A program made the translations under genes and the position numbers. This document shows, one piece after another, positions 1 through 50,698 of a stretch of 50,698 nucleotides of DNA. The notes below the pieces were generated by a model that was not told where the DNA came from, ran no database searches, and saw nothing but the letters and a program-made list of their open reading frames with translations. How positions within the stretch are numbered: position 1 is the first letter of the stretch; each line of letters begins with the position of its first letter. Source of the stretch: an uncultured archaeon (lineage in GTDB: Archaea > Thermoplasmatota > Penumbrarchaeia > JASLWR01); assembly GCA_964342815.1 (NCBI GenBank), contig CAYFHS010000024.1:1-50698 (forward strand), written 5' to 3'.

Positions 1-82
1 CGGATGCAGGCGTATCTTCGATGCGCCGTGTCATCGTAGAAAAGTGGTTTTTCATGATGCCGGATTCAAAATGGCCAGTGCC

Positions 83-547
83 TTAAAGAATTTTTTCAAT
101 GATCCCGCAAATCCTTTCAAGAAACTCTTGATCTTGCGGAGAGAAGGGTGATATCTCATGGGAATCGATGTCAAGTTCACCCAGAATCTCACCTTTCCTT
201 AAGATGGGAACCACGATCTCGGAGAGAACCGACGAACTGCACGAAAGATAATTATTTTCCTTCGATACGTCCGGTACCAAGAATGTCCTCCCGGAAGATG
301 CTGCCTGGCCGCAAATGCCCTTTCCGAAGGGGATTCTTGTGTGATCGGTTGGTGCTCCGGAAAACGGACCCAGGACGAGTTCATCCTTTTTCACGTCATC
401 CACGAGATAGAATCCAACCCAATCGTAGTAGGAGACTTTATTTCTTAACAGCTTGCAGATATCCTTGAGCTTTTCATTAATCGGATCAGGTCTCCGGGAG
501 ATATCGACGATCTCATCATACAGCTTTTCAAAAGACATATCGCTCAT
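83..547 (-). CDS. msrC: GAF-domain protein, free methionine-R-sulfoxide reductase (fRMsr/MsrC-like)
   Basis: Family motifs WVGFYL, LVLGPFSG, IPFGKGICG, YLSCS, SEIVVPI and ELDIDS. Confidence 0.8.
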   Translation of the reverse strand: MSDMSFEKLYDEIVDISRRPDPINEKLKDICKLLRNKVSYYDWVGFYLVDDVKKDELVLGPFSGAPTDHTRIPFGKGICGQAASSGRTFLVPDVSKENNYLSCSSSVLSEIVVPILRKGEILGELDIDSHEISPFSPQDQEFLERICGIIEKIL

Positions 548-606
548 TACAAAACGCTCCTCAATGAGTTTTCTTTTATTGTCCTGAAAATAATCGGGAA
601 TCTTGT

Positions 607-2151
607 CTATTCGATAATAGTAATACTTTTTCCACCATGCTGGCTCTTTCTAACCCTAATATTCGCATAGATGGGGATCTCGATGTTGGCCCCAACAACC
701 AATGCCTGTCCTACGGGCAATCTCTGAATCTCGTTTGCCGCTCTCGTGGTAAGTCCTTCCACAGATGTTATTATTGCTTTCAGATCATTGGGATTGGTAA
801 CCCTGAGGATAATTTGAGTATTACATTGACTCAGAATATTCTTGTCTATTCGGGCGGGTCTCTGGGTAACGATGCAGAGACCAAGGCCGAATTTCCGTCC
901 TTCCGAGGCCACGGACATCAGGACATCCGAGGAAATCACCGTCCTCTTTTGCGGGCAGTAATTGTGGGCTTCTTCAACGATCACTATAACCGGTGGTATG
1001 GTGTCCAGTTTTCTCTTCTGGAAAATGGAACCTATCAAAAGAGATACCGCCAACTCCTGTATATGAGGCTTTATACCTTTCATATTTATTACGGAACACT
1101 GCCCCTTTTTCACGATCTCGGAGAGCGGAATGGGATTTTCTGAAAAGAGTCCATGGGAATCCAATCGCTCCACTGCATTGATAACGTTCCACTTGGCATT
1201 GTTCCGATCCAGTTCCGCCTGAAATATAATATCTTTAATCGTGTAATATTCGGTGCTGCCGGATAAAATTCGGATCGCCTTGTGAAGAACCCCGAGCTGG
1301 CTACCGGTCCGTTTAAGACCGCTGAGCTTTATGATCTCATCCACATCGAGATTCATACCCGAGAATGAAAGGGGAACAGATCCCGGAGCGTTTTCGCTGT
1401 CGATGGAATATTCCGTAATGCTGGAAGCATATCCTCGAGGTGCTATCCCGAAATCATTCATATATTTGATATCGCTGTAGTTAAGATTCGGCTGTATGAG
1501 TGATGAATATTCGCCGTGGGGATCGATTATCACTATAGGAATCTCTTTTTCCAGCAATTCCTCTATCAGAACGCCTACAACGTAGGATTTCCCGCTACCG
1601 GTTCTGGCAATTACGGAAATATGCTTTTGGACCATTTCGTTGATATCGAGACATATCTTCAGATCATGCCCTTTTAGTAAACCCATATATGCACCGGTCT
1701 CACTGGACGCATGGAGGCCTACCACGGATTTGATAAAATCGTTTTCGGCGAGGTAGATTGTCTTTCCCGCCATGAGAGGCGTGGTTGGCATCTGTAGAAC
1801 GTTTCGTTTGTCGCGGAATCCAAGAATGGCCACGGTTGCAGAAACGTTTCCACGGTCAGCATCATCCTGTATTTTCCGGTAATTGACCGAATATTCATCT
1901 GCACTCTCTTTATTACTAAATAGATTTCTAGCTTCCAGGAACGTAAGATCGGTTTGCCGCTCAATGGCCGTTACGTGTCCAAGTATCCATCCGAAAATAT
2001 CATGTTTCGCCTTGACAAAAGTACCTTTCGCGACCTTTTCAGCCTGCACCGCGAAACGGAATTCATCGCTGGTGACGTTACCGTAGATTATTCCCAGAGA
2101 TGTCTCGGAAAGGGACTTTGGAACTATTGCTGCGGCGGCCGTTCGGTCCAT
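607..2151 (-). CDS. herA: HerA/FtsK-family ATPase (DUF87) with N-terminal HAS-barrel
   Basis: Walker A ARTGSGKS, IIDPHGEY, Walker B IVEEAH, EGRKFG and VTQRP; N-terminal barrel-like region. Confidence 0.85.
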   Translation of the reverse strand: MDRTAAAAIVPKSLSETSLGIIYGNVTSDEFRFAVQAEKVAKGTFVKAKHDIFGWILGHVTAIERQTDLTFLEARNLFSNKESADEYSVNYRKIQDDADRGNVSATVAILGFRDKRNVLQMPTTPLMAGKTIYLAENDFIKSVVGLHASSETGAYMGLLKGHDLKICLDINEMVQKHISVIARTGSGKSYVVGVLIEELLEKEIPIVIIDPHGEYSSLIQPNLNYSDIKYMNDFGIAPRGYASSITEYSIDSENAPGSVPLSFSGMNLDVDEIIKLSGLKRTGSQLGVLHKAIRILSGSTEYYTIKDIIFQAELDRNNAKWNVINAVERLDSHGLFSENPIPLSEIVKKGQCSVINMKGIKPHIQELAVSLLIGSIFQKRKLDTIPPVIVIVEEAHNYCPQKRTVISSDVLMSVASEGRKFGLGLCIVTQRPARIDKNILSQCNTQIILRVTNPNDLKAIITSVEGLTTRAANEIQRLPVGQALVVGANIEIPIYANIRVRKSQHGGKSITIIE

Positions 2152-2353
2152 AATTCTTCTATCCTTGAAATTCGTTAGATAGGTAACTTCGCTGAAATAG
2201 GTAAATCTTTCCCTTCTTGTTACTTTTTAGCTCTAATGCCCATAAGTGGCAGACAATCGAGTTGGGTGAAATACCGGCAAAAATTAAAAAGGTAGATAAA
2301 TCATCCGGGTGACCCTGTCGGACTGGTATACCGACCATATTCCCAGACACGTG

Positions 2354-2577
2354 ATGGGCCTGTTTCGAAGACAAAACTAACGTTTCACTTCTGACAGCCT
2401 CCATTTGCTCACTGCGTTCACAAATGGGCCTGTAGCGCCGTAAACCTAAACGGATCACGGCTGACAGGCAGCCATTTGCTCACTGCGTTCACAAATGGGC
2501 CTGTAGCGCCGTAAACCTAAACGGATCACGGCTGACAGGCAGCCATTTGCTCACTGCGTTCACAAATGGGCCTGTAG
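2354..2577 (+). repeat. Tandem array of 70-71 bp units (one diverged, two identical) ending in the tRNA 5' end
   Basis: ATGGGCCTGT recurs at 2354, 2424, 2495 and 2566; 2401-2471 is identical to 2472-2542. Confidence 0.95.
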
Positions 2578-2642
2578 GGTAGCTTGGTTTATCCTTGTGG
2601 CTTTGGGAGCCATAGACTCCGGTTCAAATCCGGGCAGGCCCA
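2568..2642 (+). tRNA. tRNA-Pro (anticodon TGG), intronless, CCA not encoded
   Basis: Acceptor stem GGGCCTG/CAGGCCC plus discriminator A; anticodon arm GTGGC-TTTGGGA-GCCAT; T-loop GGTTCAAATCC. Confidence 0.97.
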
Positions 2643-2667
2643 TTTACAAGCGAAGGGAGTAAATGGG
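2639..2667. repeat. Perfect 9-bp inverted repeat overlapping the tRNA 3' end
   Basis: CCCATTTAC-11 nt-GTAAATGGG. Confidence 0.85.
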
Positions 2668-2850
2668 ACTGACGAGACATTACTAGTAATACATGGATAC
2701 TATATCTTCGATTCAGCGGAATCGGTTCCTCTGGACTGCGATTCCACGAACATTGTCAAGCTGCGAAGTACGCACCATTGACAATATGCACCTGGACACC
2801 GACCTGTAAAGATGACCGCTTACAAGGTCGATAAGCTATTGATCCGTAAG

Positions 2851-2903
2851 AAATGGTTCAAGGATCGTACCTATCCCCACAAGTTCTTAAGGATTCATCA
2901 GGT
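2851..2903. repeat. Repeat family A, copy 1 (53 bp)
   Basis: 45/53 identical to 5841-5893; partial copy at 5323-5346. Confidence 0.85.
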
Positions 2904-2934
2904 ATGGACATAAAGTTAATCAATGACTACAAAT

Positions 2935-4266
2935 CTATTTTTTGATATTTTCCAATATTCTATCGACTTTATCCTCTAAAATAAATATTCTTTCTTGTGC
3001 AGATTTATTAATGCCAATAAAATAATCCCACCTATTTGTTATTATTTCTCGAATAACCTTCTCAAACACATAGTAGTAATTCATTAACATAAAATTTTTA
3101 TCTGGAAATGAATATTTAACTTTCATTTTACATTCTAAATCATAGAAATGAAGAACCTCATTCGTATCCCCCATTTCCATACGATATTTTAATAATTCTT
3201 GAAAAAAAGGTTTGTTTATCACTTCATCATATGGAATTTCACCCTTAATTTTCAATCCAGAATTTATTAAAATAAATGAAAATGTAAACGTGAAATCAGG
3301 ATTTATAAGTATTAATTTCGATTTCAGTCGCGATTGATCATATTCGATTTTTATTCTGGTATAGGGTGGTAAGAAGAAATTATTGAACTCCTTATAAAAC
3401 GCTAATGATGGCATAATATTGGATAACAAAGATTTTTTTGGAGGATGTGGGATATTCTCATTCTTCACCAATTCTCCCGTTATATTCTCCATATTATGAA
3501 CATCAATATTCTCTTCATTTAATACATTATTAATATTTACTAACCATCCATCTTTTAAGAATTTAGAGATTCCAAATAAAAAAGCATATGGTGACATTTG
3601 GATTATTAATTGTTTGATTTTATTTTCACTTATTTCATCCTTGTAATAGAAAAAGATTTTATATAGCAAATGCTCATATTCTTCTTGACATTTTGGATTC
3701 TTATATTCTAAAAGAAATCTCATCTCAGAAAATGTGAAAAATAAAATACTTCGCCAAGTAAAACATTTATCGGTCCTTCTTTCTAGGAATAACCATTGTA
3801 ATTCGTTATCAGTTACAAGTCGTTTTCCATAATCAGTCCTTATATAATAAGTCCTTTCAATAATCTCTCCATTGGACATTTTAACAAAAGCATGGGGGAT
3901 ATCTTTCTTTTTAAAAATGTTTATTATTAAAACGTTATCTCCGTTTAGCTTTAATGTCTCAAATGAAAAATCTAAAGGTGGGCTTATATTAGTCTTACAA
4001 ATATTATTTATTTGTCCTTTATATCTTTCCATATCAACTATTTTTATTCCTTCGAATTCTTTAAGGTCGGTGATTCCAATAAAAATCTTTCCTCCATTTA
4101 AATTAGCAAAAGCTATCATTTCATGAGCTAATTTCTTTTTTCCTGAAGACGTTGTAAGAATTCCCGATTCTTTGAATTCTACGGTCTTATTTTTATGTGA
4201 ATTGCTACTCAATAACTCTTGTATTTCTCCTATCGTGGTCATATGAATACTCTCCATATATACCAA
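2935..4266 (-). CDS. Schlafen/AlbA_2-domain protein with an uncharacterised C-terminal region
   Basis: VEFKES, MIAFANLNGGKIFIGITD and YYIRTDYGKR match the AlbA_2 pattern (EFK...AFAN..GG.I.IG..D...Y.R). Confidence 0.8.
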   Translation of the reverse strand: MVYMESIHMTTIGEIQELLSSNSHKNKTVEFKESGILTTSSGKKKLAHEMIAFANLNGGKIFIGITDLKEFEGIKIVDMERYKGQINNICKTNISPPLDFSFETLKLNGDNVLIINIFKKKDIPHAFVKMSNGEIIERTYYIRTDYGKRLVTDNELQWLFLERRTDKCFTWRSILFFTFSEMRFLLEYKNPKCQEEYEHLLYKIFFYYKDEISENKIKQLIIQMSPYAFLFGISKFLKDGWLVNINNVLNEENIDVHNMENITGELVKNENIPHPPKKSLLSNIMPSLAFYKEFNNFFLPPYTRIKIEYDQSRLKSKLILINPDFTFTFSFILINSGLKIKGEIPYDEVINKPFFQELLKYRMEMGDTNEVLHFYDLECKMKVKYSFPDKNFMLMNYYYVFEKVIREIITNRWDYFIGINKSAQERIFILEDKVDRILENIKK

Positions 4267-4336
4267 ATTAGGATATGATTAGAACTACATTATCCATTAA
4301 GTTATTCTCAATATTATCGATTTTACCCTATCACAT

Positions 4337-4424
4337 GGCAGTATGCTAGTGATCTAGAGCCTGATAGGGCTTAAGAGATATTCTGATACCTCCAGAGTCC
4401 ACCCCATGCATAAAACACGCTGTA
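4337..4424. repeat. Repeat family C, copy 1 (bipartite, 26 + 27 bp)
   Basis: 4337-4362 vs 7565-7590 (2 mismatches); 4398-4424 vs 7691-7717 (1 mismatch). Confidence 0.85.
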
Positions 4425-4525
4425 GAGGGGTAAGGAGAGGCTTGAAATCCATCTCTCGTTATGGTCTTATGTGCGGTTTTGAGTATTCCCATACCACAGA
4501 AAATAAGTAGGAGTGGATACAATAT

Positions 4526-5167
4526 ATGTCTAAATCAGTTGGTGATGAAATGAAACCATTTTCTTTCTTGTTAGTTCTTCTACTAATCATTCCGTCACTC
4601 TCAATTACAGGTTGTATAGACGATAATACAAAAAAGAAAAATGATGAGGATAAGTCTTACGTTTTTTTTGAAAGTTATGCGGGTTATGGAACAAATTATA
4701 TTTATAACGTATCCTTAAATAAAGACCTAGCTTTAGATGCATTAAACAAATCTATCAATATCTCGATAGAAAATATAAAACTTATAAATTTATCATGGCC
4801 GGAGAAATATATAGACATAGATTTTGATTATAATATGTCAAATATCTCAAGAGAAGTTACAGATCAATTCAATAATGATATTCATATTTATATTGAGAAA
4901 AAAGAAGTTATAATTTGGATATGGTTCCATCCTCAAGAAATAGGTTGGCAACGTGTTCCTAATAATGAATCAGAAGAATTTTTTAATATCGTAAACTCAA
5001 TAATCAAGAGAGATCGAGAAATGATGTATAATTATATTGATTCATTAGTATCTCTTTTAGAAGATAGGTTGAACCTTCCATTACCGGAATATTACGATAC
5101 TTGGGAATTAATGTCAAGAGCTGATGAATCTTTTCCAAATATGGGCGGATTAGAATCCCTTCCTTAG
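4526..5167 (+). CDS. Hypothetical lipoprotein (start may be the ATG at 4550)
   Basis: Hydrophobic signal followed by lipobox-like ITGC; no recognised domain. Confidence 0.6.
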   Translation: MSKSVGDEMKPFSFLLVLLLIIPSLSITGCIDDNTKKKNDEDKSYVFFESYAGYGTNYIYNVSLNKDLALDALNKSINISIENIKLINLSWPEKYIDIDFDYNMSNISREVTDQFNNDIHIYIEKKEVIIWIWFHPQEIGWQRVPNNESEEFFNIVNSIIKRDREMMYNYIDSLVSLLEDRLNLPLPEYYDTWELMSRADESFPNMGGLESLP

Positions 5168-5201
5168 CTTTCCCCCCTGCATCCTTCAAGCTAATCCCTT
5201 C

Positions 5202-5340
5202 CTACCCGATAATATCCCCTATCTCCTTTAATTTCTCAACCACAATCTACCCTTCTCATTAAGATAATAGTTCTTCCGCTTCCACCCCCTCTTGGATTCC
5301 CCCCATTTCTCCCTAATCTCCGCAAGTTCTTAAGGGTTGG
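5202..5340 (-). pseudogene. Frameshifted remnant of a PadR-like winged-helix gene
   Basis: Across frames reads PTLKNL / IREKWGESKRGWKRKNYYLNEKGR / IVVEKLKEIGDIIG*, resembling the PadR helix-wing (YPTLxRL..GLI...W.ES..G..RKYY.LT.KG). Confidence 0.4.
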
Positions 5341-5353
5341 TCAGGTGTGGTGA

Positions 5354-5761
5354 TTAATCGTCAATCACTTCAGCATATTCCTTTTCCTCTGAATCATCTT
5401 TTTCGACCAGTCTAATAACATCGGTTCGACTATTTTTTACAGTCTTATTATAATTATGGATATATGCGAATCCTCGAAAAAGCATGAAAGCCAATCCCAT
5501 TAACATTACTGGAATAAAACATATAGTGAAATAGTTTTTTACAAAAGGAATGAATGGAAGTAAGATAAAAATAATACCGAGTACAACCATATCAATCCCT
5601 GCATTTTTATTTACAGGATACCATAGCTCTTCGTTATCAAGTGTTGATCGGGTTCTGAATCCATATAACGGATTGGGTGGTATTAACTTAAAAATAAAGG
5701 GTATTCCTAGAACAAAAAATATAATCCCAACTGTAACTGAGGTCAAAGCAGAATAAACCAT
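5354..5761 (-). CDS. SdpI/YhfL-family membrane protein
   Basis: IPPNPLYGFRT..TL.NEELW..VNK.AG motif; three hydrophobic segments. Confidence 0.8.
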   Translation of the reverse strand: MVYSALTSVTVGIIFFVLGIPFIFKLIPPNPLYGFRTRSTLDNEELWYPVNKNAGIDMVVLGIIFILLPFIPFVKNYFTICFIPVMLMGLAFMLFRGFAYIHNYNKTVKNSRTDVIRLVEKDDSEEKEYAEVIDD

Positions 5762-5785
5762 ATTAAATACTTATATCCTACTCCA

Positions 5786-5834
5786 TCCTATATATTATTT
5801 CCATTCTGTGATACAAAAATAATCACCTATCAGG
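5786..5834. repeat. Repeat family B, copy 1 (49 bp)
   Basis: One mismatch to 6537-6585. Confidence 0.9.
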
Positions 5835-5840
5835 GATGAT

Positions 5841-5893
5841 AAATGGTTCAATGATCGTACATATCCCTACAAGTTTATTAGGGTCCATCAGGT
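5841..5893. repeat. Repeat family A, second full-length copy (53 bp)
   Basis: 45/53 identical to 2851-2903. Confidence 0.85.
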
Positions 5894-5907
5894 GTGTGTG
5901 TTAATCC

Positions 5908-6567
5908 TCAATTCCTCGGTCTCAAACCCGGTAGTGGTCCACCAAACACGAGTACAATTATGAGTACACAGATGAACACCCCGAATATGCCGAAACCTGG
6001 GATAAGGGAATCCTCTCGCATTTCTTCCTTACCTGTGGCATCGTCCGCCCTTATGATACCCGATTCGATCCGCAACACCTCTCCCTCATTGTCTATATGC
6101 AATAACTTAACGTAATACGTCTCGTCCGGAATAAGCCCCTCTATTTCTGCTTCTGTGGTTTCCCTGTCCGGGATGCTCATTATAAAATTGGTACTATTAG
6201 GCTTGCAATCCCTCTCCGTAGACATGTAAATCTCGTAATGATCGAACTTGGGGTCATCGGATTTGTACCAGGCGATTTCCTTATAGCCGGTGAGGTTCCC
6301 CCTCCTCCCGTCGAACATCTTGGACGTGGCTTCCACGGGGGTCGCCCTCTGGATCTCGCTGTATTCCTTCACAGCAGTGTCCGTGAAAGAGTAGCCCGTA
6401 TTACTTACCACATTCCATACCAGGCCTCCTAACGACAGGATGATTGCGACGAGAAGTAAAATCAGAGCGGTTTTCTTTCGGTTTCGGACTTTTTCAGGCA
6501 TGCATATATTATTAGGGACTTCGATATTTATACATTTCCTACATATTATTTCCATTCTGTGATACAA
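5908..6567 (-). CDS. Membrane-anchored FN3-like protein with a PGF-type C-terminal sorting-like signal
   Basis: N-terminal TM; AWYKSDDPKFDHYEIY...IEGLIPDETYYVKL (FN3-like); C-terminal IPGFG followed by a TM helix. Confidence 0.6.
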   Translation of the reverse strand: MYHRMEIICRKCINIEVPNNICMPEKVRNRKKTALILLLVAIILSLGGLVWNVVSNTGYSFTDTAVKEYSEIQRATPVEATSKMFDGRRGNLTGYKEIAWYKSDDPKFDHYEIYMSTERDCKPNSTNFIMSIPDRETTEAEIEGLIPDETYYVKLLHIDNEGEVLRIESGIIRADDATGKEEMREDSLIPGFGIFGVFICVLIIVLVFGGPLPGLRPRN

Positions 6568-6585
6568 AAATAATCACCTATCAGG
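6537..6585. repeat. Repeat family B, copy 2 (49 bp)
   Basis: One mismatch to 5786-5834; contains the SD-like AGGTGA and the first codons of 5908..6567. Confidence 0.9.
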
Positions 6586-6616
6586 TCTGGGTACTACTCC
6601 TCGTTTGAAGAGTATT

Positions 6617-7498
6617 CTACTGTGTCGATTCTTTCTTCCGGATTTTTCGAAATAGTATAACTAGAAGAACTATCAGAATCAAAACGAAAGTCCCTGTTAT
6701 GTAGTATTTCATATTACCATCGGTTTCCTCGACCGTATCTTCCAACTCAATTTCAACGTAAAGCATTTCTCCTGTTTCAATATCTATATAAAAAGTAGCA
6801 TTATACGTTTTATCGGACGTATAATGTTCGCTGATGATATAAGCAAATCGTGGTTCATTATATTTAGTGTAGGATTCTGGCAACCAAAATGCAGACATAG
6901 TAATGTGTTCAGGATCGTACCCATATTTCATCCCATTTGAATAAAATTTTCTAAATCGTGGATGATTAAGGGCTATCTGTAATGCTTCATCGCAATCCAG
7001 ATTATATGTTGGATTCTTCAAAGGAATCTGTTTAACACCGCGAAGATATGTTCCCTTTACATCAAAATTATCACTCTGATGATAGCTAAGATTATTATTA
7101 TAATCATCGGCAAATATCCCAAAATAGAGGAAATTTGTATTGTTAAACGGTTTAGTCTTATTGGCATAGACAATCTCAACAAGAAGATATTTCCCGTATT
7201 GACCGTCCCAACAATGGATATCGACAATAACGAAATCTCGGGATAGGTTAAATCGATTATGATTGGATTCAATAAACTCAAGTGCTTCTAAAACCGTTGT
7301 AAGTTCAAACTCATCAAATAAAATGTCTTCATTGTTCACTTCGTTGTTCCAATCAAAATCATCATTTGAAATGTCTTCATTGATCCCTTCATTGATTTCT
7401 ACATTGATCTCTACATTGTTCCAATCAAAATATACATAGGTGACGGTTCCAAAAATGAGCGTTAGACAGATTCCTACCGCAACAAATACCTTCCACAT
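6617..7498 (-). CDS. Hypothetical surface protein with N- and C-terminal TM segments (possible PepSY-like region)
   Basis: SD GGGTGAGGAG before the ATG; C-terminal TM plus RKIRKK; DEALQIAL...FYIDIETGEML weakly resembles PepSY. Confidence 0.6.
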   Translation of the reverse strand: MWKVFVAVGICLTLIFGTVTYVYFDWNNVEINVEINEGINEDISNDDFDWNNEVNNEDILFDEFELTTVLEALEFIESNHNRFNLSRDFVIVDIHCWDGQYGKYLLVEIVYANKTKPFNNTNFLYFGIFADDYNNNLSYHQSDNFDVKGTYLRGVKQIPLKNPTYNLDCDEALQIALNHPRFRKFYSNGMKYGYDPEHITMSAFWLPESYTKYNEPRFAYIISEHYTSDKTYNATFYIDIETGEMLYVEIELEDTVEETDGNMKYYITGTFVLILIVLLVILFRKIRKKESTQ

Positions 7499-7564
7499 CT
7501 CCTCACCCTATCAGTCGAAAAGATATTGTCTAACCTGTTATTTATCATTTCTGCCTTTTGTACA

Positions 7565-7717
7565 GGCACTATGCTAGTGATCTGGAGCCTAGACGGTCCT
7601 TAGTCGTGGCTTTTCAAGTCAGGAATAACCGGACTTACTTGTAAACTAAGAGAAGCCTACAGGTTTCCTCGTTATATGATGAATCTGGAATCCACCCCAT
7701 GCCTAAAACACGCTGTA
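7565..7717. repeat. Repeat family C, copy 2 (same two blocks, longer spacer)
   Basis: Blocks match 4337-4362 and 4398-4424. Confidence 0.85.
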
Positions 7718-7843
7718 TAAGGGTTAAGAGAAGCAAAATCCACTTTTCTGATATTATCTCAATCCTCCTACTTCTCCTGTTAATGATTCATGCCGACAAA
7801 CAAATGGAAGATGGATAATATTTTTCGATGGTGGAATTGAGAG

Positions 7844-8065
7844 ATGAGATTGGCGAGAGCAGAAAGATTTATGAGAAGAACTTGTTCTAGAGAAAGACTT
7901 ATAATGTTGTTCATTAATTGGCTTCATATGACAGATGAAGGATTCGATTTCGCGTTGGATGCTTTGATCCGAAATGGTGTTGTAATTCAAATACCCGATT
8001 CTGAGGAAAGACTTGCATATTATGTCAATCCTCGGTTCAATTCTTTTAAGGTTTGTAATAATTAA
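7844..8065 (+). CDS. Small hypothetical protein, possibly a degraded winged-helix gene
   Basis: FDFALDALIRNGVV...YYVNP resembles a wHTH helix and wing; the 5' end is uncertain. Confidence 0.3.
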   Translation: MRLARAERFMRRTCSRERLIMLFINWLHMTDEGFDFALDALIRNGVVIQIPDSEERLAYYVNPRFNSFKVCNN

Positions 8066-8105
8066 TGTCATGGATGATTCGCTAATGCAAAGGAGGGTGA
8101 AGAAA

Positions 8106-8393
8106 ATGGCAAATGTAAATTACGATGAAGGAACAATTCAATTAGCCAATGACTGGTATGCCGCAGAAGGATTAAAAAATAAGATCGCTGATATGCTTGC
8201 TTCTGGTAATTATAAGATAAGCAACTATGCCACTGCGCTGGAAGAATTGGATGGAAAGATGGAGGGATCCGAATCTATATCTGCAGTTTTGACTGCAAAG
8301 ATATTGGATGGGTTGAAAAAGATCAGTTCAAAATCTTCCAAAAGTATGGGTGACTGTATCAGAGAAGCTTTAACCATATACTTACGCCCTTGA
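8106..8393 (+). CDS. Protein with a C-terminal ribbon-helix-helix (CopG-like) domain
   Basis: SD GGAGGGTG before the ATG at 8106; ISAVLTAKILDGLKKIS...SMGDCIREALTIYL fits the RHH pattern. Confidence 0.65.
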   Translation: MANVNYDEGTIQLANDWYAAEGLKNKIADMLASGNYKISNYATALEELDGKMEGSESISAVLTAKILDGLKKISSKSSKSMGDCIREALTIYLRP

Positions 8394-8654
8394 AATATCC
8401 TTGCGTGGGGCATCCGATCAATGCAACTATGATGCTTCGAAGACGATCTTTCTCAATATCATGTTCTATCAAAGGATGGACTTACTTGAAATGAAGATGG
8501 AATTTTGCAGGAGGGTTTTCGAAAAGAACAAGTTCTAGTTGCTTCGTCCGGGTTTAATTTACATCTCTATATGTTTCAAAAACAAACGACTTAATCAAAC
8601 ATATAGCTTTTCGTTTCAATTTTTAAAGACCTATTACTAAAAGATCAAGAACAG

Positions 8655-8990
8655 AAGGCTTTACTTGAAAAGTCGGGTACTACTCCGGCTTGAAAGTGTG
8701 ACACGCCAAGGGGTGTGTCTTCACTTGTAAAGACGGGAACAAAGTGACTGTCTTCTTGGTAAAGTTGAGCCAGAATGGGTCGGCTTTACACGTAAAGTCA
8801 TCACTTGACAAGGCTTGAACGGAAATGCCCGGTCAAGTGCGATCTACCCCGATGCTATCGGTGGGTACATCTACATTGGTGAGCCAGGATGGGTCACCTT
8901 AACCGGGGCCCCAATTCACGCTATAATCGGGCATTGTAGATATGGCACACTAAATCAAATTCCAAGCCATCGCTTGAAAAGAAAGCGCTT
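8655..8990 (+). ncRNA. Candidate structured non-coding RNA or structured ssDNA element; family unknown, strand inferred
   Basis: At least seven hairpins, two with the same apical motif on different stems; TATA-like TTTTAAAG near 8621. Confidence 0.5.
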
Positions 8991-8993
8991 CAG

Positions 8994-9203
8994 TTATCCC
9001 TCGTACTTGAAGGATAGCTTTATTCGAGCCCGAAACGAAACGATTTTGTTGTCAATGATCTTTGTGTCAAGTTTTTCAACTTCACAAATTCGGATATCTC
9101 GAAGGGTTTCTGCAGCCTTGGATACCGCATTGCTTACGGCCTCTTCCCAGCTGTTTTCCGACGAGCCAACAAGCTCTATTACCTTATAAATGCTTTCAGT
9201 CAT
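8994..9203 (-). CDS. Dodecin (flavin-binding)
   Basis: YKVIELVGSSENSWEEAVSNAV.KA..TLR...KLSFK is the dodecin signature; 69 aa. Confidence 0.92.
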   Translation of the reverse strand: MTESIYKVIELVGSSENSWEEAVSNAVSKAAETLRDIRICEVEKLDTKIIDNKIVSFRARIKLSFKYEG

Positions 9204-9514
9204 GTTATATCACCTCTGAGTTATCAATATAAGAAGGATATATAATAAATTGTTGGTATCATATTGTCAAATGGGCGAACCTTGACAGAATGAATCGTGA
9301 ATTGGAAAATTCACTTCAACCGACATAACATGAATTTCAATTTCTAGGCTCTGTGATGGCCTATATTGGGCCTCTGGGAACCGGGTAAAGTTTTGGTAGA
9401 ACAGAATACATTTTTGGTTCACTCTATCAGTAATTGCTCGTTTCAGATACTGCGGGAGAATTGAAACGAGATTGGAATGATTATATAGAATGAAGACGGA
9501 TACAATGGAATAAT

Positions 9515-10132
9515 ATGGAAACAGAAGACAAGTATTATCGGGCACCATTGGGTGCTGGAACACTGATTATCACGATATTTGCTATAATATTAATATCATT
9601 CACAATATATTTGACTCTGGCAACTGCTACTTATATTGCAGCATTTTATACACCTATAATAATTTTGATTCTTCTTATTTCATATCTACCAGTTCCAGAT
9701 GGATATTACCTAAGTAAAGAAGGAATTGTAATCTCTCGAAGAATCCATGATATATCAATCCCTTATGATACTATATCTGATATCGAGTATAAGCATAACA
9801 GAATTCTTTTTAGTTTTTTTTCAGTTGGGAATAGAGGTTGGTTTGGCTGGGCTTGCAGTGCTTACTATATTAGATATGGGTGGGTAAAGATCTACAGCAG
9901 GAAGATATCAAATATCGTGCTCATCTATACGAAATCGGGGGGGAACTATGCTCTTGCACCAGAGAATCCGGAAGATTTCGTGAGCGATATCAAATCAAAG
10001 ATTAAAATAACTGGAAAAGACCACTATCGCGATTTAAGCGTTGAGCAAAGGATTGAAGGAGAAATGAGATATCTTGGGTTTATAGAAGAAAAGAAAGAAG
10101 AACCAGAATTCGCTGAAGTAATTGATTTTTAA
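9515..10132 (+). CDS. Membrane protein with a bacterial PH-like domain
   Basis: Two N-terminal TMs, then IPYDTISDI..GNRGWFGWAC.Y...YGWVKIY......VLI.T...NYALAPENPEDF. Confidence 0.65.
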   Translation: METEDKYYRAPLGAGTLIITIFAIILISFTIYLTLATATYIAAFYTPIIILILLISYLPVPDGYYLSKEGIVISRRIHDISIPYDTISDIEYKHNRILFSFFSVGNRGWFGWACSAYYIRYGWVKIYSRKISNIVLIYTKSGGNYALAPENPEDFVSDIKSKIKITGKDHYRDLSVEQRIEGEMRYLGFIEEKKEEPEFAEVIDF

Positions 10133-10363
10133 CTTCTCAATACTGAATATGACAAGGTGTCTGCTAGGGTCTCAATAGGACGTTCTTAGGATCCGGATAG
10201 TGTGGGTAGGTGGAAGGATGACTAAGGCCGAACATATGTCTAAAACAACAGTATCCAGAACTCTTGGAAGCTATGAACAGAGATGTAAAGAATTTATAAG
10301 ATGAAATTGATGGGTCACCATCGATACTCTCATTATATTCTATCATCAAAGGTTTGTGAATGA

Positions 10364-11353
10364 ATGACTCATATTCAAACGAATAAAGGTATAAAGATCA
10401 TTTTCATCGCACTCATTGTCCTGATCGGACTTGGGATTATCAGCTCATTTGTACAGGAAAATCTGTTCAGAAGTATGATAAGAAGCAGATCCTCGGGAAG
10501 TTTTTCTGATACTATGGAGACCATCGACACATTATATGATGTATTCCATATATTTACGCTGCTCCTGATGTGTTTGGTTTTGTACGGAGCCTATACTGTA
10601 TATAAGGACGGCTCTGGTTTCAGCGAAACGCATAAACAGAAAACTAAGATCGGCTTGGTTTTTATAGGTATTTGGGTAGTATTTTCTGTTTTTTTCTTTT
10701 TAAGAGAGAATGGCTACCTGTATCTTTTCACCTACACGATATCCAGTATCGCATATGCAATAGGGATGTATTTATTGGTAATGGAGATTGCTCCCAAGTT
10801 CCAAAAGAAAATAATGTTGATAGGAATGATATTCATAATAGCGTCTGGTATTTTCCTATTGATTTCTTCTAAGCTATACATAGGAGCAGGGGCGTCAAGC
10901 GTTCTCGGCAGTATCGGAAGGATATTATTCATTGTTGCCTTTGTCGAGATATACTTCATCTTGACCGGGAATGATGTAGGATTACCTGAAGAGTTAACTA
11001 AAGTGACCGTTGAGAAGAAAGAAGAAGATAGTGGAGATATTAAGGACGAAGTAATACCTATTGAAGACATTAAGGATGAAGAAAAACCTGCTGTAGATAT
11101 CATAGATGAAGTGAAAGAAAAAGAAGAAAGCCACACATTCATGGATAGGATATTGGAAGATCGGACCAAGGAACTAGTGATCAACGAATACGCGGAAAAG
11201 TTCAATATTTCCTTACAACATGCCGAAGTTATATTCACATCGGGTTACTATAAAATAGAAGATCTTAATAGCTCAAGTATCGAGGAATTATTGATTATTG
11301 ATGAGATAAATCCAACAATTGCAAGAAAGATTGTAAATTATTTTAAGGATTAG
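10364..11353 (+). CDS. Multi-pass membrane protein with an acidic linker and C-terminal helix-hairpin-helix
   Basis: About six TM segments; SGYYKIEDL...SIEELL.IDEINPTIARKI is HhH-like. Confidence 0.65.
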   Translation: MTHIQTNKGIKIIFIALIVLIGLGIISSFVQENLFRSMIRSRSSGSFSDTMETIDTLYDVFHIFTLLLMCLVLYGAYTVYKDGSGFSETHKQKTKIGLVFIGIWVVFSVFFFLRENGYLYLFTYTISSIAYAIGMYLLVMEIAPKFQKKIMLIGMIFIIASGIFLLISSKLYIGAGASSVLGSIGRILFIVAFVEIYFILTGNDVGLPEELTKVTVEKKEEDSGDIKDEVIPIEDIKDEEKPAVDIIDEVKEKEESHTFMDRILEDRTKELVINEYAEKFNISLQHAEVIFTSGYYKIEDLNSSSIEELLIIDEINPTIARKIVNYFKD

Positions 11354-11865
11354 TGTCTGAAATAAATTCTCTGATGTCCCAGTAACGGGAAGAGTGAGTT
11401 ATTTCACTACGATGGATCTACTTGAAGTATATCTAATGGTTCTATACATTTGTGAGGCTATCACCTGCTGGTCGATATTCCTTTGTATTATGTTTGTTTT
11501 TCTTTAATAATAGTACTTTTCGATCTATCAAAGGGCGTCTCGGTGACTGTGATCACCTCTATTCTAACAACGGGGTGATATTGGAAAATGTGGATTTGTT
11601 AAAAGATTGTTTAGAGGGAAGGGGAGAGTAAAAAATTTTTTAAGGTATTTGGCCGGTGTCGGTTTCGGAGCCGTAAAAAGCGGGATATAAGATTTCAACT
11701 CAGGTGGAGTTTATTGGAGTGCGAAAATTCCATTGGATATCAAAGTTATTTAGTATTATAAAATAAATATATGAAAAAGTTTCACTCGATTTTGATTCTA
11801 TTTTACGTTGTGGTTAGAGTTTGTGTCGTTTAAGATGAACAATATTCAAATGTGGGTTGTTCATT

Positions 11866-12195
11866 TTATCGTTTATAAGTGTCTCTTCTTACTTTTCCTG
11901 TGTCCATATCTATGGTAACATTGATTGGTTCTTCCCAATCCAGTACCAGATTGATAACAACAGCTCTGTTTCGATAACTCACATTTAGCTCCGAGACCTG
12001 AGACTTGTAAACCTTGTATCTTTTCCCATCGGAAGATAGTAATTTTCCCTCGCATTTCAATAAACCGGTTTCTTCCAATTCTCTTACTTTACGGTAACAG
12101 GTGGCAAGCGGGATGAAGTACAAGAATGCCATATCTCTTACGCTCAAAGCTTTTCTTGATGTGGAAGAAAGTATCTTGAGGTTATATTGATCCAT
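11866..12195 (-). CDS. Winged-helix (ArsR/HTH_20-like) transcriptional regulator; true start uncertain
   Basis: LSVRDMA...IPLATCYRKVRELEETGLL...DGKRYKVYKS. Confidence 0.8.
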   Translation of the reverse strand: MDQYNLKILSSTSRKALSVRDMAFLYFIPLATCYRKVRELEETGLLKCEGKLLSSDGKRYKVYKSQVSELNVSYRNRAVVINLVLDWEEPINVTIDMDTGKVRRDTYKR

Positions 12196-12323
12196 TAAAA
12201 GCTGTGCAATATTCAGTTCACGGATCTCGATATTTTCTCAGACATCGATAATTCTTTCCTGCATGATCACACCAAATATTCTATATTCTTATATTTATAC
12301 CTCCGATTCACTAAAATAAATCA

Positions 12324-12965
12324 TCACCTCAGTGTAATAAATCTAGTTTCATATACTGGCGGTGTGGTGATCTCCGCTCGGGTCGGGATGCCGTGCTTGG
12401 TAATTATCTTTATGCTAAATGTTTCCTGAATGCCAATCGATAAGCCGGTCTCATTACAGTCGATGTAGAATACCGCTACATCGCCCGGTGTCATCAGTCC
12501 AGTGGTAGAAGATACGTTCAAAGGTGCCATATCCCTTAATGGACGAGACTCGAAACTATCTGCATCGGCAGCTGCACCCCACACCGCTCCGGAGTCAACC
12601 CAGGTAAGGGTTGCATCTGTTGAATCATCATTTATCTCTATAATAACATCAGACACGTTGATGTTTGGGCTTCCGGCCAATAGGCTCACCTTTACCTTCA
12701 ATTGATTGATTATTGTGTCTGCAAAACTATCTGCGTTGTTTCGATCTCCGACCACATTAATCAATTTGAAACCGGTTGATACTTCTTCTAACGTGGATTT
12801 TCCGGTTTTTTCAGCCTGTTGCTGCATGCTAAAAGCTGTCGAAATAAGCACCGCTGCTGCTACAATGGCAACGATGATCATAGCGATGAACACTATCAAC
12901 GTGCCAACTCCCATTTCGGCATTCTTATTTAACAGAATTTTCGTTTTTCCTCTGGTGTTTCCCAT
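12324..12965 (-). CDS. flaB: Archaellin (archaeal flagellin)
   Basis: Class III signal peptide and N-terminal helix KNAEMGVGTLIVFIAMIIVAIVAAAVLI; AEKTGK..LEEVS. Confidence 0.92.
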   Translation of the reverse strand: MGNTRGKTKILLNKNAEMGVGTLIVFIAMIIVAIVAAAVLISTAFSMQQQAEKTGKSTLEEVSTGFKLINVVGDRNNADSFADTIINQLKVKVSLLAGSPNINVSDVIIEINDDSTDATLTWVDSGAVWGAAADADSFESRPLRDMAPLNVSSTTGLMTPGDVAVFYIDCNETGLSIGIQETFSIKIITKHGIPTRAEITTPPVYETRFITLR

Positions 12966-13120
12966 TTTTCATCCCTCGCTTGCTTTTTTCACATCCCAAA
13001 CCGCTGATAATTGCTGGTATTATTTCATCGGCGGGCTAGTAAATAATTAAGGATCTATCTTATTTTTGAGAATTAGTACTGATTATGCATATTAATTATA
13101 CGAAATAATTACAACCTCTA

Positions 13121-13151
13121 ATAATCAAAGGTGATTATCATTTTTGATAAT
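13121..13151. promoter_or_regulatory. Two overlapping 7-4-7 inverted repeats (candidate operator) in the divergent region upstream of flaB
   Basis: ATAATCA-AAGG-TGATTAT (13121-13138) and ATTATCA-TTTT-TGATAAT (13134-13151). Confidence 0.4.
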
Positions 13152-13404
13152 TGATCGTTTATTGAATTTCTTATGAAACCAGTTTTCATAAATTTCATGT
13201 CAGATCGAAATGAAAGATTGCATGATTTTTATTGTTTAATAAGAGTGTCAAATAAATTTTTTAATTACCCGTTTGCTTCTTGTTCAATTTAAAAACCCTG
13301 GAAACGCTGAATTCCACAGAATCATTTACTGGTCGCCGGGATTTCATATCTTCATTTTACCCAAAGTATTCTGTCATGTAAAATTATTTATCCGATGTGA
13401 AATA

Positions 13405-14592
13405 ATGGTTTCAACGATGGATCCGTGGACGATATTCATTATTGGCTTTGCTGTATTTGCCTGTCTCTTCTTTATCTATGTGATAATCTGGGGCATCAGA
13501 GGCCTGTCCAGCAAAGATGACGATAACCCGGTCCACATCAAGGACTCATCATGGCAGCCCATCGAGTCCAGGTACGCCAGCCAATACCCGACCCCGCAGC
13601 AGGCTTATTCACCTTATCCGGCTTATCCGCAAAGCGCAGTGTCATGGGATCCCTACGATAATTATCTAGACGGGTATTACAACCCCTACCAGCAGTATCC
13701 TTATCCCGAAGTTGCCTGGGACGATGGTCATAGCTATCAGGAAGAATACACCGTCCCGCCGCCCCGCATTGTCCCGAAGATGCCGAAGGAATATTCCAAA
13801 CCGGGATCCCCCGAGATGAACTACAATGTCGATTACTCATCCGTGGCTCCACCGAAACCTCCGCGCCCTCCTGCTCAATACGTAGGAAAGTTCGCAACTG
13901 AGGGGATGCATGACATCGTAAAACTCGTTGAGAACCACGGTGGGATTACAGCAACGGGGTATCCCGCGTTTGCTTCCTCCGAGCAAAAAGCGTTGGGACC
14001 CGCTAACATGGCCGACCAGCAGTTCTATAATGTGAGAGATTACGCCTATACCGCCGAAGATATAATGCCTGCAGCTTCTGTTCCGGGACCTGATTACGCA
14101 GCTGACGAGGTCAAAGAAAATTTACCTGTTCTCGAGATGGTGCCTTCGGAAGGACAAGGCCCTCGTATCGAAAAGAGGATACGACCTATAAAACAAACTC
14201 TAAAAGAATCCACGAAATGCAACGTCTGCCTGGGCTTTATCAAAACCGGTCTCCCCCTGATTACATGTGTATGTTCCAAGAGTTTTCACGTTTCATGCGC
14301 TTACAGAATGGAGCGCTGCCCCATTTGCAACCAAGACCTTTTAAGCTACGACGATATCGTTGTGGATGAATCACCTGAAGAGATCACACTCAAACCGTTG
14401 GACGATACGATGTCTCCCGGGGAGCTTCAACCGCCCATGGAGGATAAGCAACCTGATATGGATTCACCCATCCATCGAACCATGTCATCACTGACCGATC
14501 AACAGAAAGAAAGACTGAAGAGTCTCCTTAGTAAATACGAGACCGGCCGCGTATATAAACCCCTTGCGACCTCGGATATTTTGTCGGATTAA
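13405..14592 (+). CDS. Single-TM protein with a Pro/Tyr-rich region and a C4HC3 RING-like zinc finger (ORF track opens at 13273)
   Basis: TM WTIFIIGFAVFACLFFIYVIIW; motif C-x2-C-x12-C-x-C-x4-H-x2-C-x6-C-x2-C at 14218-14328. Confidence 0.7.
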   Translation: MVSTMDPWTIFIIGFAVFACLFFIYVIIWGIRGLSSKDDDNPVHIKDSSWQPIESRYASQYPTPQQAYSPYPAYPQSAVSWDPYDNYLDGYYNPYQQYPYPEVAWDDGHSYQEEYTVPPPRIVPKMPKEYSKPGSPEMNYNVDYSSVAPPKPPRPPAQYVGKFATEGMHDIVKLVENHGGITATGYPAFASSEQKALGPANMADQQFYNVRDYAYTAEDIMPAASVPGPDYAADEVKENLPVLEMVPSEGQGPRIEKRIRPIKQTLKESTKCNVCLGFIKTGLPLITCVCSKSFHVSCAYRMERCPICNQDLLSYDDIVVDESPEEITLKPLDDTMSPGELQPPMEDKQPDMDSPIHRTMSSLTDQQKERLKSLLSKYETGRVYKPLATSDILSD

Positions 14593-14605
14593 TCCTGCTG
14601 AAACT

Positions 14606-16171
14606 TCATTGGCCGTAGCCGCCGCCTCCCGGCGTTTCCACTATCAGCCTGTCGCCCTTTTTCACTTTGATATTAACTTTCGATGGCAGAATGATCTTCT
14701 CATCATTTTTGATCAGTATATTTTTACCGGGGTTTCCGGGTCCGCCGCCGTTCAAACCCCAAGGACCGTTTTTTCTTCTTTCCGAAAGTAATGAGACCTC
14801 GGCATCCCCGCAAAACTCATACTCCCTTATTATCCCGTCCCCGCCCTTGTGGATACCAGTGCCTCCCGAGCCTTTTCGTATCTGGTATTTTGTTACACGG
14901 AAAGGATATGCATGCTCAAGTGCTTCCACAGGAGTGTTCAGCGTATTTGTCATATGGCTGTGTACAGCATCGACCCCGTTCCCATGAGCACTGGCCCCCG
15001 TACCACCTCCAATGGTCTCGTAATAAGTGAATTCCTCCCCATTTCTTTGGTCTACTCCGCCGATGGATACGTTGTTCATGGTCCCTTGGCTTGCGGATGG
15101 AATTTCACCCGTAAGTACCTTTGAAAGTGCCAGAAAAATAACGTCCGTGATACGCTGGGATGTTTCCACGTTCCCACCTGCAACTGCTGCAGGATATGAA
15201 GCGTTCACTATACTTTTCTCCGGAAGGATTAATTTGATAGGTCTGAAAATTCCCGAATTCGTCGGTATATCCTCATTAACCAGACATCGGAGAACGTAGA
15301 AGGCTGCCGAGCGGGTAACGGCGTGAACAGCATTGATATTTCCCCTCACCTGTTGGGCACTTCCCGTAAAATCCATTGTGATTTCATCATCCAGTACTGT
15401 GATTGTCAGGATGATGGGTATATTTTCATTATCCATACCATCGTCATCCAGATGATCGAGAGCGGTATAGCTGCCATTCGGAATCCGGGAGATCAATTCA
15501 CGTACCATGCGCTCGGAATGATCCTGCAATGCACTCATGTAGAATAGAACCTCATCCAGTGAATATTTTTCTACCAGGTTCAATAGTCTTTTCTTGCCAA
15601 CGGCAATTGCTGCCAGCTGCGCCAAAAAGTCCCCTTTTCTCTCTTCAGGATTCCTCACCCTGGACATCATGTCTTTCAACAGGATTTTGTTCAATCTCCC
15701 GCTTAGAAGCAGTTTCGTAGGAGGGATGATGATCCCTTCATCTTCTATCCGTGTGCATAGGCCCATTGAACCGAAGGTTTTTCCTCCCACGTCACAGTGA
15801 TGTGCGCGATTGGCCATGTAGAATGATGGTTTATTATTATTTTTGATAAATATCGGTTCAACGAAGGTGATATCGGGCAGGTGTGTACCTCCCATGTATG
15901 GATCGTTGAGTATGACGCAGTCTCCCTTTGACATATCCACGGTTTCGATTATTTTTTTAACCGATTCCGGAGTGGAACCAAGATGTACGGGTAGGTGAGC
16001 CGCTTGGGCTGCTATATCGCCATTTGCGTCGAACAGAGCGCATGAGAAATCACGTCTTTCCTTGATATTGGGCGAGTAACCCGTCCGCTGAAGTACCGTG
16101 CCCATCTCTTCCGCCACCGATGAAAGGAGATTTCGGAATATCTCTAATTTTATGATATTTACTGCTGGCAT
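14606..16171 (-). CDS. hyuB: Hydantoinase B / oxoprolinase family protein
   Basis: SPNIKERRDFSCALFD, PVHLGS, NDPYMGGTHLPD, HHCDVGG, GGNVETSQR and TPGGGGYG. Confidence 0.92.
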   Translation of the reverse strand: MPAVNIIKLEIFRNLLSSVAEEMGTVLQRTGYSPNIKERRDFSCALFDANGDIAAQAAHLPVHLGSTPESVKKIIETVDMSKGDCVILNDPYMGGTHLPDITFVEPIFIKNNNKPSFYMANRAHHCDVGGKTFGSMGLCTRIEDEGIIIPPTKLLLSGRLNKILLKDMMSRVRNPEERKGDFLAQLAAIAVGKKRLLNLVEKYSLDEVLFYMSALQDHSERMVRELISRIPNGSYTALDHLDDDGMDNENIPIILTITVLDDEITMDFTGSAQQVRGNINAVHAVTRSAAFYVLRCLVNEDIPTNSGIFRPIKLILPEKSIVNASYPAAVAGGNVETSQRITDVIFLALSKVLTGEIPSASQGTMNNVSIGGVDQRNGEEFTYYETIGGGTGASAHGNGVDAVHSHMTNTLNTPVEALEHAYPFRVTKYQIRKGSGGTGIHKGGDGIIREYEFCGDAEVSLLSERRKNGPWGLNGGGPGNPGKNILIKNDEKIILPSKVNIKVKKGDRLIVETPGGGGYGQ

Positions 16172-18132
16172 ATCTCCAAACCTCCAAATGAGTTCACTTT
16201 CACTGAGAAATTCTGTGGTATGAATGTTGTAGATGTATATTCCGTTATCAGGGCAGGTCCCTCTATTGTGACACCGGACGCCAATCTTTTCCGCTCGTAA
16301 ATTACGGCATCAGATTTTCTTCCCTCATGGTATGTACCCGTATTCCCAATCACCGGGTCACCGAGATCGGATTCCTTTACGGACCTAAGATAGGCGGGGG
16401 GTTTGTCGGTGATACCGCGTCCTTCCAATCTGAGATTAACGATTTCCATCTTCTCGCCAACATCGCTGTGACCGTACCTTTGATGGTGAAGCCGATGAAA
16501 ATCTGAGATAAATGTTTTCGAAAAAGGCACATTGAGTTCAAATGATTGTCTCCTGTAACGCATATCGACTGAACGCGAAAGAACTATTCTTCGTTGGTCG
16601 AATTTTTCGTTAATCAGTTCGGCCATTGCAGCTTCCTCAAGAGGACCGAAAGCTCTAGAAAGATCATCGTAATCCGTTTCACCGGAAGGCCTAATGTATG
16701 AACGGGAATAGTTTTTGATCACGTCGGTCATTAACATACCGTATGCGGACAACACTCCGGGATTTTGAGGTACAAAAACTCTTCTAATACCCAGCTCACG
16801 AGCCAGTTCGCAGGCATGCTGACAACCGGCACCACCAAAAGTTACCAGTGAGAAATCACGGGGATCATAGCCGCGCTGAACCGTGATACGCGTCAGAGCC
16901 TTCTGCATGGTTGCATTGGCGATCTTAACAATTCCTTCGGCCAATTCCAAAGGTTCCATGTCCAGTTCATGACTTTGGTTTTTCAAGTAATACATCGCGA
17001 TCTTTCGGTCCAATTGACGTTTCCCGCCGAGAAAACTGCTGCTGTGGAGTCTTCCCAGAACGAGATTGGCATCGGTAACTGTCAGTTCTGTTCCGCCGTT
17101 ATCGTAACAGATGGGGCCGGGGATTGCCCCTGCGGATCGGGGTCCAACCCGAATTGCTCCTACCGAATCCAACTGACAGATTGAACCGCCGCCGGCTCCC
17201 ACTGTATGAATGTCCAGCACAGGGATGCGGAGTGGAAGACCCGATATCTCGTACTCGGTGGTGACGGAAGGGACTCCGCTTACAAGAGAAACATCTGTGG
17301 ATGTACCGCCCATATCGAAGGTGATGATATCCTCGTATCCGGCAAGTTCGGCTGCACGAGTTGCCCCGATAACCCCCCCGGCAGGACCTGAAAGAACGGT
17401 GCGGACCGCTTCCTCCCCCGCTCTTTCGGCAGAAATACAACCTCCGTTGGACTGCATTATTCTAAGCTGGCCGGGGCCCATCCTGTCGCTGAGGTCAGAC
17501 AGGTGTTGTCTAACTAATGGGTGGACAAAGCTGTTCATCACGGCGCTCGAAGTCCTTTCATATTCCCTGTATTCCGGAACTAATGTTGATGAAAGAGTCA
17601 CGGGGAGTTGAGGAAATCTTTCCTTGATTTTTTTGTGTATATACAACTCGTTTGACGGATTTGCGTACGAATGCAGTAAGCAAACGGTAATTGCTTCGGT
17701 GTTTTCAAGGGAGATCTTATCCAACATTTCATCCAAGCCGGTAATTCCTGCTTGGATAGTACCGTCATGAAGGATTCTCTCGGAGATTCCGAAAACCATT
17801 TTCTCGTCAATTAATTGTCTGGGTTTTTCCGGTAACAGTGCATAGAGGTCCGGGCGGTTCTGCCTTCCTATGAATAGAATGGATTCGAAGCCAGCAGTGG
17901 TAATGAGAGAAACTTTCGCACCATTTCTCTCAAGGATCGCGTTCGTGGCTACAGTACTACCGTAGGTTATTTCCTTAGCTGTCTGGATCGAATAACAGCT
18001 ATCGAGAGCGGCCAATAACGCGTCTGATGGGTTGCGAGGAGTGGACGACCTTTTTTCGATAACGAGTTTTCCGTTATCAAAGGAAACCAGATCGGTGAAT
18101 GTTCCTCCTGTGTCTATACCAATTCTTTTCAA
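16159..18132 (-). CDS. hyuA: Hydantoinase A / oxoprolinase family protein
   Basis: GIDTGGTFTD, SGPAGG, DMGGTSTDV, VGAGGGS, GPICY and FGGAG. Confidence 0.92.
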   Translation of the reverse strand: MKRIGIDTGGTFTDLVSFDNGKLVIEKRSSTPRNPSDALLAALDSCYSIQTAKEITYGSTVATNAILERNGAKVSLITTAGFESILFIGRQNRPDLYALLPEKPRQLIDEKMVFGISERILHDGTIQAGITGLDEMLDKISLENTEAITVCLLHSYANPSNELYIHKKIKERFPQLPVTLSSTLVPEYREYERTSSAVMNSFVHPLVRQHLSDLSDRMGPGQLRIMQSNGGCISAERAGEEAVRTVLSGPAGGVIGATRAAELAGYEDIITFDMGGTSTDVSLVSGVPSVTTEYEISGLPLRIPVLDIHTVGAGGGSICQLDSVGAIRVGPRSAGAIPGPICYDNGGTELTVTDANLVLGRLHSSSFLGGKRQLDRKIAMYYLKNQSHELDMEPLELAEGIVKIANATMQKALTRITVQRGYDPRDFSLVTFGGAGCQHACELARELGIRRVFVPQNPGVLSAYGMLMTDVIKNYSRSYIRPSGETDYDDLSRAFGPLEEAAMAELINEKFDQRRIVLSRSVDMRYRRQSFELNVPFSKTFISDFHRLHHQRYGHSDVGEKMEIVNLRLEGRGITDKPPAYLRSVKESDLGDPVIGNTGTYHEGRKSDAVIYERKRLASGVTIEGPALITEYTSTTFIPQNFSVKVNSFGGLEICQQ

Positions 18133-18349
18133 TCCGGGTCACCCTTTTAATTATAACAAGGTGAATGGAAATGATGTATTATTTGTATTTTGGGTAAGGC
18201 TCACGGTGCTGGGTAGGAGAATGATTTCATCTGCTACAATTTTGAATTGTATTATTCCGATTATTACAATTATTTTGGTATATTTGGAATTTTTCCAATA
18301 TAATTATATAATTAATCCTCAATTCAAGGACACATCGGTGGTGTAATTT

Positions 18350-18532
18350 GTGAAGATCGAGACCGACGATGTCAAGTGCATAAAAGAAACGAGGCTTACC
18401 ATTAGAAGCTCCAGACGCAGAACCACCGTTCCCGCTGAACTGGTGGATACTATGAAGCTGCGGGATGGCGATAAGATCCGATGGATCGTCCTGAAAGATG
18501 GGACAACCTTTGTCGAAAAAGTTGATGCATAA
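18350..18532 (+). CDS. AbrB/MazE/SpoVT-type DNA-binding protein
   Basis: RTTVPAELVDTMKLRDGDKIRW fits the AbrB swapped-hairpin pattern. Confidence 0.75.
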   Translation: MKIETDDVKCIKETRLTIRSSRRRTTVPAELVDTMKLRDGDKIRWIVLKDGTTFVEKVDA

Positions 18533-18563
18533 GCCTTGGAAAAATAGGAACGGAAGAAGGACC

Positions 18564-19952
18564 ATGGACAAGCTCTGGAAACAGAAGGTGCTGCTGAATA
18601 TTATCGGTATTTCCATACTGGTAATTAGCTATTTCTTACCTGCACCTTCAGGTCTCTCATGGTCGGGAAAGATGATGCTCGGTGTGCTTGTATTCGCCGG
18701 TTACATGTGGCTTGTAAAACCGATCCCCATTGCCGCTACCGCTCTTTTAGTCATCATATTACCGGTAATATTCGGCATCGTGACGCGCCAAAAGGGATTT
18801 TCCTATTTTGGAAACAACGCAGTCTTTTTTCTTCTCGGTGCCTTCATACTTACCGCAGCAATCGAGAAACACAATATTCACAAGCGAATATCTATTTTCG
18901 TACTCAGCCAGATGGGTGATCGCCCGGTATTTTTCACTCTGGGGATCTTTCTGTTATCGGCCTTCTCGTCTTTCATCATGCCCGAACACGCTGTGGCAGC
19001 ACTGATGCTCCCGGTGGTTCTATCAGTATTGGCAGTGGTGAAGGCGATCCCGAAGAAATCCAATTTTGCAAAGGTGTCCTTGCTTTCTGTGGCATTCGGG
19101 TGTTCTATTGGCTCTCTGGGAACCCTTGTTGGCGGCGCACGGAATCCTTACACTCTAGCTTTTCTTGCCGAGACCAGTAATATCCATATATCCTTCTTTG
19201 ACTGGATATTCTATTCCATGCCTGTGGTCATCCTTTCAATACCTGTAATTTGGTTCGTTTTGATCAAGATATTTCCCATAGAAGTTAAGAGTCTCAAGAA
19301 AACCCATTTACTACTTCAAAGGGAAGTAAAGGAATTGGGTCCGATGAAATCCAGAGAGATCACGACGATATTCATAACGGTTCTGACTATTCTAGGTTGG
19401 GTGTTTTTACATTTTCAGCTGGGCCCACCAGTTGTAGCGATCTTGGGGGGTCTCCTGTTATTCTTTTTAAGACTTATAAAATGGGACGATGTGGAAAAAC
19501 GCGTCCCATGGGGTATCATTTTGCTCTACGGAGGGGCCATAACGCTGGGCGTTAATCTCTACAATACGGGTGCTGCAGATTGGATCGCTTTAAAAGCCCT
19601 TGGACTAACCGGGAACAATCCTTTTCTCGTCCTCATAATGCTTGTGATCATTACCATCTTGCTTACCAACTTTATGAGTAATACCGCAGCTGTGGCCATG
19701 CTGCTGCCCATAGGTCTAGGTATGGCTGAAGCATCCGGTCTGGATGTAATCGTAACCTCTATGATAATTGCCCTCAGCGGCGGTCTGGCATTCATGCTGG
19801 TAATTGCCACTCCCGGTAATGCAATAACTTATTCTACGGGATATTATTCAACTCGTGATCTGATGAAATCAGGATCCATCGTAACCGTATTATGTGCAAT
19901 TATATTGCTCGTGATCGCATTGACGTACTGGAAACTTATAGGTCTGTGGTAA
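18564..19952 (+). CDS. DASS/SLC13 family anion:sodium symporter (ORF track opens at 18498)
   Basis: SSFIMPEHA, GSLGTLVGGARN, NFMSNTA and ATPGNAI hairpin motifs; many TMs. Confidence 0.9.
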   Translation: MDKLWKQKVLLNIIGISILVISYFLPAPSGLSWSGKMMLGVLVFAGYMWLVKPIPIAATALLVIILPVIFGIVTRQKGFSYFGNNAVFFLLGAFILTAAIEKHNIHKRISIFVLSQMGDRPVFFTLGIFLLSAFSSFIMPEHAVAALMLPVVLSVLAVVKAIPKKSNFAKVSLLSVAFGCSIGSLGTLVGGARNPYTLAFLAETSNIHISFFDWIFYSMPVVILSIPVIWFVLIKIFPIEVKSLKKTHLLLQREVKELGPMKSREITTIFITVLTILGWVFLHFQLGPPVVAILGGLLLFFLRLIKWDDVEKRVPWGIILLYGGAITLGVNLYNTGAADWIALKALGLTGNNPFLVLIMLVIITILLTNFMSNTAAVAMLLPIGLGMAEASGLDVIVTSMIIALSGGLAFMLVIATPGNAITYSTGYYSTRDLMKSGSIVTVLCAIILLVIALTYWKLIGLW

Positions 19953-19953
19953 G

Positions 19954-20754
19954 ATGTTCAAAAACATATTGGTTCCAATATCTTCGGACTACTTTCCGGA
20001 GATGGCCATTCGCCGTAGCAGGGCATTGGCTGAGAAGTTCAAGGGAAAGGTTCATTTTCTTTATGTTGTGGAGAAAAAGACGGTCGAGCAAATGGAGAAG
20101 ACGGGAAAGCATGTACTGACACCAAAGCTGATCTCTGAGCTTGAAGAAGATATTTATCATAGACAGGTCCGCGATATATCGAGAACGGTCTTGGATCGGA
20201 CCAAAGAACTGATGGGACCATTGAATGAAAGGTGTAATTATCTTGTACAAAAAGGTGAGTTCAGCGATGAGATCGAAGGATACTTGACTGAAAACAGCGA
20301 ATCATTCAATCACATTACCTGTGTTATTCTGGAATATAAAAAACACTCGAACTTGAAATACAGGATATTTGAGAATTGTTCGGTTCCCATATGGCTCGAA
20401 CGGGGTGGAAAAATTGACAAAATATTCGCTGCTACCACCTCCATTTCGCGTAATGAACTTGTACCCACCCATGCGAAACGGATCGCCCTTTCTTTCAATG
20501 CCAAACTTTCCCTGGACCATTTCTCTGTCCACGGGGAGGATGAGGGGGATAAGAAAATTAAGCTGCAAAAGGACTGGAAAGGAGTTTCCAATGTTGAAAA
20601 GAAGATACTCAGGAGGGCGGAGGAAGAAAATGCGGATCTTCTTATTATTGGTAGAACCTGCAAAGCCTGTGGTTTTTTTGGGTTTGGAACCCATTTTCCA
20701 AAAGTAGTGATAGCAAAGAAAGCCACCATGAGCGTTCTCATCATGTACTCGTGA
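19954..20754 (+). CDS. Universal stress protein (tandem USP-like)
   Basis: MFKNILVPIS start; ILRRAEEENADLLIIG...VVIAKKATMSVLI. Confidence 0.8.
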   Translation: MFKNILVPISSDYFPEMAIRRSRALAEKFKGKVHFLYVVEKKTVEQMEKTGKHVLTPKLISELEEDIYHRQVRDISRTVLDRTKELMGPLNERCNYLVQKGEFSDEIEGYLTENSESFNHITCVILEYKKHSNLKYRIFENCSVPIWLERGGKIDKIFAATTSISRNELVPTHAKRIALSFNAKLSLDHFSVHGEDEGDKKIKLQKDWKGVSNVEKKILRRAEEENADLLIIGRTCKACGFFGFGTHFPKVVIAKKATMSVLIMYS

Positions 20755-20759
20755 TTTTA

Positions 20760-22154
20760 TTATTGAAGGTTTAACTGCGAGCTGACAGTAGCATTCACAG
20801 ATTTTAGAAATCCTTCGAGACTATCTTTTGGAATCGTTGCTCCGGAGGCAACTGGATGCCCTCCACCGTTACCCCCTGCTTCTTTTGCCGCTTTGGATAA
20901 AGCTTCAGCGAGATCGAGCCCTTTTTCAACAAGCTCTCTTGTTCCACGGCCTGATATATTGATGTTCTCATCCCTTGGGGTTACTCCAAGCAGAGGACGG
21001 CTGCCGTCTGTAAGATACCTTATTGCTACACCGGTTGCAGTTCCGCCCTGCTGTTCCTTCCCGGCTGTGAAATAATCAAGGGAACCGATTTTTTCGAAAC
21101 CTTTCTCAAGCTCGATTATCATTTCAACAACCTTTTCATGGAAACGCGTGGCCACCTTTACTGCCGCTTCTCTGAATTTTTCCGGTGATAAGCAGAATGC
21201 CAGGGCCAATGAATGTTCTTCAAGGTTTCCACAGCCGTTGACAATACCTGCAATCTCTTCGATGTGCATGTCCATCCTCGGGGAGTAATACCTTTTCTTT
21301 ATCATATTTTTCATGGTACCGTGATGGGCTTCTGCCCTGACCAACTTTAGCATGAGGGCCGAGTTCAGGGTCGTACGTTCCCTGGGTTGCATTTTCTCAG
21401 GTACCGAATCAGTGGAAAGGCCCAAGTTCTCAAGGAATTCCGTGATTTTTTCTTCCCGACCGCTCAATCCCCTGAAATACGGATCGAAAGTGTGCTTTAT
21501 TGAATTTGATATACCCCCGCCGTACAATTCCATACCGATATCAATGGTGAAAATCCCCTCCTTCTCACCCTGTTCTGCAAGCAGTCCATTTAAACCCGTG
21601 AAGCCGTAAATTTTCTGTTTATCCCCTGCTGCTCCGGCAAGAGCCAGGTCCAGAAGGTCGAAGTTCTCGATATCCAAAACAGCCGCGAAGAGAAAAGCCA
21701 TGACCGAACCACTGGTCTCGAAGGACCCGTTTATCCCGTGATCGTTGCAGTTTATCTGGATGAATTTATTGCTTTTTGCTACTACCTTGTGGTGGTCCAG
21801 TACTATAATAATCGCATCGGTTCGGTCCGCCAGGAGTTCGATTAGACCTGTATAACCGCTCCCGATATCGGTAAAAACATATAATCCCATCCCGTCCTGG
21901 GTTAGTTCTTCCACCACCGATTCATCAATTCGATTTACCACCTTCGTTCTCAGGAACAATCCCGCTCTCGAGAGCGCCCTTGTAAGAATGGCTCCTGCTG
22001 TTATACCATCGGCATCGTCATGGCACACGACCTGAACATATTCATTGTAATCGATCAAAGCATCCACTGCTTTACGGAGGTCCTTGTACAGAGAAATAGA
22101 TATAGGTAACCGGTCCTTAACCCGTTCATAAGCCGACTCGGGTTTCTCGTCCAT
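20760..22154 (-). CDS. recJ: Archaeal RecJ-like DHH/DHHA1 phosphoesterase
   Basis: HDDADG, FTDIGSG, LDHH and GGGHPVASG; located next to rps15 as usual in Euryarchaeota. Confidence 0.88.
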   Translation of the reverse strand: MDEKPESAYERVKDRLPISISLYKDLRKAVDALIDYNEYVQVVCHDDADGITAGAILTRALSRAGLFLRTKVVNRIDESVVEELTQDGMGLYVFTDIGSGYTGLIELLADRTDAIIIVLDHHKVVAKSNKFIQINCNDHGINGSFETSGSVMAFLFAAVLDIENFDLLDLALAGAAGDKQKIYGFTGLNGLLAEQGEKEGIFTIDIGMELYGGGISNSIKHTFDPYFRGLSGREEKITEFLENLGLSTDSVPEKMQPRERTTLNSALMLKLVRAEAHHGTMKNMIKKRYYSPRMDMHIEEIAGIVNGCGNLEEHSLALAFCLSPEKFREAAVKVATRFHEKVVEMIIELEKGFEKIGSLDYFTAGKEQQGGTATGVAIRYLTDGSRPLLGVTPRDENINISGRGTRELVEKGLDLAEALSKAAKEAGGNGGGHPVASGATIPKDSLEGFLKSVNATVSSQLNLQ

Positions 22155-22174
22155 AACCGCTCCTGAGTAATTGA

Positions 22175-22630
22175 TTACTCCACAAGCAATTTGGCAGCTT
22201 CACGGGTATATTTCCATTCCGCAGGGAGAAGTTTTCTGTTCTTATAATACTTTACCAGCCTGCGTACCTTGGCTTCAGTCAGATGCAGCTGTCTTTTATT
22301 GTGGAGGTCTTTTCTATTGTCCTGAAGATGCTTATGGATATTGAGAGCCTTTCTCATCAGATTGGTAAGATCTTCAGGAAGTTTCAAACTGATACCGTGC
22401 TTTTCCAGTATCTTTGTGATTTTCATTCCCGTAAACATTTTAACAAGTGGGATACCGTGCTGGTCCCGAAGAGTAATCCCGATCTGACTGGTGGAATTGC
22501 CCTGTTTGTAGAGATCTACTATCAATTTCTCGATTTCTTTTGTCTCAATCTGGACCCAATCGGGCGTCGTCTCATGGTGAGGGTGTATTGATCCCGATTT
22601 TCCTTTCTTTCGTGCATGTATTCGTGCCAT
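22175..22630 (-). CDS. rps15: 30S ribosomal protein uS15 (S15P/S13e)
   Basis: MARIHARKKGKSGS...LPEDL.NL..KA...HL..NRKDLHNKR.L.L.E.KVRRLVKYYK. Confidence 0.97.
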   Translation of the reverse strand: MARIHARKKGKSGSIHPHHETTPDWVQIETKEIEKLIVDLYKQGNSTSQIGITLRDQHGIPLVKMFTGMKITKILEKHGISLKLPEDLTNLMRKALNIHKHLQDNRKDLHNKRQLHLTEAKVRRLVKYYKNRKLLPAEWKYTREAAKLLVE

Positions 22631-22639
22631 TCGGTTCAC

Positions 22640-22735
22640 CTTTTTCCGTAGGAAACAGCAACTGCTGTTTCTGAGGATGATACCCACATAGTGGGTTGTT
22701 CTTTGTATGGGCGTGACCCAAATACTGCGTTTAAA
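22640..22735 (-). promoter_or_regulatory. Structured 5' leader of rps15 (candidate r-leader)
   Basis: Hairpins GAAACAGCA-AC-TGCTGTTTC (22652-22671) and ACCCAC-ATA-GTGGGT (22682-22696) just upstream of the SD. Confidence 0.5.
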
Positions 22736-22837
22736 AAAACGTAGTAGTTATTTGAATGTCGATTTTCTGGGTTAATAATGAGTTAATTAAAAAAGGTTTT
22801 GGCTGGATTTCCACAGTAATGTTTATCATGGGAAGAT

Positions 22838-23386
22838 TTACTTCGCAACGAATAGAAAATATTTCTGGTCGGATTGCTTGAGTTCCTGTTCGATCCTGTC
22901 GGTTATACTTTTTAAAGGATTGAAAAGTGAACCCACCTTCTTTTCAATGTCTTCGAAACTTTCAAAATTCTTTATCTTGCGGGCATTTATTATTGCCCAC
23001 ATTGTCTTTTGTCCAATACCAGGGAGCAACTGCAATGCATGATATTTACGGCTTATAGCCCCGGCACTGTTATAAAATGAAACGAAGTCAGTTTCCCTTA
23101 TAGTAACGATTTCTTTGATTAAATAGGGCAGTTCGCTTTGGGCAGTGGAAGTAAGCTCCTCGTACTTCACCCGTCGTTTCACATGGAGTATCTCCTTTCT
23201 CTTCTCCAGATCCTTGCCTATATACACTTTATCACCAATTTTGAGCATTACATCCGGTTTTGGTATTAGTTCAAGTATCTTGAACTCCTTTTCTCCTAGA
23301 CCGTAGGCGATAGGCTGACGTTTTATGTTACGCCGCTCGTGTTTTCCGTAATGGAGATAATCCAATAGATAGACGTGATCTTCCAA
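22838..23386 (-). CDS. DUF655 (COG1491) predicted RNA/DNA-binding protein
   Basis: LLDYLHYG, GEKEFKILEL, YEELTSTAQSEL and HALQLLPGIG; position after rpoF is conserved. Confidence 0.88.
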   Translation of the reverse strand: MEDHVYLLDYLHYGKHERRNIKRQPIAYGLGEKEFKILELIPKPDVMLKIGDKVYIGKDLEKRKEILHVKRRVKYEELTSTAQSELPYLIKEIVTIRETDFVSFYNSAGAISRKYHALQLLPGIGQKTMWAIINARKIKNFESFEDIEKKVGSLFNPLKSITDRIEQELKQSDQKYFLFVAK

Positions 23387-23421
23387 AAAAACCCTCCTAT
23401 CCGCTTCCCTGATTTTCTAAT

Positions 23422-23760
23422 TCAGATAAATTTCAATATGGTGTCCATGATCTTCTTCATTTCGTCCTCGGAGGGGGACATTATTTCTTTTGCAAAGATT
23501 GCTCTTAGTTCTTCATCGCTCTGAGGCAGTATCTCAGTAAGTTTATGTGCATGGTACGAATTGATTCGATCTATCTTTTGCAGTTCGTCAATTAATTTCA
23601 GAGTTTCCTCAATAGAAAGAAATGAAAACAGTTCGGCGTGATGCAGTATCTCCCTTTTTTCCTGGGTGAATCCCTCGTACTCGCTATCCTCACGCAATAT
23701 CTTCTTGACTTCCGGGATGGATATGTACCTGTCGCCTTCATTATTATTCATCTGGTCCAC
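23422..23760 (-). CDS. rpoF: RNA polymerase subunit F (Rpo4)
   Basis: YISIPEVKKIL...HAELF...EILPQSDEELRAIF; lies between rpl21e and DUF655. Confidence 0.9.
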   Translation of the reverse strand: MDQMNNNEGDRYISIPEVKKILREDSEYEGFTQEKREILHHAELFSFLSIEETLKLIDELQKIDRINSYHAHKLTEILPQSDEELRAIFAKEIMSPSEDEMKKIMDTILKFI

Positions 23761-23880
23761 TCTCTTTTCTTAGATAATGATATACATTCTTTCCAAGGTG
23801 TTCTCTAGAAAGACTATTACATTGTGCTAATATAAAAATATTGGTGAGGAAAACGTGAAAAAAATATTTCAAAGGGCCTT

Positions 23881-24408
23881 TCAATCCTCAATGGTCTCCA
23901 ATACCGTTCCAATCTCATCTTCTTCAATAAGTTCGAACAATTCGACAGTTTCCTCGACTTCGTTCTTTTCCGCCTTTTCCTTAATTTCCTTCTTCTCGAG
24001 GTCAACATTCTTTTTCTGCTGATTTTTGTATTTCTTTTTCGGTCGCACAGACGCGGGATGGATTTTTTTAATCCTTTTACTCCATGTCTTGGGTGGTTTT
24101 TTCTCAGGTGAGAATAGACGTAGATGTTCCGAAGTTATTAACAGTTTTTTTCCTTTATTTCCGTCTTTAACCTTGATTACGAGGGCTCTTCCCTGATTAC
24201 CTATAACCTCTCCAGTATGGCCGTGGAACCTATGATGGGGTTGTCCCTTATGGACTGAAGGATCGATGACTATGTTGACCTTTTCGCCTACCTGAAAATT
24301 CTGAAATAATCTTGTTATTGGCGATAGTCCCTTATCCCTTCTCTTTCGGGAAAGTTTCTTCCTCGTCCCCTGTCGCGGTCCATGTGATCTTTTTACTATA
24401 ATGACCAA
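23881..24408 (-). CDS. rpl21e: 50S ribosomal protein eL21 with a long C-terminal extension
   Basis: SHGPRQGTRKKL, IDPSVHKGQPHHRFHGHTG and KDGNK.K.L...EHL. Confidence 0.95.
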   Translation of the reverse strand: MVIIVKRSHGPRQGTRKKLSRKRRDKGLSPITRLFQNFQVGEKVNIVIDPSVHKGQPHHRFHGHTGEVIGNQGRALVIKVKDGNKGKKLLITSEHLRLFSPEKKPPKTWSKRIKKIHPASVRPKKKYKNQQKKNVDLEKKEIKEKAEKNEVEETVELFELIEEDEIGTVLETIED

Positions 24409-24540
24409 CTCCTTTTTTCCTGAATCATTATTGCCAGTGGGTCAGCATCCAAGATGCCGGTTTAACTGCAATTAGTTATAAATATTTTTTTGTAGTCTCA
24501 AAATTCATCTTTCCATCATCATGAATCGACCCATCGATGA

Positions 24541-26535
24541 CTACTTTTCCATGATATTAACGGTAAATCGACTGACTTCGATGATATCAATATTTAAATT
24601 TGATTCCGCACGTAATTCAATAACTATGGAATCTGATTCCAATGCTGTAAGTGGGGGTTGTACTCTTAAGAAGAAGTTTATACTCTCTCCGGGGGCTAGT
24701 TCAATCGAATCGCCGATGTCTATCCAAGCTGACCAGTTCGAAGGATGTGTGATGGAAAGGGTCAGAATATCTGTCTTGGAGCCTACATTTGTTGCTGTTA
24801 CTCCGAAATTTCCAATATTTGGTATTTTCTTAGATACAAGAACCTCTTTTTCCGTATCCGGGCTATACAATTCAATGGTGGATACTCGCGTAGATATTAC
24901 CAGGGTGGCGGGAGAGCATTTGGCGTTTTTTTCCTCACCGGTTATGCTCAGGTTCAACATGGAGTTATACTGGAGTGATACGTCTGAACGTATTGTGATA
25001 TTTAACTGATTGCTCGTTTTCCCTTGAAGATGTAAGCCGAAATTACCTATCTCCTTGTTGTTGAAAATATTGCGATTGGACCAATCCAGTGTCATTCGTC
25101 GGTTATTGTCCTCGGCGGAGGGGTGTTCTATTGTCACGTTCCACAGGGGTAACATCGTAATGTTAACATACTCGAATCTTTCATATTCAAGTGATATGGT
25201 AAAATAAAAATCACCCTCACCGCTTCCTGTATTATTCAGGATTATATCGAATCGAACCTCGCCTCCAATATCCATGGATAAGCTTTCATCTGGAGTGGAC
25301 AAATGGAGATCTGGTATCCTGGGCTCGATATCCATCAGAGTAAGGGGTATGGGGATGAAACAAATGATCAGGATGAATATGGAGAATATTCCCACAATTT
25401 TCTGTCGGATCTTCAATGGTGATATGTCGTTCAGTGGTGGGGGATGTCTGACACCGAAAAAAAGTATGAGAAATGCAAAAATGAACCATCCCGGATACCA
25501 GAATCCCATCACGAGTAGAACCACAATGGAAAAATAGGAAAAATATCTTGCATTCTTACCGAATAGGGCTCTTGCGATATGCCCCCCGTCGAGCTGTCCT
25601 GCTGGAAGCAGGTTGAATGCAGTTACAAGCAATCCGACCCAACCGGCAAATGCCGTAGGATGAAGGACCGCATCGGAGGGAACCGAAAAAAAGCTTGAAA
25701 TGAACTTATAGAGGAGGGGTTCTCCTAGAATCATTACCTTTAGTGATTCTGATTGTATGGCTGTTCCCGGATAGGCCGATGAGAGAATAAAACCCACTAT
25801 TGTAACTGGAATGGCTACTATAAATCCCACTATGGGACCTGCCGCACCTATTTGCATCAAAGCTTTTTTTGAGGGTAGTGGTTCCTTGATTGTGATGAAA
25901 GCCCCAAAGGTGCCCAGTATACCTATAATGGGAGGGATTGGAATGAAAAAGGGAAGGCTGGCATCAACATGGTTCCTTTTACTGGCGATGTAATGGCCTG
26001 CTTCGTGTAGACCCAGTATCAGTAATATGGGAAAGGCAAATGATACTGCGCCTAATAGAACCAGTGAAGGATGGGTCAGAACCTCAAAAATCTCAAGAAT
26101 TGCTCCCAGGTCCCCCCGTAGACCACTGTCATATCCCGAATACGATGCCCACATTAGCGTACCGGCCCAAACTGTGGTTAGGACCGTTGCTATGAAAAGA
26201 GTAATATTCCATCTCAAACTCTTTTTTTTCGCGGGAGGTGCCTTGAACACATAAAGAACCAACTTCCCTTTATCCCTGAGAAGCGTAATCAGTAATCCCA
26301 TTGTCTTCATATGTACCCGTGTCTTGTCGAATGCTTCATCGAGATCATCCTCTATAGGTGAAATATAATAACATAAGGTACCATTGATCTTCTTTGAATC
26401 GTATATGTGAAAATATTTCGATACGATAGGAGTGATCTCATCGTATTTTCCATATAAATTATTTTGGAAATCCTGCCTGGGATCGTTAGCACCGGTTCTT
26501 TGGAACGGAATGCCAAATCTTTCTTTTCTAGCCAC
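24541..26535 (-). CDS. Site-2 protease (peptidase M50) with a C-terminal extracellular Ig-like extension
   Basis: HEAGH, GAAGP and FNLLPAGQLDGGH; beta-rich C-terminal ~270 aa. Confidence 0.88.
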   Translation of the reverse strand: MARKERFGIPFQRTGANDPRQDFQNNLYGKYDEITPIVSKYFHIYDSKKINGTLCYYISPIEDDLDEAFDKTRVHMKTMGLLITLLRDKGKLVLYVFKAPPAKKKSLRWNITLFIATVLTTVWAGTLMWASYSGYDSGLRGDLGAILEIFEVLTHPSLVLLGAVSFAFPILLILGLHEAGHYIASKRNHVDASLPFFIPIPPIIGILGTFGAFITIKEPLPSKKALMQIGAAGPIVGFIVAIPVTIVGFILSSAYPGTAIQSESLKVMILGEPLLYKFISSFFSVPSDAVLHPTAFAGWVGLLVTAFNLLPAGQLDGGHIARALFGKNARYFSYFSIVVLLVMGFWYPGWFIFAFLILFFGVRHPPPLNDISPLKIRQKIVGIFSIFILIICFIPIPLTLMDIEPRIPDLHLSTPDESLSMDIGGEVRFDIILNNTGSGEGDFYFTISLEYERFEYVNITMLPLWNVTIEHPSAEDNNRRMTLDWSNRNIFNNKEIGNFGLHLQGKTSNQLNITIRSDVSLQYNSMLNLSITGEEKNAKCSPATLVISTRVSTIELYSPDTEKEVLVSKKIPNIGNFGVTATNVGSKTDILTLSITHPSNWSAWIDIGDSIELAPGESINFFLRVQPPLTALESDSIVIELRAESNLNIDIIEVSRFTVNIMEK

Positions 26536-26629
26536 GCTGCATTCCTTCGATATAAAATTAACCCGCTTCGATTGATCTGGTTTGAATAAAGGGAAGAGTA
26601 TCTGATGTTTTAAAAAATACTAAGGGCGG

Positions 26630-26959
26630 TTAACGCCATTCATCCCTTGATATTCCATCCCGGTCCCATCTCTTCCGTACTCGTTGGATTCTTTTGGGTT
26701 TATCAAGATCCTCTTTCAATTTTATTTTTCCGGGGAAGAACCTTAGCATTACGACCTCTCCGACCTTGTCAACCCATCTGTAAGGAACTGCAACATCCAA
26801 CCCGGATTCAATTACCTCGGGATTCGTATGTGTTAAGATCAACTCGTAAATAGCTCCTCTTTCCATGTCGAACAACATGTTTTTGACCAGACCCAGATAT
26901 CTGCCTTTGGGTGTGTATACTTGCAACGAAATAAGTTCGGTGGATTCGATTAACATCAA
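26630..26959 (-). CDS. PRC-barrel domain protein
   Basis: LQVYTPKGRYLGLVKNMLFD...VPYRWVDKVGEVVML. Confidence 0.85.
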   Translation of the reverse strand: MMLIESTELISLQVYTPKGRYLGLVKNMLFDMERGAIYELILTHTNPEVIESGLDVAVPYRWVDKVGEVVMLRFFPGKIKLKEDLDKPKRIQRVRKRWDRDGISRDEWR

Positions 26960-27055
26960 TAGTTCTCCCCTGGTAAATAGTAAGGTTATCGGCCGATAAT
27001 ATACCTAACCCTTAATAAAGGTTACCACTTTTTAGGTCCATCGGGTTTATATCGC

Positions 27056-28525
27056 TCATTTAAAATTACCTGCCCGGTTTTTACTTGGCACCACAACTGT
27101 CTTTGCAATCATGTCGCCAATTCTTTGTCGATTTTTAGAAAATCCCATTACTATTACCGAGAAAATATAAAAACCCCCCAGCATCTCGAAATAACGTGAT
27201 ATGTTCCTGGCAATTGCCGCTTCAAATGACATTCGGGTTTTTCCAATCTCCTTTACTTCGATTCCCACCATCCACTTTCCCGGTGTTCTATTCGTGAACA
27301 ACTCGAAAAGGATAAAATAAGGTAATTGAAGGGACGCCCAGATCGAGAAAGGAAAAATGAAATAAACAAGCAAAGTCGATATGGTCTCATCGGGATTCAC
27401 AGGATGGTATAAGGAACTGATCCAAATTATATTGATCAATGCTGCAAAAGGGAGCAAACATATTTGATCGATCAAGAATGCTCCGGCACGCCGGGATTTG
27501 GTTGCCAGTCGAACCTTTCTCGAGCTGTCGAGTTTATCCAGCAGCAGTTGTGCAGTCAGAAGTGATTTATATGCCTTTTTTGTGGTCGGGTCCAGTTCTC
27601 TTGAAAATTTTTCTAGAATATAAAAATCTCCTAAGGCACGAGGATTATCTAAAACCCTTAAAAGGATGTCTTTATCGCGAAGAGTGTTAGGCTTCGAATA
27701 TTGAAAACCGGCAACCATATATATTTTTTTCTTAACAGCATCCAAGGCGTAGAAAATTGCCTGTTTTCTTTGACCTTGTTTAAGACAATCATACCCTTGG
27801 ATAAAACGTTTGTGTATCCATCGGTCATCCCGATTTGCTTTAGGTAGGCGGTAAGGATAGTCTCTTAATAATTTGCGTTTGCAAAAACCCTTCGTGAGAA
27901 ATAAAAGTATAAATGTAAGGAAAAAGGCTAGAAGTGGACATATCAACACGAGATCCAGGGTTCTTGCACCTCCGATATCACCACCCAAACCACGATTGAA
28001 GACAAGCTCAGGAATCCGTACCAAATCGGCACCAGTGAGTGTTCCGAGACATGCTACCGTGAAGGATATCGGCAGTGCCTTTTCCCTTTTACTCAGTAAA
28101 CCGTATGCTGTAGAAATGATAACAGCGGTGAGTACAGGTAATAGATAATCCGGAAATTCAGCACCAATACCAATATTGTCTACAATCTTAGTCACTTTGT
28201 AGGTAACAAACGCAGTTGCACCGATACCTATGGAGACGACGAAGATGTTCAGCTTATTTTTTATCCAGAGGTAAATGGCGAAACAGGTGGGCATAACGGC
28301 TCCCGACATATTCAGCATAATCCAGCCCCGGCCGGAAGCGATCACCGGGATTGATCCTACCGCAAATACACATCCAATTATAAATGCCAATACGATTCTT
28401 TGGTTCAGATGAATTGCATGGGCCAGAGGTCGGAACTCCTCGAGGATAATAAAAAAAATCAACAGGCCGACAACAGGCGTCAGGAGGACTATAAGCCCAC
28501 CAAGCAAATCTATCAGGAGAACCAT
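27056..28525 (-). CDS. DUF1614-like membrane domain fused to a C-terminal RDD domain
   Basis: LNMSGAVMP, GTLTGADL and IGGARTLD (DUF1614-like); RRAGAFLID, TPGKW..GI.V and QRIGDMIAKTVVV (RDD). Confidence 0.75.
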   Translation of the reverse strand: MVLLIDLLGGLIVLLTPVVGLLIFFIILEEFRPLAHAIHLNQRIVLAFIIGCVFAVGSIPVIASGRGWIMLNMSGAVMPTCFAIYLWIKNKLNIFVVSIGIGATAFVTYKVTKIVDNIGIGAEFPDYLLPVLTAVIISTAYGLLSKREKALPISFTVACLGTLTGADLVRIPELVFNRGLGGDIGGARTLDLVLICPLLAFFLTFILLFLTKGFCKRKLLRDYPYRLPKANRDDRWIHKRFIQGYDCLKQGQRKQAIFYALDAVKKKIYMVAGFQYSKPNTLRDKDILLRVLDNPRALGDFYILEKFSRELDPTTKKAYKSLLTAQLLLDKLDSSRKVRLATKSRRAGAFLIDQICLLPFAALINIIWISSLYHPVNPDETISTLLVYFIFPFSIWASLQLPYFILFELFTNRTPGKWMVGIEVKEIGKTRMSFEAAIARNISRYFEMLGGFYIFSVIVMGFSKNRQRIGDMIAKTVVVPSKNRAGNFK

Positions 28526-28862
28526 ATTATGAGGTATGTTTCCGGGCCTTATGAACTTTTAGTTGATTTTGGTGTAACATTCCTCTCACAAAATCCAAAT
28601 AACAGTAGTATATTATCATTATGTGAATCTTTGATGTATGATCATCTTAGATTTACACTTGGGATTATATTTGCGGAATTGAAACCCCCCTGAGGATTGC
28701 GGAAACTCCGAAGCAAATAGCGGTGCTCACTGCTTGTGGGCGAGAACCTACTCGTTTGGGGTGAAGCCCATTTCAAAGGGCTGATAGGGATCGATTCCGC
28801 TGAGTATTTTCCGAATAATCCATTGTAATTTCTGCCTGTAAGATGCAAAGGGGTTTCCAGAT

Positions 28863-31019
28863 ATGCCAGAAGGTAATATAGGTACCGATGACAATCCCGG
28901 AACAGCGGAAATGACCCGCTTTTCGGGAGAGAATGTAGAGAAAAGGACCAAGTCATTGGACAAGTTACTCACACAGTTCGGTGATCATTTAAGATTCTGG
29001 GACTGGTCAGGGTTCAATGTTAAGGATTTCGGAGACGGTTTTATCGGATTTCTGGAGCAGTACAACAGATGGAAGAAGAGCGAGAGAAAGGACCCTGCCG
29101 TTCTGAATAAACTCGTGGATAGTGATTTGAAGGGAATCTATGGAGATTTTTTTATAAAAAGAAAAGAAATAGAACATGCAATGCTGTATTTCGAGGAATT
29201 GGAAGACCTTTATGCTATGGATAAGAAGGTTCCGAGAGCGCTGGTTAAAGCTACCATAAAGAAACTCGGAAATATGGATGAATTGGAAAAGAGTATGGCG
29301 GCTCTAAAAGAGAAAGTGTATTCCAAGAACAAAGTTACCTCTTCTGAGTTGAGAAGAACAACGCTAAATTATATTCAATCGCTAAAGAACGAGGTTCTAG
29401 AGCTTCAAGGCGATAAGGGCGATATCGGTCGTGCACTTAGCTATTTAAACAAAGCCAAGAACCATTTTACATCGAAGGAACTGGACAAGGCACTGAATAT
29501 GTGCCGGTTGGTGAAAGTGGAGATCGAGTACGCAAAAGGTATGAAGGCTGCTAGTTCTGGAAAAGAATACATTGATACGAAGGAAACGGAAGTGGAGGAG
29601 CGCGAGGTACTGAAGAAAAAAATAATTACCCGAAAAAAGAAATCCGTTGGTCCACCTAACAAGGAAATGGAAAAAAAATGCAGCGAAATGCTGCAATCAA
29701 CTAATGGATTGCTCTCAAAACTTCACGCCATGGGAAAGGACATCAAGGATCTGTTAGGACTGTTCATGAAAGCGAAACCCGCAGTGGCAAATAACGATTT
29801 CGATACAGCACTCAAGATAGCAATTGAGGTCAACGCGATAGGACAGGGCATGCTCGTTCCCCCGCCCACGGAGGAAGAACTTCGTACGGGTCGTTATGCA
29901 TTACAGGAAGATGAATTAGATTTCGAGATAGTCACTGAAAGGTATAAACCGCAGATTTTTGAGGAAGAGGTCGATTTCGACGATGGTGATTTCATACTGG
30001 AATTCGAGTGTTCCGAGTGCGGTTCATTCGTTCCCGGGAATGCCGAGGTCTGCCCCAACTGCGGGGATGTATTCAAGGAAACAGTATTTGAAACTATTCC
30101 AGATGAGGAATTCGAAGCGGATGAGGATTTTAAAACAGAGGAAAAAGAGGATATTGAGGTGAAGGATGAACGTATGGAGCTTGGGCCGGAGGACGCAGCG
30201 GTGGAGGGGGAAGAGAGCGAGGAGCTTGTGGGAGAGGGGGTAGAGCTTATCGAAGACGGGGAAACCGAGGTTCAGGCTACCGTCGATGAAGTTGAAACCG
30301 TAGTTCCTGAAGTATTGAAAATCATACCTTCGTCCGAGACCGATGAGGAGACCGCAGGAAAATCCACCGCCGAATGGGAAGAGGACGGAGTAGGGGATAT
30401 TGTAAAGAAAGCTCCACCCGAAGACCAGATCATGAAATTCATCGAGACGAGGCAGAAGGAAGCCGAAGAGCTTGCAAAAAAGGGAAAGCTGGACGAGGCC
30501 CTTGCCGCTCTCGATTCCATACTCAACATAAAATCCGATTATTCCCCTGCTCTGAACGACAAAGGAACTATACTTTTCACGCTGGGAGAGACCGAGAAAG
30601 CCCAGGTTCTATATGACATGGCGCTAGAGATCGATCCGAAATCAATTGATATATGGACCAATAAGGCTTTCATGTTCCACAGCGTTGGAAATAACACCGG
30701 TGCATTTTATTCATACCAGAGAGCCCTTGCCCTGAATCCGAGCAACACGGAGATCTTGACCAATCTCGGAGCACTTTACTTTGAGATAGACAAGCACGAA
30801 AAAGCCCTAAAGTATTTCGAAAGGGCCACGGAGGTCAAATCCTATGATCCCGAGTTATGGTACTTTCAAGGATTCACAAATGAAGTAATGGAGAGGTGGA
30901 CCGCCGCCCTTAAATGCTACGAAGAAGTGTTGAGGCGTGAACCTTTCCACGAGGATGCGCTGTTCGGAAGGGACAAGTGCAAGGATAAACTGAGAAAGGA
31001 AGAAGAGGGAGAGGACTGA
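28863..31019 (+). CDS. Acidic TPR-repeat protein with a central zinc ribbon
   Basis: CSECGSFVPGNAEVCPNCG; about five TPRs at the C-terminus (ALNDKG, IWTNKA, ILTNLG, LWYFQG). Confidence 0.8.
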   Translation: MPEGNIGTDDNPGTAEMTRFSGENVEKRTKSLDKLLTQFGDHLRFWDWSGFNVKDFGDGFIGFLEQYNRWKKSERKDPAVLNKLVDSDLKGIYGDFFIKRKEIEHAMLYFEELEDLYAMDKKVPRALVKATIKKLGNMDELEKSMAALKEKVYSKNKVTSSELRRTTLNYIQSLKNEVLELQGDKGDIGRALSYLNKAKNHFTSKELDKALNMCRLVKVEIEYAKGMKAASSGKEYIDTKETEVEEREVLKKKIITRKKKSVGPPNKEMEKKCSEMLQSTNGLLSKLHAMGKDIKDLLGLFMKAKPAVANNDFDTALKIAIEVNAIGQGMLVPPPTEEELRTGRYALQEDELDFEIVTERYKPQIFEEEVDFDDGDFILEFECSECGSFVPGNAEVCPNCGDVFKETVFETIPDEEFEADEDFKTEEKEDIEVKDERMELGPEDAAVEGEESEELVGEGVELIEDGETEVQATVDEVETVVPEVLKIIPSSETDEETAGKSTAEWEEDGVGDIVKKAPPEDQIMKFIETRQKEAEELAKKGKLDEALAALDSILNIKSDYSPALNDKGTILFTLGETEKAQVLYDMALEIDPKSIDIWTNKAFMFHSVGNNTGAFYSYQRALALNPSNTEILTNLGALYFEIDKHEKALKYFERATEVKSYDPELWYFQGFTNEVMERWTAALKCYEEVLRREPFHEDALFGRDKCKDKLRKEEEGED

Positions 31020-31026
31020 TCCAGAT

Positions 31027-34000
31027 TTACTTATAACTCCCCAGTACAAGCTCCTCCATGTAGTCCTTCACATCGTCCAGTTTCTTCACTTCACCATCCC
31101 AGTCCGCCAACGATTTTTTGTGTTTTTTCTCGATTTTCTCCACTGCCCGGTCCAGCTGTTTGCCTATGTTTTTTGGACTTTTTCCGGAAACAACAGCCAC
31201 GATATTTATATCCTCGCCGCAGGCGAACATCACCGAAATGTCACCGAAATCGATTTTTTTCAGATCCATGGACAAGCCCTTTTCGCTCAACTGCCCGTAA
31301 ACTGAATCAGTTATAAAATTCTTCACTGCAACCAGCATTGACGATAGTACGTCCACATTGAGGTCGGTAATCCTTTTGAACGTATAATGCTTGATCAGCA
31401 GTCCGTACGCTGTCATAAGGAATATCTCGTCGATGGGTAATTCTTTTTCCTGATCGCCCAGATCTATAAATGTAGCTGGAGGTAGGAACAACTCTTCTTT
31501 CGGAGATATTACCTTCGTTTCTGGAATATAGGTCGAATCCACGTCAAATCTCTTATTTTCGGATTTCTTATCACGTGAACGTATTGGTCCCGCTTTTATT
31601 CTGCTCATCCATTTTTTTAGGTTCAGATCGCAGCTTGGACATGTCCCTACTCTTAGTGCGCAGGTATCGTGGTACTGCCTGCCGCATCCGCACCTTAATA
31701 AGGGAAGCCCGCCCTTTATCACTCCAAGGCATATCCTGCATGTAACCGAACTATCGGATGATGTGAGCATGGGTTCAATATCTTTTGGTGCTCTTTTTCC
31801 ACGGATTGGAGATTTTTTTCCTTTTTTCTCTGCTTTTTTCAACCCTTTCTTTGGCCTTAGATCAATTGCTTCCTGTTTTTTCTTAACCTGGGCCAGTTCC
31901 TCTTTTCTTTCGTATGCTACGATTGGCCCCCCTACAACTTGCGGCCTCTTTTTTAAATGAGCAGGTGAACTGAGGGGGATGATGGGCCCTGAACCGCTTA
32001 TGACCAACGCCTCACTGATTTCCTCTGGTGACAGTTCGGGCTCACCCATTTCCGAACTTTTGGCCGACCGTTTCTTTCTAAAGAAGATTATTAAAAATAT
32101 TACGCAAAGGAGAATCGGCACAATCACAATTACCAACCAACCGAATAATCCAAATTTATCCCCATTACCATCGAAACTGCTGTTTGGATTTACTATGAGT
32201 ATAAAGAAATCCGATGCCTTGTTGCCTCCGGCATCATTTACAAGTAGGGATATATTGTATTCTCCTACCATTGCGAAAATAAAGATGGGATTCTTTTCAT
32301 ACAGAATTATTTCTTTATCACCGTAAACGAACTTCCAGCTGTAGTTCAACACACCGGAATTATCAGAACATTCGCTGCCGTCAAAACTAAATATTTCATT
32401 CTCTTTCGATGTCCTATCAGGTCCAGCTTCTGCTATCGGGCTTTCAGTGTCGATCACCGTAACGTTTATAAAATCGAGATCGAGATTCCCTGCCTTGTCG
32501 GTCACTTCAAGGGTTATCTTGTATACTCCTGGAAAATGAAAGATTATCCACACACCACCCCCGCTCAAGCTCTGGTTAGCTCCTCTTTCAGTGTAGGTCC
32601 AAAGGTATCGGTGCACTCCAACGTTGTCAGTGCTGTTCAGACCGTCGAACCATGATCTTCCGTCCTGATCCAGAGTTCTGTCAGGTCCGGCGTCTGCAGA
32701 TGGCCTGGTCGTATCGTTCACTATTACTGTAAATGAATCGATCTGCCAGTTTCCGGCCTCATCGCTGATGTTTAGAACTATAAGGAAACTGCCTGCATTT
32801 TTGAAGGTATGGCTTACCAGTTCTCCGGACAATTCAACAGGTCCATTATAATCAAGACTCCAGTTATAATGAACAATGCCCAAGTTATCAGAGCTCTTGC
32901 TGCCGCTGAATATTAATGTTTCGCCTTGATCGATCATAATGTCAGATCCTACTATAGCAATAGGTTTCTCTGTATCGATCACTGTCACCGTCAAGGAACT
33001 TCCTTCAATGTTTCCACTTGCATCGGAAACCTTCAGGATAACGAAAAACACACCCGCTCTTGAGAAAAGATAGCTCGGGGAGATCCCGTAAAGCTTTACT
33101 GGACCGACATCTGTGAAGGACCATGTGTAATTGACGACACCGACGTTGTCACCGCTGCCGCTGCCGTTGAACATTAGGAGAGTACCCTGATTTACAACTT
33201 GGTTTGAACCTGCTTTCGCTATGGGTGACTCGGTATCCCTCACTGTGATATTAAACGTATCCATTGCCGAATTTCCTGATGAATCGTTTATCTGGAGAGT
33301 GATGTGATATATACCAGAAATATAAAAGGTGAAATTCACATTTATCCCGTATAAATAATTTAACTTTTCGTTATAGTGAAAATTCCAGGTATAGTTTTCG
33401 ACCTCTACATTGTCGCTGCACAAGGTTCCATTGAATAGCACGGTGTCACCTTGATTGACGATACGGTCCATACCGACGTTGACCGCGGGCTTCTCTATGT
33501 CTCTTATCAATAGGTTCAAGTTGTCATAATCATAATTACCAGCTTCATCTTCCCCCCTCAATGTAATGTTATACCCGCCTGCAAGGTGAAAGACGAAAGA
33601 AGGTGTGGTATTGTAAAGCTCATGGATCGTGTTATTGTAGTTAAAGGTCCAGGTGAGATTGGTGATTCCCACGTTATCCGAGCATAACGAGCCGTTGAAA
33701 GTTACATTATCATGCTGATCGGCTTCCATATCCACTCCAGCATCTATAATGGGGATGGTTGTGTCATTAACGGTAAGGTTCATAACGTCCACAGCCCAGT
33801 TCCCATCGTGATCCGTTATGTTCATCCGTATGGGATAATAACCGGCATTGTCAAAGAAGAAATCTGGGGTTTGCCCGTAAAGTTTCACTGGAGTCCCGTT
33901 ATAATTAAAATTCCAGGTAAAATTTATTATGATCAAATTGTCCGTGCTTCCGTTTCCGTCAAATGACATTAGAGTATGTTGGTTAATGACTGTATCATTC

Positions 34001-35142
34001 CCGGCTATGGCATTGGGCCTTTGGCTGTCCTTCAGTGTTAATCCATACTGGTAGCTGCCTTGCATTTCCGGTTCGGGGCTTATGTAACCAGTATGATAAC
34101 CATTCATGGATATACTGATATTGTATGGACTGTAAAAGACCTCTGCTCCGCCATTTTCCACGTACTCTAAAAGGACTTTTTTTAGTATATTTCCATCAAC
34201 GTCTGTATAGAAGGAATTGTCGTAGGAACCGTTTGCATTGTCTTTTATCCTGACTGCGGCATTCTCTATTGGCCATGCTAGGGTGTTGTTCAGCGAAAGT
34301 GAAAAAAACCATCTTACGAAAACTTGCGAACCGCCTCCTGTATTCGTATCTAATTTGTCGAAGCTTGAATTCAAAACCATAAGGCTAGAGCTTGACGACA
34401 ACGTCAGATCCGTGTCACTGGGAGCCGAAATGCTCGAATTCTTCATCTCGATATTGGGGGATGATGTAAGCTCGATCCCGTTATTGATAAAAGAAACGTT
34501 TTCGATATGTACTGCCGCAGAATTGAATATATCCAGGCCAATATTGTTGTTCTTTATGGTTGAATTCACTATCTCGATGCTGTCCGAGTATTTGAGATAG
34601 ATACCTCTGGCATTATTCCAGTTCATAATATTTTCGATCCTGTTCCCCACCGAATTAGTTATGTGTATGCCTTCCTGGTTGTTTGGTGAAAAAATATTGC
34701 TGAGATTATTGCCATGGGAATTGGAAATGTAGATACCGTAATCACCGTTGTACGTTGTAATATTGCTTATCTCAGTATCATTGCAGTTTACTATATTCAG
34801 GCAGTGTCCCAATCCTCCCCCGTCGATAAATACATCCCCGGGATCCGCCCCAATTAAACGAATGCTTTTGTTTATCATTACCCTTTCGAAATATGTTCCC
34901 GGTTGTATGTTAATGGTATCTCCTTTGCTGGCATTGTCAACGGCCCATTGGATGCTGGTATAATCACCTCCGCCAGTGGCATTGACAATCAGTGTATCAC
35001 CTTTTGCTCTACCAATTGGACATATCCCTTCCATATAGGGAAAATTCATGGAAGGTAAACCTGCAAGGACCAGAAAAAGGATCATAATAAGTACGGGGGG
35101 TCTTTTCCAACGGGACATGTTTTCCATCACATTATACTTCAT
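31027..35142 (-). CDS. Large type I membrane protein: beta-helix (NosD-like), 7 PKD repeats, TM, RING-like finger, longin-like C-terminal domain
   Basis: SIQWAVDNAS.GDTI.I.PGTY.E; seven AxAGxD...FDG..S.DN..I..Y.W repeats; TM followed by RKKR; C4HC3 motif at 31630-31740; bbabbbaa-patterned tail ending in WDG. Confidence 0.8.
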   Translation of the reverse strand: MKYNVMENMSRWKRPPVLIMILFLVLAGLPSMNFPYMEGICPIGRAKGDTLIVNATGGGDYTSIQWAVDNASKGDTINIQPGTYFERVMINKSIRLIGADPGDVFIDGGGLGHCLNIVNCNDTEISNITTYNGDYGIYISNSHGNNLSNIFSPNNQEGIHITNSVGNRIENIMNWNNARGIYLKYSDSIEIVNSTIKNNNIGLDIFNSAAVHIENVSFINNGIELTSSPNIEMKNSSISAPSDTDLTLSSSSSLMVLNSSFDKLDTNTGGGSQVFVRWFFSLSLNNTLAWPIENAAVRIKDNANGSYDNSFYTDVDGNILKKVLLEYVENGGAEVFYSPYNISISMNGYHTGYISPEPEMQGSYQYGLTLKDSQRPNAIAGNDTVINQHTLMSFDGNGSTDNLIIINFTWNFNYNGTPVKLYGQTPDFFFDNAGYYPIRMNITDHDGNWAVDVMNLTVNDTTIPIIDAGVDMEADQHDNVTFNGSLCSDNVGITNLTWTFNYNNTIHELYNTTPSFVFHLAGGYNITLRGEDEAGNYDYDNLNLLIRDIEKPAVNVGMDRIVNQGDTVLFNGTLCSDNVEVENYTWNFHYNEKLNYLYGINVNFTFYISGIYHITLQINDSSGNSAMDTFNITVRDTESPIAKAGSNQVVNQGTLLMFNGSGSGDNVGVVNYTWSFTDVGPVKLYGISPSYLFSRAGVFFVILKVSDASGNIEGSSLTVTVIDTEKPIAIVGSDIMIDQGETLIFSGSKSSDNLGIVHYNWSLDYNGPVELSGELVSHTFKNAGSFLIVLNISDEAGNWQIDSFTVIVNDTTRPSADAGPDRTLDQDGRSWFDGLNSTDNVGVHRYLWTYTERGANQSLSGGGVWIIFHFPGVYKITLEVTDKAGNLDLDFINVTVIDTESPIAEAGPDRTSKENEIFSFDGSECSDNSGVLNYSWKFVYGDKEIILYEKNPIFIFAMVGEYNISLLVNDAGGNKASDFFILIVNPNSSFDGNGDKFGLFGWLVIVIVPILLCVIFLIIFFRKKRSAKSSEMGEPELSPEEISEALVISGSGPIIPLSSPAHLKKRPQVVGGPIVAYERKEELAQVKKKQEAIDLRPKKGLKKAEKKGKKSPIRGKRAPKDIEPMLTSSDSSVTCRICLGVIKGGLPLLRCGCGRQYHDTCALRVGTCPSCDLNLKKWMSRIKAGPIRSRDKKSENKRFDVDSTYIPETKVISPKEELFLPPATFIDLGDQEKELPIDEIFLMTAYGLLIKHYTFKRITDLNVDVLSSMLVAVKNFITDSVYGQLSEKGLSMDLKKIDFGDISVMFACGEDINIVAVVSGKSPKNIGKQLDRAVEKIEKKHKKSLADWDGEVKKLDDVKDYMEELVLGSYK

Positions 35143-35238
35143 TCAACGCCTGCTCTCATCTGACATTATGAACCTATGAGGTATAAAGGATTAATATGTG
35201 TTTCTATCCTAATGAACTTCTCATCAATGTCCCGGGTG

Positions 35239-37215
35239 CTAGAAGTGCATCTTTTCCGCGCCAATTACTTCCCCTGTGGTCCCGGAAAAGAACACGTCGT
35301 TGCTGTCGTAGTCACCTTTTTCAAGGTCCATGATCTCAAAACACAGAAGTTCGGACGCAGTGGGTCCGATATTCTTCAGATCCCAGATTATTACACGTTC
35401 TGCCAATGTTCTTGATTTTGGAATGATGTTTGTAACAACACATTGAGGAATTTTCACATATATGGTGATAGATTTCTTTTTGGGCGTGTAATTTGTCACC
35501 GTAATATAGGATTTCGTTGTCCATTTCGTTCTGGTCACTTTCTCGTCCCCACCATCTGTTTCTGTCTTTGTGGGAACTTCATCGAATTGAAGCAACTGGG
35601 ATTGACCGCTCCCGGGTTCAATAATATAGTCAGGTCCTTCCCTTTTTTCATATACAATCCGATCTTCCACCACGACCACGTTCATAATGTTTGTTATAAC
35701 TTTGGCTATATCCGGTAGTGGGAGATTTACAATTTCCGAGGATTTTCTTGCAATCTCGGGTAATAATTTCTGTATGATACTGTATTTCTCCCCTATCTTC
35801 TTGAGCTTTTTGCGTCGTTTAATATGGGTTCGCATTCTTCTTGCGCATTCTCTGACGGCGAGTTGCACTTCATTCTTTATAACGTCAAGGTTTGCTATCG
35901 CTTCTTTCGCTTCAGAGGTGAAAGGAATGTTGGTGGAAGCAATATGTACAATCACCATGACAGGGCCAATTGGAATTCCTCTACCACCTCTCTGTTCCAG
36001 GTGATACTGCCTCCAGTCCATCTCTTCGATGCCCTTGGTGATAACGCAGCCGCCCTGCTGGTACAGTAAAGGTACCCGATTGGCAAAGCGGAGGATCACT
36101 ATACTTTTGTCCTTAGGCAGGTCGCCTCCGTAGACCAATCCCGCTTCAACCTGAAATGGAGTTCCCTGAAACACTGAAGGATCCCGGGTAACAGTGATAA
36201 TGAACTTAGCGTCGATCTCCTTTTTGAGTCCTTTCTTCATGAGTATTTCACCAATGGGGGAAAGGCAGTCTGTGGGAGGTGACATTATATTGATTGTCTC
36301 GATGGCTTCCAGCAATCGATTTGCATATTCCAGGCTCAGCTTTGAGGGTTTGATCGTCTCCGGGACCTCCGCTTTGGCGCATATTTTTCTCGCGGTGGAA
36401 TATGATACCCTTGAAAATTCTTTAACGAAGAACGAAGTAAGTTTGTACGCTTTACTGTCCTTTGCGATCTTTAACAGCGTGCCGATTTCGAGTCCCTTAG
36501 GATGCGGTTTGATCTCCACCGTTGCTTTCGGCAGCTTTTCCGTGACCCTTTCAAAAAGATTCACCTTACCGTCAGGCTCTGTCAATATAAAACGTGCATG
36601 GGGATTCACTATTGCCGTGGAATGGATGTATTCATAGATGGACTGTTTACGATTCCGCACGTATCTGCCTTTGAGATAAACGGTGAAACTTGTACCGTGA
36701 GCCCTTTCCATTAGGACCACTTTGCGGCTGATCACTTCCGGAAGGTTCTTCTTTGTGTTCAGAATCAGTTTGACCCGGTAAGATGGCTCATCCTCACCAG
36801 TTTTAGACCTGATCACCACAGCTTTGCCGGTGGTCAGTTGACCGTACATGACTACCGCGCTGACTCCTATACCCTGCTGTCCCCTTGACTGTCTTATAAC
36901 ATGAAATCGGGAACCGTAGAGTAATCTGCCGAATACGTTTGGTATCTGTTTTCTGATTATTCCCGGTCCGTTATCGCCGATGGTGACTGCAAATTCATCG
37001 GGGGCACCCGTCTCCTCTATCTTTACCTCTATCTCCGGTAATATCCCTGCCTCTTCGCATGCGTCAAGTGAGTTGTCGACACCTTCCTTTACGGCGGTCA
37101 ATAATGCTCTAGTTTTACTGTCGAAACCTAGAATGTGTTTGTTTCTCTCGAAAAACTCGGATATAGATATCTTCTTCTGTGTCTTTGCGAGCTGCGCTGC
37201 CGTGACCCTTGCCAA
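35239..37215 (-). CDS. top6B: DNA topoisomerase VI subunit B (probable TTG start at 37215 after GGAGGG; ORF track opens at 37383)
   Basis: [43 protein letters not shown] and [10 protein letters not shown]. Confidence 0.95.
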
Positions 37216-37379
37216 ACAAAAACCCTCCGAACATAATCCTGTTGAACCCGGCCCATATTGGTAACCCAGTTTAATAAAATTGTTGTTATTTACTACCCAG
37301 TTCAAATCACCTGTAAAGTTGATAATCAACCGAGTTCTGCTTGATCGCCCATTCCCAAGTAAAACATATCCGATTAAAA

Positions 37380-37757
37380 TCATTTGACCGTAAAGTTTTC
37401 TCGAGTTCTATCTATCTCGACCTCGACATGATCCAGTATTCCCTGAAGTGGTACCGAGGGTTTTCTTATCCTGATAATTATTCTCTCCAATTCGTAACGG
37501 GTCAGTATCGTAAGTCCAATTTTGTGAGCCAAGGACTCAAGCAGGTGGAAACGACTGCTCTCGGTTATGGATTTTATCTCTTCGTAGACCGACTTGTAGT
37601 TGACGGTCTTGTCAAGCTCATCAGTGGCGATCCCTTCTCGGAGATCAAGGAACATATCTACATCGATAAAGAACCTTTGGCCAAGTTCGGTCTCATGGGC
37701 ATTTGTACCGTGAAAACCATAGAACGCCATGTTCTTCAACGTTATCCGGTCGGACAT
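37380..37757 (-). CDS. folB: Dihydroneopterin aldolase, bacterial FolB type
   Basis: FYGFHG...E..LGQRF.ID, TVNY, LLE.LA..I and RKP..P. Confidence 0.92.
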
Positions 37758-38000
37758 GAATACACCTTTTCGTGGATTATCAATTTCCGCTCACTAATAT
37801 TATCATACAATAAAGTATCTGCTGCTATCTTCGATTATGGAATTTTATCTTAAATCTGGATTTTTTCATATTTCCCGTAACTATACATTTTTTGGGATAA
37901 ACTACAAATAACAATATTCGAATAATAAATAAAATCTCAGAAATCTCCACTTAATGCTGTAAAACCATATTTTGTATAGCAATTCTAATGGTGTAAATAT

Positions 38001-40037
38001 ATGCTGATAAGTTATTTTTCAGACGGCACCAGAGAAAAGAGTCTCCGGTTCACTTCGAACGGGATAAGAAGCGCGGTTATCGACATACCAAAAGGAGCGA
38101 TAGTGAAAGAAGCAATTATCGAGCTTGAAGCTCAGGAACTACCCGACAGCACCGTGATACGTTTGGGTCTCGTGAAAAATTGTTCACTTGAAGATTTCAA
38201 TTCCCTGGAGGAGAGACTGGAGACCACCCCCTGGGGAAAAAATACCGTTCGGCCAGGTTGGGGTACCTCGGAGAGAACCACGTTTTTGGTTGGTGAAACC
38301 GGTAGATACCGTGTGATCCCAATAGATCCCTCCTCTATGATTGGTGCACATCCTTCTTATTACCGGCGAGAATTCGACGCAGTGATCATCCCCAACGGTC
38401 CTTTACACGCCGATATTTTAAATCTGATTAATTCCAAGATACCCATAATCACGATGAATCCGGTTGTGGCTGAAAAGATGGGTCTATGCGCAGGAGAGTC
38501 GCTGCACGCGGCAATTAACAAACTGCATCTGACTGATCGTCTGCACTATACCTGCGAACAATTTCGGGAGGAGACTCTGCGGGTTGGGGGACGGGAGACC
38601 GAACAGGCTGAGCATATCCTTGTGGATGCCATCAAACCAATGGACGAAAGTACTAAAAGTGTGGTGGATACCGGTTCAAAATCTCAATCGATTGTCGTTA
38701 TGAGCATGGACCATAAATACGCTTACCTGGGTTTTACGAAAGTTGATCAACTTCTTCGCGAAAATATTTTATTTACGATATTCAGACGAACTATAGAATG
38801 GTGCTCCATTGGGGGTTATATCACCAATGTTGGTATCGATGTTTGTGGATTACCGGGGGGTTTCAAGAAACTGGGCCGCTTTACCGAGATAGTGGATACC
38901 CCCGATTTTGCGGACAAGATAAACGAGTTTATAGAGTCCACGAAACCGAACGATGAGGGGAATTATCCGGTGGAGATCGCACTTTATTCGGATTCCCCGG
39001 GAATTCTGATTGCAGGTAATATCCGAGTGGACTGTGTTTTTCTCGCCACTATCGCAAAGTTTGCAGGGGGCGAACGCGCAGTAGAACTTAAATTTGATTC
39101 CATTCAAGAGAGGACGAACGCTTACATTGATATACCGACCATGGCGGATATCAAATCAGCTACATTACGTGTGGTTGGAGACCTCTCCCGGGAGCGTATT
39201 GCGGTCATCTGCTCTGACGAAGAGGATATATACGGCGTAACTGCCTCAACCCAGTATATGGTTGCACAGCAAATAACGGTGGAGCATGTTTTAACGGTAT
39301 CGAGAATCGGGCTTCATTTGTCGAGGCCCGAGGGGGATGCTGAACTGGATGTGGAAATAATATCTGACCACAGGGACCTGCCGATGGATGAAGTTCTGGC
39401 AGTATCAACCTTGAAGGGCAGTGAACTGAAGAAGAATTATTCATGGGTGGATGTGGGTTTCGACAATTTGGTTTTAAAACCGGGTCAGAAATACTGGATA
39501 TTATTGAAAGTAAAGAAGGGTAAGGTGCATTGGCAAACTGATAAGAAATGCCCAAAAGGTGGTGTTCTGAAATTCACGAAGGACGGTGGAAAGAACTGGT
39601 CGGAGCACGGCATGGACGCGCTTTTTAAAGTATATCACATGATGGAATCTTATGAAGCCTCGCCGGCTCTATCTTTACAAAGTGCCTGCGGTCATATATG
39701 GGGTTATTCAGGGGAATTCAAGGAGGTCCAGTTCATATCCGATTTCTCTAAGTCCCTCAACGATTACCTAAAAGCTCACGCAGGAGGAGTTCGAGCTACC
39801 GAAGTAATCCGGATACCTTTAACATTCACGGCACAGTCCATAGGGACCTTGAAACTTTCGAACCTGGAAATAATATGCGAATTACCGACACTCGATTTGA
39901 AGGAGAAGATGGAGATTGTCACTATCGGTAAACAGTTGAAATCGATAATGGAGCTTCTTTCTAGGGTAAATGTAAAAGTGAAGGCACTTATGGATGTGCT
40001 TCCAGAGGAAGTTCTTGAGAACCTTGAGATGGAATAG
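38001..40037 (+). CDS. Hypothetical protein with an internally duplicated split module
   Basis: Long clean ORF; two internal repeat pairs are visible by eye. Confidence 0.75.
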   Translation: MLISYFSDGTREKSLRFTSNGIRSAVIDIPKGAIVKEAIIELEAQELPDSTVIRLGLVKNCSLEDFNSLEERLETTPWGKNTVRPGWGTSERTTFLVGETGRYRVIPIDPSSMIGAHPSYYRREFDAVIIPNGPLHADILNLINSKIPIITMNPVVAEKMGLCAGESLHAAINKLHLTDRLHYTCEQFREETLRVGGRETEQAEHILVDAIKPMDESTKSVVDTGSKSQSIVVMSMDHKYAYLGFTKVDQLLRENILFTIFRRTIEWCSIGGYITNVGIDVCGLPGGFKKLGRFTEIVDTPDFADKINEFIESTKPNDEGNYPVEIALYSDSPGILIAGNIRVDCVFLATIAKFAGGERAVELKFDSIQERTNAYIDIPTMADIKSATLRVVGDLSRERIAVICSDEEDIYGVTASTQYMVAQQITVEHVLTVSRIGLHLSRPEGDAELDVEIISDHRDLPMDEVLAVSTLKGSELKKNYSWVDVGFDNLVLKPGQKYWILLKVKKGKVHWQTDKKCPKGGVLKFTKDGGKNWSEHGMDALFKVYHMMESYEASPALSLQSACGHIWGYSGEFKEVQFISDFSKSLNDYLKAHAGGVRATEVIRIPLTFTAQSIGTLKLSNLEIICELPTLDLKEKMEIVTIGKQLKSIMELLSRVNVKVKALMDVLPEEVLENLEME

Positions 40038-40113
40038 GTCTTGTAATAATGAGAAGATGGAGTTTCATTCTTTGCTCTGAAGATTAATCTTATAATGTAA
40101 TAAATGAATGTTT

Positions 40114-40653
40114 TTATTTTATCAATTTTCCGGCTTCCAGAAGAGCATCATAAATAATTGTGCTATTCACTAATTCATGATCCATTCTACCGCGAATTAC
40201 AAAAATATATTCTTCCTCGGACTGTGAGAAAGACCTTACCGTGATAACAGGTAAATCTGGTAAATAAGAAGAAAAGGACACATAAAAAGAACCCAAAAAG
40301 ATTCTTGTTCCATTGACTGTTACAACAAAAGGAATACCAAATACACCAACATTATCAGGAATTCGATCTCTTGCTTCTTGAATTAATTCAAATGAGTGAT
40401 CGGTCCAATTATAATAAATGATATCGTTTGTGGTCCATAAGGGAACGTCGGATAATTCAAATCGATTTAAATCTCCTTGAGATAGGTTATATGAAGTCCA
40501 ATTTTGATCTATTAGTAAATACACAGCATATACATTCATTTCAGTTGCTGTATCTTTCTGATCCCCATTATTTAAACAACCGGATATTGAGTTTATCAGA
40601 GATAAAAGAGAAATTACCAACAAACCGAAATGTATCCGTTTAGATAATTCCAT
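40114..40653 (-). CDS. Hypothetical lipoprotein
   Basis: Signal peptide followed by ISGC lipobox-like motif. Confidence 0.6.
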   Translation of the reverse strand: MELSKRIHFGLLVISLLSLINSISGCLNNGDQKDTATEMNVYAVYLLIDQNWTSYNLSQGDLNRFELSDVPLWTTNDIIYYNWTDHSFELIQEARDRIPDNVGVFGIPFVVTVNGTRIFLGSFYVSFSSYLPDLPVITVRSFSQSEEEYIFVIRGRMDHELVNSTIIYDALLEAGKLIK

Positions 40654-40848
40654 TATTACGCCCTCATTTTTTTTTATATTGTTATTCCTATAAGTTGTTT
40701 CCTCATAAAAAAACTTATTTTAAAGTCTAAGATTTTTTCAATCTTTTTTCCTACGAAATCACCGTTGATAGATAGTTCAGATGCGATTACACTTATGATA
40801 TTTACCGAATGAATCCATAGTACATTCACAATTCAATTCATTTGAACA

Positions 40849-42618
40849 CTACGATATTTCTGAATAATTTATCCCACCAACCGTCTTTTCGATCTCTTCG
40901 GCTAAGGAAGTATCCGCTAGAACCGAAGCAAGATGAACTTTCCCAGTTATAGGCCTGGCGACAGCGATTCGACCTGCTCTCTTTTTTCCAATACCAGGTA
41001 ACGACGATAATGCACGCAGCGAGCAGGTATTCACCGGGAACGGGGACTCCACTGCCGTAACCGATCTCGCTGAGTGTGATATCACCGCAGCATCTATGAA
41101 ACACCCAAGCGGAAGGGAATACGAAAAACCCACTAGCACGGGGTATGTTCCCACCTGTCTCCCAAAAGTGTTTTTACCATCGTGTTTTTCGAGGAATACA
41201 CGATTCAGTATTGTTCCCTTCGGTACCACGCGCTCCAGAAGGATCGGATCTATCTCATTACGGACCGAATTTCGAAATTTTATGTAATTCGATCGCATCC
41301 GTTTTGAAATCGTTCCATAACCATGAGCGGTAACCATTCGGATATTGATACGCCTGGCGAGAAGTTTTTCTCGTACCAATTTCATTAAAAATTCAAGGTT
41401 TTGTCGGTAAGTATCCTCGGTCTCACCATTGAGTCCTCCGAGGAAATTAATACCCGGTAGAAATGTGGGCATACCGTTATTACCCCGCAGATTCCCGTAT
41501 CTGTTGATCAAACGGATCGCGCCAAGAGCCTCTTCGGGTGTCGAATTAAGATTATTTTTATTATACACCTCGGGATCAGCACTTTCGAGGCCCATTGCAG
41601 CCACATTTCCCGGTGTGCAGTATTTTACTATGGCCTTCGTGATCATAGTCGATTCTTTGGGGTATCCCGCAACCACTGCCGGATTCACGTTATCGATATG
41701 AAGTACTTCGATGTTCTTTATTCTGGTCCTGATACCCGACAGCAAACCGCTAACCTGATGCGGAGACGGTTTTGGAATTTCATTCTCTCCAAGCTCTTCA
41801 GTACCGTAAGAGTAGAAGCAGGATTGACCCCCGAGCCGGAACCTAGTTATACCCTCACGGGCAAGGCTCTCCATCTCGCGTATTATGTCATTCGGCTTGC
41901 GGAAAATAGGCCGCCCATATTTTGACTGCGAACAGAACTTGCACCCACCTGTTCTGAATCGAACGCATCCCTGGTAACTTTCTATCTCGCATATCAAAGG
42001 ATCCGGAAAATCGGGGTGCGATCTGACAATGTAGGACCCAAGGGCACCGTATCTGTCGGCCTCTTCCGTTATATCCATTTGTTTTCTGTGGCCGAAAAGT
42101 TTCAGCAGTAACGATGCGGGAGTATCGGGGACAACGTCGTCATAACTTTTTTTAAGGATATATTCCCATTTTTTACCGTCCGCCGAGACCATATCGAATC
42201 TTGCAAGAGGTCCGCAGAGGATTATCTCTTCTGGCATACCTCTACTGCTATGGGAAAGCATGCGAATTGTTTCAGGAATAGCTGAAAGTTCTTTTTTTGA
42301 AGGTGGCGTTGCACGAAGATATTTCCCAGGAATAATTACTCCAGCGTAAACTATGACAATTGAGATTTCTTTCGTGTTTTTTTTTCCGTTTATAAATTTG
42401 AAAAACCATTGACTCATTTTTTCATTCTTTTTAGTGGCTTCTTTCTTGAGTAATGGTCGTGCCCCGGCTCGCAGCTGGTCTATTGTCATATAGGTTATAT
42501 CCAAACCCAGTTTCTTTGTGATCCCGGCAGCGTAACGGATACGTGGTGATAAGTAGGGTGGAACACCAAGACATGCCGGTTCGTCCTGATAACAATCCAA
42601 CAGAAGAATTCGCGTCAT
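40849..42618 (-). CDS. Radical SAM protein with TRAM-like and C-terminal HhH regions (COG1031-like)
   Basis: LLDCYQDEPACLGVPPYLSP, C-x7-C-x2-C (CVRFRTGGCKFC), GINFLGGL.GET and LSSLPGIGKKRA. Confidence 0.8.
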   Translation of the reverse strand: MTRILLLDCYQDEPACLGVPPYLSPRIRYAAGITKKLGLDITYMTIDQLRAGARPLLKKEATKKNEKMSQWFFKFINGKKNTKEISIVIVYAGVIIPGKYLRATPPSKKELSAIPETIRMLSHSSRGMPEEIILCGPLARFDMVSADGKKWEYILKKSYDDVVPDTPASLLLKLFGHRKQMDITEEADRYGALGSYIVRSHPDFPDPLICEIESYQGCVRFRTGGCKFCSQSKYGRPIFRKPNDIIREMESLAREGITRFRLGGQSCFYSYGTEELGENEIPKPSPHQVSGLLSGIRTRIKNIEVLHIDNVNPAVVAGYPKESTMITKAIVKYCTPGNVAAMGLESADPEVYNKNNLNSTPEEALGAIRLINRYGNLRGNNGMPTFLPGINFLGGLNGETEDTYRQNLEFLMKLVREKLLARRINIRMVTAHGYGTISKRMRSNYIKFRNSVRNEIDPILLERVVPKGTILNRVFLEKHDGKNTFGRQVGTYPVLVGFSYSLPLGCFIDAAVISHSARSVTAVESPFPVNTCSLRALSSLPGIGKKRAGRIAVARPITGKVHLASVLADTSLAEEIEKTVGGINYSEIS

Positions 42619-42717
42619 TGGTTAGGATAATACATGAGTCGAATATAATTTTATGTGGATAATTTTCAGCGAACGGTTTATATTAATCCATCGTTTTATG
42701 ATAATTGAGGTGAAACT

Positions 42718-43287
42718 ATGGAATGGGAAATGGGTGATTTTAAAATAAGACTCTGGAGATCAGGTGACGAAGAAACAATGGTAAAACATGCCAATAACCG
42801 AAATGTATGGCGTAATTTGCGGGATCGATTTCCCCATCCATATACCATTTTAGATGCTCGTAACTGGATCGAAATAGCCTCTACTGAACCCATGAACGGA
42901 TCCAACTGGGCTGTGGAGGTTGGTGAAGAGGCTGCAGGCGGAATCGGTTTGACCCTTGGGACGGACGTACATCGCTTGACAGCGGAAATTGGTTACTGGC
43001 TTGGAGAAAAATATTGGAACAAGGGTATTATTACTCGAGCGGTTGATAAAATAACCAATTATGGATTGAACAACCTCGGCCTATGTCGGATCTATACGGG
43101 GATATTCGAATGGAATCCCGCGTCCATAAGGGTTCTCGAGAAGAACGGATATCAAAGGGAAGGGATCGAACGGAAAAGCATATTCAAGGATGGGCACGTT
43201 ATCGATGCGGTGATCTACGGCAAGGTCAGGAATTCGGATATTGTCAAGGGAGAAAAGCTCGACAAAAAGTCGAGGTTTTCAGCTTGA
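42718..43287 (+). CDS. GNAT acetyltransferase, RimJ/RimL family
   Basis: FPHPYT..DA..W, AEIGYWLGEKYW.KGI and NPASIRVLEKNGY. Confidence 0.9.
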   Translation: MEWEMGDFKIRLWRSGDEETMVKHANNRNVWRNLRDRFPHPYTILDARNWIEIASTEPMNGSNWAVEVGEEAAGGIGLTLGTDVHRLTAEIGYWLGEKYWNKGIITRAVDKITNYGLNNLGLCRIYTGIFEWNPASIRVLEKNGYQREGIERKSIFKDGHVIDAVIYGKVRNSDIVKGEKLDKKSRFSA

Positions 43288-43466
43288 TAATGTGTGCGGC
43301 ATCGTCCGCAGGGGGGTTCCCGAGGACGCAGCAGAGCCAAAGGGTCTGCGTAATGAAATGAGCACCTGGAAGAGCAGATGCCGCTTCATAAATAAATTGC
43401 GAATTTTTTGTGGCGAATAATTTATATTGATTGGCGGGTTAACGACATCATAAATTCATCGAACTG

Positions 43467-44693
43467 GTGATCGCAATGCCCCCGGAAGTTCTAGATCGAT
43501 TCTTAAGATATGTTGCTATAAATACTCAAAGCGAGCATGAACAGGACCCAATCCCCAGCACGAAAAGGCAGTTCGACCTGGCACGGCTGCTGGTGGAAGA
43601 ACTGAAAGAGCTTGGTCTGAATGACGCATACGTAGACGAATACTGTTATGTGACTGCGACGTTACCTGCTAATTCAGATGCCATCAAGGTTTTGGGTTTC
43701 ATAGCTCACATGGACACGTCACCTGATGCACCTGCGGAAAATATCAAACCTCAAATAATTCGAGATTATGCCGGAGGTGATATTGTCTTACCCGGTGATA
43801 CCGAGCAGATCATACCTGCTGAACAACTGAAGGGATGTATTGGCGAGGACATTGTCACCACGGATGGGACCACACTTCTCGGGGCTGACGACAAATCCGG
43901 TGTAGCGGCGATCATGACAGCTGTTTCCACGATGGTGAAGGACCCTTCAATAAAGCATGGGACCATAAAGGTGGGTTTTACTCCAGACGAGGAAGTGGGA
44001 CGGGGCGTGGACAGGTTCGATGTCGAGGGGTTTGGAGCCGATATTGCATATACACTGGACGGAGGCGAATTGGGAGAGATAGAGGATGAGAATTTTAATG
44101 CCTACGAGGCCAACCTCAGAATAAAAGGATATAACGTTCATCCCGGTTACGCACACGGAAAGATGATAAACGCAGTTAGAGCAATGGGAGATTATATCTC
44201 GATGCTGCCAAGGGATAAGGCTCCCGAGACAACCAAGGATTGGGATGGTTATCTTCACCCGATAATGTTCTCGGGTGACGTTGGTTCAATACGGCTGAAA
44301 TTGCTTATCCGTGATTTCACCGATGAAGGCTCGGATGAATTTAAAAGAACACTTGAAGATAATGCCACCAAACTGAGAGAAATGTACCCAGGAGCAGAGA
44401 TTGATCTCGAGATAAAGGAATCCTATCGAAACATGAAGGAACAGCTGGATCGGCATCCAGAAGTAGTTGAAAATGCCATAAAAGCTATTGAGGCGGCTGG
44501 TGTGAAACCTTTGAGGAAACCCATTAGAGGCGGAACTGATGGTTCTCGCCTATCCTTTATGGGACTTCCTACACCTAATATATTCGCGGGCGGTATTAAC
44601 TTTCACAGCGTAAGAGAGTTCGTTCCTGTCGGCTCTATGGAGAAAGCAGTTCAAGTAATACTTAACCTGGTTGGGTTATACCTTGAAGAGTGA
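43467..44693 (+). CDS. pepT: Peptidase T (M20B tripeptidase)
   Basis: FIAHMDT, LLGADDKSG, FTPDEEVG, HPGYA.GKMINA and PIRGGTDG. Confidence 0.95.
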   Translation: MIAMPPEVLDRFLRYVAINTQSEHEQDPIPSTKRQFDLARLLVEELKELGLNDAYVDEYCYVTATLPANSDAIKVLGFIAHMDTSPDAPAENIKPQIIRDYAGGDIVLPGDTEQIIPAEQLKGCIGEDIVTTDGTTLLGADDKSGVAAIMTAVSTMVKDPSIKHGTIKVGFTPDEEVGRGVDRFDVEGFGADIAYTLDGGELGEIEDENFNAYEANLRIKGYNVHPGYAHGKMINAVRAMGDYISMLPRDKAPETTKDWDGYLHPIMFSGDVGSIRLKLLIRDFTDEGSDEFKRTLEDNATKLREMYPGAEIDLEIKESYRNMKEQLDRHPEVVENAIKAIEAAGVKPLRKPIRGGTDGSRLSFMGLPTPNIFAGGINFHSVREFVPVGSMEKAVQVILNLVGLYLEE

Positions 44694-45855
44694 TGGGGAA
44701 AAAAAAATTGTCATGGTCTCGGGGCACAATCCCTATGACGGAAGGATATTCCACAAGGAAGCGAAAAGCCTCTTTAAATTGGGTTATCAGGTAACCATAG
44801 TTGGATGGGATTTCAAGGGAGATGGCCTAAAAAAGGTCGATAATGGGATCAATTTGGAATTTTACCCATTCAAGCTCGACAGGGGGAAAAATATTTTCAG
44901 TAAAGCTCTATTTTTCCGGAAAAAGGTGATGCCAAAAATACGGAAAAGAATTGTTTCCCATAACCCTGATGTAATCCATTGTCATGATCTTGAAACCCTT
45001 CCAGTAGGTGTGAAGGCGGCACATCTTTTAAAATGCAAACTGATCTACGATTGTCATGAGTATTGGCCTGAAATGGAGTACTATCAGAATAAATTATGGG
45101 GTATGGTCACCTGGTTCCTGGAATATAAGAACGTAAGGAAAGTGGACGGCGTCCTGACCGTATCCGATCACCTGGCTGAAAAATTCAAAGGAAAGAAGAT
45201 ACCTACCGAGGTACTTTTCAATACCACGAGATACGAGGACGCAAAAAAGCTCGTAAATTCCGAAAAAAAATCGATTCGCCGCGATTTGGAACTCCCGAAG
45301 GATAAAATTATTATTGGTTATGTTGGAGCAATGAACTACCGGATGGATTTCGATAGTTACGTTAAAGCACTGCCTGGATTGGAAACGAATATAGTTATGG
45401 TTTTCGTTGGTGGTATGAAAACCCGACTGGAAAAGCTTACAAAGCTTGCAGAAGACTTGGGTGTCGAAAAACGTCTTATCACTCATTCCTGGGTAGATTA
45501 TGATACTTGCCTGAAATTTATATATTCATTCGATATCGGTCTTCAGGCTCTCATTTCCGATCCCATGGCCGAGCATACATTCCCGACGAAGATATTCGAA
45601 TATATGGCACTGAAGGTACCGTATGTGACACCGGATCTTCGGGCAATGGCTGATTTCACAAAAAAGTGGAAAAGCGGCTACATACTTGAAGAACGAAACC
45701 CCGAAGAGATCGCGAAAACAATTACAAATGCCGTCTCCGACCCGAAACGTAAAAAAAAGATTGGCGAGAAAAGCCACATGCACGTCAAGGAAAAATTCTC
45801 GTGGGAGATGATGGAGAAGCGTCTTGGAAAGTTCTATAAACGGATTCTAGAGTAA
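44671..45855 (+). CDS. Glycosyltransferase family 4 (GT-B); start ambiguous
   Basis: DGRIFHKEAKSL, DVIHCHD, IYDCHE and FPTKIFEYMA. Confidence 0.88.
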   Translation: MGYTLKSDGEKKIVMVSGHNPYDGRIFHKEAKSLFKLGYQVTIVGWDFKGDGLKKVDNGINLEFYPFKLDRGKNIFSKALFFRKKVMPKIRKRIVSHNPDVIHCHDLETLPVGVKAAHLLKCKLIYDCHEYWPEMEYYQNKLWGMVTWFLEYKNVRKVDGVLTVSDHLAEKFKGKKIPTEVLFNTTRYEDAKKLVNSEKKSIRRDLELPKDKIIIGYVGAMNYRMDFDSYVKALPGLETNIVMVFVGGMKTRLEKLTKLAEDLGVEKRLITHSWVDYDTCLKFIYSFDIGLQALISDPMAEHTFPTKIFEYMALKVPYVTPDLRAMADFTKKWKSGYILEERNPEEIAKTITNAVSDPKRKKKIGEKSHMHVKEKFSWEMMEKRLGKFYKRILE

Positions 45856-46166
45856 ACTAAATTATTAAGGGGACGCCCTTTTCTTACCGATCTATTTCGA
45901 CACATTGTATAGAAAAAGGAACCAAGATGAACCGTGATACCGAAATAAACGGATTCTTCTGAATCCAGGATTCATATCAACGACGATGTTCAAATCTTGA
46001 TTCAGGTATGATGTTTTCTCATAAGCATATTGCCGGACAGTAAATATTATAAACGTTCACTAGTATAAAAATAGCAATTTTTTGAACCGTTAGGGGGGGA
46101 ATATCCCTTCACCTTGTGTTATGAATTTTCAGCCATCCGCGCGACACTGAATGGAGTTGACGGAAC

Positions 46167-48710
46167 ATGAACGAAAGAATGATAGAGAAAATAGTTTCTA
46201 TTTGTATTATTACAAGCATGCTTCTCCCTGCATTCTTGCTTGTACGACCAACTGATGCTGCATCGCCGCTCACCGTGATCGGCAGTGGTACCGGAGCGGA
46301 TTCCGGAGATCGATTTGGACATTTTGTTGAGCAGATCCCGGACATCACCGGCGACGGTCTCGGCGAGCTGATGACCGGTGCTCCATTCAATTCTTCAGGT
46401 GGCGCGAACGCCGGTGCGGTCTACATATTCTTTTCACCATTGAAAGGAAGGACTATCGACTCCAACAATGCAAACGTAAACATCACGGGCACTATCGCCG
46501 GTCAGAACTTCGGATATAGCGGGGCGTACATTCCAAATGCCTTCACCGGGATTGGAGGGGGTGAGATCGCTATCGGATGCCCGGGTAATGATTCCGATAA
46601 CGGGAGCGTATACATTTTTGAGCTTACAACACTGTCAGGAGGAGGTACATTCACCTCCCACGACGCTGATTATTATGTTTTGGGGGAAACCCAAGAAAAA
46701 TTGGGTTTTTCTCTATCTATGGCCGGTGATGTGGACGATGACAACACTCCTGATATACTAATAGGCGCTCCAAACGGGACCGCTGCCTATTACAACGTAA
46801 CCGGAAGCAGGTCGGGTAGAGCCTATGTCATATATGGTAAAGCTGGTGCACCTCCGGTGAATTCCAGTCTCGCAGACGTTACAATCAAGGGTTGGGAGGA
46901 CCTGGCAATGTTCGGTTTTTCAGTCTCAGCGGCCGGAAAGGTTAATGCCGGTAGTGTTGACGATATAATAATAGGAGCTCCGGGGAACGGCTCTTCTGGT
47001 ATGGCTTACATATATCTTGGCAATCCAGGTGGGCTTGCCGCTGATAGAACGAGCAGGGATGCTAACGTCAATATTACCGAGGGAACCGCGGGTCTTGAAC
47101 TGGGATATTCGGTAAATTGTTCAGGGGATTTCAATGGTGACGGCATCGATGATGTTGTGATAGGTGCACCTGGTTTAAACGGTGGACATGGAGCAGCATA
47201 CGTGGTATTCGGATCCATTAACGATGTTCTCGCGGACGTTGACCTCAGCGCTCCCGGTAACGGGTATCTTGGTATTATGGGGCTTGAGGAGGGAAGATTA
47301 GGGCACTCCGTTACTGGTCTGACCGATATGGACGGCGACGGCTATGATGACTGCATGCTAGGCGCGCCTCTTCAAAACGAAACGAGAGGTTTTGCATTTA
47401 CTTTTTTCGGTAATGCGTCCTTTCCGAACCAGTTCATTTCCACTGTGAATTCAAATGGTACAAGTAATGGGACCACTGCCGGAGAGAAATTCGGCTCATG
47501 TGTATCCGAAGGTGGTAATGCGGACGGCGACATTTATCCCGATGCTTTCGTAGGAGCACCCAATGCGACCAATGCAAAGGGAAAGATATATGTTATGAAA
47601 ATGGATCACCTGCCGGTCCTTTCTATCCCGGAACCAGTTTCGCCTATAAAGGGAAATGCCACCACAGCCTTTACCTACAAGGTTATTTACAGTGATATTG
47701 AGAACGATCCTCCTGCATCACAGTATCCGAAAGTAAATATTTACAAGGACTTTGAGGGGAACAATTTGAACAATTCCTCCCCAATGATACTGGACACCAA
47801 TGCAGATAATTATCTCCATGATGCAGATTATACCAATGGTGAGCAGTATTACTTCACCACGATACTGGGAACCGAACGCAATTATAATTATCAATTCGAG
47901 AGCTATGCAGCAAACAACCTCGTTGAGCTTGTGAATACAACACTTCAGACAAACGAGAGTGACGGCCCGAAACCTATAGTTGACACAACAGAACCTTTTC
48001 AGATCACAGGTCTGAATGCTATAGATACCCCAGGAGATCACGGTGGATCGATATATATGAATTGGACTCCTCTTTCCATAAATGATTTCCATAATTATGA
48101 GATCTTTATCGGAAACCATAGTTTCAATAATGTTCAGACCACGACCCCTCATAAAATAATTCAGGATATAAATGAGACGTATTGCACCATAACCACTTAC
48201 AAGGGTGGGGCATTGGAGAACTACAAAGAATACTGGGTGGGTGTGGGTGCCAAAGACGATGTTGGAAACCGAATAATCTCCCTTGCTTCAGTAAAGGTGA
48301 TACCGAAGGACAATTTCAATTTGCTTCCAGGGAATATCACCGATCTTGGAGCAGTCAGTGGGAGATTAGAGGGAGAAGTGCACCTAAACTGGACTGCTGT
48401 AGGGGAGGATATGATGAGTAATGGGCCTGTTTCTGAATATATTGTGAAATATTCCACGAAGCGAGACTTTTTCAGCAATAGTGATTGGAATGCTGGAACG
48501 ACCATTGAACTTAACATCATTCCCAAGACGCCCGAGAAAATTATGGAAGTTAATATTCAGGGGCTCATAGTTGGGACAAGATACTTTTTTGCGGTAAGAG
48601 GTGTCGATTCAGTGGGTCAGATGTCCAATCTATCCAATAGTGCTGATGCCTTCCCCAGTGATGCGCCAGACCTTACAGCCCCGGACCCCGTATACGGTGT
48701 GACAATTTAG
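46167..48710 (+). CDS. FG-GAP/integrin-alpha repeat plus FN3 surface protein, N-terminal part (ends at an in-frame TAG)
   Basis: Signal peptide; about seven G..FG.S....GD..GDG.DD...GAP repeats; FN3-like repeats. Confidence 0.85.
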   Translation: MNERMIEKIVSICIITSMLLPAFLLVRPTDAASPLTVIGSGTGADSGDRFGHFVEQIPDITGDGLGELMTGAPFNSSGGANAGAVYIFFSPLKGRTIDSNNANVNITGTIAGQNFGYSGAYIPNAFTGIGGGEIAIGCPGNDSDNGSVYIFELTTLSGGGTFTSHDADYYVLGETQEKLGFSLSMAGDVDDDNTPDILIGAPNGTAAYYNVTGSRSGRAYVIYGKAGAPPVNSSLADVTIKGWEDLAMFGFSVSAAGKVNAGSVDDIIIGAPGNGSSGMAYIYLGNPGGLAADRTSRDANVNITEGTAGLELGYSVNCSGDFNGDGIDDVVIGAPGLNGGHGAAYVVFGSINDVLADVDLSAPGNGYLGIMGLEEGRLGHSVTGLTDMDGDGYDDCMLGAPLQNETRGFAFTFFGNASFPNQFISTVNSNGTSNGTTAGEKFGSCVSEGGNADGDIYPDAFVGAPNATNAKGKIYVMKMDHLPVLSIPEPVSPIKGNATTAFTYKVIYSDIENDPPASQYPKVNIYKDFEGNNLNNSSPMILDTNADNYLHDADYTNGEQYYFTTILGTERNYNYQFESYAANNLVELVNTTLQTNESDGPKPIVDTTEPFQITGLNAIDTPGDHGGSIYMNWTPLSINDFHNYEIFIGNHSFNNVQTTTPHKIIQDINETYCTITTYKGGALENYKEYWVGVGAKDDVGNRIISLASVKVIPKDNFNLLPGNITDLGAVSGRLEGEVHLNWTAVGEDMMSNGPVSEYIVKYSTKRDFFSNSDWNAGTTIELNIIPKTPEKIMEVNIQGLIVGTRYFFAVRGVDSVGQMSNLSNSADAFPSDAPDLTAPDPVYGVTI

Positions 48711-50698
48711 GATATCAAGGACGACAACATCTCAATAGGAGTAGGTTGGGATCAGGATAATTCGATGGATTTTCATCATTATAACATCTATATTTCAGAT
48801 CATTTCTTCAGAAATGTGACCGAGGATGGGGTTTACTTAGAGAATGACAATATCACCACGAAGAATACCGTTCAGACCCAAATTTCAACCATGAACGGAC
48901 AACCTTTGAAATTTGGAAAATCTTATTTCGTTGCTGTAACCGCCGTTGACGAGAGCGGAAACGAGAATGAAAGTGTGATCTGTTCCTATTCACAGATGTT
49001 CAAAGACGATTTCGATGAGATCCCGCCCATGTCCATAGAGAATGTTCTGGCCCAAGATACAAATGACGATAGCGGAGGTTCCATAACCGTTAGCTGGGAT
49101 CGATGCGAGGCAACGGATTTTCTACTCTATTCCGTATATGTCTCGGAAGATCCGATAAGGTCCATAAACTCACCTGTTATGGAATTGTCGGGACGTTACT
49201 ATAACAGGGATAATCTGTCGGCAGCAGTTACGAAATATGGAGATCAGGCCTTAATTGATGGTGAGACCTATTATTTTGCAGTGGTGGCCCAGGATTTCAA
49301 TGATCAGATATCAACGTTGGGAGTAACCAGTGTTTTCGGACCTGTGGAACCGGTAAACGACAACGATATGGAGGTTCCCCCGGCGGTTCGGGGCTTTAAG
49401 GTGAAGAAAACAGGTACGAATGAGACCACCCTTGAATGGACTCCTCTCTTAAAGATAAACGTACCGGATTTCCATCAATATATAGTGTTCTATTCCACCA
49501 CGACTCCAGTTGTTAAAACTACGGCGGACAGGGTTGACGGAACGACGAATGAAGAACTTTTTGATATCAAGACCTCTAGTGTCACCATTAAGGGATTGGG
49601 CAAGGAAAAGAATTATTATTTCGTGCTTCTCTGCCAGGACGACGGGATGGCTAAAAAAAATCTTGTTTCTGGTAACATATCAGGCGAAATTAATGTATTT
49701 ATTAATGTACTCGATACCGGTAAAGTGACGCCAATAAGCGGAAACATCGATGATGAATTTACTTTTCAGATTATCTTCTCCCATACCAATCCACCAAACA
49801 AACAAATAATGATAATCATCGATAACGAATCCTTTACCATGAATTATGAGATGGGTGACAACAGCACAGGTGCCACATATAAATACAAAACGGCTCTCAC
49901 GGCTGGGGAACATGTTTATTATTTTACATACGAGTCGGGAGGTGACGCTGGCAAGATAAGATATCCGAAGCAAGGGTATCTCAAGATAACGGTTGAACAG
50001 GGAGACGGTGGGACCGGTGGCGGGGGAGGACCCGGGATTGATGAGGGGGGAATTTCAACAGCTGCTATCATTATCGTCATCGTGGTCCTTTTGCTCGCAG
50101 TAGCCGGAGCGGTTATGATATTGCTTGTGATGAAGAAAAAGAAATCAATCGAAGCTAGCACAGAACCTGAAGAACAAGTATCAAGTACTGTTGAGATATG
50201 GACTTGCACTTGTGGGGATGTTAGTATTCCTATAACCGAATCTGCACACTGCGGATTCTGTGGGGAGTATCACGAACCAATTCTTGGAGAAGACGAGATC
50301 GGAGACGGCAGTTCAACAAAATACCCGGATTATTCAGCTGAAAATCTGTATGGTGATAATCACTCAGTTCAAGTTCCGTATGAATCCTCAAATGGGGACG
50401 ACTCGCCTGATTCTCATGTCATTCTCAAAGAAGAACAAAGCGCTTATGATGGAGAGGATTATAACGAAGCTGGGATAAATGCTCAAACAGTTACCATTCA
50501 GTCGAAGAAGTCGGAATCAGTAGCAGCTCCTGACGCAGAAGAGCCTCCTGTAAACATTCAAGTTCCAGAGTCCAATGGACATGGTACCGACATGGAAGAT
50601 CTTTTCTCCCTTGATAACCAACAACCGACACAACAATCGACAAAACAATCGACAAAACAATCGACAAAACAATCGACAAAACAATCGACAAAACAATC
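48711..50698 (+). CDS. In-frame continuation of the same protein (FN3 repeats, TM, zinc ribbon, acidic tail, TKQS repeats); not in the ORF track, runs off the window
   Basis: Translated by hand: no stop from 48711 to 50698; three FN3-like repeats, TM AAIIIVIVVLLLAVAGAVMILLV-MKKKK, then CTC...CGFC. Confidence 0.85.
50633..50698 (+). repeat. 12-bp tandem repeat ACAATCGACAAA, 5.5 copies visible (encodes QSTK)
   Basis: Copies at 50633, 50645, 50657, 50669 and 50681, partial at 50693. Confidence 0.95.

Follow-up and report, generated by a model that had tools for sequence, protein, structure and literature searches.

Immediately upstream of the tRNA-Pro(UGG) gene of an uncultured archaeon of the Thermoplasmatota lie three tandem units that begin with the same bases as the tRNA itself. 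This arrangement raises the question of what kind of sequence accumulates at the end of a tRNA gene and what preserves its form. A reading of the window (the whole stretch of DNA that was analysed, 50,698 nucleotides) from its letters alone had proposed that structure rather than sequence is under selection in these units, and had offered two candidate explanations, a miniature element that targets tRNA genes and an array of acceptor-stem-like RNAs processed from the tRNA leader. To address this question, we characterized the locus, the source genome (G000; 4.35 Mb in 116 contigs, 45% GC, 89% complete) and three genomes of the same family, namely the congener Thermoplasmatota MAG ETNP2_MAG_1 (G001) and two genomes, G002 and G003, from two other genera. 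All of the evidence comes from these four closely related MAGs, and counts of units are not to be read as counts of independent events.

The array at tRNA-Pro(UGG)

The tRNA-Pro(UGG) gene occupies 2568-2642 of the plus strand and does not encode CCA (ARAGORN; Rfam RF00005, 54.8 bits; the two programs place its ends at 2567/2568 and 2642/2643). Upstream of it, TRF identifies a 71-bp period with 2.5 copies and 100% matches at 2401-2577, and the octamer GGGCCTGT that opens the tRNA starts at 2356, 2426, 2497 and 2568, the last being tRNA position 1. These two results bear out the claim of the sequence-only reading that units of 70-71 bp stand in register before tRNA-Pro. On the plus strand, the distal and diverged unit u3 (2356-2403; -12.0 kcal/mol; 55.8 bits with the covariance model described below) opens with GGGCCTGT and closes with ..CTGACAGCCTCCA, and is followed by spacer 3, TTTGCTCACTGCGTTCACAAAT (2404-2425), which with the flanking CCA and TGG makes a CCATTTG/CAAATGG stem. 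Unit u2 (2426-2474; -20.1 kcal/mol; 67.3 bits) is followed by spacer 2 (2475-2496), which equals spacer 3 in sequence. The tRNA-proximal unit u1 (2497-2545; 67.3 bits), 100% identical to u2, is followed by spacer 1 (2546-2567), which directly precedes the tRNA as its 5' leader; both of these spacers were delimited by reading of the sequence and TRF. Unit u3 is 79% alike to the other units by BLAST, and has GAAG/CTTC in its inner helix in place of the GCCG/CGGC of u1 and u2. RNAfold predicts one common long hairpin shape for all units at this tRNA, and the unit stems, the spacer hairpin and the paired exchange in the diverged unit are thus present as had been described. The array together with the tRNA (303 nt) folds with a z-score of -4.3, and in the centroid fold the units and the cloverleaf each fold independently. 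At the array, ARAGORN and RF00005 call only the true tRNA, the units being single long hairpins, and a search of all Rfam families across 1800-3200 with E up to 10 matched the tRNA alone.

Because u1 and u2 are 100% identical, the step from u2 to u1 is a recent tandem duplication and the last step in the growth of the array. The earlier statement that the array is not merely recent slippage is supported by covariation in a wider alignment, and needs correction for the u1/u2 step. An assembly artefact or a chance repeat is an extremely improbable source of the tandem, since the independent samples X3 and X4 agree fully with the window across the left flank and u3 and into the spacer as far as 2421/2422, and equivalent arrays were independently assembled in G001, in JGI metagenome contigs and at nine other tRNA loci of the source genome. 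In X3 and X4 positions 2428-2579 are uncovered, which says nothing about absence or copy number. What speaks for an artefact is that only X2, a run of what may be the source sample, covers the identical u2/u1 core, which is represented there by a cyclic piece of 95 nt. The depth of this piece (12.4) falls between one and two times that of its unequal flanks (11.8 and 5.95), so that copy number is not derivable from it. As the core is seen only in this form, short-read, k-mer-based contigs allow no check on how many identical copies there are. The sequencing runs that contain the window are marine and seawater metagenomes. The genes neighbouring the array encode a HerA-type ATPase and a Schlafen AlbA_2 protein, and a minus-strand ORF that overlaps the array (2159-2458, 99 aa) has no Pfam match and was taken as spurious.

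A BRE/TATA-like motif, CCGGCAAAAATTAAAAAGG (2274-2292, plus strand), precedes tRNA-Pro(UGG) in each of the four family genomes. In G003 it stands ~34 nt before a tRNA without units and in G002 just before a degenerate unit; in the source genome the array intervenes and the distance to the tRNA is 275 nt. This motif is likely the promoter of a transcript that comprises both array and tRNA. Similarly, a AAAACTTTAATATAATAAT motif upstream of the Arg-CCU array and a TATA-like box upstream of the array at tRNA-Ile are conserved across genera. A promoter within each spacer was considered and rejected, as the spacers contain no AT-rich box, in agreement with the earlier remark that no clear TATA box lies ~25 nt before the tRNA. 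Since conserved motifs stand upstream of the arrays and the spacers lack such a box, we infer that each array forms a long 5' leader in the transcript of its tRNA. Leaders of this kind can be removed, as RNase P RNA was identified (201 bits). The only contig from an RNA library (X20) is G001-like and of unknown strand and extends 30 nt upstream and 82 nt downstream of the tRNA; it may represent a precursor, an antisense transcript or DNA carry-over.

A family of modules at tRNA-gene ends

BLAST of the unit against the source genome revealed related copies on further contigs, likewise beside tRNAs. A covariance model (R1) was built on an alignment (A1) of 17 units from the source genome and then run on that genome, in which ARAGORN identifies 44 tRNAs, many of them intron-bearing and none of those inspected with an encoded CCA, features that identify the organism as archaeal. 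All 19 strong matches (34-71 bits) abut tRNA genes, and the search for copies at tRNA ends that the sequence-only reading had suggested thus found them throughout; among these strong matches in the 89% complete genome there are no dispersed copies away from tRNA ends. Three units each lie at Arg-CCU and Pro-UGG, two each at Arg-UCU, Ala-UGC, Ala-CGC and Met, and one each at Ala-GGC, Pro-CGG and Lys-CUU. Two more lie at Pro-GGG, at the ends of the mutually overlapping contigs C11 and C57. Units occur at 10 of the 11 tRNAs whose 5' octamer is within one mismatch of GGGCCYGT and at 0 of the 33 others (Fisher p ~4e-9, for classes drawn up after the data had been seen). The only tRNA of the GGGCCYGT class without a unit is an intron-containing Lys-UUU gene.

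Each module of ~70 bp is comprised of a 40-57-nt hairpin and a conserved, CU-rich spacer of 22-30 nt. The hairpin begins with a copy of the first 8-11 nt of the adjacent tRNA, continues into a covarying inner hairpin with a 5-bp lower stem and usually a 4-bp apical stem, and ends with CTGAC and a strand roughly complementary to the tRNA-end copy, finishing in ..CCCA. The ends of the spacer pair with each other (ATTRY..RYAAT), and the spacer type is kept across loci and three genera; a C-rich variant also exists. The outer stem GGGCCYGT/ACRGNCCC that closes the units amounts to terminal inverted repeats such as MITEs have, and each module is flanked by a direct repeat of ~10-14 nt (the end of the leader plus tRNA nt 1-10) that might be a target-site duplication but is indistinguishable from tandem register. 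Several other identities were rejected for the unit or its parts, including a C/D-box sRNA (CUGA is present, the C box absent), a k-turn at the internal loop (the 5' strand lacks GA), a bulge-helix-bulge intron that would make the distal copy a true exon 1 (the would-be splice sites are unpaired) and an origin from the tRNA T-arm (a mere GGTTCA resemblance).

The octamer of a unit tracks its own tRNA, reading GGGCCTGT at Pro, Met and Ile, GGGCCCGT at Ala, Lys, Arg-UCU and Pro-CGG, GGGCGCGT at Arg-CCU and GGGCACGT at Arg-UCG. The inner hairpins fall into the types GCCG, GCTG, GATG, GAAG and GTTG, each of which is found at tRNAs with differing acceptor stems. The 3' strand often lags behind the 5' strand, as with CTTGCCC opposite GGGCGCG or, in G001, the foreign 3' strand ACAGGCCC opposite GGGCCCGT, and the final base of the unit is always A, even beside a tRNA with discriminator G. 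Because the octamer tracks the tRNA while the 3' strand lags, the pattern says that the 5' strand is probably fixed locally by the tRNA and that the remaining module probably moves between loci, pairing of the outer stem being, it seems, only partly restored.

Orientation of the modules follows the sequence of the tRNA end. The Pro-GGG array (C11/C57) is antisense and faces the 3' end of its tRNA. In G001, one complete antisense unit lies just past the 3' end of tRNA-Pro(UGG), where the source genome has a nine-base stub. There the 3' trailer (2643-2673, plus strand, by comparison with G001) consists of a spacer-like hairpin, CCCATTTAC..GTAAATGGG, followed by GGGACTGAC, which is the truncated start of an antisense unit (its first nine bases, 2665-2673); BLAST also gives a weak minus-strand match to the unit at 2635-2666. 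At the 3' ends of the tRNAs with antisense arrays (Pro-GGG, and Pro-UGG of G001) the complementary strand reads GGGCCTG, as follows from the inverted-repeat nature of the acceptor stem. The rule that an array ends against GGGCCYG has no exception in any case, and as it is never broken it points to a process at the level of DNA.

The structure of the modules is conserved to a greater extent than their sequence. In the alignment of the 17 units from the source genome, 82.5% of cells are paired, compared to 26-43% in slid controls. At its two central pairs the inner helix has no unpaired cell and varies in composition (CG 8, AU 5 and UA 4 in one; CG 6, UA 6, AU 4 and UG 1 in the other). The four genomes together yield 36 distinct units, whose inner helices have Watson-Crick pairing in 140 of the 144 cells of their four lower pairs, across at least five sequence types; much of this covariation traces to a few hairpin lineages, so that independent events are few, perhaps five. 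Six pairs of orthologous units in the source genome and G001 show 10% substitutions in stems, 26% in loops and 41% in the 8-nt flanks, and two compensatory double changes are seen among these pairs (AACC/GGTT to AGCC/GGCT, and G-C to A-T). The broader alignment thus does show covariation, and with stems conserved over loops and flanks it supports the selection on structure that had been proposed from the single locus. The outer stem is the worst-paired part of the unit, with Watson-Crick pairs at stem positions 4-6 in ~16-24 of the 36 units. On the sense strand the same 36 units have 24 A-C cells against 11 G-U cells, mostly in the outer stem, and because G-U is not in excess over A-C, an RNA of one strand is not indicated as the selected molecule. 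The conservation of stems and the compensatory changes in place, together with the conserved spacer, would also fit a positive function.

Distribution and turnover among relatives

Forty relatives were searched with R1, comprising the three genomes of the same family and 37 genomes of other families. The congener G001 has 16 matches to the model, of which 14 are real units, and G002 and G003 have three matches each, with few real units, some of them degenerate. The units therefore have homologues beyond this tRNA and beyond this genome, and the lack of them that the sequence-only reading had named as evidence against its proposal was not observed. None of the 37 genomes of other families contains a unit by this search; 36 have no match at all, and the one match, at E = 6.5e-4, overlaps a tRNA-Val gene and so is no unit. 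A pattern scan of 185,579 species genomes returned, beyond G001, only chance matches in GC-rich genomes and a haloarchaeal match, a uniform 39-nt sequence that was rejected as it lies away from tRNAs at the two loci checked. The metagenome scan identified real units in G001-like contigs only and added no diversity, and the scan of viral contigs identified no unit.

Within the genus, the arrays differ in presence, number and type. Three sense units lie upstream of Pro-UGG in the source genome and none in G001, and the respective counts are 2 and 1 at Met, 3 and 2 at Arg-CCU, 2 and 1 at Arg-UCU, 2 and 3 at Ala-UGC, and 1 and 2 at Pro-CGG. At Ala-CGC the distal unit is orthologous in the two genomes and the proximal unit is of a different type. 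The leader CACGTGAT directly 5' of u3 equals the leader directly 5' of tRNA-Pro(UGG) in G001, and the junction of CACGTGAT with GGGCCTGT at this tRNA is identical in both genomes. Because both keep this junction, the three modules at Pro-UGG are an exact in-register insertion, or their absence from G001 an exact deletion. Beyond the genus, neither G002 nor G003 has a unit at the orthologous Arg-CCU and Arg-UCU genes, and G003 also has none at Pro-UGG and Pro-CGG. The unit at tRNA-Ile is retained in two genera. Between the tRNA-Pro and tRNA-Ile loci, the arrays seem to mark the breakpoint of a rearrangement.

Origin of the modules and relation to known systems

There is about an even chance, in our estimate, that the modules constitute a lineage-specific, tRNA-linked hairpin repeat that expands and turns over while living in the part of the pre-tRNA leader that RNase P removes. 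Under this explanation, modules would arise, disappear and multiply in tandem where they meet the end of the tRNA gene, the likely routes being slippage, unequal crossing-over, and ectopic copy-choice or recombination. Exchange would proceed via the short sequence common to the modules and the GGGC-N-Y-GT class of tRNAs, plus the spacer, and recombination through 8-14 nt of identity is assumed. The local tRNA would supply the 5' strand, and the rest (inner hairpin, 3' strand and spacer) would come from a donor. An array situated between promoter and tRNA would be transcribed as a long 5' leader, within which the self-folding modules would keep the decoy 5' strand and its anti-strand off the real acceptor stem; RNase P would cut at tRNA +1, and the leader would be discarded. 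Selection on the hairpin could then be for harmlessness or for continued propagation, and a dedicated cellular function would not be required. Both candidate explanations of the sequence-only reading are viable, and the evidence favours the tRNA-targeting miniature element over the acceptor-stem-like leader RNAs because of presence and absence within the genus, location at tRNAs only and antisense copies at 3' ends. It is unlikely that the units represent an active, sequence-guided element, whose hairpin, folded as DNA or RNA, would display a copy of the acceptor end and be inserted or copied at tRNA-gene ends in particular by a host enzyme or an unknown one, or that they are released as minihelices that act as functional mimics of tRNA ends; if true, either would amount to tRNA-gene-associated genome dynamics or tRNA mimicry for which we found no description in archaea.

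A doubtful but possible alternative is that the units are functional RNAs, either acceptor-stem-like minihelices released by RNase P at the 5' end and by tRNase Z after ..CCC-A, or a structured leader that acts in cis. Possible roles include tuning the maturation or stability of the downstream tRNA and acting as a decoy of the tRNA end towards enzymes that recognise acceptor stems. The purifying selection in place, with its gradient from stems (10%) to loops (26%) and flanks (41%), is consistent with such RNAs, as are the compensatory changes and the covariation, but the sense strand carries no excess of G-U (11, against 24 A-C). The ..CCC-A end resembles an acceptor stem with its discriminator irrespective of the discriminator of the adjacent tRNA, yet the outer "acceptor" stem pairs worst and the units are not tRNA-like according to ARAGORN or Rfam. 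Some arrays are antisense to the tRNA, which speaks against such RNAs; the position of the arrays downstream of conserved putative promoters and the presence of RNase P RNA speak for them. Likewise, the spacer is conserved in three genera and the tRNA-Ile unit is kept in two, but presence in G002 and G003 is patchy and copy number varies between congeners.

The remaining alternatives place the process in DNA. We see a slim chance that the modules are folded single-strand DNA cassettes, like integron attC or the attP of CTX phage, which an unidentified recombinase inserts beside the tRNA end, and we assign equally little probability to the corollary that the outer stem would rebuild the double-stranded tRNA-end target and so explain growth of the array at the junction. 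The stems are strictly Watson-Crick, as those of a DNA hairpin would be, and the outer stem equals the target sequence with a recurrent C4-T mismatch and insertions of AG or AA. Either tRNA end is used, with GGGCCYG setting the orientation, and turnover is seen at the tRNA-proximal position, but the unit nearest the tRNA does not always match it best and the process is indistinguishable here from plain short-repeat recombination. A search for enzymes also argues against such cassettes, as no Y1/HUH transposase (PF01797) was found in the source genome (89% complete; controls were found in 6 of 14 genomes), Cas1 (PF01867) was found in 0 of the 4 family genomes (89-93% complete), and no integrase or recombinase gene lies beside the tRNA-Pro(UGG) array. 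The search with R1 likewise identified no larger or autonomous element bearing the hairpin in the source genome (89% complete). Scars of tRNA-integrating plasmids or viruses, each of which would leave a partial duplicate of the tRNA, are a very improbable source of the arrays. Archaeal integrases and casposons target tRNA genes and can build tandem arrays (PMC5137440), and longer repeats in the source genome carry 23-24 nt of tRNA-Leu or tRNA-Val. However, the duplicated part of the tRNA is just 8-11 nt in the units, the ~70-bp period holds no coding remnant, the hairpins covary as decaying scars would not, viral contigs contain no unit, and no integrase gene lies beside the array.

The preferred reading, that of a tRNA-linked hairpin repeat residing in the pre-tRNA leader, would mean that a very small non-coding module has spread into the 5' leaders of a tRNA class defined by its acceptor-stem sequence. 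Genes for tRNAs are classic landing sites for mobile DNA, and the usual mark of such events is a large island at the 3' end. The arrays would provide a compact natural system for the tolerance of decoy acceptor strands by archaeal pre-tRNA leaders and would allow a test of in vivo minihelix release by RNase P and tRNase Z. They would also be suited to studying the spread of short repeats among tRNA loci. In addition, the arrays break assemblies at tRNA loci, as with contigs C11 and C57, both of which end within one array.

Several known systems share some of these features. MITEs, REP/RAYT systems, palindromes derived from IS200/IS605 and the GC clusters of yeast mitochondria are small, multicopy, non-coding palindromic modules, which resemble the archaeal units in that structure is kept over sequence, copy number varies among kin and copies are tandem or clustered. 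The archaeal units differ from them in that they are found only at tRNA-gene ends, the outer stem matches the neighbouring tRNA, and neither an autonomous partner nor a Y1 transposase was found in the source genome. The t-elements of plant mitochondria are tRNA-like stem-loops that carry signals for processing by RNase P and RNase Z and mark mRNA ends. Like them, the archaeal units are acceptor-stem-like hairpins in longer transcripts that could potentially be cut by tRNA-processing enzymes, but they lie in predicted tRNA leaders, where cleavage is hypothetical. A casposon of Aciduliprofundum, another member of the Thermoplasmatota, has tRNA-Pro as its target, and integration of the casposon and CRISPR type likewise yields arrays beside a tRNA end whose elements are parted by a duplicated target segment (PMC5137440). 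Unlike casposons, the archaeal modules are 70 bp long and non-coding, lie at the 5' rather than the 3' end, lack terminal inverted repeats of the casposon kind and occur in four genomes in which no Cas1 was found. The MITE/REP systems and casposon integration are analogies of mechanism; the enzymes that define them were looked for here without success.

The closest likeness is to the "tRNA-linked repeats" (TLRs) of E. coli, which include the 178-bp tyrT repeats as well as rtT and rrA/rrB/rrF and comprise 22 repeats at ten loci, most of them without known function (PMC8144298). The last 18-19 bp of each TLR match exactly the 3' terminus of the preceding tRNA or rRNA (PMC8144298). Both families consist of short repeats within tRNA or rRNA transcription units, each copying the end of the adjacent stable RNA, with one to several copies per locus and about ten loci per genome. 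TLRs are co-transcribed and processed, and the same would apply to the archaeal units by inference from their position. TLRs lie downstream and copy the 3' end, whereas the archaeal units lie mostly upstream, copy 8-11 nt of the 5' end and are closed as hairpins by a complementary strand, and there is no sequence or Rfam similarity between the two. Because the copied end, the side, the closing strand, the domain of life and the sequence all differ, we rate the family as the same in kind as the TLRs and not as a member of them. It looks like an undescribed archaeal counterpart of these repeats, built on the 5' end of the tRNA.

Mosaic flanks of tRNA-Pro(UGG)

The tRNA-Pro(UGG) locus of the window (2568-2642, + strand) has a chimeric synteny when compared with a second genome of the same genus. 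Its upstream flank matches the tRNA-Pro locus of that genome, and setting window 2690-2830 against the region 3' of the relative's tRNA-Ile(GAU) (locus L113) showed that the flank past 2690 matches sequence downstream of tRNA-Ile. The 3' strand and spacer of the two identical hairpin units upstream of tRNA-Pro (u1, 2497-2545; u2, 2426-2474) are similar to the tRNA-Ile unit of the relative. Because the synteny breakpoint falls at a truncated antisense unit (2665-2673), this sequence comparison suggests a rearrangement mediated by the hairpin-unit repeats.

Shortly 3' of tRNA-Pro is a copy of a second dispersed modular repeat (2709-2790, + strand), in which ATTCAGCGGAATCGG is followed by variable hairpin inserts, CGATTCCGCGAACATTGTCAAGCTG, a hairpin and CACCATTGACAATAT. 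Approximately 25-37 more copies occur across the genome, including those at C2:73378 (-), C5:114707 (-), C12:42218 (+) and C29:17242 (+), and copies also flank the tRNA-Ile at L113. An Rfam search with this repeat returned no match. The neighboring genes encode a HerA-type ATPase (607-2151; upstream and divergent) and a Schlafen AlbA_2-domain protein (2935-4266, - strand; convergent with the tRNA). At its far end, the window carries 6.6 copies of a 12-bp tandem repeat, AACAATCGACAA (50620-50698), that reaches the last base.

Arrays and pattern matches at other loci

Two contig ends of the same genome (C11:1-83 and C57:1-122) overlap within one array of hairpin units, and the assembly break here was evidently caused by the repeats. 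This array is antisense, is preceded by an AT-rich upstream region of its own, and runs into the 3' end of an intron-containing tRNA-Pro(GGG). In a genome from another genus of the family, tRNA-Ala(UGC) (L031, contig C100) is preceded by an array that is longer and built from a shorter type of unit, GGGCCCGTCGGCATATCCGTGATATGCCTAACCGCCCA with a spacer; at least four copies are visible, and a run of N breaks the array. The unit search pattern also gave a uniform 39-nt match at L048, L050 and ~18 more haloarchaeal loci, repeated in many haloarchaeal genomes and plasmids. No tRNA neighbor was found at the two of these loci where one was sought, and the match is probably a conserved gene segment.

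Other repeats on both sides of tRNA genes

A separate class of longer upstream repeats (150-250 nt), distinct from the hairpin units, occurs in the window's genome 5' of tRNA-Leu(CAG) (C5:73841-74170, - strand), tRNA-Leu(AAG) (C12) and tRNA-Val(GAC) (C20). These contain the 5'-terminal 23-24 nt of the tRNA together with a D-arm-complementary strand. The tRNA-Leu(CAG) copies form a perfect 150-nt tandem, and the tRNA-Leu(AAG) and tRNA-Val copies have CGTTGTAACC..GGTCACAAC in common.

Downstream units with the core AGGGCAAT..ATTGACCG.AACG.AGTG were found 3' of tRNA-Gly(CCC) (C30:48105-48200), tRNA-Leu(CAG) (C5) and tRNA-Leu(AAG) (C12), and, in a genome of another genus, 3' of tRNA-Pro(CGG) (L191). 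The downstream units of both genomes finish by duplicating the 3' end of their tRNA, followed by oligo-T, and in this they resemble the tRNA-linked repeats of E. coli, which copy the 3' end of the adjacent tRNA or rRNA.

Follow-up and report, generated by a model that had tools for sequence, protein, structure and literature searches.

The closest described systems include the t-elements, of which one lies upstream of the 5S rRNA gene in Haloferax volcanii and is cut by RNase P and tRNase Z (PMC4326828), while those of plant mitochondria are cut by the same pair of enzymes (PMC1920247). The repeats reported here, in which an acceptor-stem-like hairpin (M) alternates with a linker hairpin (H) next to tRNA genes, share with t-elements an acceptor-like stem outside a tRNA together with a discriminator; lying in a polycistronic precursor, such a stem could mark sites for RNase P and tRNase Z, and there is an archaeal precedent for this. 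Unlike M, however, t-elements occur singly, have a fuller tRNA-like fold with a T-arm, and flank other genes, whereas M is a plain hairpin without an elbow. M also stands in tandem with a dedicated linker, copies the arm of the adjoining tRNA, and is found in mirrored orientation, and its cleavage, in contrast to that of t-elements, is a prediction.

Repeats that adjoin tRNA genes are also known from bacteria. In Escherichia coli, the 178-bp tRNA-linked repeats of tyrT re-use the tRNA 3' end. These resemble the present arrays in being tandem, in adjoining a tRNA, and in containing a copy of a tRNA end, and they are probably likewise locally duplicated and co-transcribed; they lie downstream only, however, and have no hairpin that mimics an acceptor stem, no linker hairpin, and no mirror polarity. 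REP/BIME-RAYT and IS200/IS605 systems offer a different likeness, namely short imperfect palindromes that form arrays, occur in both orientations, and place their foot beside a fixed short sequence. Here, in contrast, no Y1 gene was found, there is no dispersal, the copies are restricted to tRNA ends, and their arm follows the local tRNA.

Archaeal integrative elements with SSV-type or pTN3-type integrases leave partial tRNA duplications as attL/attR. Such scars, too, put copies of a tRNA end beside a tRNA gene, and at the locus described here a strain-specific island starts next to the downstream hairpin (H'), but the copied part is 8 to 12 nt, sits in covarying hairpins with a period of ~70 nt, and comes with neither an integrase nor, within the contig, a direct repeat of the tRNA 3' half. 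The processing stems of rRNA operons are comparable in that inverted repeats flank a stable RNA gene and are able to form a long helix. They differ from the present case, which lacks a bulge-helix-bulge (BHB) motif, is not general among the array-bearing tRNAs, and has arms that are self-complementary local hairpins. A literature search returned t-elements and no description of arrays of this kind; the repeat system appears to be undescribed, and what is new beside the known tRNA-like and tRNA-linked repeat elements is its systematic mirror polarity.

Results

An Exact Tandem Repeat Runs into tRNA-Pro(UGG).

The window, i.e., the whole stretch of DNA analyzed (50,698 nt), is contig C24 of the source metagenome-assembled genome (MAG), a marine Thermoplasmatota genome of 4.35 Mb in 116 contigs that is 89% complete; the sequencing runs that contain the locus are marine metagenomes. 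We compared this genome (G000) with its congener in our reference set, "Thermoplasmatota archaeon ETNP2_MAG_1" (G001). The features around tRNA-Pro(UGG), which follow one another in the order AT-rich box, M3, H, M1, H, M1, H, tRNA, and H', are as follows (R1 is the covariance model of M):

2279 to 2299, plus strand: AT-rich, TATA-like box aaaaattaaaaaggtagataa, from the sequence; also upstream of the congener ortholog
2356 to 2403, plus strand: M3, the outermost, diverged acceptor-stem-mimic hairpin (GGGCCTGTTTCGAAG..CTTCTGACAGCCTCCA); R1, 47.3 bits, E = 1.7e-10; also an nhmmer match
2401 to 2427, plus strand: linker hairpin H, copy 1 (CCATTTG-CTCACTGCGTTC-ACAAATGG)
2426 to 2474, plus strand: M1 copy a, a 49-nt hairpin; R1, 55.6 bits; within the exact 71-nt repeat
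2472 to 2498, plus strand: linker hairpin H, copy 2
2497 to 2545, plus strand: M1 copy b, of the same sequence as copy a; R1 and exact repeat
2543 to 2569, plus strand: linker hairpin H, copy 3, the upstream hairpin of the first-pass annotation
2568 to 2642, plus strand: tRNA-Pro(UGG); Rfam RF00005, 54.8 bits, and ARAGORN
2639 to 2667, minus strand: H', the downstream hairpin of the first-pass annotation, reading CCCATTTAC-TCCCTTCGCTT-GTAAATGGG on the minus strand
2668 to 2680, minus strand: short stretch whose reverse complement, CTCGTCAGTCCCA, resembles the M 3' end, CTGACAGTCCCA, by sequence
2700 to 13350, no strand: low-GC (0.34 to 0.39) strain-specific island, context only and outside the repeat system

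The tRNA is of archaeal type, with G1-C72, A73, and no encoded CCA; ARAGORN sets its boundaries at 2567 to 2643 because T-1 pairs with A73. The Rfam scan found the tRNA alone, besides two chance-level matches. Upstream of the array and the tRNA, the box at 2279 to 2299 is the sole promoter-like element; it is conserved in the congener, and its sequence makes it a putative promoter. No AT-rich box is present in the sequence of the locus between the upstream array and tRNA-Pro(UGG).

The upstream array holds an exact 71-nt tandem repeat (positions 2401 to 2577; 2.5 copies at 100% identity) that enters the tRNA by 10 nt. Each 71-nt unit consists of H plus a covarying hairpin M of 47 to 49 nt, which in the window begins with tRNA nt 1 to 10, GGGCCTGTAG, and finishes ..CTGACAGGCAGCCA. 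The first 10 nt of M1 copy a are identical to nt 1 to 10 of the tRNA, and the fourth register of the array is the tRNA itself. The 3' arm of H copy 3 terminates in G1-G2 of the tRNA, while H' is an H-type linker directed at the tRNA 3' end, its arm taking in C70 to A73. Logan contigs of other runs confirm positions 1967 to 2422 and a 101-nt repeat cycle (H-M1-H), although the de Bruijn contigs of the four DNA runs compared break in the repeat and the number of identical M1 copies is not fixable from them. The sequence of H' is covered solely by the probable source sample.

The Inverted Repeat around the tRNA.

The first-pass annotation had described this tRNA as bracketed by inverted copies of one hairpin that are fused to both strands of the acceptor stem, and this description proved accurate. 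The arms at 2543 to 2574 and 2635 to 2666 form a 32-nt inverted repeat with 78% complementarity, and both flanks fold locally, upstream as CCATTTG..CAAATGG and downstream as CCCATTTAC..GTAAATGGG. The change of a stem pair between the two hairpins, G-C versus A-T, was confirmed in the sequence, and each arm enters the adjoining acceptor strand by 2 to 4 nt. The acceptor arms alone account for 7 to 8 trivially complementary nt of the 32; outside the shared TGGGCCTG, the flanks match at 17 of 25 positions in a fixed register. Matches to the upstream flank that are as good as this were found for 60 of 8,701,958 genomic 25-mers, the best of which are other tRNA-flanking copies, and chance is excluded as the source of the similarity. 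The first-pass annotation of the upstream hairpin had left out that it is one of three copies within an exact tandem repeat.

We also scanned the tRNA flanks for the loop motif CTCnCTnCGnT, as the first-pass annotation had suggested. The motif occurs 102 times in the genome, and nine copies lie at most 150 nt from a tRNA versus 0.31 expected (~29-fold enrichment). Of these nine, five precede a tRNA and read along its strand, four follow a tRNA and read along the opposite strand, and none is arranged in any other way. The possibility that the likeness was a chance feature of a lone locus is contradicted by the presence of the module at other tRNAs, in the congener, and in a second genus.

M Copies the 5' Arm of the Adjoining tRNA.

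Across the family, M is a 40- to 57-nt hairpin with an acceptor-like outer stem and is predicted to fold as a single irregular hairpin. Its 5' arm is an exact copy of the first 8 to 12 nt of the adjoining tRNA, and its 3' arm reads ..CTGAC.G.CCCA. The outer stem has 8 bp (GGGCCYGT/AC.G.CCC) and is followed by an invariant A at the discriminator position. The 5' arm tracks the local tRNA, being GGGCGCG at Arg-CCU, GGGCCTG at Pro and Met, and GGGCACG at Arg-UCG of the congener; since the unit arm copies the adjoining tRNA, local duplication is indicated, and not insertion from elsewhere. At the 3' end, the CCCA of M is kept even beside tRNAs with G73 (Arg and Lys), and M therefore does not follow tRNA identity.

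The inner stem of M covaries. In the alignment of 16 M units, inner-stem pair 13-45 is CG in seven, AU in five, and UA in four, while pair 14-44 is UA in six, CG in five, AU in four, and UG in one. Overall, 88.9% of cells in the M stems pair, compared with 30 to 50% when a slid partner is used, and the covariation score was reached by 0 of 500 shuffles. The interiors fall into three subfamilies (GCCG../..CGGC, GTTGC../..GCAAC, and GAAG../..CTTC), which are common to unlinked loci. Neither a T-arm nor an elbow is present in M, and the Rfam tRNA model matches the real tRNA only, at E values up to 10. Reading M as a C/D-box or K-turn element, with CTGA as box D, was rejected on inspection, as M is without a box C and without GA opposite the CTGA.

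The linker was analyzed in the same way. H spacers are 22 to 31 nt long (n = 30, three genomes) and contain 8.8% G, 31% C, and 35% T on the array strand. The loops are either TTCGCTCA-like repeats or of the type AACCCCAA..CCCCA, and the pyrimidine-rich loop consensus centers around TCAYTCGC / CTCGCTTCGCT. The terminal 4 to 5 nt of H pair with each other (TTAC/GTAA, TTGT/ACAA, TTTG/CAAA, and TTAT/ATAA). Complementarity of the arms is 3.5 of 5 within a spacer versus 2.1 of 5 between spacers (permutation p < 1e-4), which argues for pairing inside H and not across the two flanks of one M. The stem extends into the CCCA of the preceding unit and into the following TGGG, whether of a unit or of the tRNA, and H overlaps 3 to 4 nt of each adjoining acceptor arm; it is this extension that accounts for the "fusion" to the acceptor strands noted earlier.

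M-H Arrays Were Found beside tRNA Genes.

M-H arrays of one to three units lie directly upstream of Arg-UCU, Arg-CCU, Ala-UGC, Ala-CGC, Pro-CGG, Met/Ile-CAU, and Lys-CUU. When all tRNA flanks were inspected, seven to eight array-bearing tRNAs were found besides that of the window, every one of them starting with GGG. R1 gave 17 matches in the source MAG, all of them beside tRNAs. The congener has 11 and a second genus of the family has 2, and 58 other relatives gave none; the matches that were fetched all lie beside a tRNA, bar one that lies beside masked sequence. No copies of M or H away from tRNAs were found in the source MAG by nhmmer, the covariance model, or a hairpin regular expression. 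A pattern scan for M over genome contigs returned 63 stretches, nearly all of them chance occurrences in GC-rich bacteria, and three in the congener alone. In the window, an exact AATGGGCCTGT at 48420 lies within coding sequence and was taken as chance.

At orthologous tRNAs, the source MAG and the congener differ in unit number (Met, 2 versus 1; Ala-UGC, 2 versus 3; Arg-CCU, 3 versus 2; Arg-UCU, 2 versus 1) and also in unit order, which argues that the arrays turn over fast.

Arrays Are Mirrored about the tRNA Gene.

The starts of contigs C11 and C57 overlap and, when joined, read AT-rich box, M, H, M, H, and the reverse complement of tRNA-Pro(GGG), an intron-containing gene that thus carries a complete inverted array at its 3' end. 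In the congener, the tRNA-Pro(UGG) ortholog (L089) is followed by H' and then by a complete inverted M (37.7 bits), and this inverted array has an H-like leader and its own AT-rich stretch on that strand. Inverted H copies equivalent to H' are available from both genomes (C57:90 in the source MAG and L089 in the congener). In the window, H' alone is left downstream, so that the bracket consists of a direct array on one side and a leftover of an inverted array on the other; the source MAG and the congener diverge at the point where H' meets the island. R1, run with filters off, detected no M after H' at 2668 to 2680, where 12 nt look like the 3' end of M.

The first-pass annotation had envisaged an element that inserts next to GGGCCTG on either strand and had likened it to HUH systems. 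The mirror placement stands, whereas the link to an HUH enzyme is not supported (see Discussion). Indeed, mirror arrangement is the rule: the module abuts GGGCCYG in the direction of the tRNA on both strands, as seen at tRNA-Pro(GGG) of C11/C57, at tRNA-Pro(UGG) of the congener, and in the motif counts. We then compared polarity on both strands of 18 tRNA-flanking arrays, among them Leu, Gly, and Glu arrays that look unrelated and repeat every 60 to 184 nt. All 10 upstream arrays have more C than G on the tRNA strand and fold better on the opposite strand; all eight downstream arrays have more G than C on the tRNA strand and fold better on that strand. The G-poor strand reads towards the tRNA in 18/18 arrays (direct upstream, inverted downstream), and polarity is therefore set by the tRNA end, not by the direction of the tRNA. 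Taken with its flanking bases, one end of such a tRNA gene is the reverse complement of the other (AATGGGCCTG / CAGGCCCATT), and a junction made on one end therefore fits the other end when inverted. Duplication of the modules is local and keeps the register of the tRNA end, and they are present at either end in mirrored orientation.

The Two Strands of M Differ in Folding.

Among tRNAs without arrays, TATA-like boxes lie 25 to 45 nt upstream. The promoter-like box is distal to the upstream arrays, and inverted arrays likewise have their own distal AT-rich box, an arrangement that speaks for transcription of the G-poor strand in the direction of the tRNA. M itself folds better on the strand opposite this presumed transcript in 26 of 29 units, by 3.7 kcal/mol on average (25 of 29 with DNA parameters). 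One A.C (or C.A) opposition, equivalent to G.U on the opposite strand, is kept in all three M subfamilies, and G.U pairs number 49 on the opposite strand versus 20 on the array strand; the folding asymmetry is mainly due to this conserved A.C mismatch, with base composition adding to it. C(GNRA)G tetraloops were found in 6/16 cases on the opposite strand versus 0/14 on the array strand, these copies being related, and in two modelled M helices GU and AC oppositions are balanced at six each. The predicted folds, with their advantage for the opposite strand, suggest either that M acts through that strand or as DNA or that the mismatch is deliberate. The signal is real, in part a matter of base composition and of kinship among the copies, and we are undecided as to its reading.

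Discussion

We propose, with a probability of about 45%, that these arrays consist of modules anchored on tRNA ends that have multiplied through local duplication and form part of pre-tRNA leader transcripts, in which they imitate the ends of a tRNA, their processing being predicted. Anchoring of the same junction at either end would come about through recombination or template switching. At the tRNA-Pro(UGG) locus, this would have given a three-unit direct array upstream and, downstream, an inverted array of which the last linker is left, its M having presumably been lost where the 10.6-kb island now begins. The upstream arrays would be transcribed as pre-tRNA leader between the promoter-like box and the tRNA; since the array lies between the sole promoter-like box and the tRNA, we infer that it must be part of the leader transcript. 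RNase P and tRNase Z would then meet tRNA-like ends at each M (T-1|G+1 and CCC-A|) and, as they do with t-elements, cut the leader so as to release hairpins and short linkers rich in pyrimidines. H would gather neighboring cleavage sites at the base of a single small helix and might transiently compete with the first 3 to 4 acceptor pairs. The first-pass annotation had offered competition between the hairpins and the acceptor stem during maturation as an alternative to insertion, and such competition is structurally possible in the predicted folds. RNase P RNA is present in the source MAG; because M has no T-arm or elbow and is not matched by the Rfam tRNA model, its recognition by RNase P and tRNase Z is an assumption. 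The processing model gives the inverted downstream array no obvious role, and two further observations count against it, namely that M keeps CCCA beside tRNAs with G73 and that it folds better on the strand opposite the presumed transcript.

A wider formulation, which we put forward more tentatively, is that of an archaeal tRNA-gene repeat system, built of an acceptor mimic and a G-poor linker, that is anchored on palindromic tRNA-gene ends, spreads in mirror image without an enzyme of its own, and is maintained by selection as transcript punctuation or as a DNA/RNA insulator. Selection of this kind has to be weighed against self-perpetuation. Palindromic DNA can acquire changes that look compensatory through templated quasi-palindrome correction, in the absence of selection, and the arrays might be functionless DNA that perpetuates itself by slippage, unequal crossing-over, and fold-back template switching at the acceptor-arm inverted repeat, with hairpins kept by such correction. 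The exact 71-nt repeat attests to recent duplication, copy number and order vary between the congeners, and the polarity is mirror-symmetric about the tRNA, independent of transcription direction, all of which favors a purely DNA-level process; moreover, the balance of GU and AC in the modelled M helices amounts to no RNA-strand signal there, and the Leu and Gly arrays have T-runs on both strands that would be expected to stop transcription either way. Such a process should, however, have "corrected" the A.C mismatch that is retained in all three M subfamilies, and it sits poorly with subfamilies common to unlinked tRNA loci and with the strong G-depletion of H and the loop motifs conserved over two genera, both of which suggest a strand-specific constraint. 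We therefore consider functionless DNA an unlikely explanation, though one to be kept in mind.

The folding advantage of the other strand raises the question of whether the G-rich strand, reading away from the tRNA, is the functional one, with downstream arrays serving as trailers or fail-safe terminators and upstream arrays acting at the level of antisense transcripts or of single-stranded DNA. In its favor, this strand has the better fold in 26/29 M units and 18/18 arrays, both the conserved G.U and the C(GNRA)G tetraloops lie on it, and Leu, Gly, and Glu units on the tRNA strand have a hairpin followed by T5 to T7, the layout of an intrinsic terminator. Yet no promoter is positioned to yield antisense transcripts from the tRNA 5' end, the energy gap is partly due to the G.U pairing of G-rich strands, and the GNRA count comes from related copies. 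An intrinsic terminator, taken as a hairpin followed by at least five T, is not seen at H', where TTT alone follows A73, although the Leu, Gly, and Pro(GGG) homologues carry T5 to T7. This makes a functional G-rich strand improbable. Equally, the inverted repeat of the window could be a locus-specific processing stem, in which leader and trailer pair, extend the acceptor stem, and present the pre-tRNA for endonucleolytic release. Folding of positions 2540 to 2672 with RNAfold gave, as both the minimum free energy and the centroid structure, a cloverleaf atop a 25-nt leader-trailer helix (-61.5 kcal/mol, z = -5.6, with 0 of 200 shuffles equally stable). But seven other array-bearing tRNAs have no matching trailer, the H arms covary within a spacer, which favors local hairpins, and the helix contains no bulge-helix-bulge, its internal loops being symmetric (3x3 and 1x1) without opposed 3-nt bulges. 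The congener, furthermore, keeps H' though its tRNA-adjacent leader is not H-like, and the full array offers the leader many other pairing partners. A dedicated processing stem is thus decidedly improbable, and the predicted leader-trailer helix is possibly a local consequence of the mirror arrangement and unlikely to be the purpose of the system.

Mobility was the first reading offered by the first-pass annotation, in which an HUH (IS200/IS605 or REP/RAYT-like) enzyme or a tyrosine recombinase would insert the hairpin beside GGGCCTG on either strand. The mirrored placement at both tRNA ends, with a conserved-loop hairpin directly abutting a fixed sequence, is what such an element would leave. 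Nevertheless, a six-frame search of the 89%-complete genome gave 0 matches to PF01797 (Y1_Tnp), whereas 6 of 14 control genomes did give matches; no dispersed copies occur; the modules were not found away from tRNAs; and their arms copy the local tRNA, none of which bears out the likeness to HUH systems. Four tyrosine recombinases are encoded in the genome, all far from the arrays (one adjoins tRNA-Thr on C26), Pfam revealed no integrase in the adjacent island or between 2.7 and 16 kb, and the duplicated part of the tRNA (10 to 12 nt) is too short for the usual att site. Confinement to tRNA ends, arms that match locally, and the failure to find an enzyme make a transposase-driven element highly unlikely. 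An integration scar was rejected as well, there being no integrase and no second copy of the tRNA 3' half in the contig.

tRNA genes rank, in the general view, with the loci that are best understood. Should the modules proposed here turn out to be processed, archaea would provide a first natural example of arrayed minimal tRNA-end mimics. Such arrays would amount to a native form of "tRNA-punctuated" small-RNA production and could serve to probe which minimal substrates archaeal RNase P and tRNase Z accept. Should DNA-level events have produced them instead, mirror-image growth of repeats would be seen to start from the inverted repeat that the acceptor arms of a tRNA gene form, which would be a new way for structural variation, and for breaks in assemblies, to arise at tRNA loci.

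The Island beside H'.

The island that adjoins H' starts with a dispersed 57-nt repeat (2710 to 2767). It spans ~10.6 kb in the source MAG (about 2.7 to 13.3 kb), compared with ~1.2 kb at the same place in the congener, and according to Pfam it encodes a Schlafen/AlbA_2 protein as well as SdpI-like, bPH, HhH, and flagellin proteins.

Features of the M-H modules

All three subfamilies of M, the 40-57-nt hairpin that mimics the acceptor stem, keep one A.C (or C.A) opposition within the inner helix, at columns 17 and 41 of the alignment of 16 M units (A1) and in the homologues at loci L085-L093. On the opposite strand this opposition reads G.U, and many of the apical loops there take the form C(GNRA)G. 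The nearest relatives of the window's M copies (M1) and of its G-poor linker hairpin H were found at locus L094 (G001 C83:3355-3515), where M and H lie at tRNA-Ile(GAU) of the congener genome G001; these were the 3' end of the L094 M (CAGGCAACCA) and the L094 H (TTTACTCACTGCGTTCATAAA), respectively. Since the modules at tRNA-Ile(GAU) are the closest to those of tRNA-Pro(UGG), closely related modules adjoin tRNAs differing in identity.

In the window's genome, the starts of contigs C11 (1-110) and C57 (1-55) overlap as reverse complements within an M-H array. The assembly was broken in the repeat, and the two contigs can be joined.

Other elements at tRNA genes

The GCG-starting tRNAs (Leu and Gly) and tRNA-Glu of the same genome carry arrays of another kind, with a period of ~60-150 nt, at the following sites:

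C27:46200-46519
C10:26640-26814
C5:73450-73755
C59:5584-5790
C30:48105-48260
C7:110794-111040

The tRNA 3' end is repeated at the end of each unit, and the units are set apart by hairpins composed of T5-7, a purine loop and A5-7. Among these, the loop AAGCGAAGCGAG exactly matches the Lys-CUU leader loop in reverse complement. Read on either strand, the unit looks like a bidirectional terminator (A-run, hairpin, T-run).

At four loci from another family of the same class (L007, L008, L009 and L012), an element lies ~100-190 nt upstream of tRNA-Pro, in which tRNA-Pro nt 1-28 are copied and followed by a hairpin with the constant loop TTCCCCGAA. Its stem covaries (CTCCAAC/GTTGGAG, CTCCCGT/ACGGGAG and GGGTTCT/AGAACCC), and a conserved TTTCAYTCGCC motif lies ~10-25 nt upstream of tRNA-Pro. 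This element is tRNA-derived and distinct from the M-H modules.

A tyrosine recombinase gene was also observed in the window's genome (C26:52338-52829), with tRNA-Thr(UGU) ~470 nt upstream; it is probably part of an integrated element of the ordinary sort, with no relation to the arrays.

The island downstream of tRNA-Pro(UGG)

A strain-specific, low-GC (0.34-0.39) island of 10.6 kb (2700-13350), in which neither an integrase nor a flanking tRNA direct repeat was found, is absent from the congener, where ~1.2 kb occupies the corresponding place. It holds SdpI-like, fn3, bPH and HhH protein genes, together with:

2935-4266, Schlafen/AlbA_2 protein gene
12324-12965, archaeal flagellin gene
2710-2767 (up to 2790), dispersed repeat of ~57 nt with inverted repeat ATTGTCAAGC..CATTGACAAT
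4335-4430, short dispersed repeat
5775-5845, short dispersed repeat, with a copy at 6537-6585
8650-8735, short dispersed repeat

The three short repeats have 3-7 further copies apiece on other contigs. The 2710-2767 repeat, a possible MITE or regulatory palindrome, has 17 more copies in the window's genome (79-93% identity); the congener has at least 8, including one just downstream of a tRNA-Ile array.

Follow-up and report, generated by a model that had tools for sequence, protein, structure and literature searches.

A mosaic cluster of modular hairpin repeats, probably a REP/BIME/BOX/PATE-like non-autonomous element, in a marine archaeal lineage

Positions 8657-8904 of the window (the whole 50,698-nt stretch of DNA analysed here) probably represent a mosaic cluster of lineage-restricted, modular, non-coding hairpin repeats, that is, a non-autonomous element similar to REP, BIME, BOX and PATE. 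The repeat family behaves like selfish insertable DNA and not like a dedicated single-copy RNA gene. An earlier note had described 8655-8990 as an unassigned single element. This initial reading is partly confirmed: the hairpins are real, but the segment is not a unique gene, as 8657-8904 is repeat DNA and 8905-8990 is unique. The window corresponds to C24:1-50698 of its own genome (G000), which is 88.9% complete. An archaellin match (PF01917) near the segment indicates that the host is an archaeon, and DNA of the window was found in marine and seawater metagenomes. For a census of the repeats in G000, we used BLAST with 8600-9000 as the query, an iterated nhmmer profile and a covariance model of the 65-nt unit (CM R1). 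With this model we also scanned a congener (G001), a member of another genus of the same family (G003), G002 and 57 further genomes of the class and phylum. The segment and its edges contain the following features:

8608-8628 (+): T-rich tract that includes TTTTTAAAG; unique DNA, 30-50 nt before the repeat edge
8657-8664 (+): left repeat edge; only the 3' arm (GGCTTTAC) of a B-type hairpin is present, without a 5' partner; at 8659, the BLAST copy number goes up from 1 to 4-9
8670-8691 (+): hairpin module C (AAGTCGGG / TCCGGCTT) with CTTGAAA(A)G linkers on either side; MFE -8.6 kcal/mol; 6-8 genome copies
8694-8726 (+): hairpin module D, with outer stem AAGTG/CACTT and inner hairpin 8700-8719 (GACACGCC/GGTGTGTC); ~8 copies
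8727-8791 (+): canonical 65-nt unit; nhmmer E = 6.6e-19 (model 1-65); CM R1 89.1 bits; 36-68 BLAST matches per base
8730-8754 (+): hairpin A' of the canonical unit, with a 7-bp stem and an 11-nt GAAC...GA loop
8759-8789 (+): hairpin B1 of the canonical unit, with a GTAAAG...CTTTAC stem, a G.G mismatch and a CC-AGAAU-GG apex
8792-8903 (+): composite B2-frame module with GTAAAG (8792) and CTTAAC (8898-8903) as borders; 77% identity over 115 nt to C9:93146-93260
8904-8959 (no strand): unique spacer outside the repeat family, which holds 8926-8941; copy number 1
8960-8993 (-): region at the 3' end of dodecin with a terminator-like hairpin (8979-8960), a T-rich tail and the third CTTGAAA

Per-base copy number in G000, as counted by BLAST, was 1 up to 8658, 4-9 at 8659-8718 and 36-68 at 8719-8800. 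It was 2 at 8801-8876 and ~6 at 8877-8903, and returned to 1 from 8905 on. Modules C and D together with the following unit are 92% identical over 142 nt to C19:5872-6013, and comparison with C19:5700-6300 showed that the C19 copy carries a full upstream module, unlike the orphan arm at 8657-8664. The inner hairpin of module D has a folding energy of -11.9 kcal/mol, and both helices of the module are present in the MFE fold. Inside the B2-frame module lie the hairpins 8802-8839, 8845-8867 and B2 (8878-8898). Hairpin B2 (GGTGAGCC-AGGAT-GGGTCACC) alone has ~12 copies, on both strands, on C30, C11, C16, C6, C4, C43 and C18, and it also occurs in the congener. Because the window copy is a mosaic and not a regular array, Tandem Repeats Finder detected no array in 8400-9200.

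All seven hairpins listed in the earlier note are able to form, with MFEs of -3.8 to -15.9 kcal/mol. The two hairpins with the shared GAGCC-AGRAT-GGGTC apex and G.G mismatch are located at 8759-8789 and 8878-8898, and their lower stems differ as described. The pair is thus real, but the so-called twin covarying hairpins represent separate subfamilies, B1 and B2, of hairpin B. By contrast, the proposed two tandem modules, with a CACTT...AAGTG hairpin before each twin, do not hold up, because the weak hairpin at 8721-8747 (CACTT/AAGTG, -3.8 kcal/mol) is in competition with hairpin A at 8730-8754 (-8.4 kcal/mol), which is conserved in the family, and most other copies lack the 5' arm of the weak hairpin. 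The hairpin at 8802-8839 is real and is part of a different module. The reported recurrence of CTTGAAA holds for the copies that flank module C; the third copy, at 8973, lies outside the repeat in the terminator-like hairpin of dodecin. Segment 8928-8941 had also been proposed to form pseudoknots with upstream segments. However, this pairing is at chance level, as the duplex energy between 8906-8960 and 8800-8905 was equalled or bettered by 17.6% of 500 shuffles, and it is absent from the sole homologue of that part, C9:93146-93260. That 8926-8941 can pair with several upstream segments reflects the presence of ATCTAC in two copies.

We next asked how these observations bear on a single novel two-domain structured ncRNA gene, transcribed from a TATA-like box near 8621. 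When 8640-8990 (351 nt) was folded on both strands and compared with 100 dinucleotide-preserving shuffles, the + strand (-124.8 kcal/mol) was clearly more stable than the shuffled sequences (z = -5.0), and the - strand gave z = -2.7. Besides this fold, the lack of an Rfam match and of a credible ORF, as well as the TTTTTAAAG motif ~35 nt upstream of the first module, would fit such a gene. A cmscan search found no SRP, RNase P, riboswitch, ribozyme or other family in the segment. With Rfam 15 at gathering thresholds, the tRNA at 2568-2642 was the sole match in the whole window; at E <= 10, 8400-9250 yielded no match below E = 4, and all three matches were outside 8655-8990. The ORFs 8815-9189 (+) and 8680-8811 (-) have no Pfam match above the curated cut-off. 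Nonetheless, the modules that make up 8657-8904 are present 2 to ~60 times at other places, where they are combined differently, 8905-8990 is unique DNA, part of which belongs to the dodecin 3' end, and the long-range pairing between the supposed domains is at chance level and not conserved. In addition, the upstream flanks of other arrays have no promoter-like motif in common, and the TTTTTAAAG tract near 8621 could just as well be the oligo-T terminator of ORF 8013-8393 as a TATA-like box. Instead of a new two-domain ncRNA (a tandem aptamer or a protein scaffold), as had been proposed, the segment is a mosaic whose modules are found ~80 times across the genome. The copy census has therefore already largely refuted a single ncRNA gene, which we consider extremely improbable. 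Apart from the segment, the window holds a separate tandem array at 2354-2577 (period ~62 nt), which runs into the tRNA at 2568-2642. Its units each end in a copy of the tRNA's first bases (GGGCCTGTAG), and the family is distinct from the 65-nt repeat.

The cluster occupies a 600-nt spacer between convergent genes, a small ORF at 8013-8393 (+) without a Pfam family above the cut-off and dodecin at 8997-9203 (-; PF07311, E = 4.6e-25). A suggested link to dodecin is coincidental, as the neighbours of other copies are unrelated. Several further observations concern the surroundings of the cluster. A paralogous copy of ORF 8013-8393 (7900-8394, 79% identical) is present at C6:146866-147360, with weaker ones on C27. 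Each of G001-G003 has 3-4 homologues of this ORF, and the stop codon marks the exact end of the similarity. Just upstream of the dodecin start, 9238-9365 contains another short dispersed repeat (~60-85 nt, 76-93% identical), which has at least 8 copies on C27, C14, C4, C79, C10, C42, C5 and C13; contigs from other runs break at 9285 and 9318. The SdpI-like protein (5354-5761, -) and the bPH-domain protein (9515-10132, +) are unrelated small membrane proteins with nearly the same acidic tails (..EYAEVIDD / ..EFAEVIDF), which may be a shared C-terminal sorting or recognition motif.

The census in G000 yielded 82 matches with BLAST (query 8600-9000), 81 with nhmmer, at 45 places, and 77 with CM R1. 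The covariance model also detected 66 matches in G003 and 7 weak but structurally convincing ones in the congener, and none in G002 and the 57 further genomes of the class and phylum. When a genome-contig collection was scanned for exact patterns, the only matches came from a single other archaeal MAG and, by chance, from Lachnospiraceae records. In metagenome contigs, the same type of scan gave two matches, both within an unrelated bacterial coding sequence; viral contigs gave none, and BLAST against plasmids and phages found nothing. In G000, many copies form head-to-tail runs of exactly 65-nt period, for example at C17:65374-65568, C3:22871-23132, C6:49737-49931 and C54:1-174, whereas inverted neighbours were found only at C9:93016-93143 and C11:87793-87923. 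Array length and composition vary freely. About 17 of the places are at contig ends, which is the usual sign of a repeat that breaks assemblies, and in four further metagenome runs from marine or seawater samples, the summed contig depth of 8692-8859 exceeded that of the flanks roughly 10-30-fold. A CRISPR array was considered and rejected: the whole 65-nt period is conserved between units, leaving no unique spacers.

Each 65-nt unit contains two hairpins. Hairpin A has a stem of 7-8 bp (AAGTCAG/CTGACTT or the variant AAGACGG/CYGTCTT) and an 11-nt loop that starts with GAAC and ends with GA. In hairpin B, a 10-bp stem (GTAAAG-TTGA/TCGG-CTTTAC) is topped by a mismatch of purines, usually G.G, followed by two C-G pairs and the loop AGAAU. 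To examine conservation of this structure, we aligned 30 distinct units from G000 and a second genome (alignment A1). Standard pairing was found in 90.5% of cells for the 20 proposed pairs, compared with 22-46% after a shift of the 3' partner by 1-3 columns, and GTAAAG is paired with CTTTAC in 28-29 of the 30 units. Five pairs are changed on both sides (31 cells), and the covariation score was attained by 0 of 500 shuffles, a statistic that overstates independence because the units are related copies. Compensatory switches were seen both between subfamilies (T-A/A-T at columns 7-27 and A-U/U-A at columns 45-57) and between genomes (G-C to U-A at columns 41-61). Compensatory changes thus support hairpin A as well as hairpin B. 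Between genera, the stems covary, and the loops and apices hardly vary in sequence. Moreover, the top strand folds more stably than the bottom strand in 29 of 32 units under RNA parameters and in all 32 under DNA parameters, a one-strand preference that results from the U.G pairs in hairpin B.

Other hairpin modules are joined to the units via CTTG/AAAG-type linkers, and the B frame is interrupted by structured inserts in at least 13 places, always at the same point beside the AGAAU loop. These inserts fall into classes of ~58 nt (C2:218227, C3:68497), ~75 nt (seven places) and ~160 nt (C20, C14, C18, C13), the last of which adds two more two-hairpin inserts to the 58-nt form. A short direct repeat (GTGCC, TTGCTGC or CGGGTG) borders every insert. 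The inserts may be nested insertions, or the short unit may be a deletion derivative of a longer form.

Strand-specific folding, in which U.G pairs become A.C on the other strand, together with near-invariant loops and apices on covarying stems between genera, might indicate that the host retains the repeats mainly as functional RNA or RNA-level elements and that their spread is secondary. They would then act, for example, as 3'-UTR stabilisers, terminator-like hairpin stacks or sites for RNA-binding proteins (at the CC-AGAAU-GG apex or the GAAC...GA loop). In line with this, many copies lie 5-30 nt past the stop codon of a co-oriented gene, and the conserved loop and apex and the one-strand folding fit selection on RNA equally well. 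However, such features are also typical of hairpins that are recognised on single-stranded DNA. The copies are all intergenic, and the gene on their 5' side is co-oriented in only 17 cases and opposite in 11; several arrays (C14, C20, C32 and C1:148204) are antisense to both neighbours. Furthermore, the freely variable length and composition of the arrays and the absence of the family from G002 and 57 other relatives argue against a host-kept role, which we regard as unlikely. A dedicated RNA function is not needed to explain the segment. As a separate observation, many arrays adjoin very large ORFs of 1,247-3,132 aa (for example, at C3:22871, C4:150392, C13:86276, C16:36636 and C9:69), which may simply mirror the share of such genes in the genome.

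Insertion of the repeats as DNA is suggested by occupied and empty sites. The solitary unit at C18:26691-26755 has a paralogous site at C69:1648|1649, where exactly these 65 nt are missing, without any duplication of bases. This empty site is a single pair between diverged paralogues, which share a stretch of ~430 nt with flanks that are 75% and 88% identical, and the C69 site may represent a precise deletion instead of an insertion on C18. The insertion point (..CCTGTCA^GGACAAG..) is just 5' of the 3' arm of a small local palindrome. C69 itself (4175 nt) is built around four copies of a ~140-nt repeat that is also present on C14, C2, C65 and C42, and its first 55 nt are identical to the end of C14. 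Occupancy also differs between genomes: a unit of G003 (L010:1506-1569) lies in a ~300-nt spacer between two genes, and the G000 orthologues of this gene pair (76% identical; C6:51269-52555 and 52606-53883) are ~50 nt apart without a unit. For none of the G003 loci examined did G000 have a unit at the orthologous position. A preference for the element's own junction as a target is not clearly supported when flanks that are other modules are set aside. Among 12 unique 5' flanks at other copies, only ~3 end in CA.

For the window cluster, whose left end is a truncated module, we found no empty-site counterpart. Dodecin was not found in G001-G003 with the window query, and the homologues of ORF 8013-8393 in the relatives have different downstream neighbours, which explains why no orthologous empty site was found for this locus. 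Among four other marine runs, the junctions between flank and repeat (8491-8688 and 8867-9029) are present in one, which belongs to the same study as the probable source sample, and no contig joins the flanks across the element.

Two subterminal-type hairpins that fold on one strand, precise insertion without target duplication in one case and head-to-tail arrays, which are expected if an element's own end recreates its target, are also features of non-autonomous IS200/IS605-type (PATE-like) elements. The segment could accordingly be the ends or the guide RNA of such an element, or of an IscB or IS110 element, with the cognate TnpA/TnpB encoded elsewhere. The proposal of the earlier note that the segment comprises IS200/IS605-like ends thus agrees with the small non-coding two-hairpin unit, its one-strand fold and the TSD-free insertion, but not with the survey of transposase genes. 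No match to PF01797 (Y1), PF07282 (TnpB), PF04986 (Y2) or PF00078 (RT) was obtained in G000, although at 88.9% completeness this does not prove the absence of a mobilising gene. The Y1, TnpB and RT searches were positive in control genomes; the Y2 search was positive in 0 of 14 controls but has matches in the congener. The earlier note had suggested a check of whether homologues flank tnpA, tnpB, iscB or IS110 genes. There is no transposase within ~4 kb of the segment, where the genes are SdpI-like, fn3-like, dodecin, bPH, HHH and archaellin, and CM R1 found no unit beside the Y1 genes that are present in G001 and G003. The IS200-type tnpA of G003 has end hairpins of its own (CCAGTG..CACTGG type) that are unrelated to the family, and the segment has no Rfam match to HEARO/omega-type RNAs. 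We therefore consider this origin very unlikely. 

Regarding the G003 gene itself, this sole IS200-type tnpA is bracketed by similar hairpins (ACGCCAG..CTTTAGG..CTGG) at 1250-1300 and 1975-2005 of L036 (G003:C1), and resembles an intact IS200 that has no relation to the repeat family. A search for an autonomous copy, with B arms 0.3-5 kb apart, gave only loose chance matches, such as C30:20172 inside a coding sequence. Further candidates were rejected. A TnpB/IscB omega-RNA or an IS110 bridge RNA was dismissed on the basis of the neighbours, which are the small ORF without a family above the cut-off, dodecin, and membrane and PH-domain proteins. An IS91-type rolling-circle element, prompted by the CTTG motifs, lacks a Y2 transposase in G000, and a retroelement lacks an RT there. 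An integron attC-like site is contradicted by the order of GTAAAG/CTTTAC, which is inverted relative to R''/R', and by the lack of cassette ORFs.

The mosaic cluster of selfish hairpin repeats is thus the reading that we favour. The elements would spread as DNA via an enzyme acting in trans that recognises the hairpins on one strand, in a mode similar to the use of RAYT by REP/REPIN and of IS200/IS605 TnpA by PATEs. Arrays might grow by insertion beside existing copies or by unequal exchange between copies. A copy that lies within a transcript would fold as RNA and may incidentally affect 3'-end stability. It is also possible, if doubtful, that an unrecognised kind of protein moves or uses the family, or that the arrays are processed into small RNAs with a host function. 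The idea of an unrecognised mover derives from ~80 near-identical copies without Y1, Y2, TnpB or RT, from their precise TSD-free landing and from the structured cargo at the edge of the hairpin loop. If true, it would point to a single-strand, hairpin-guided insertion system in marine archaea.

Among known repeats, BOX (Streptococcus pneumoniae), ERIC, Correia and MIRU are modular intergenic repeats with few module types, one of which is reiterated in variable tandem number. BOX and similar repeats are strongly folded when transcribed and have no transposase of their own. The archaeal family is likewise modular, tandemly reiterated and strongly folded, without its own transposase. Unlike BOX, it shows no sequence relation, carries structured inserts nested in one hairpin and is confined to one archaeal family.

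REP units are short (20-40 bp), extragenic palindromes of high copy number (PMC3733652). The hairpins described here are 25-31 nt long, with 77 covariance-model matches, all between ORFs. As in REP, BIME and REPIN, short imperfect palindromes in tens to hundreds of copies are extragenic and often just downstream of genes, occur as singletons and mosaic clusters with a patchy distribution among close relatives, and form subfamilies with compensatory stem changes and G-T pairs, suggesting that one strand folds (PMC3733652, PMC3116915, PMC2817692). However, GTAG/CGTC-tagged REPs have their terminal tetranucleotide at one end, outside base pairing, and REP dimers are dominated by the HH and TT forms, HT being rare (PMC3733652). 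Here, GTAAAG is base-paired inside the stem and is not a free tag, head-to-tail arrays dominate instead of inverted dimers, and two different hairpins are combined in a fixed unit. In bacterial REPIN-RAYT systems, a Y1 (RAYT) transposase gene is present in the same genome and typically has the repeats on its flanks. Here, the host is an archaeon, and no RAYT/Y1 gene was found in its genome. PATEs are archaeal non-coding elements, bounded by hairpins and inserted without TSD, whose ends are common to resident IS1341/IS200-type genes (PMC3119063). The present family is also a hairpin-bounded archaeal non-coding element with TSD-free insertion (one case), but no tnpA/tnpB was found in G000 and the tnpA ends of the relative are unrelated. 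The paired GTAAAG, the head-to-tail arrays and the lack of RAYT and of tnpA/tnpB thus place the family outside both REP/REPIN and PATE.

For annotation, the segment and ~45 similar places should be masked as repeat DNA and not called as ncRNA genes. The family also explains many of the contig breaks in the assembly, and its arrays should serve as VNTR-like strain markers for this marine lineage. The repeats are not accompanied by a recognisable transposase. Overall, the family would represent an archaeal counterpart of bacterial REP, BIME and BOX elements with an unusual grammar: a fixed two-hairpin unit, head-to-tail arrays and hairpin-nested cargo.
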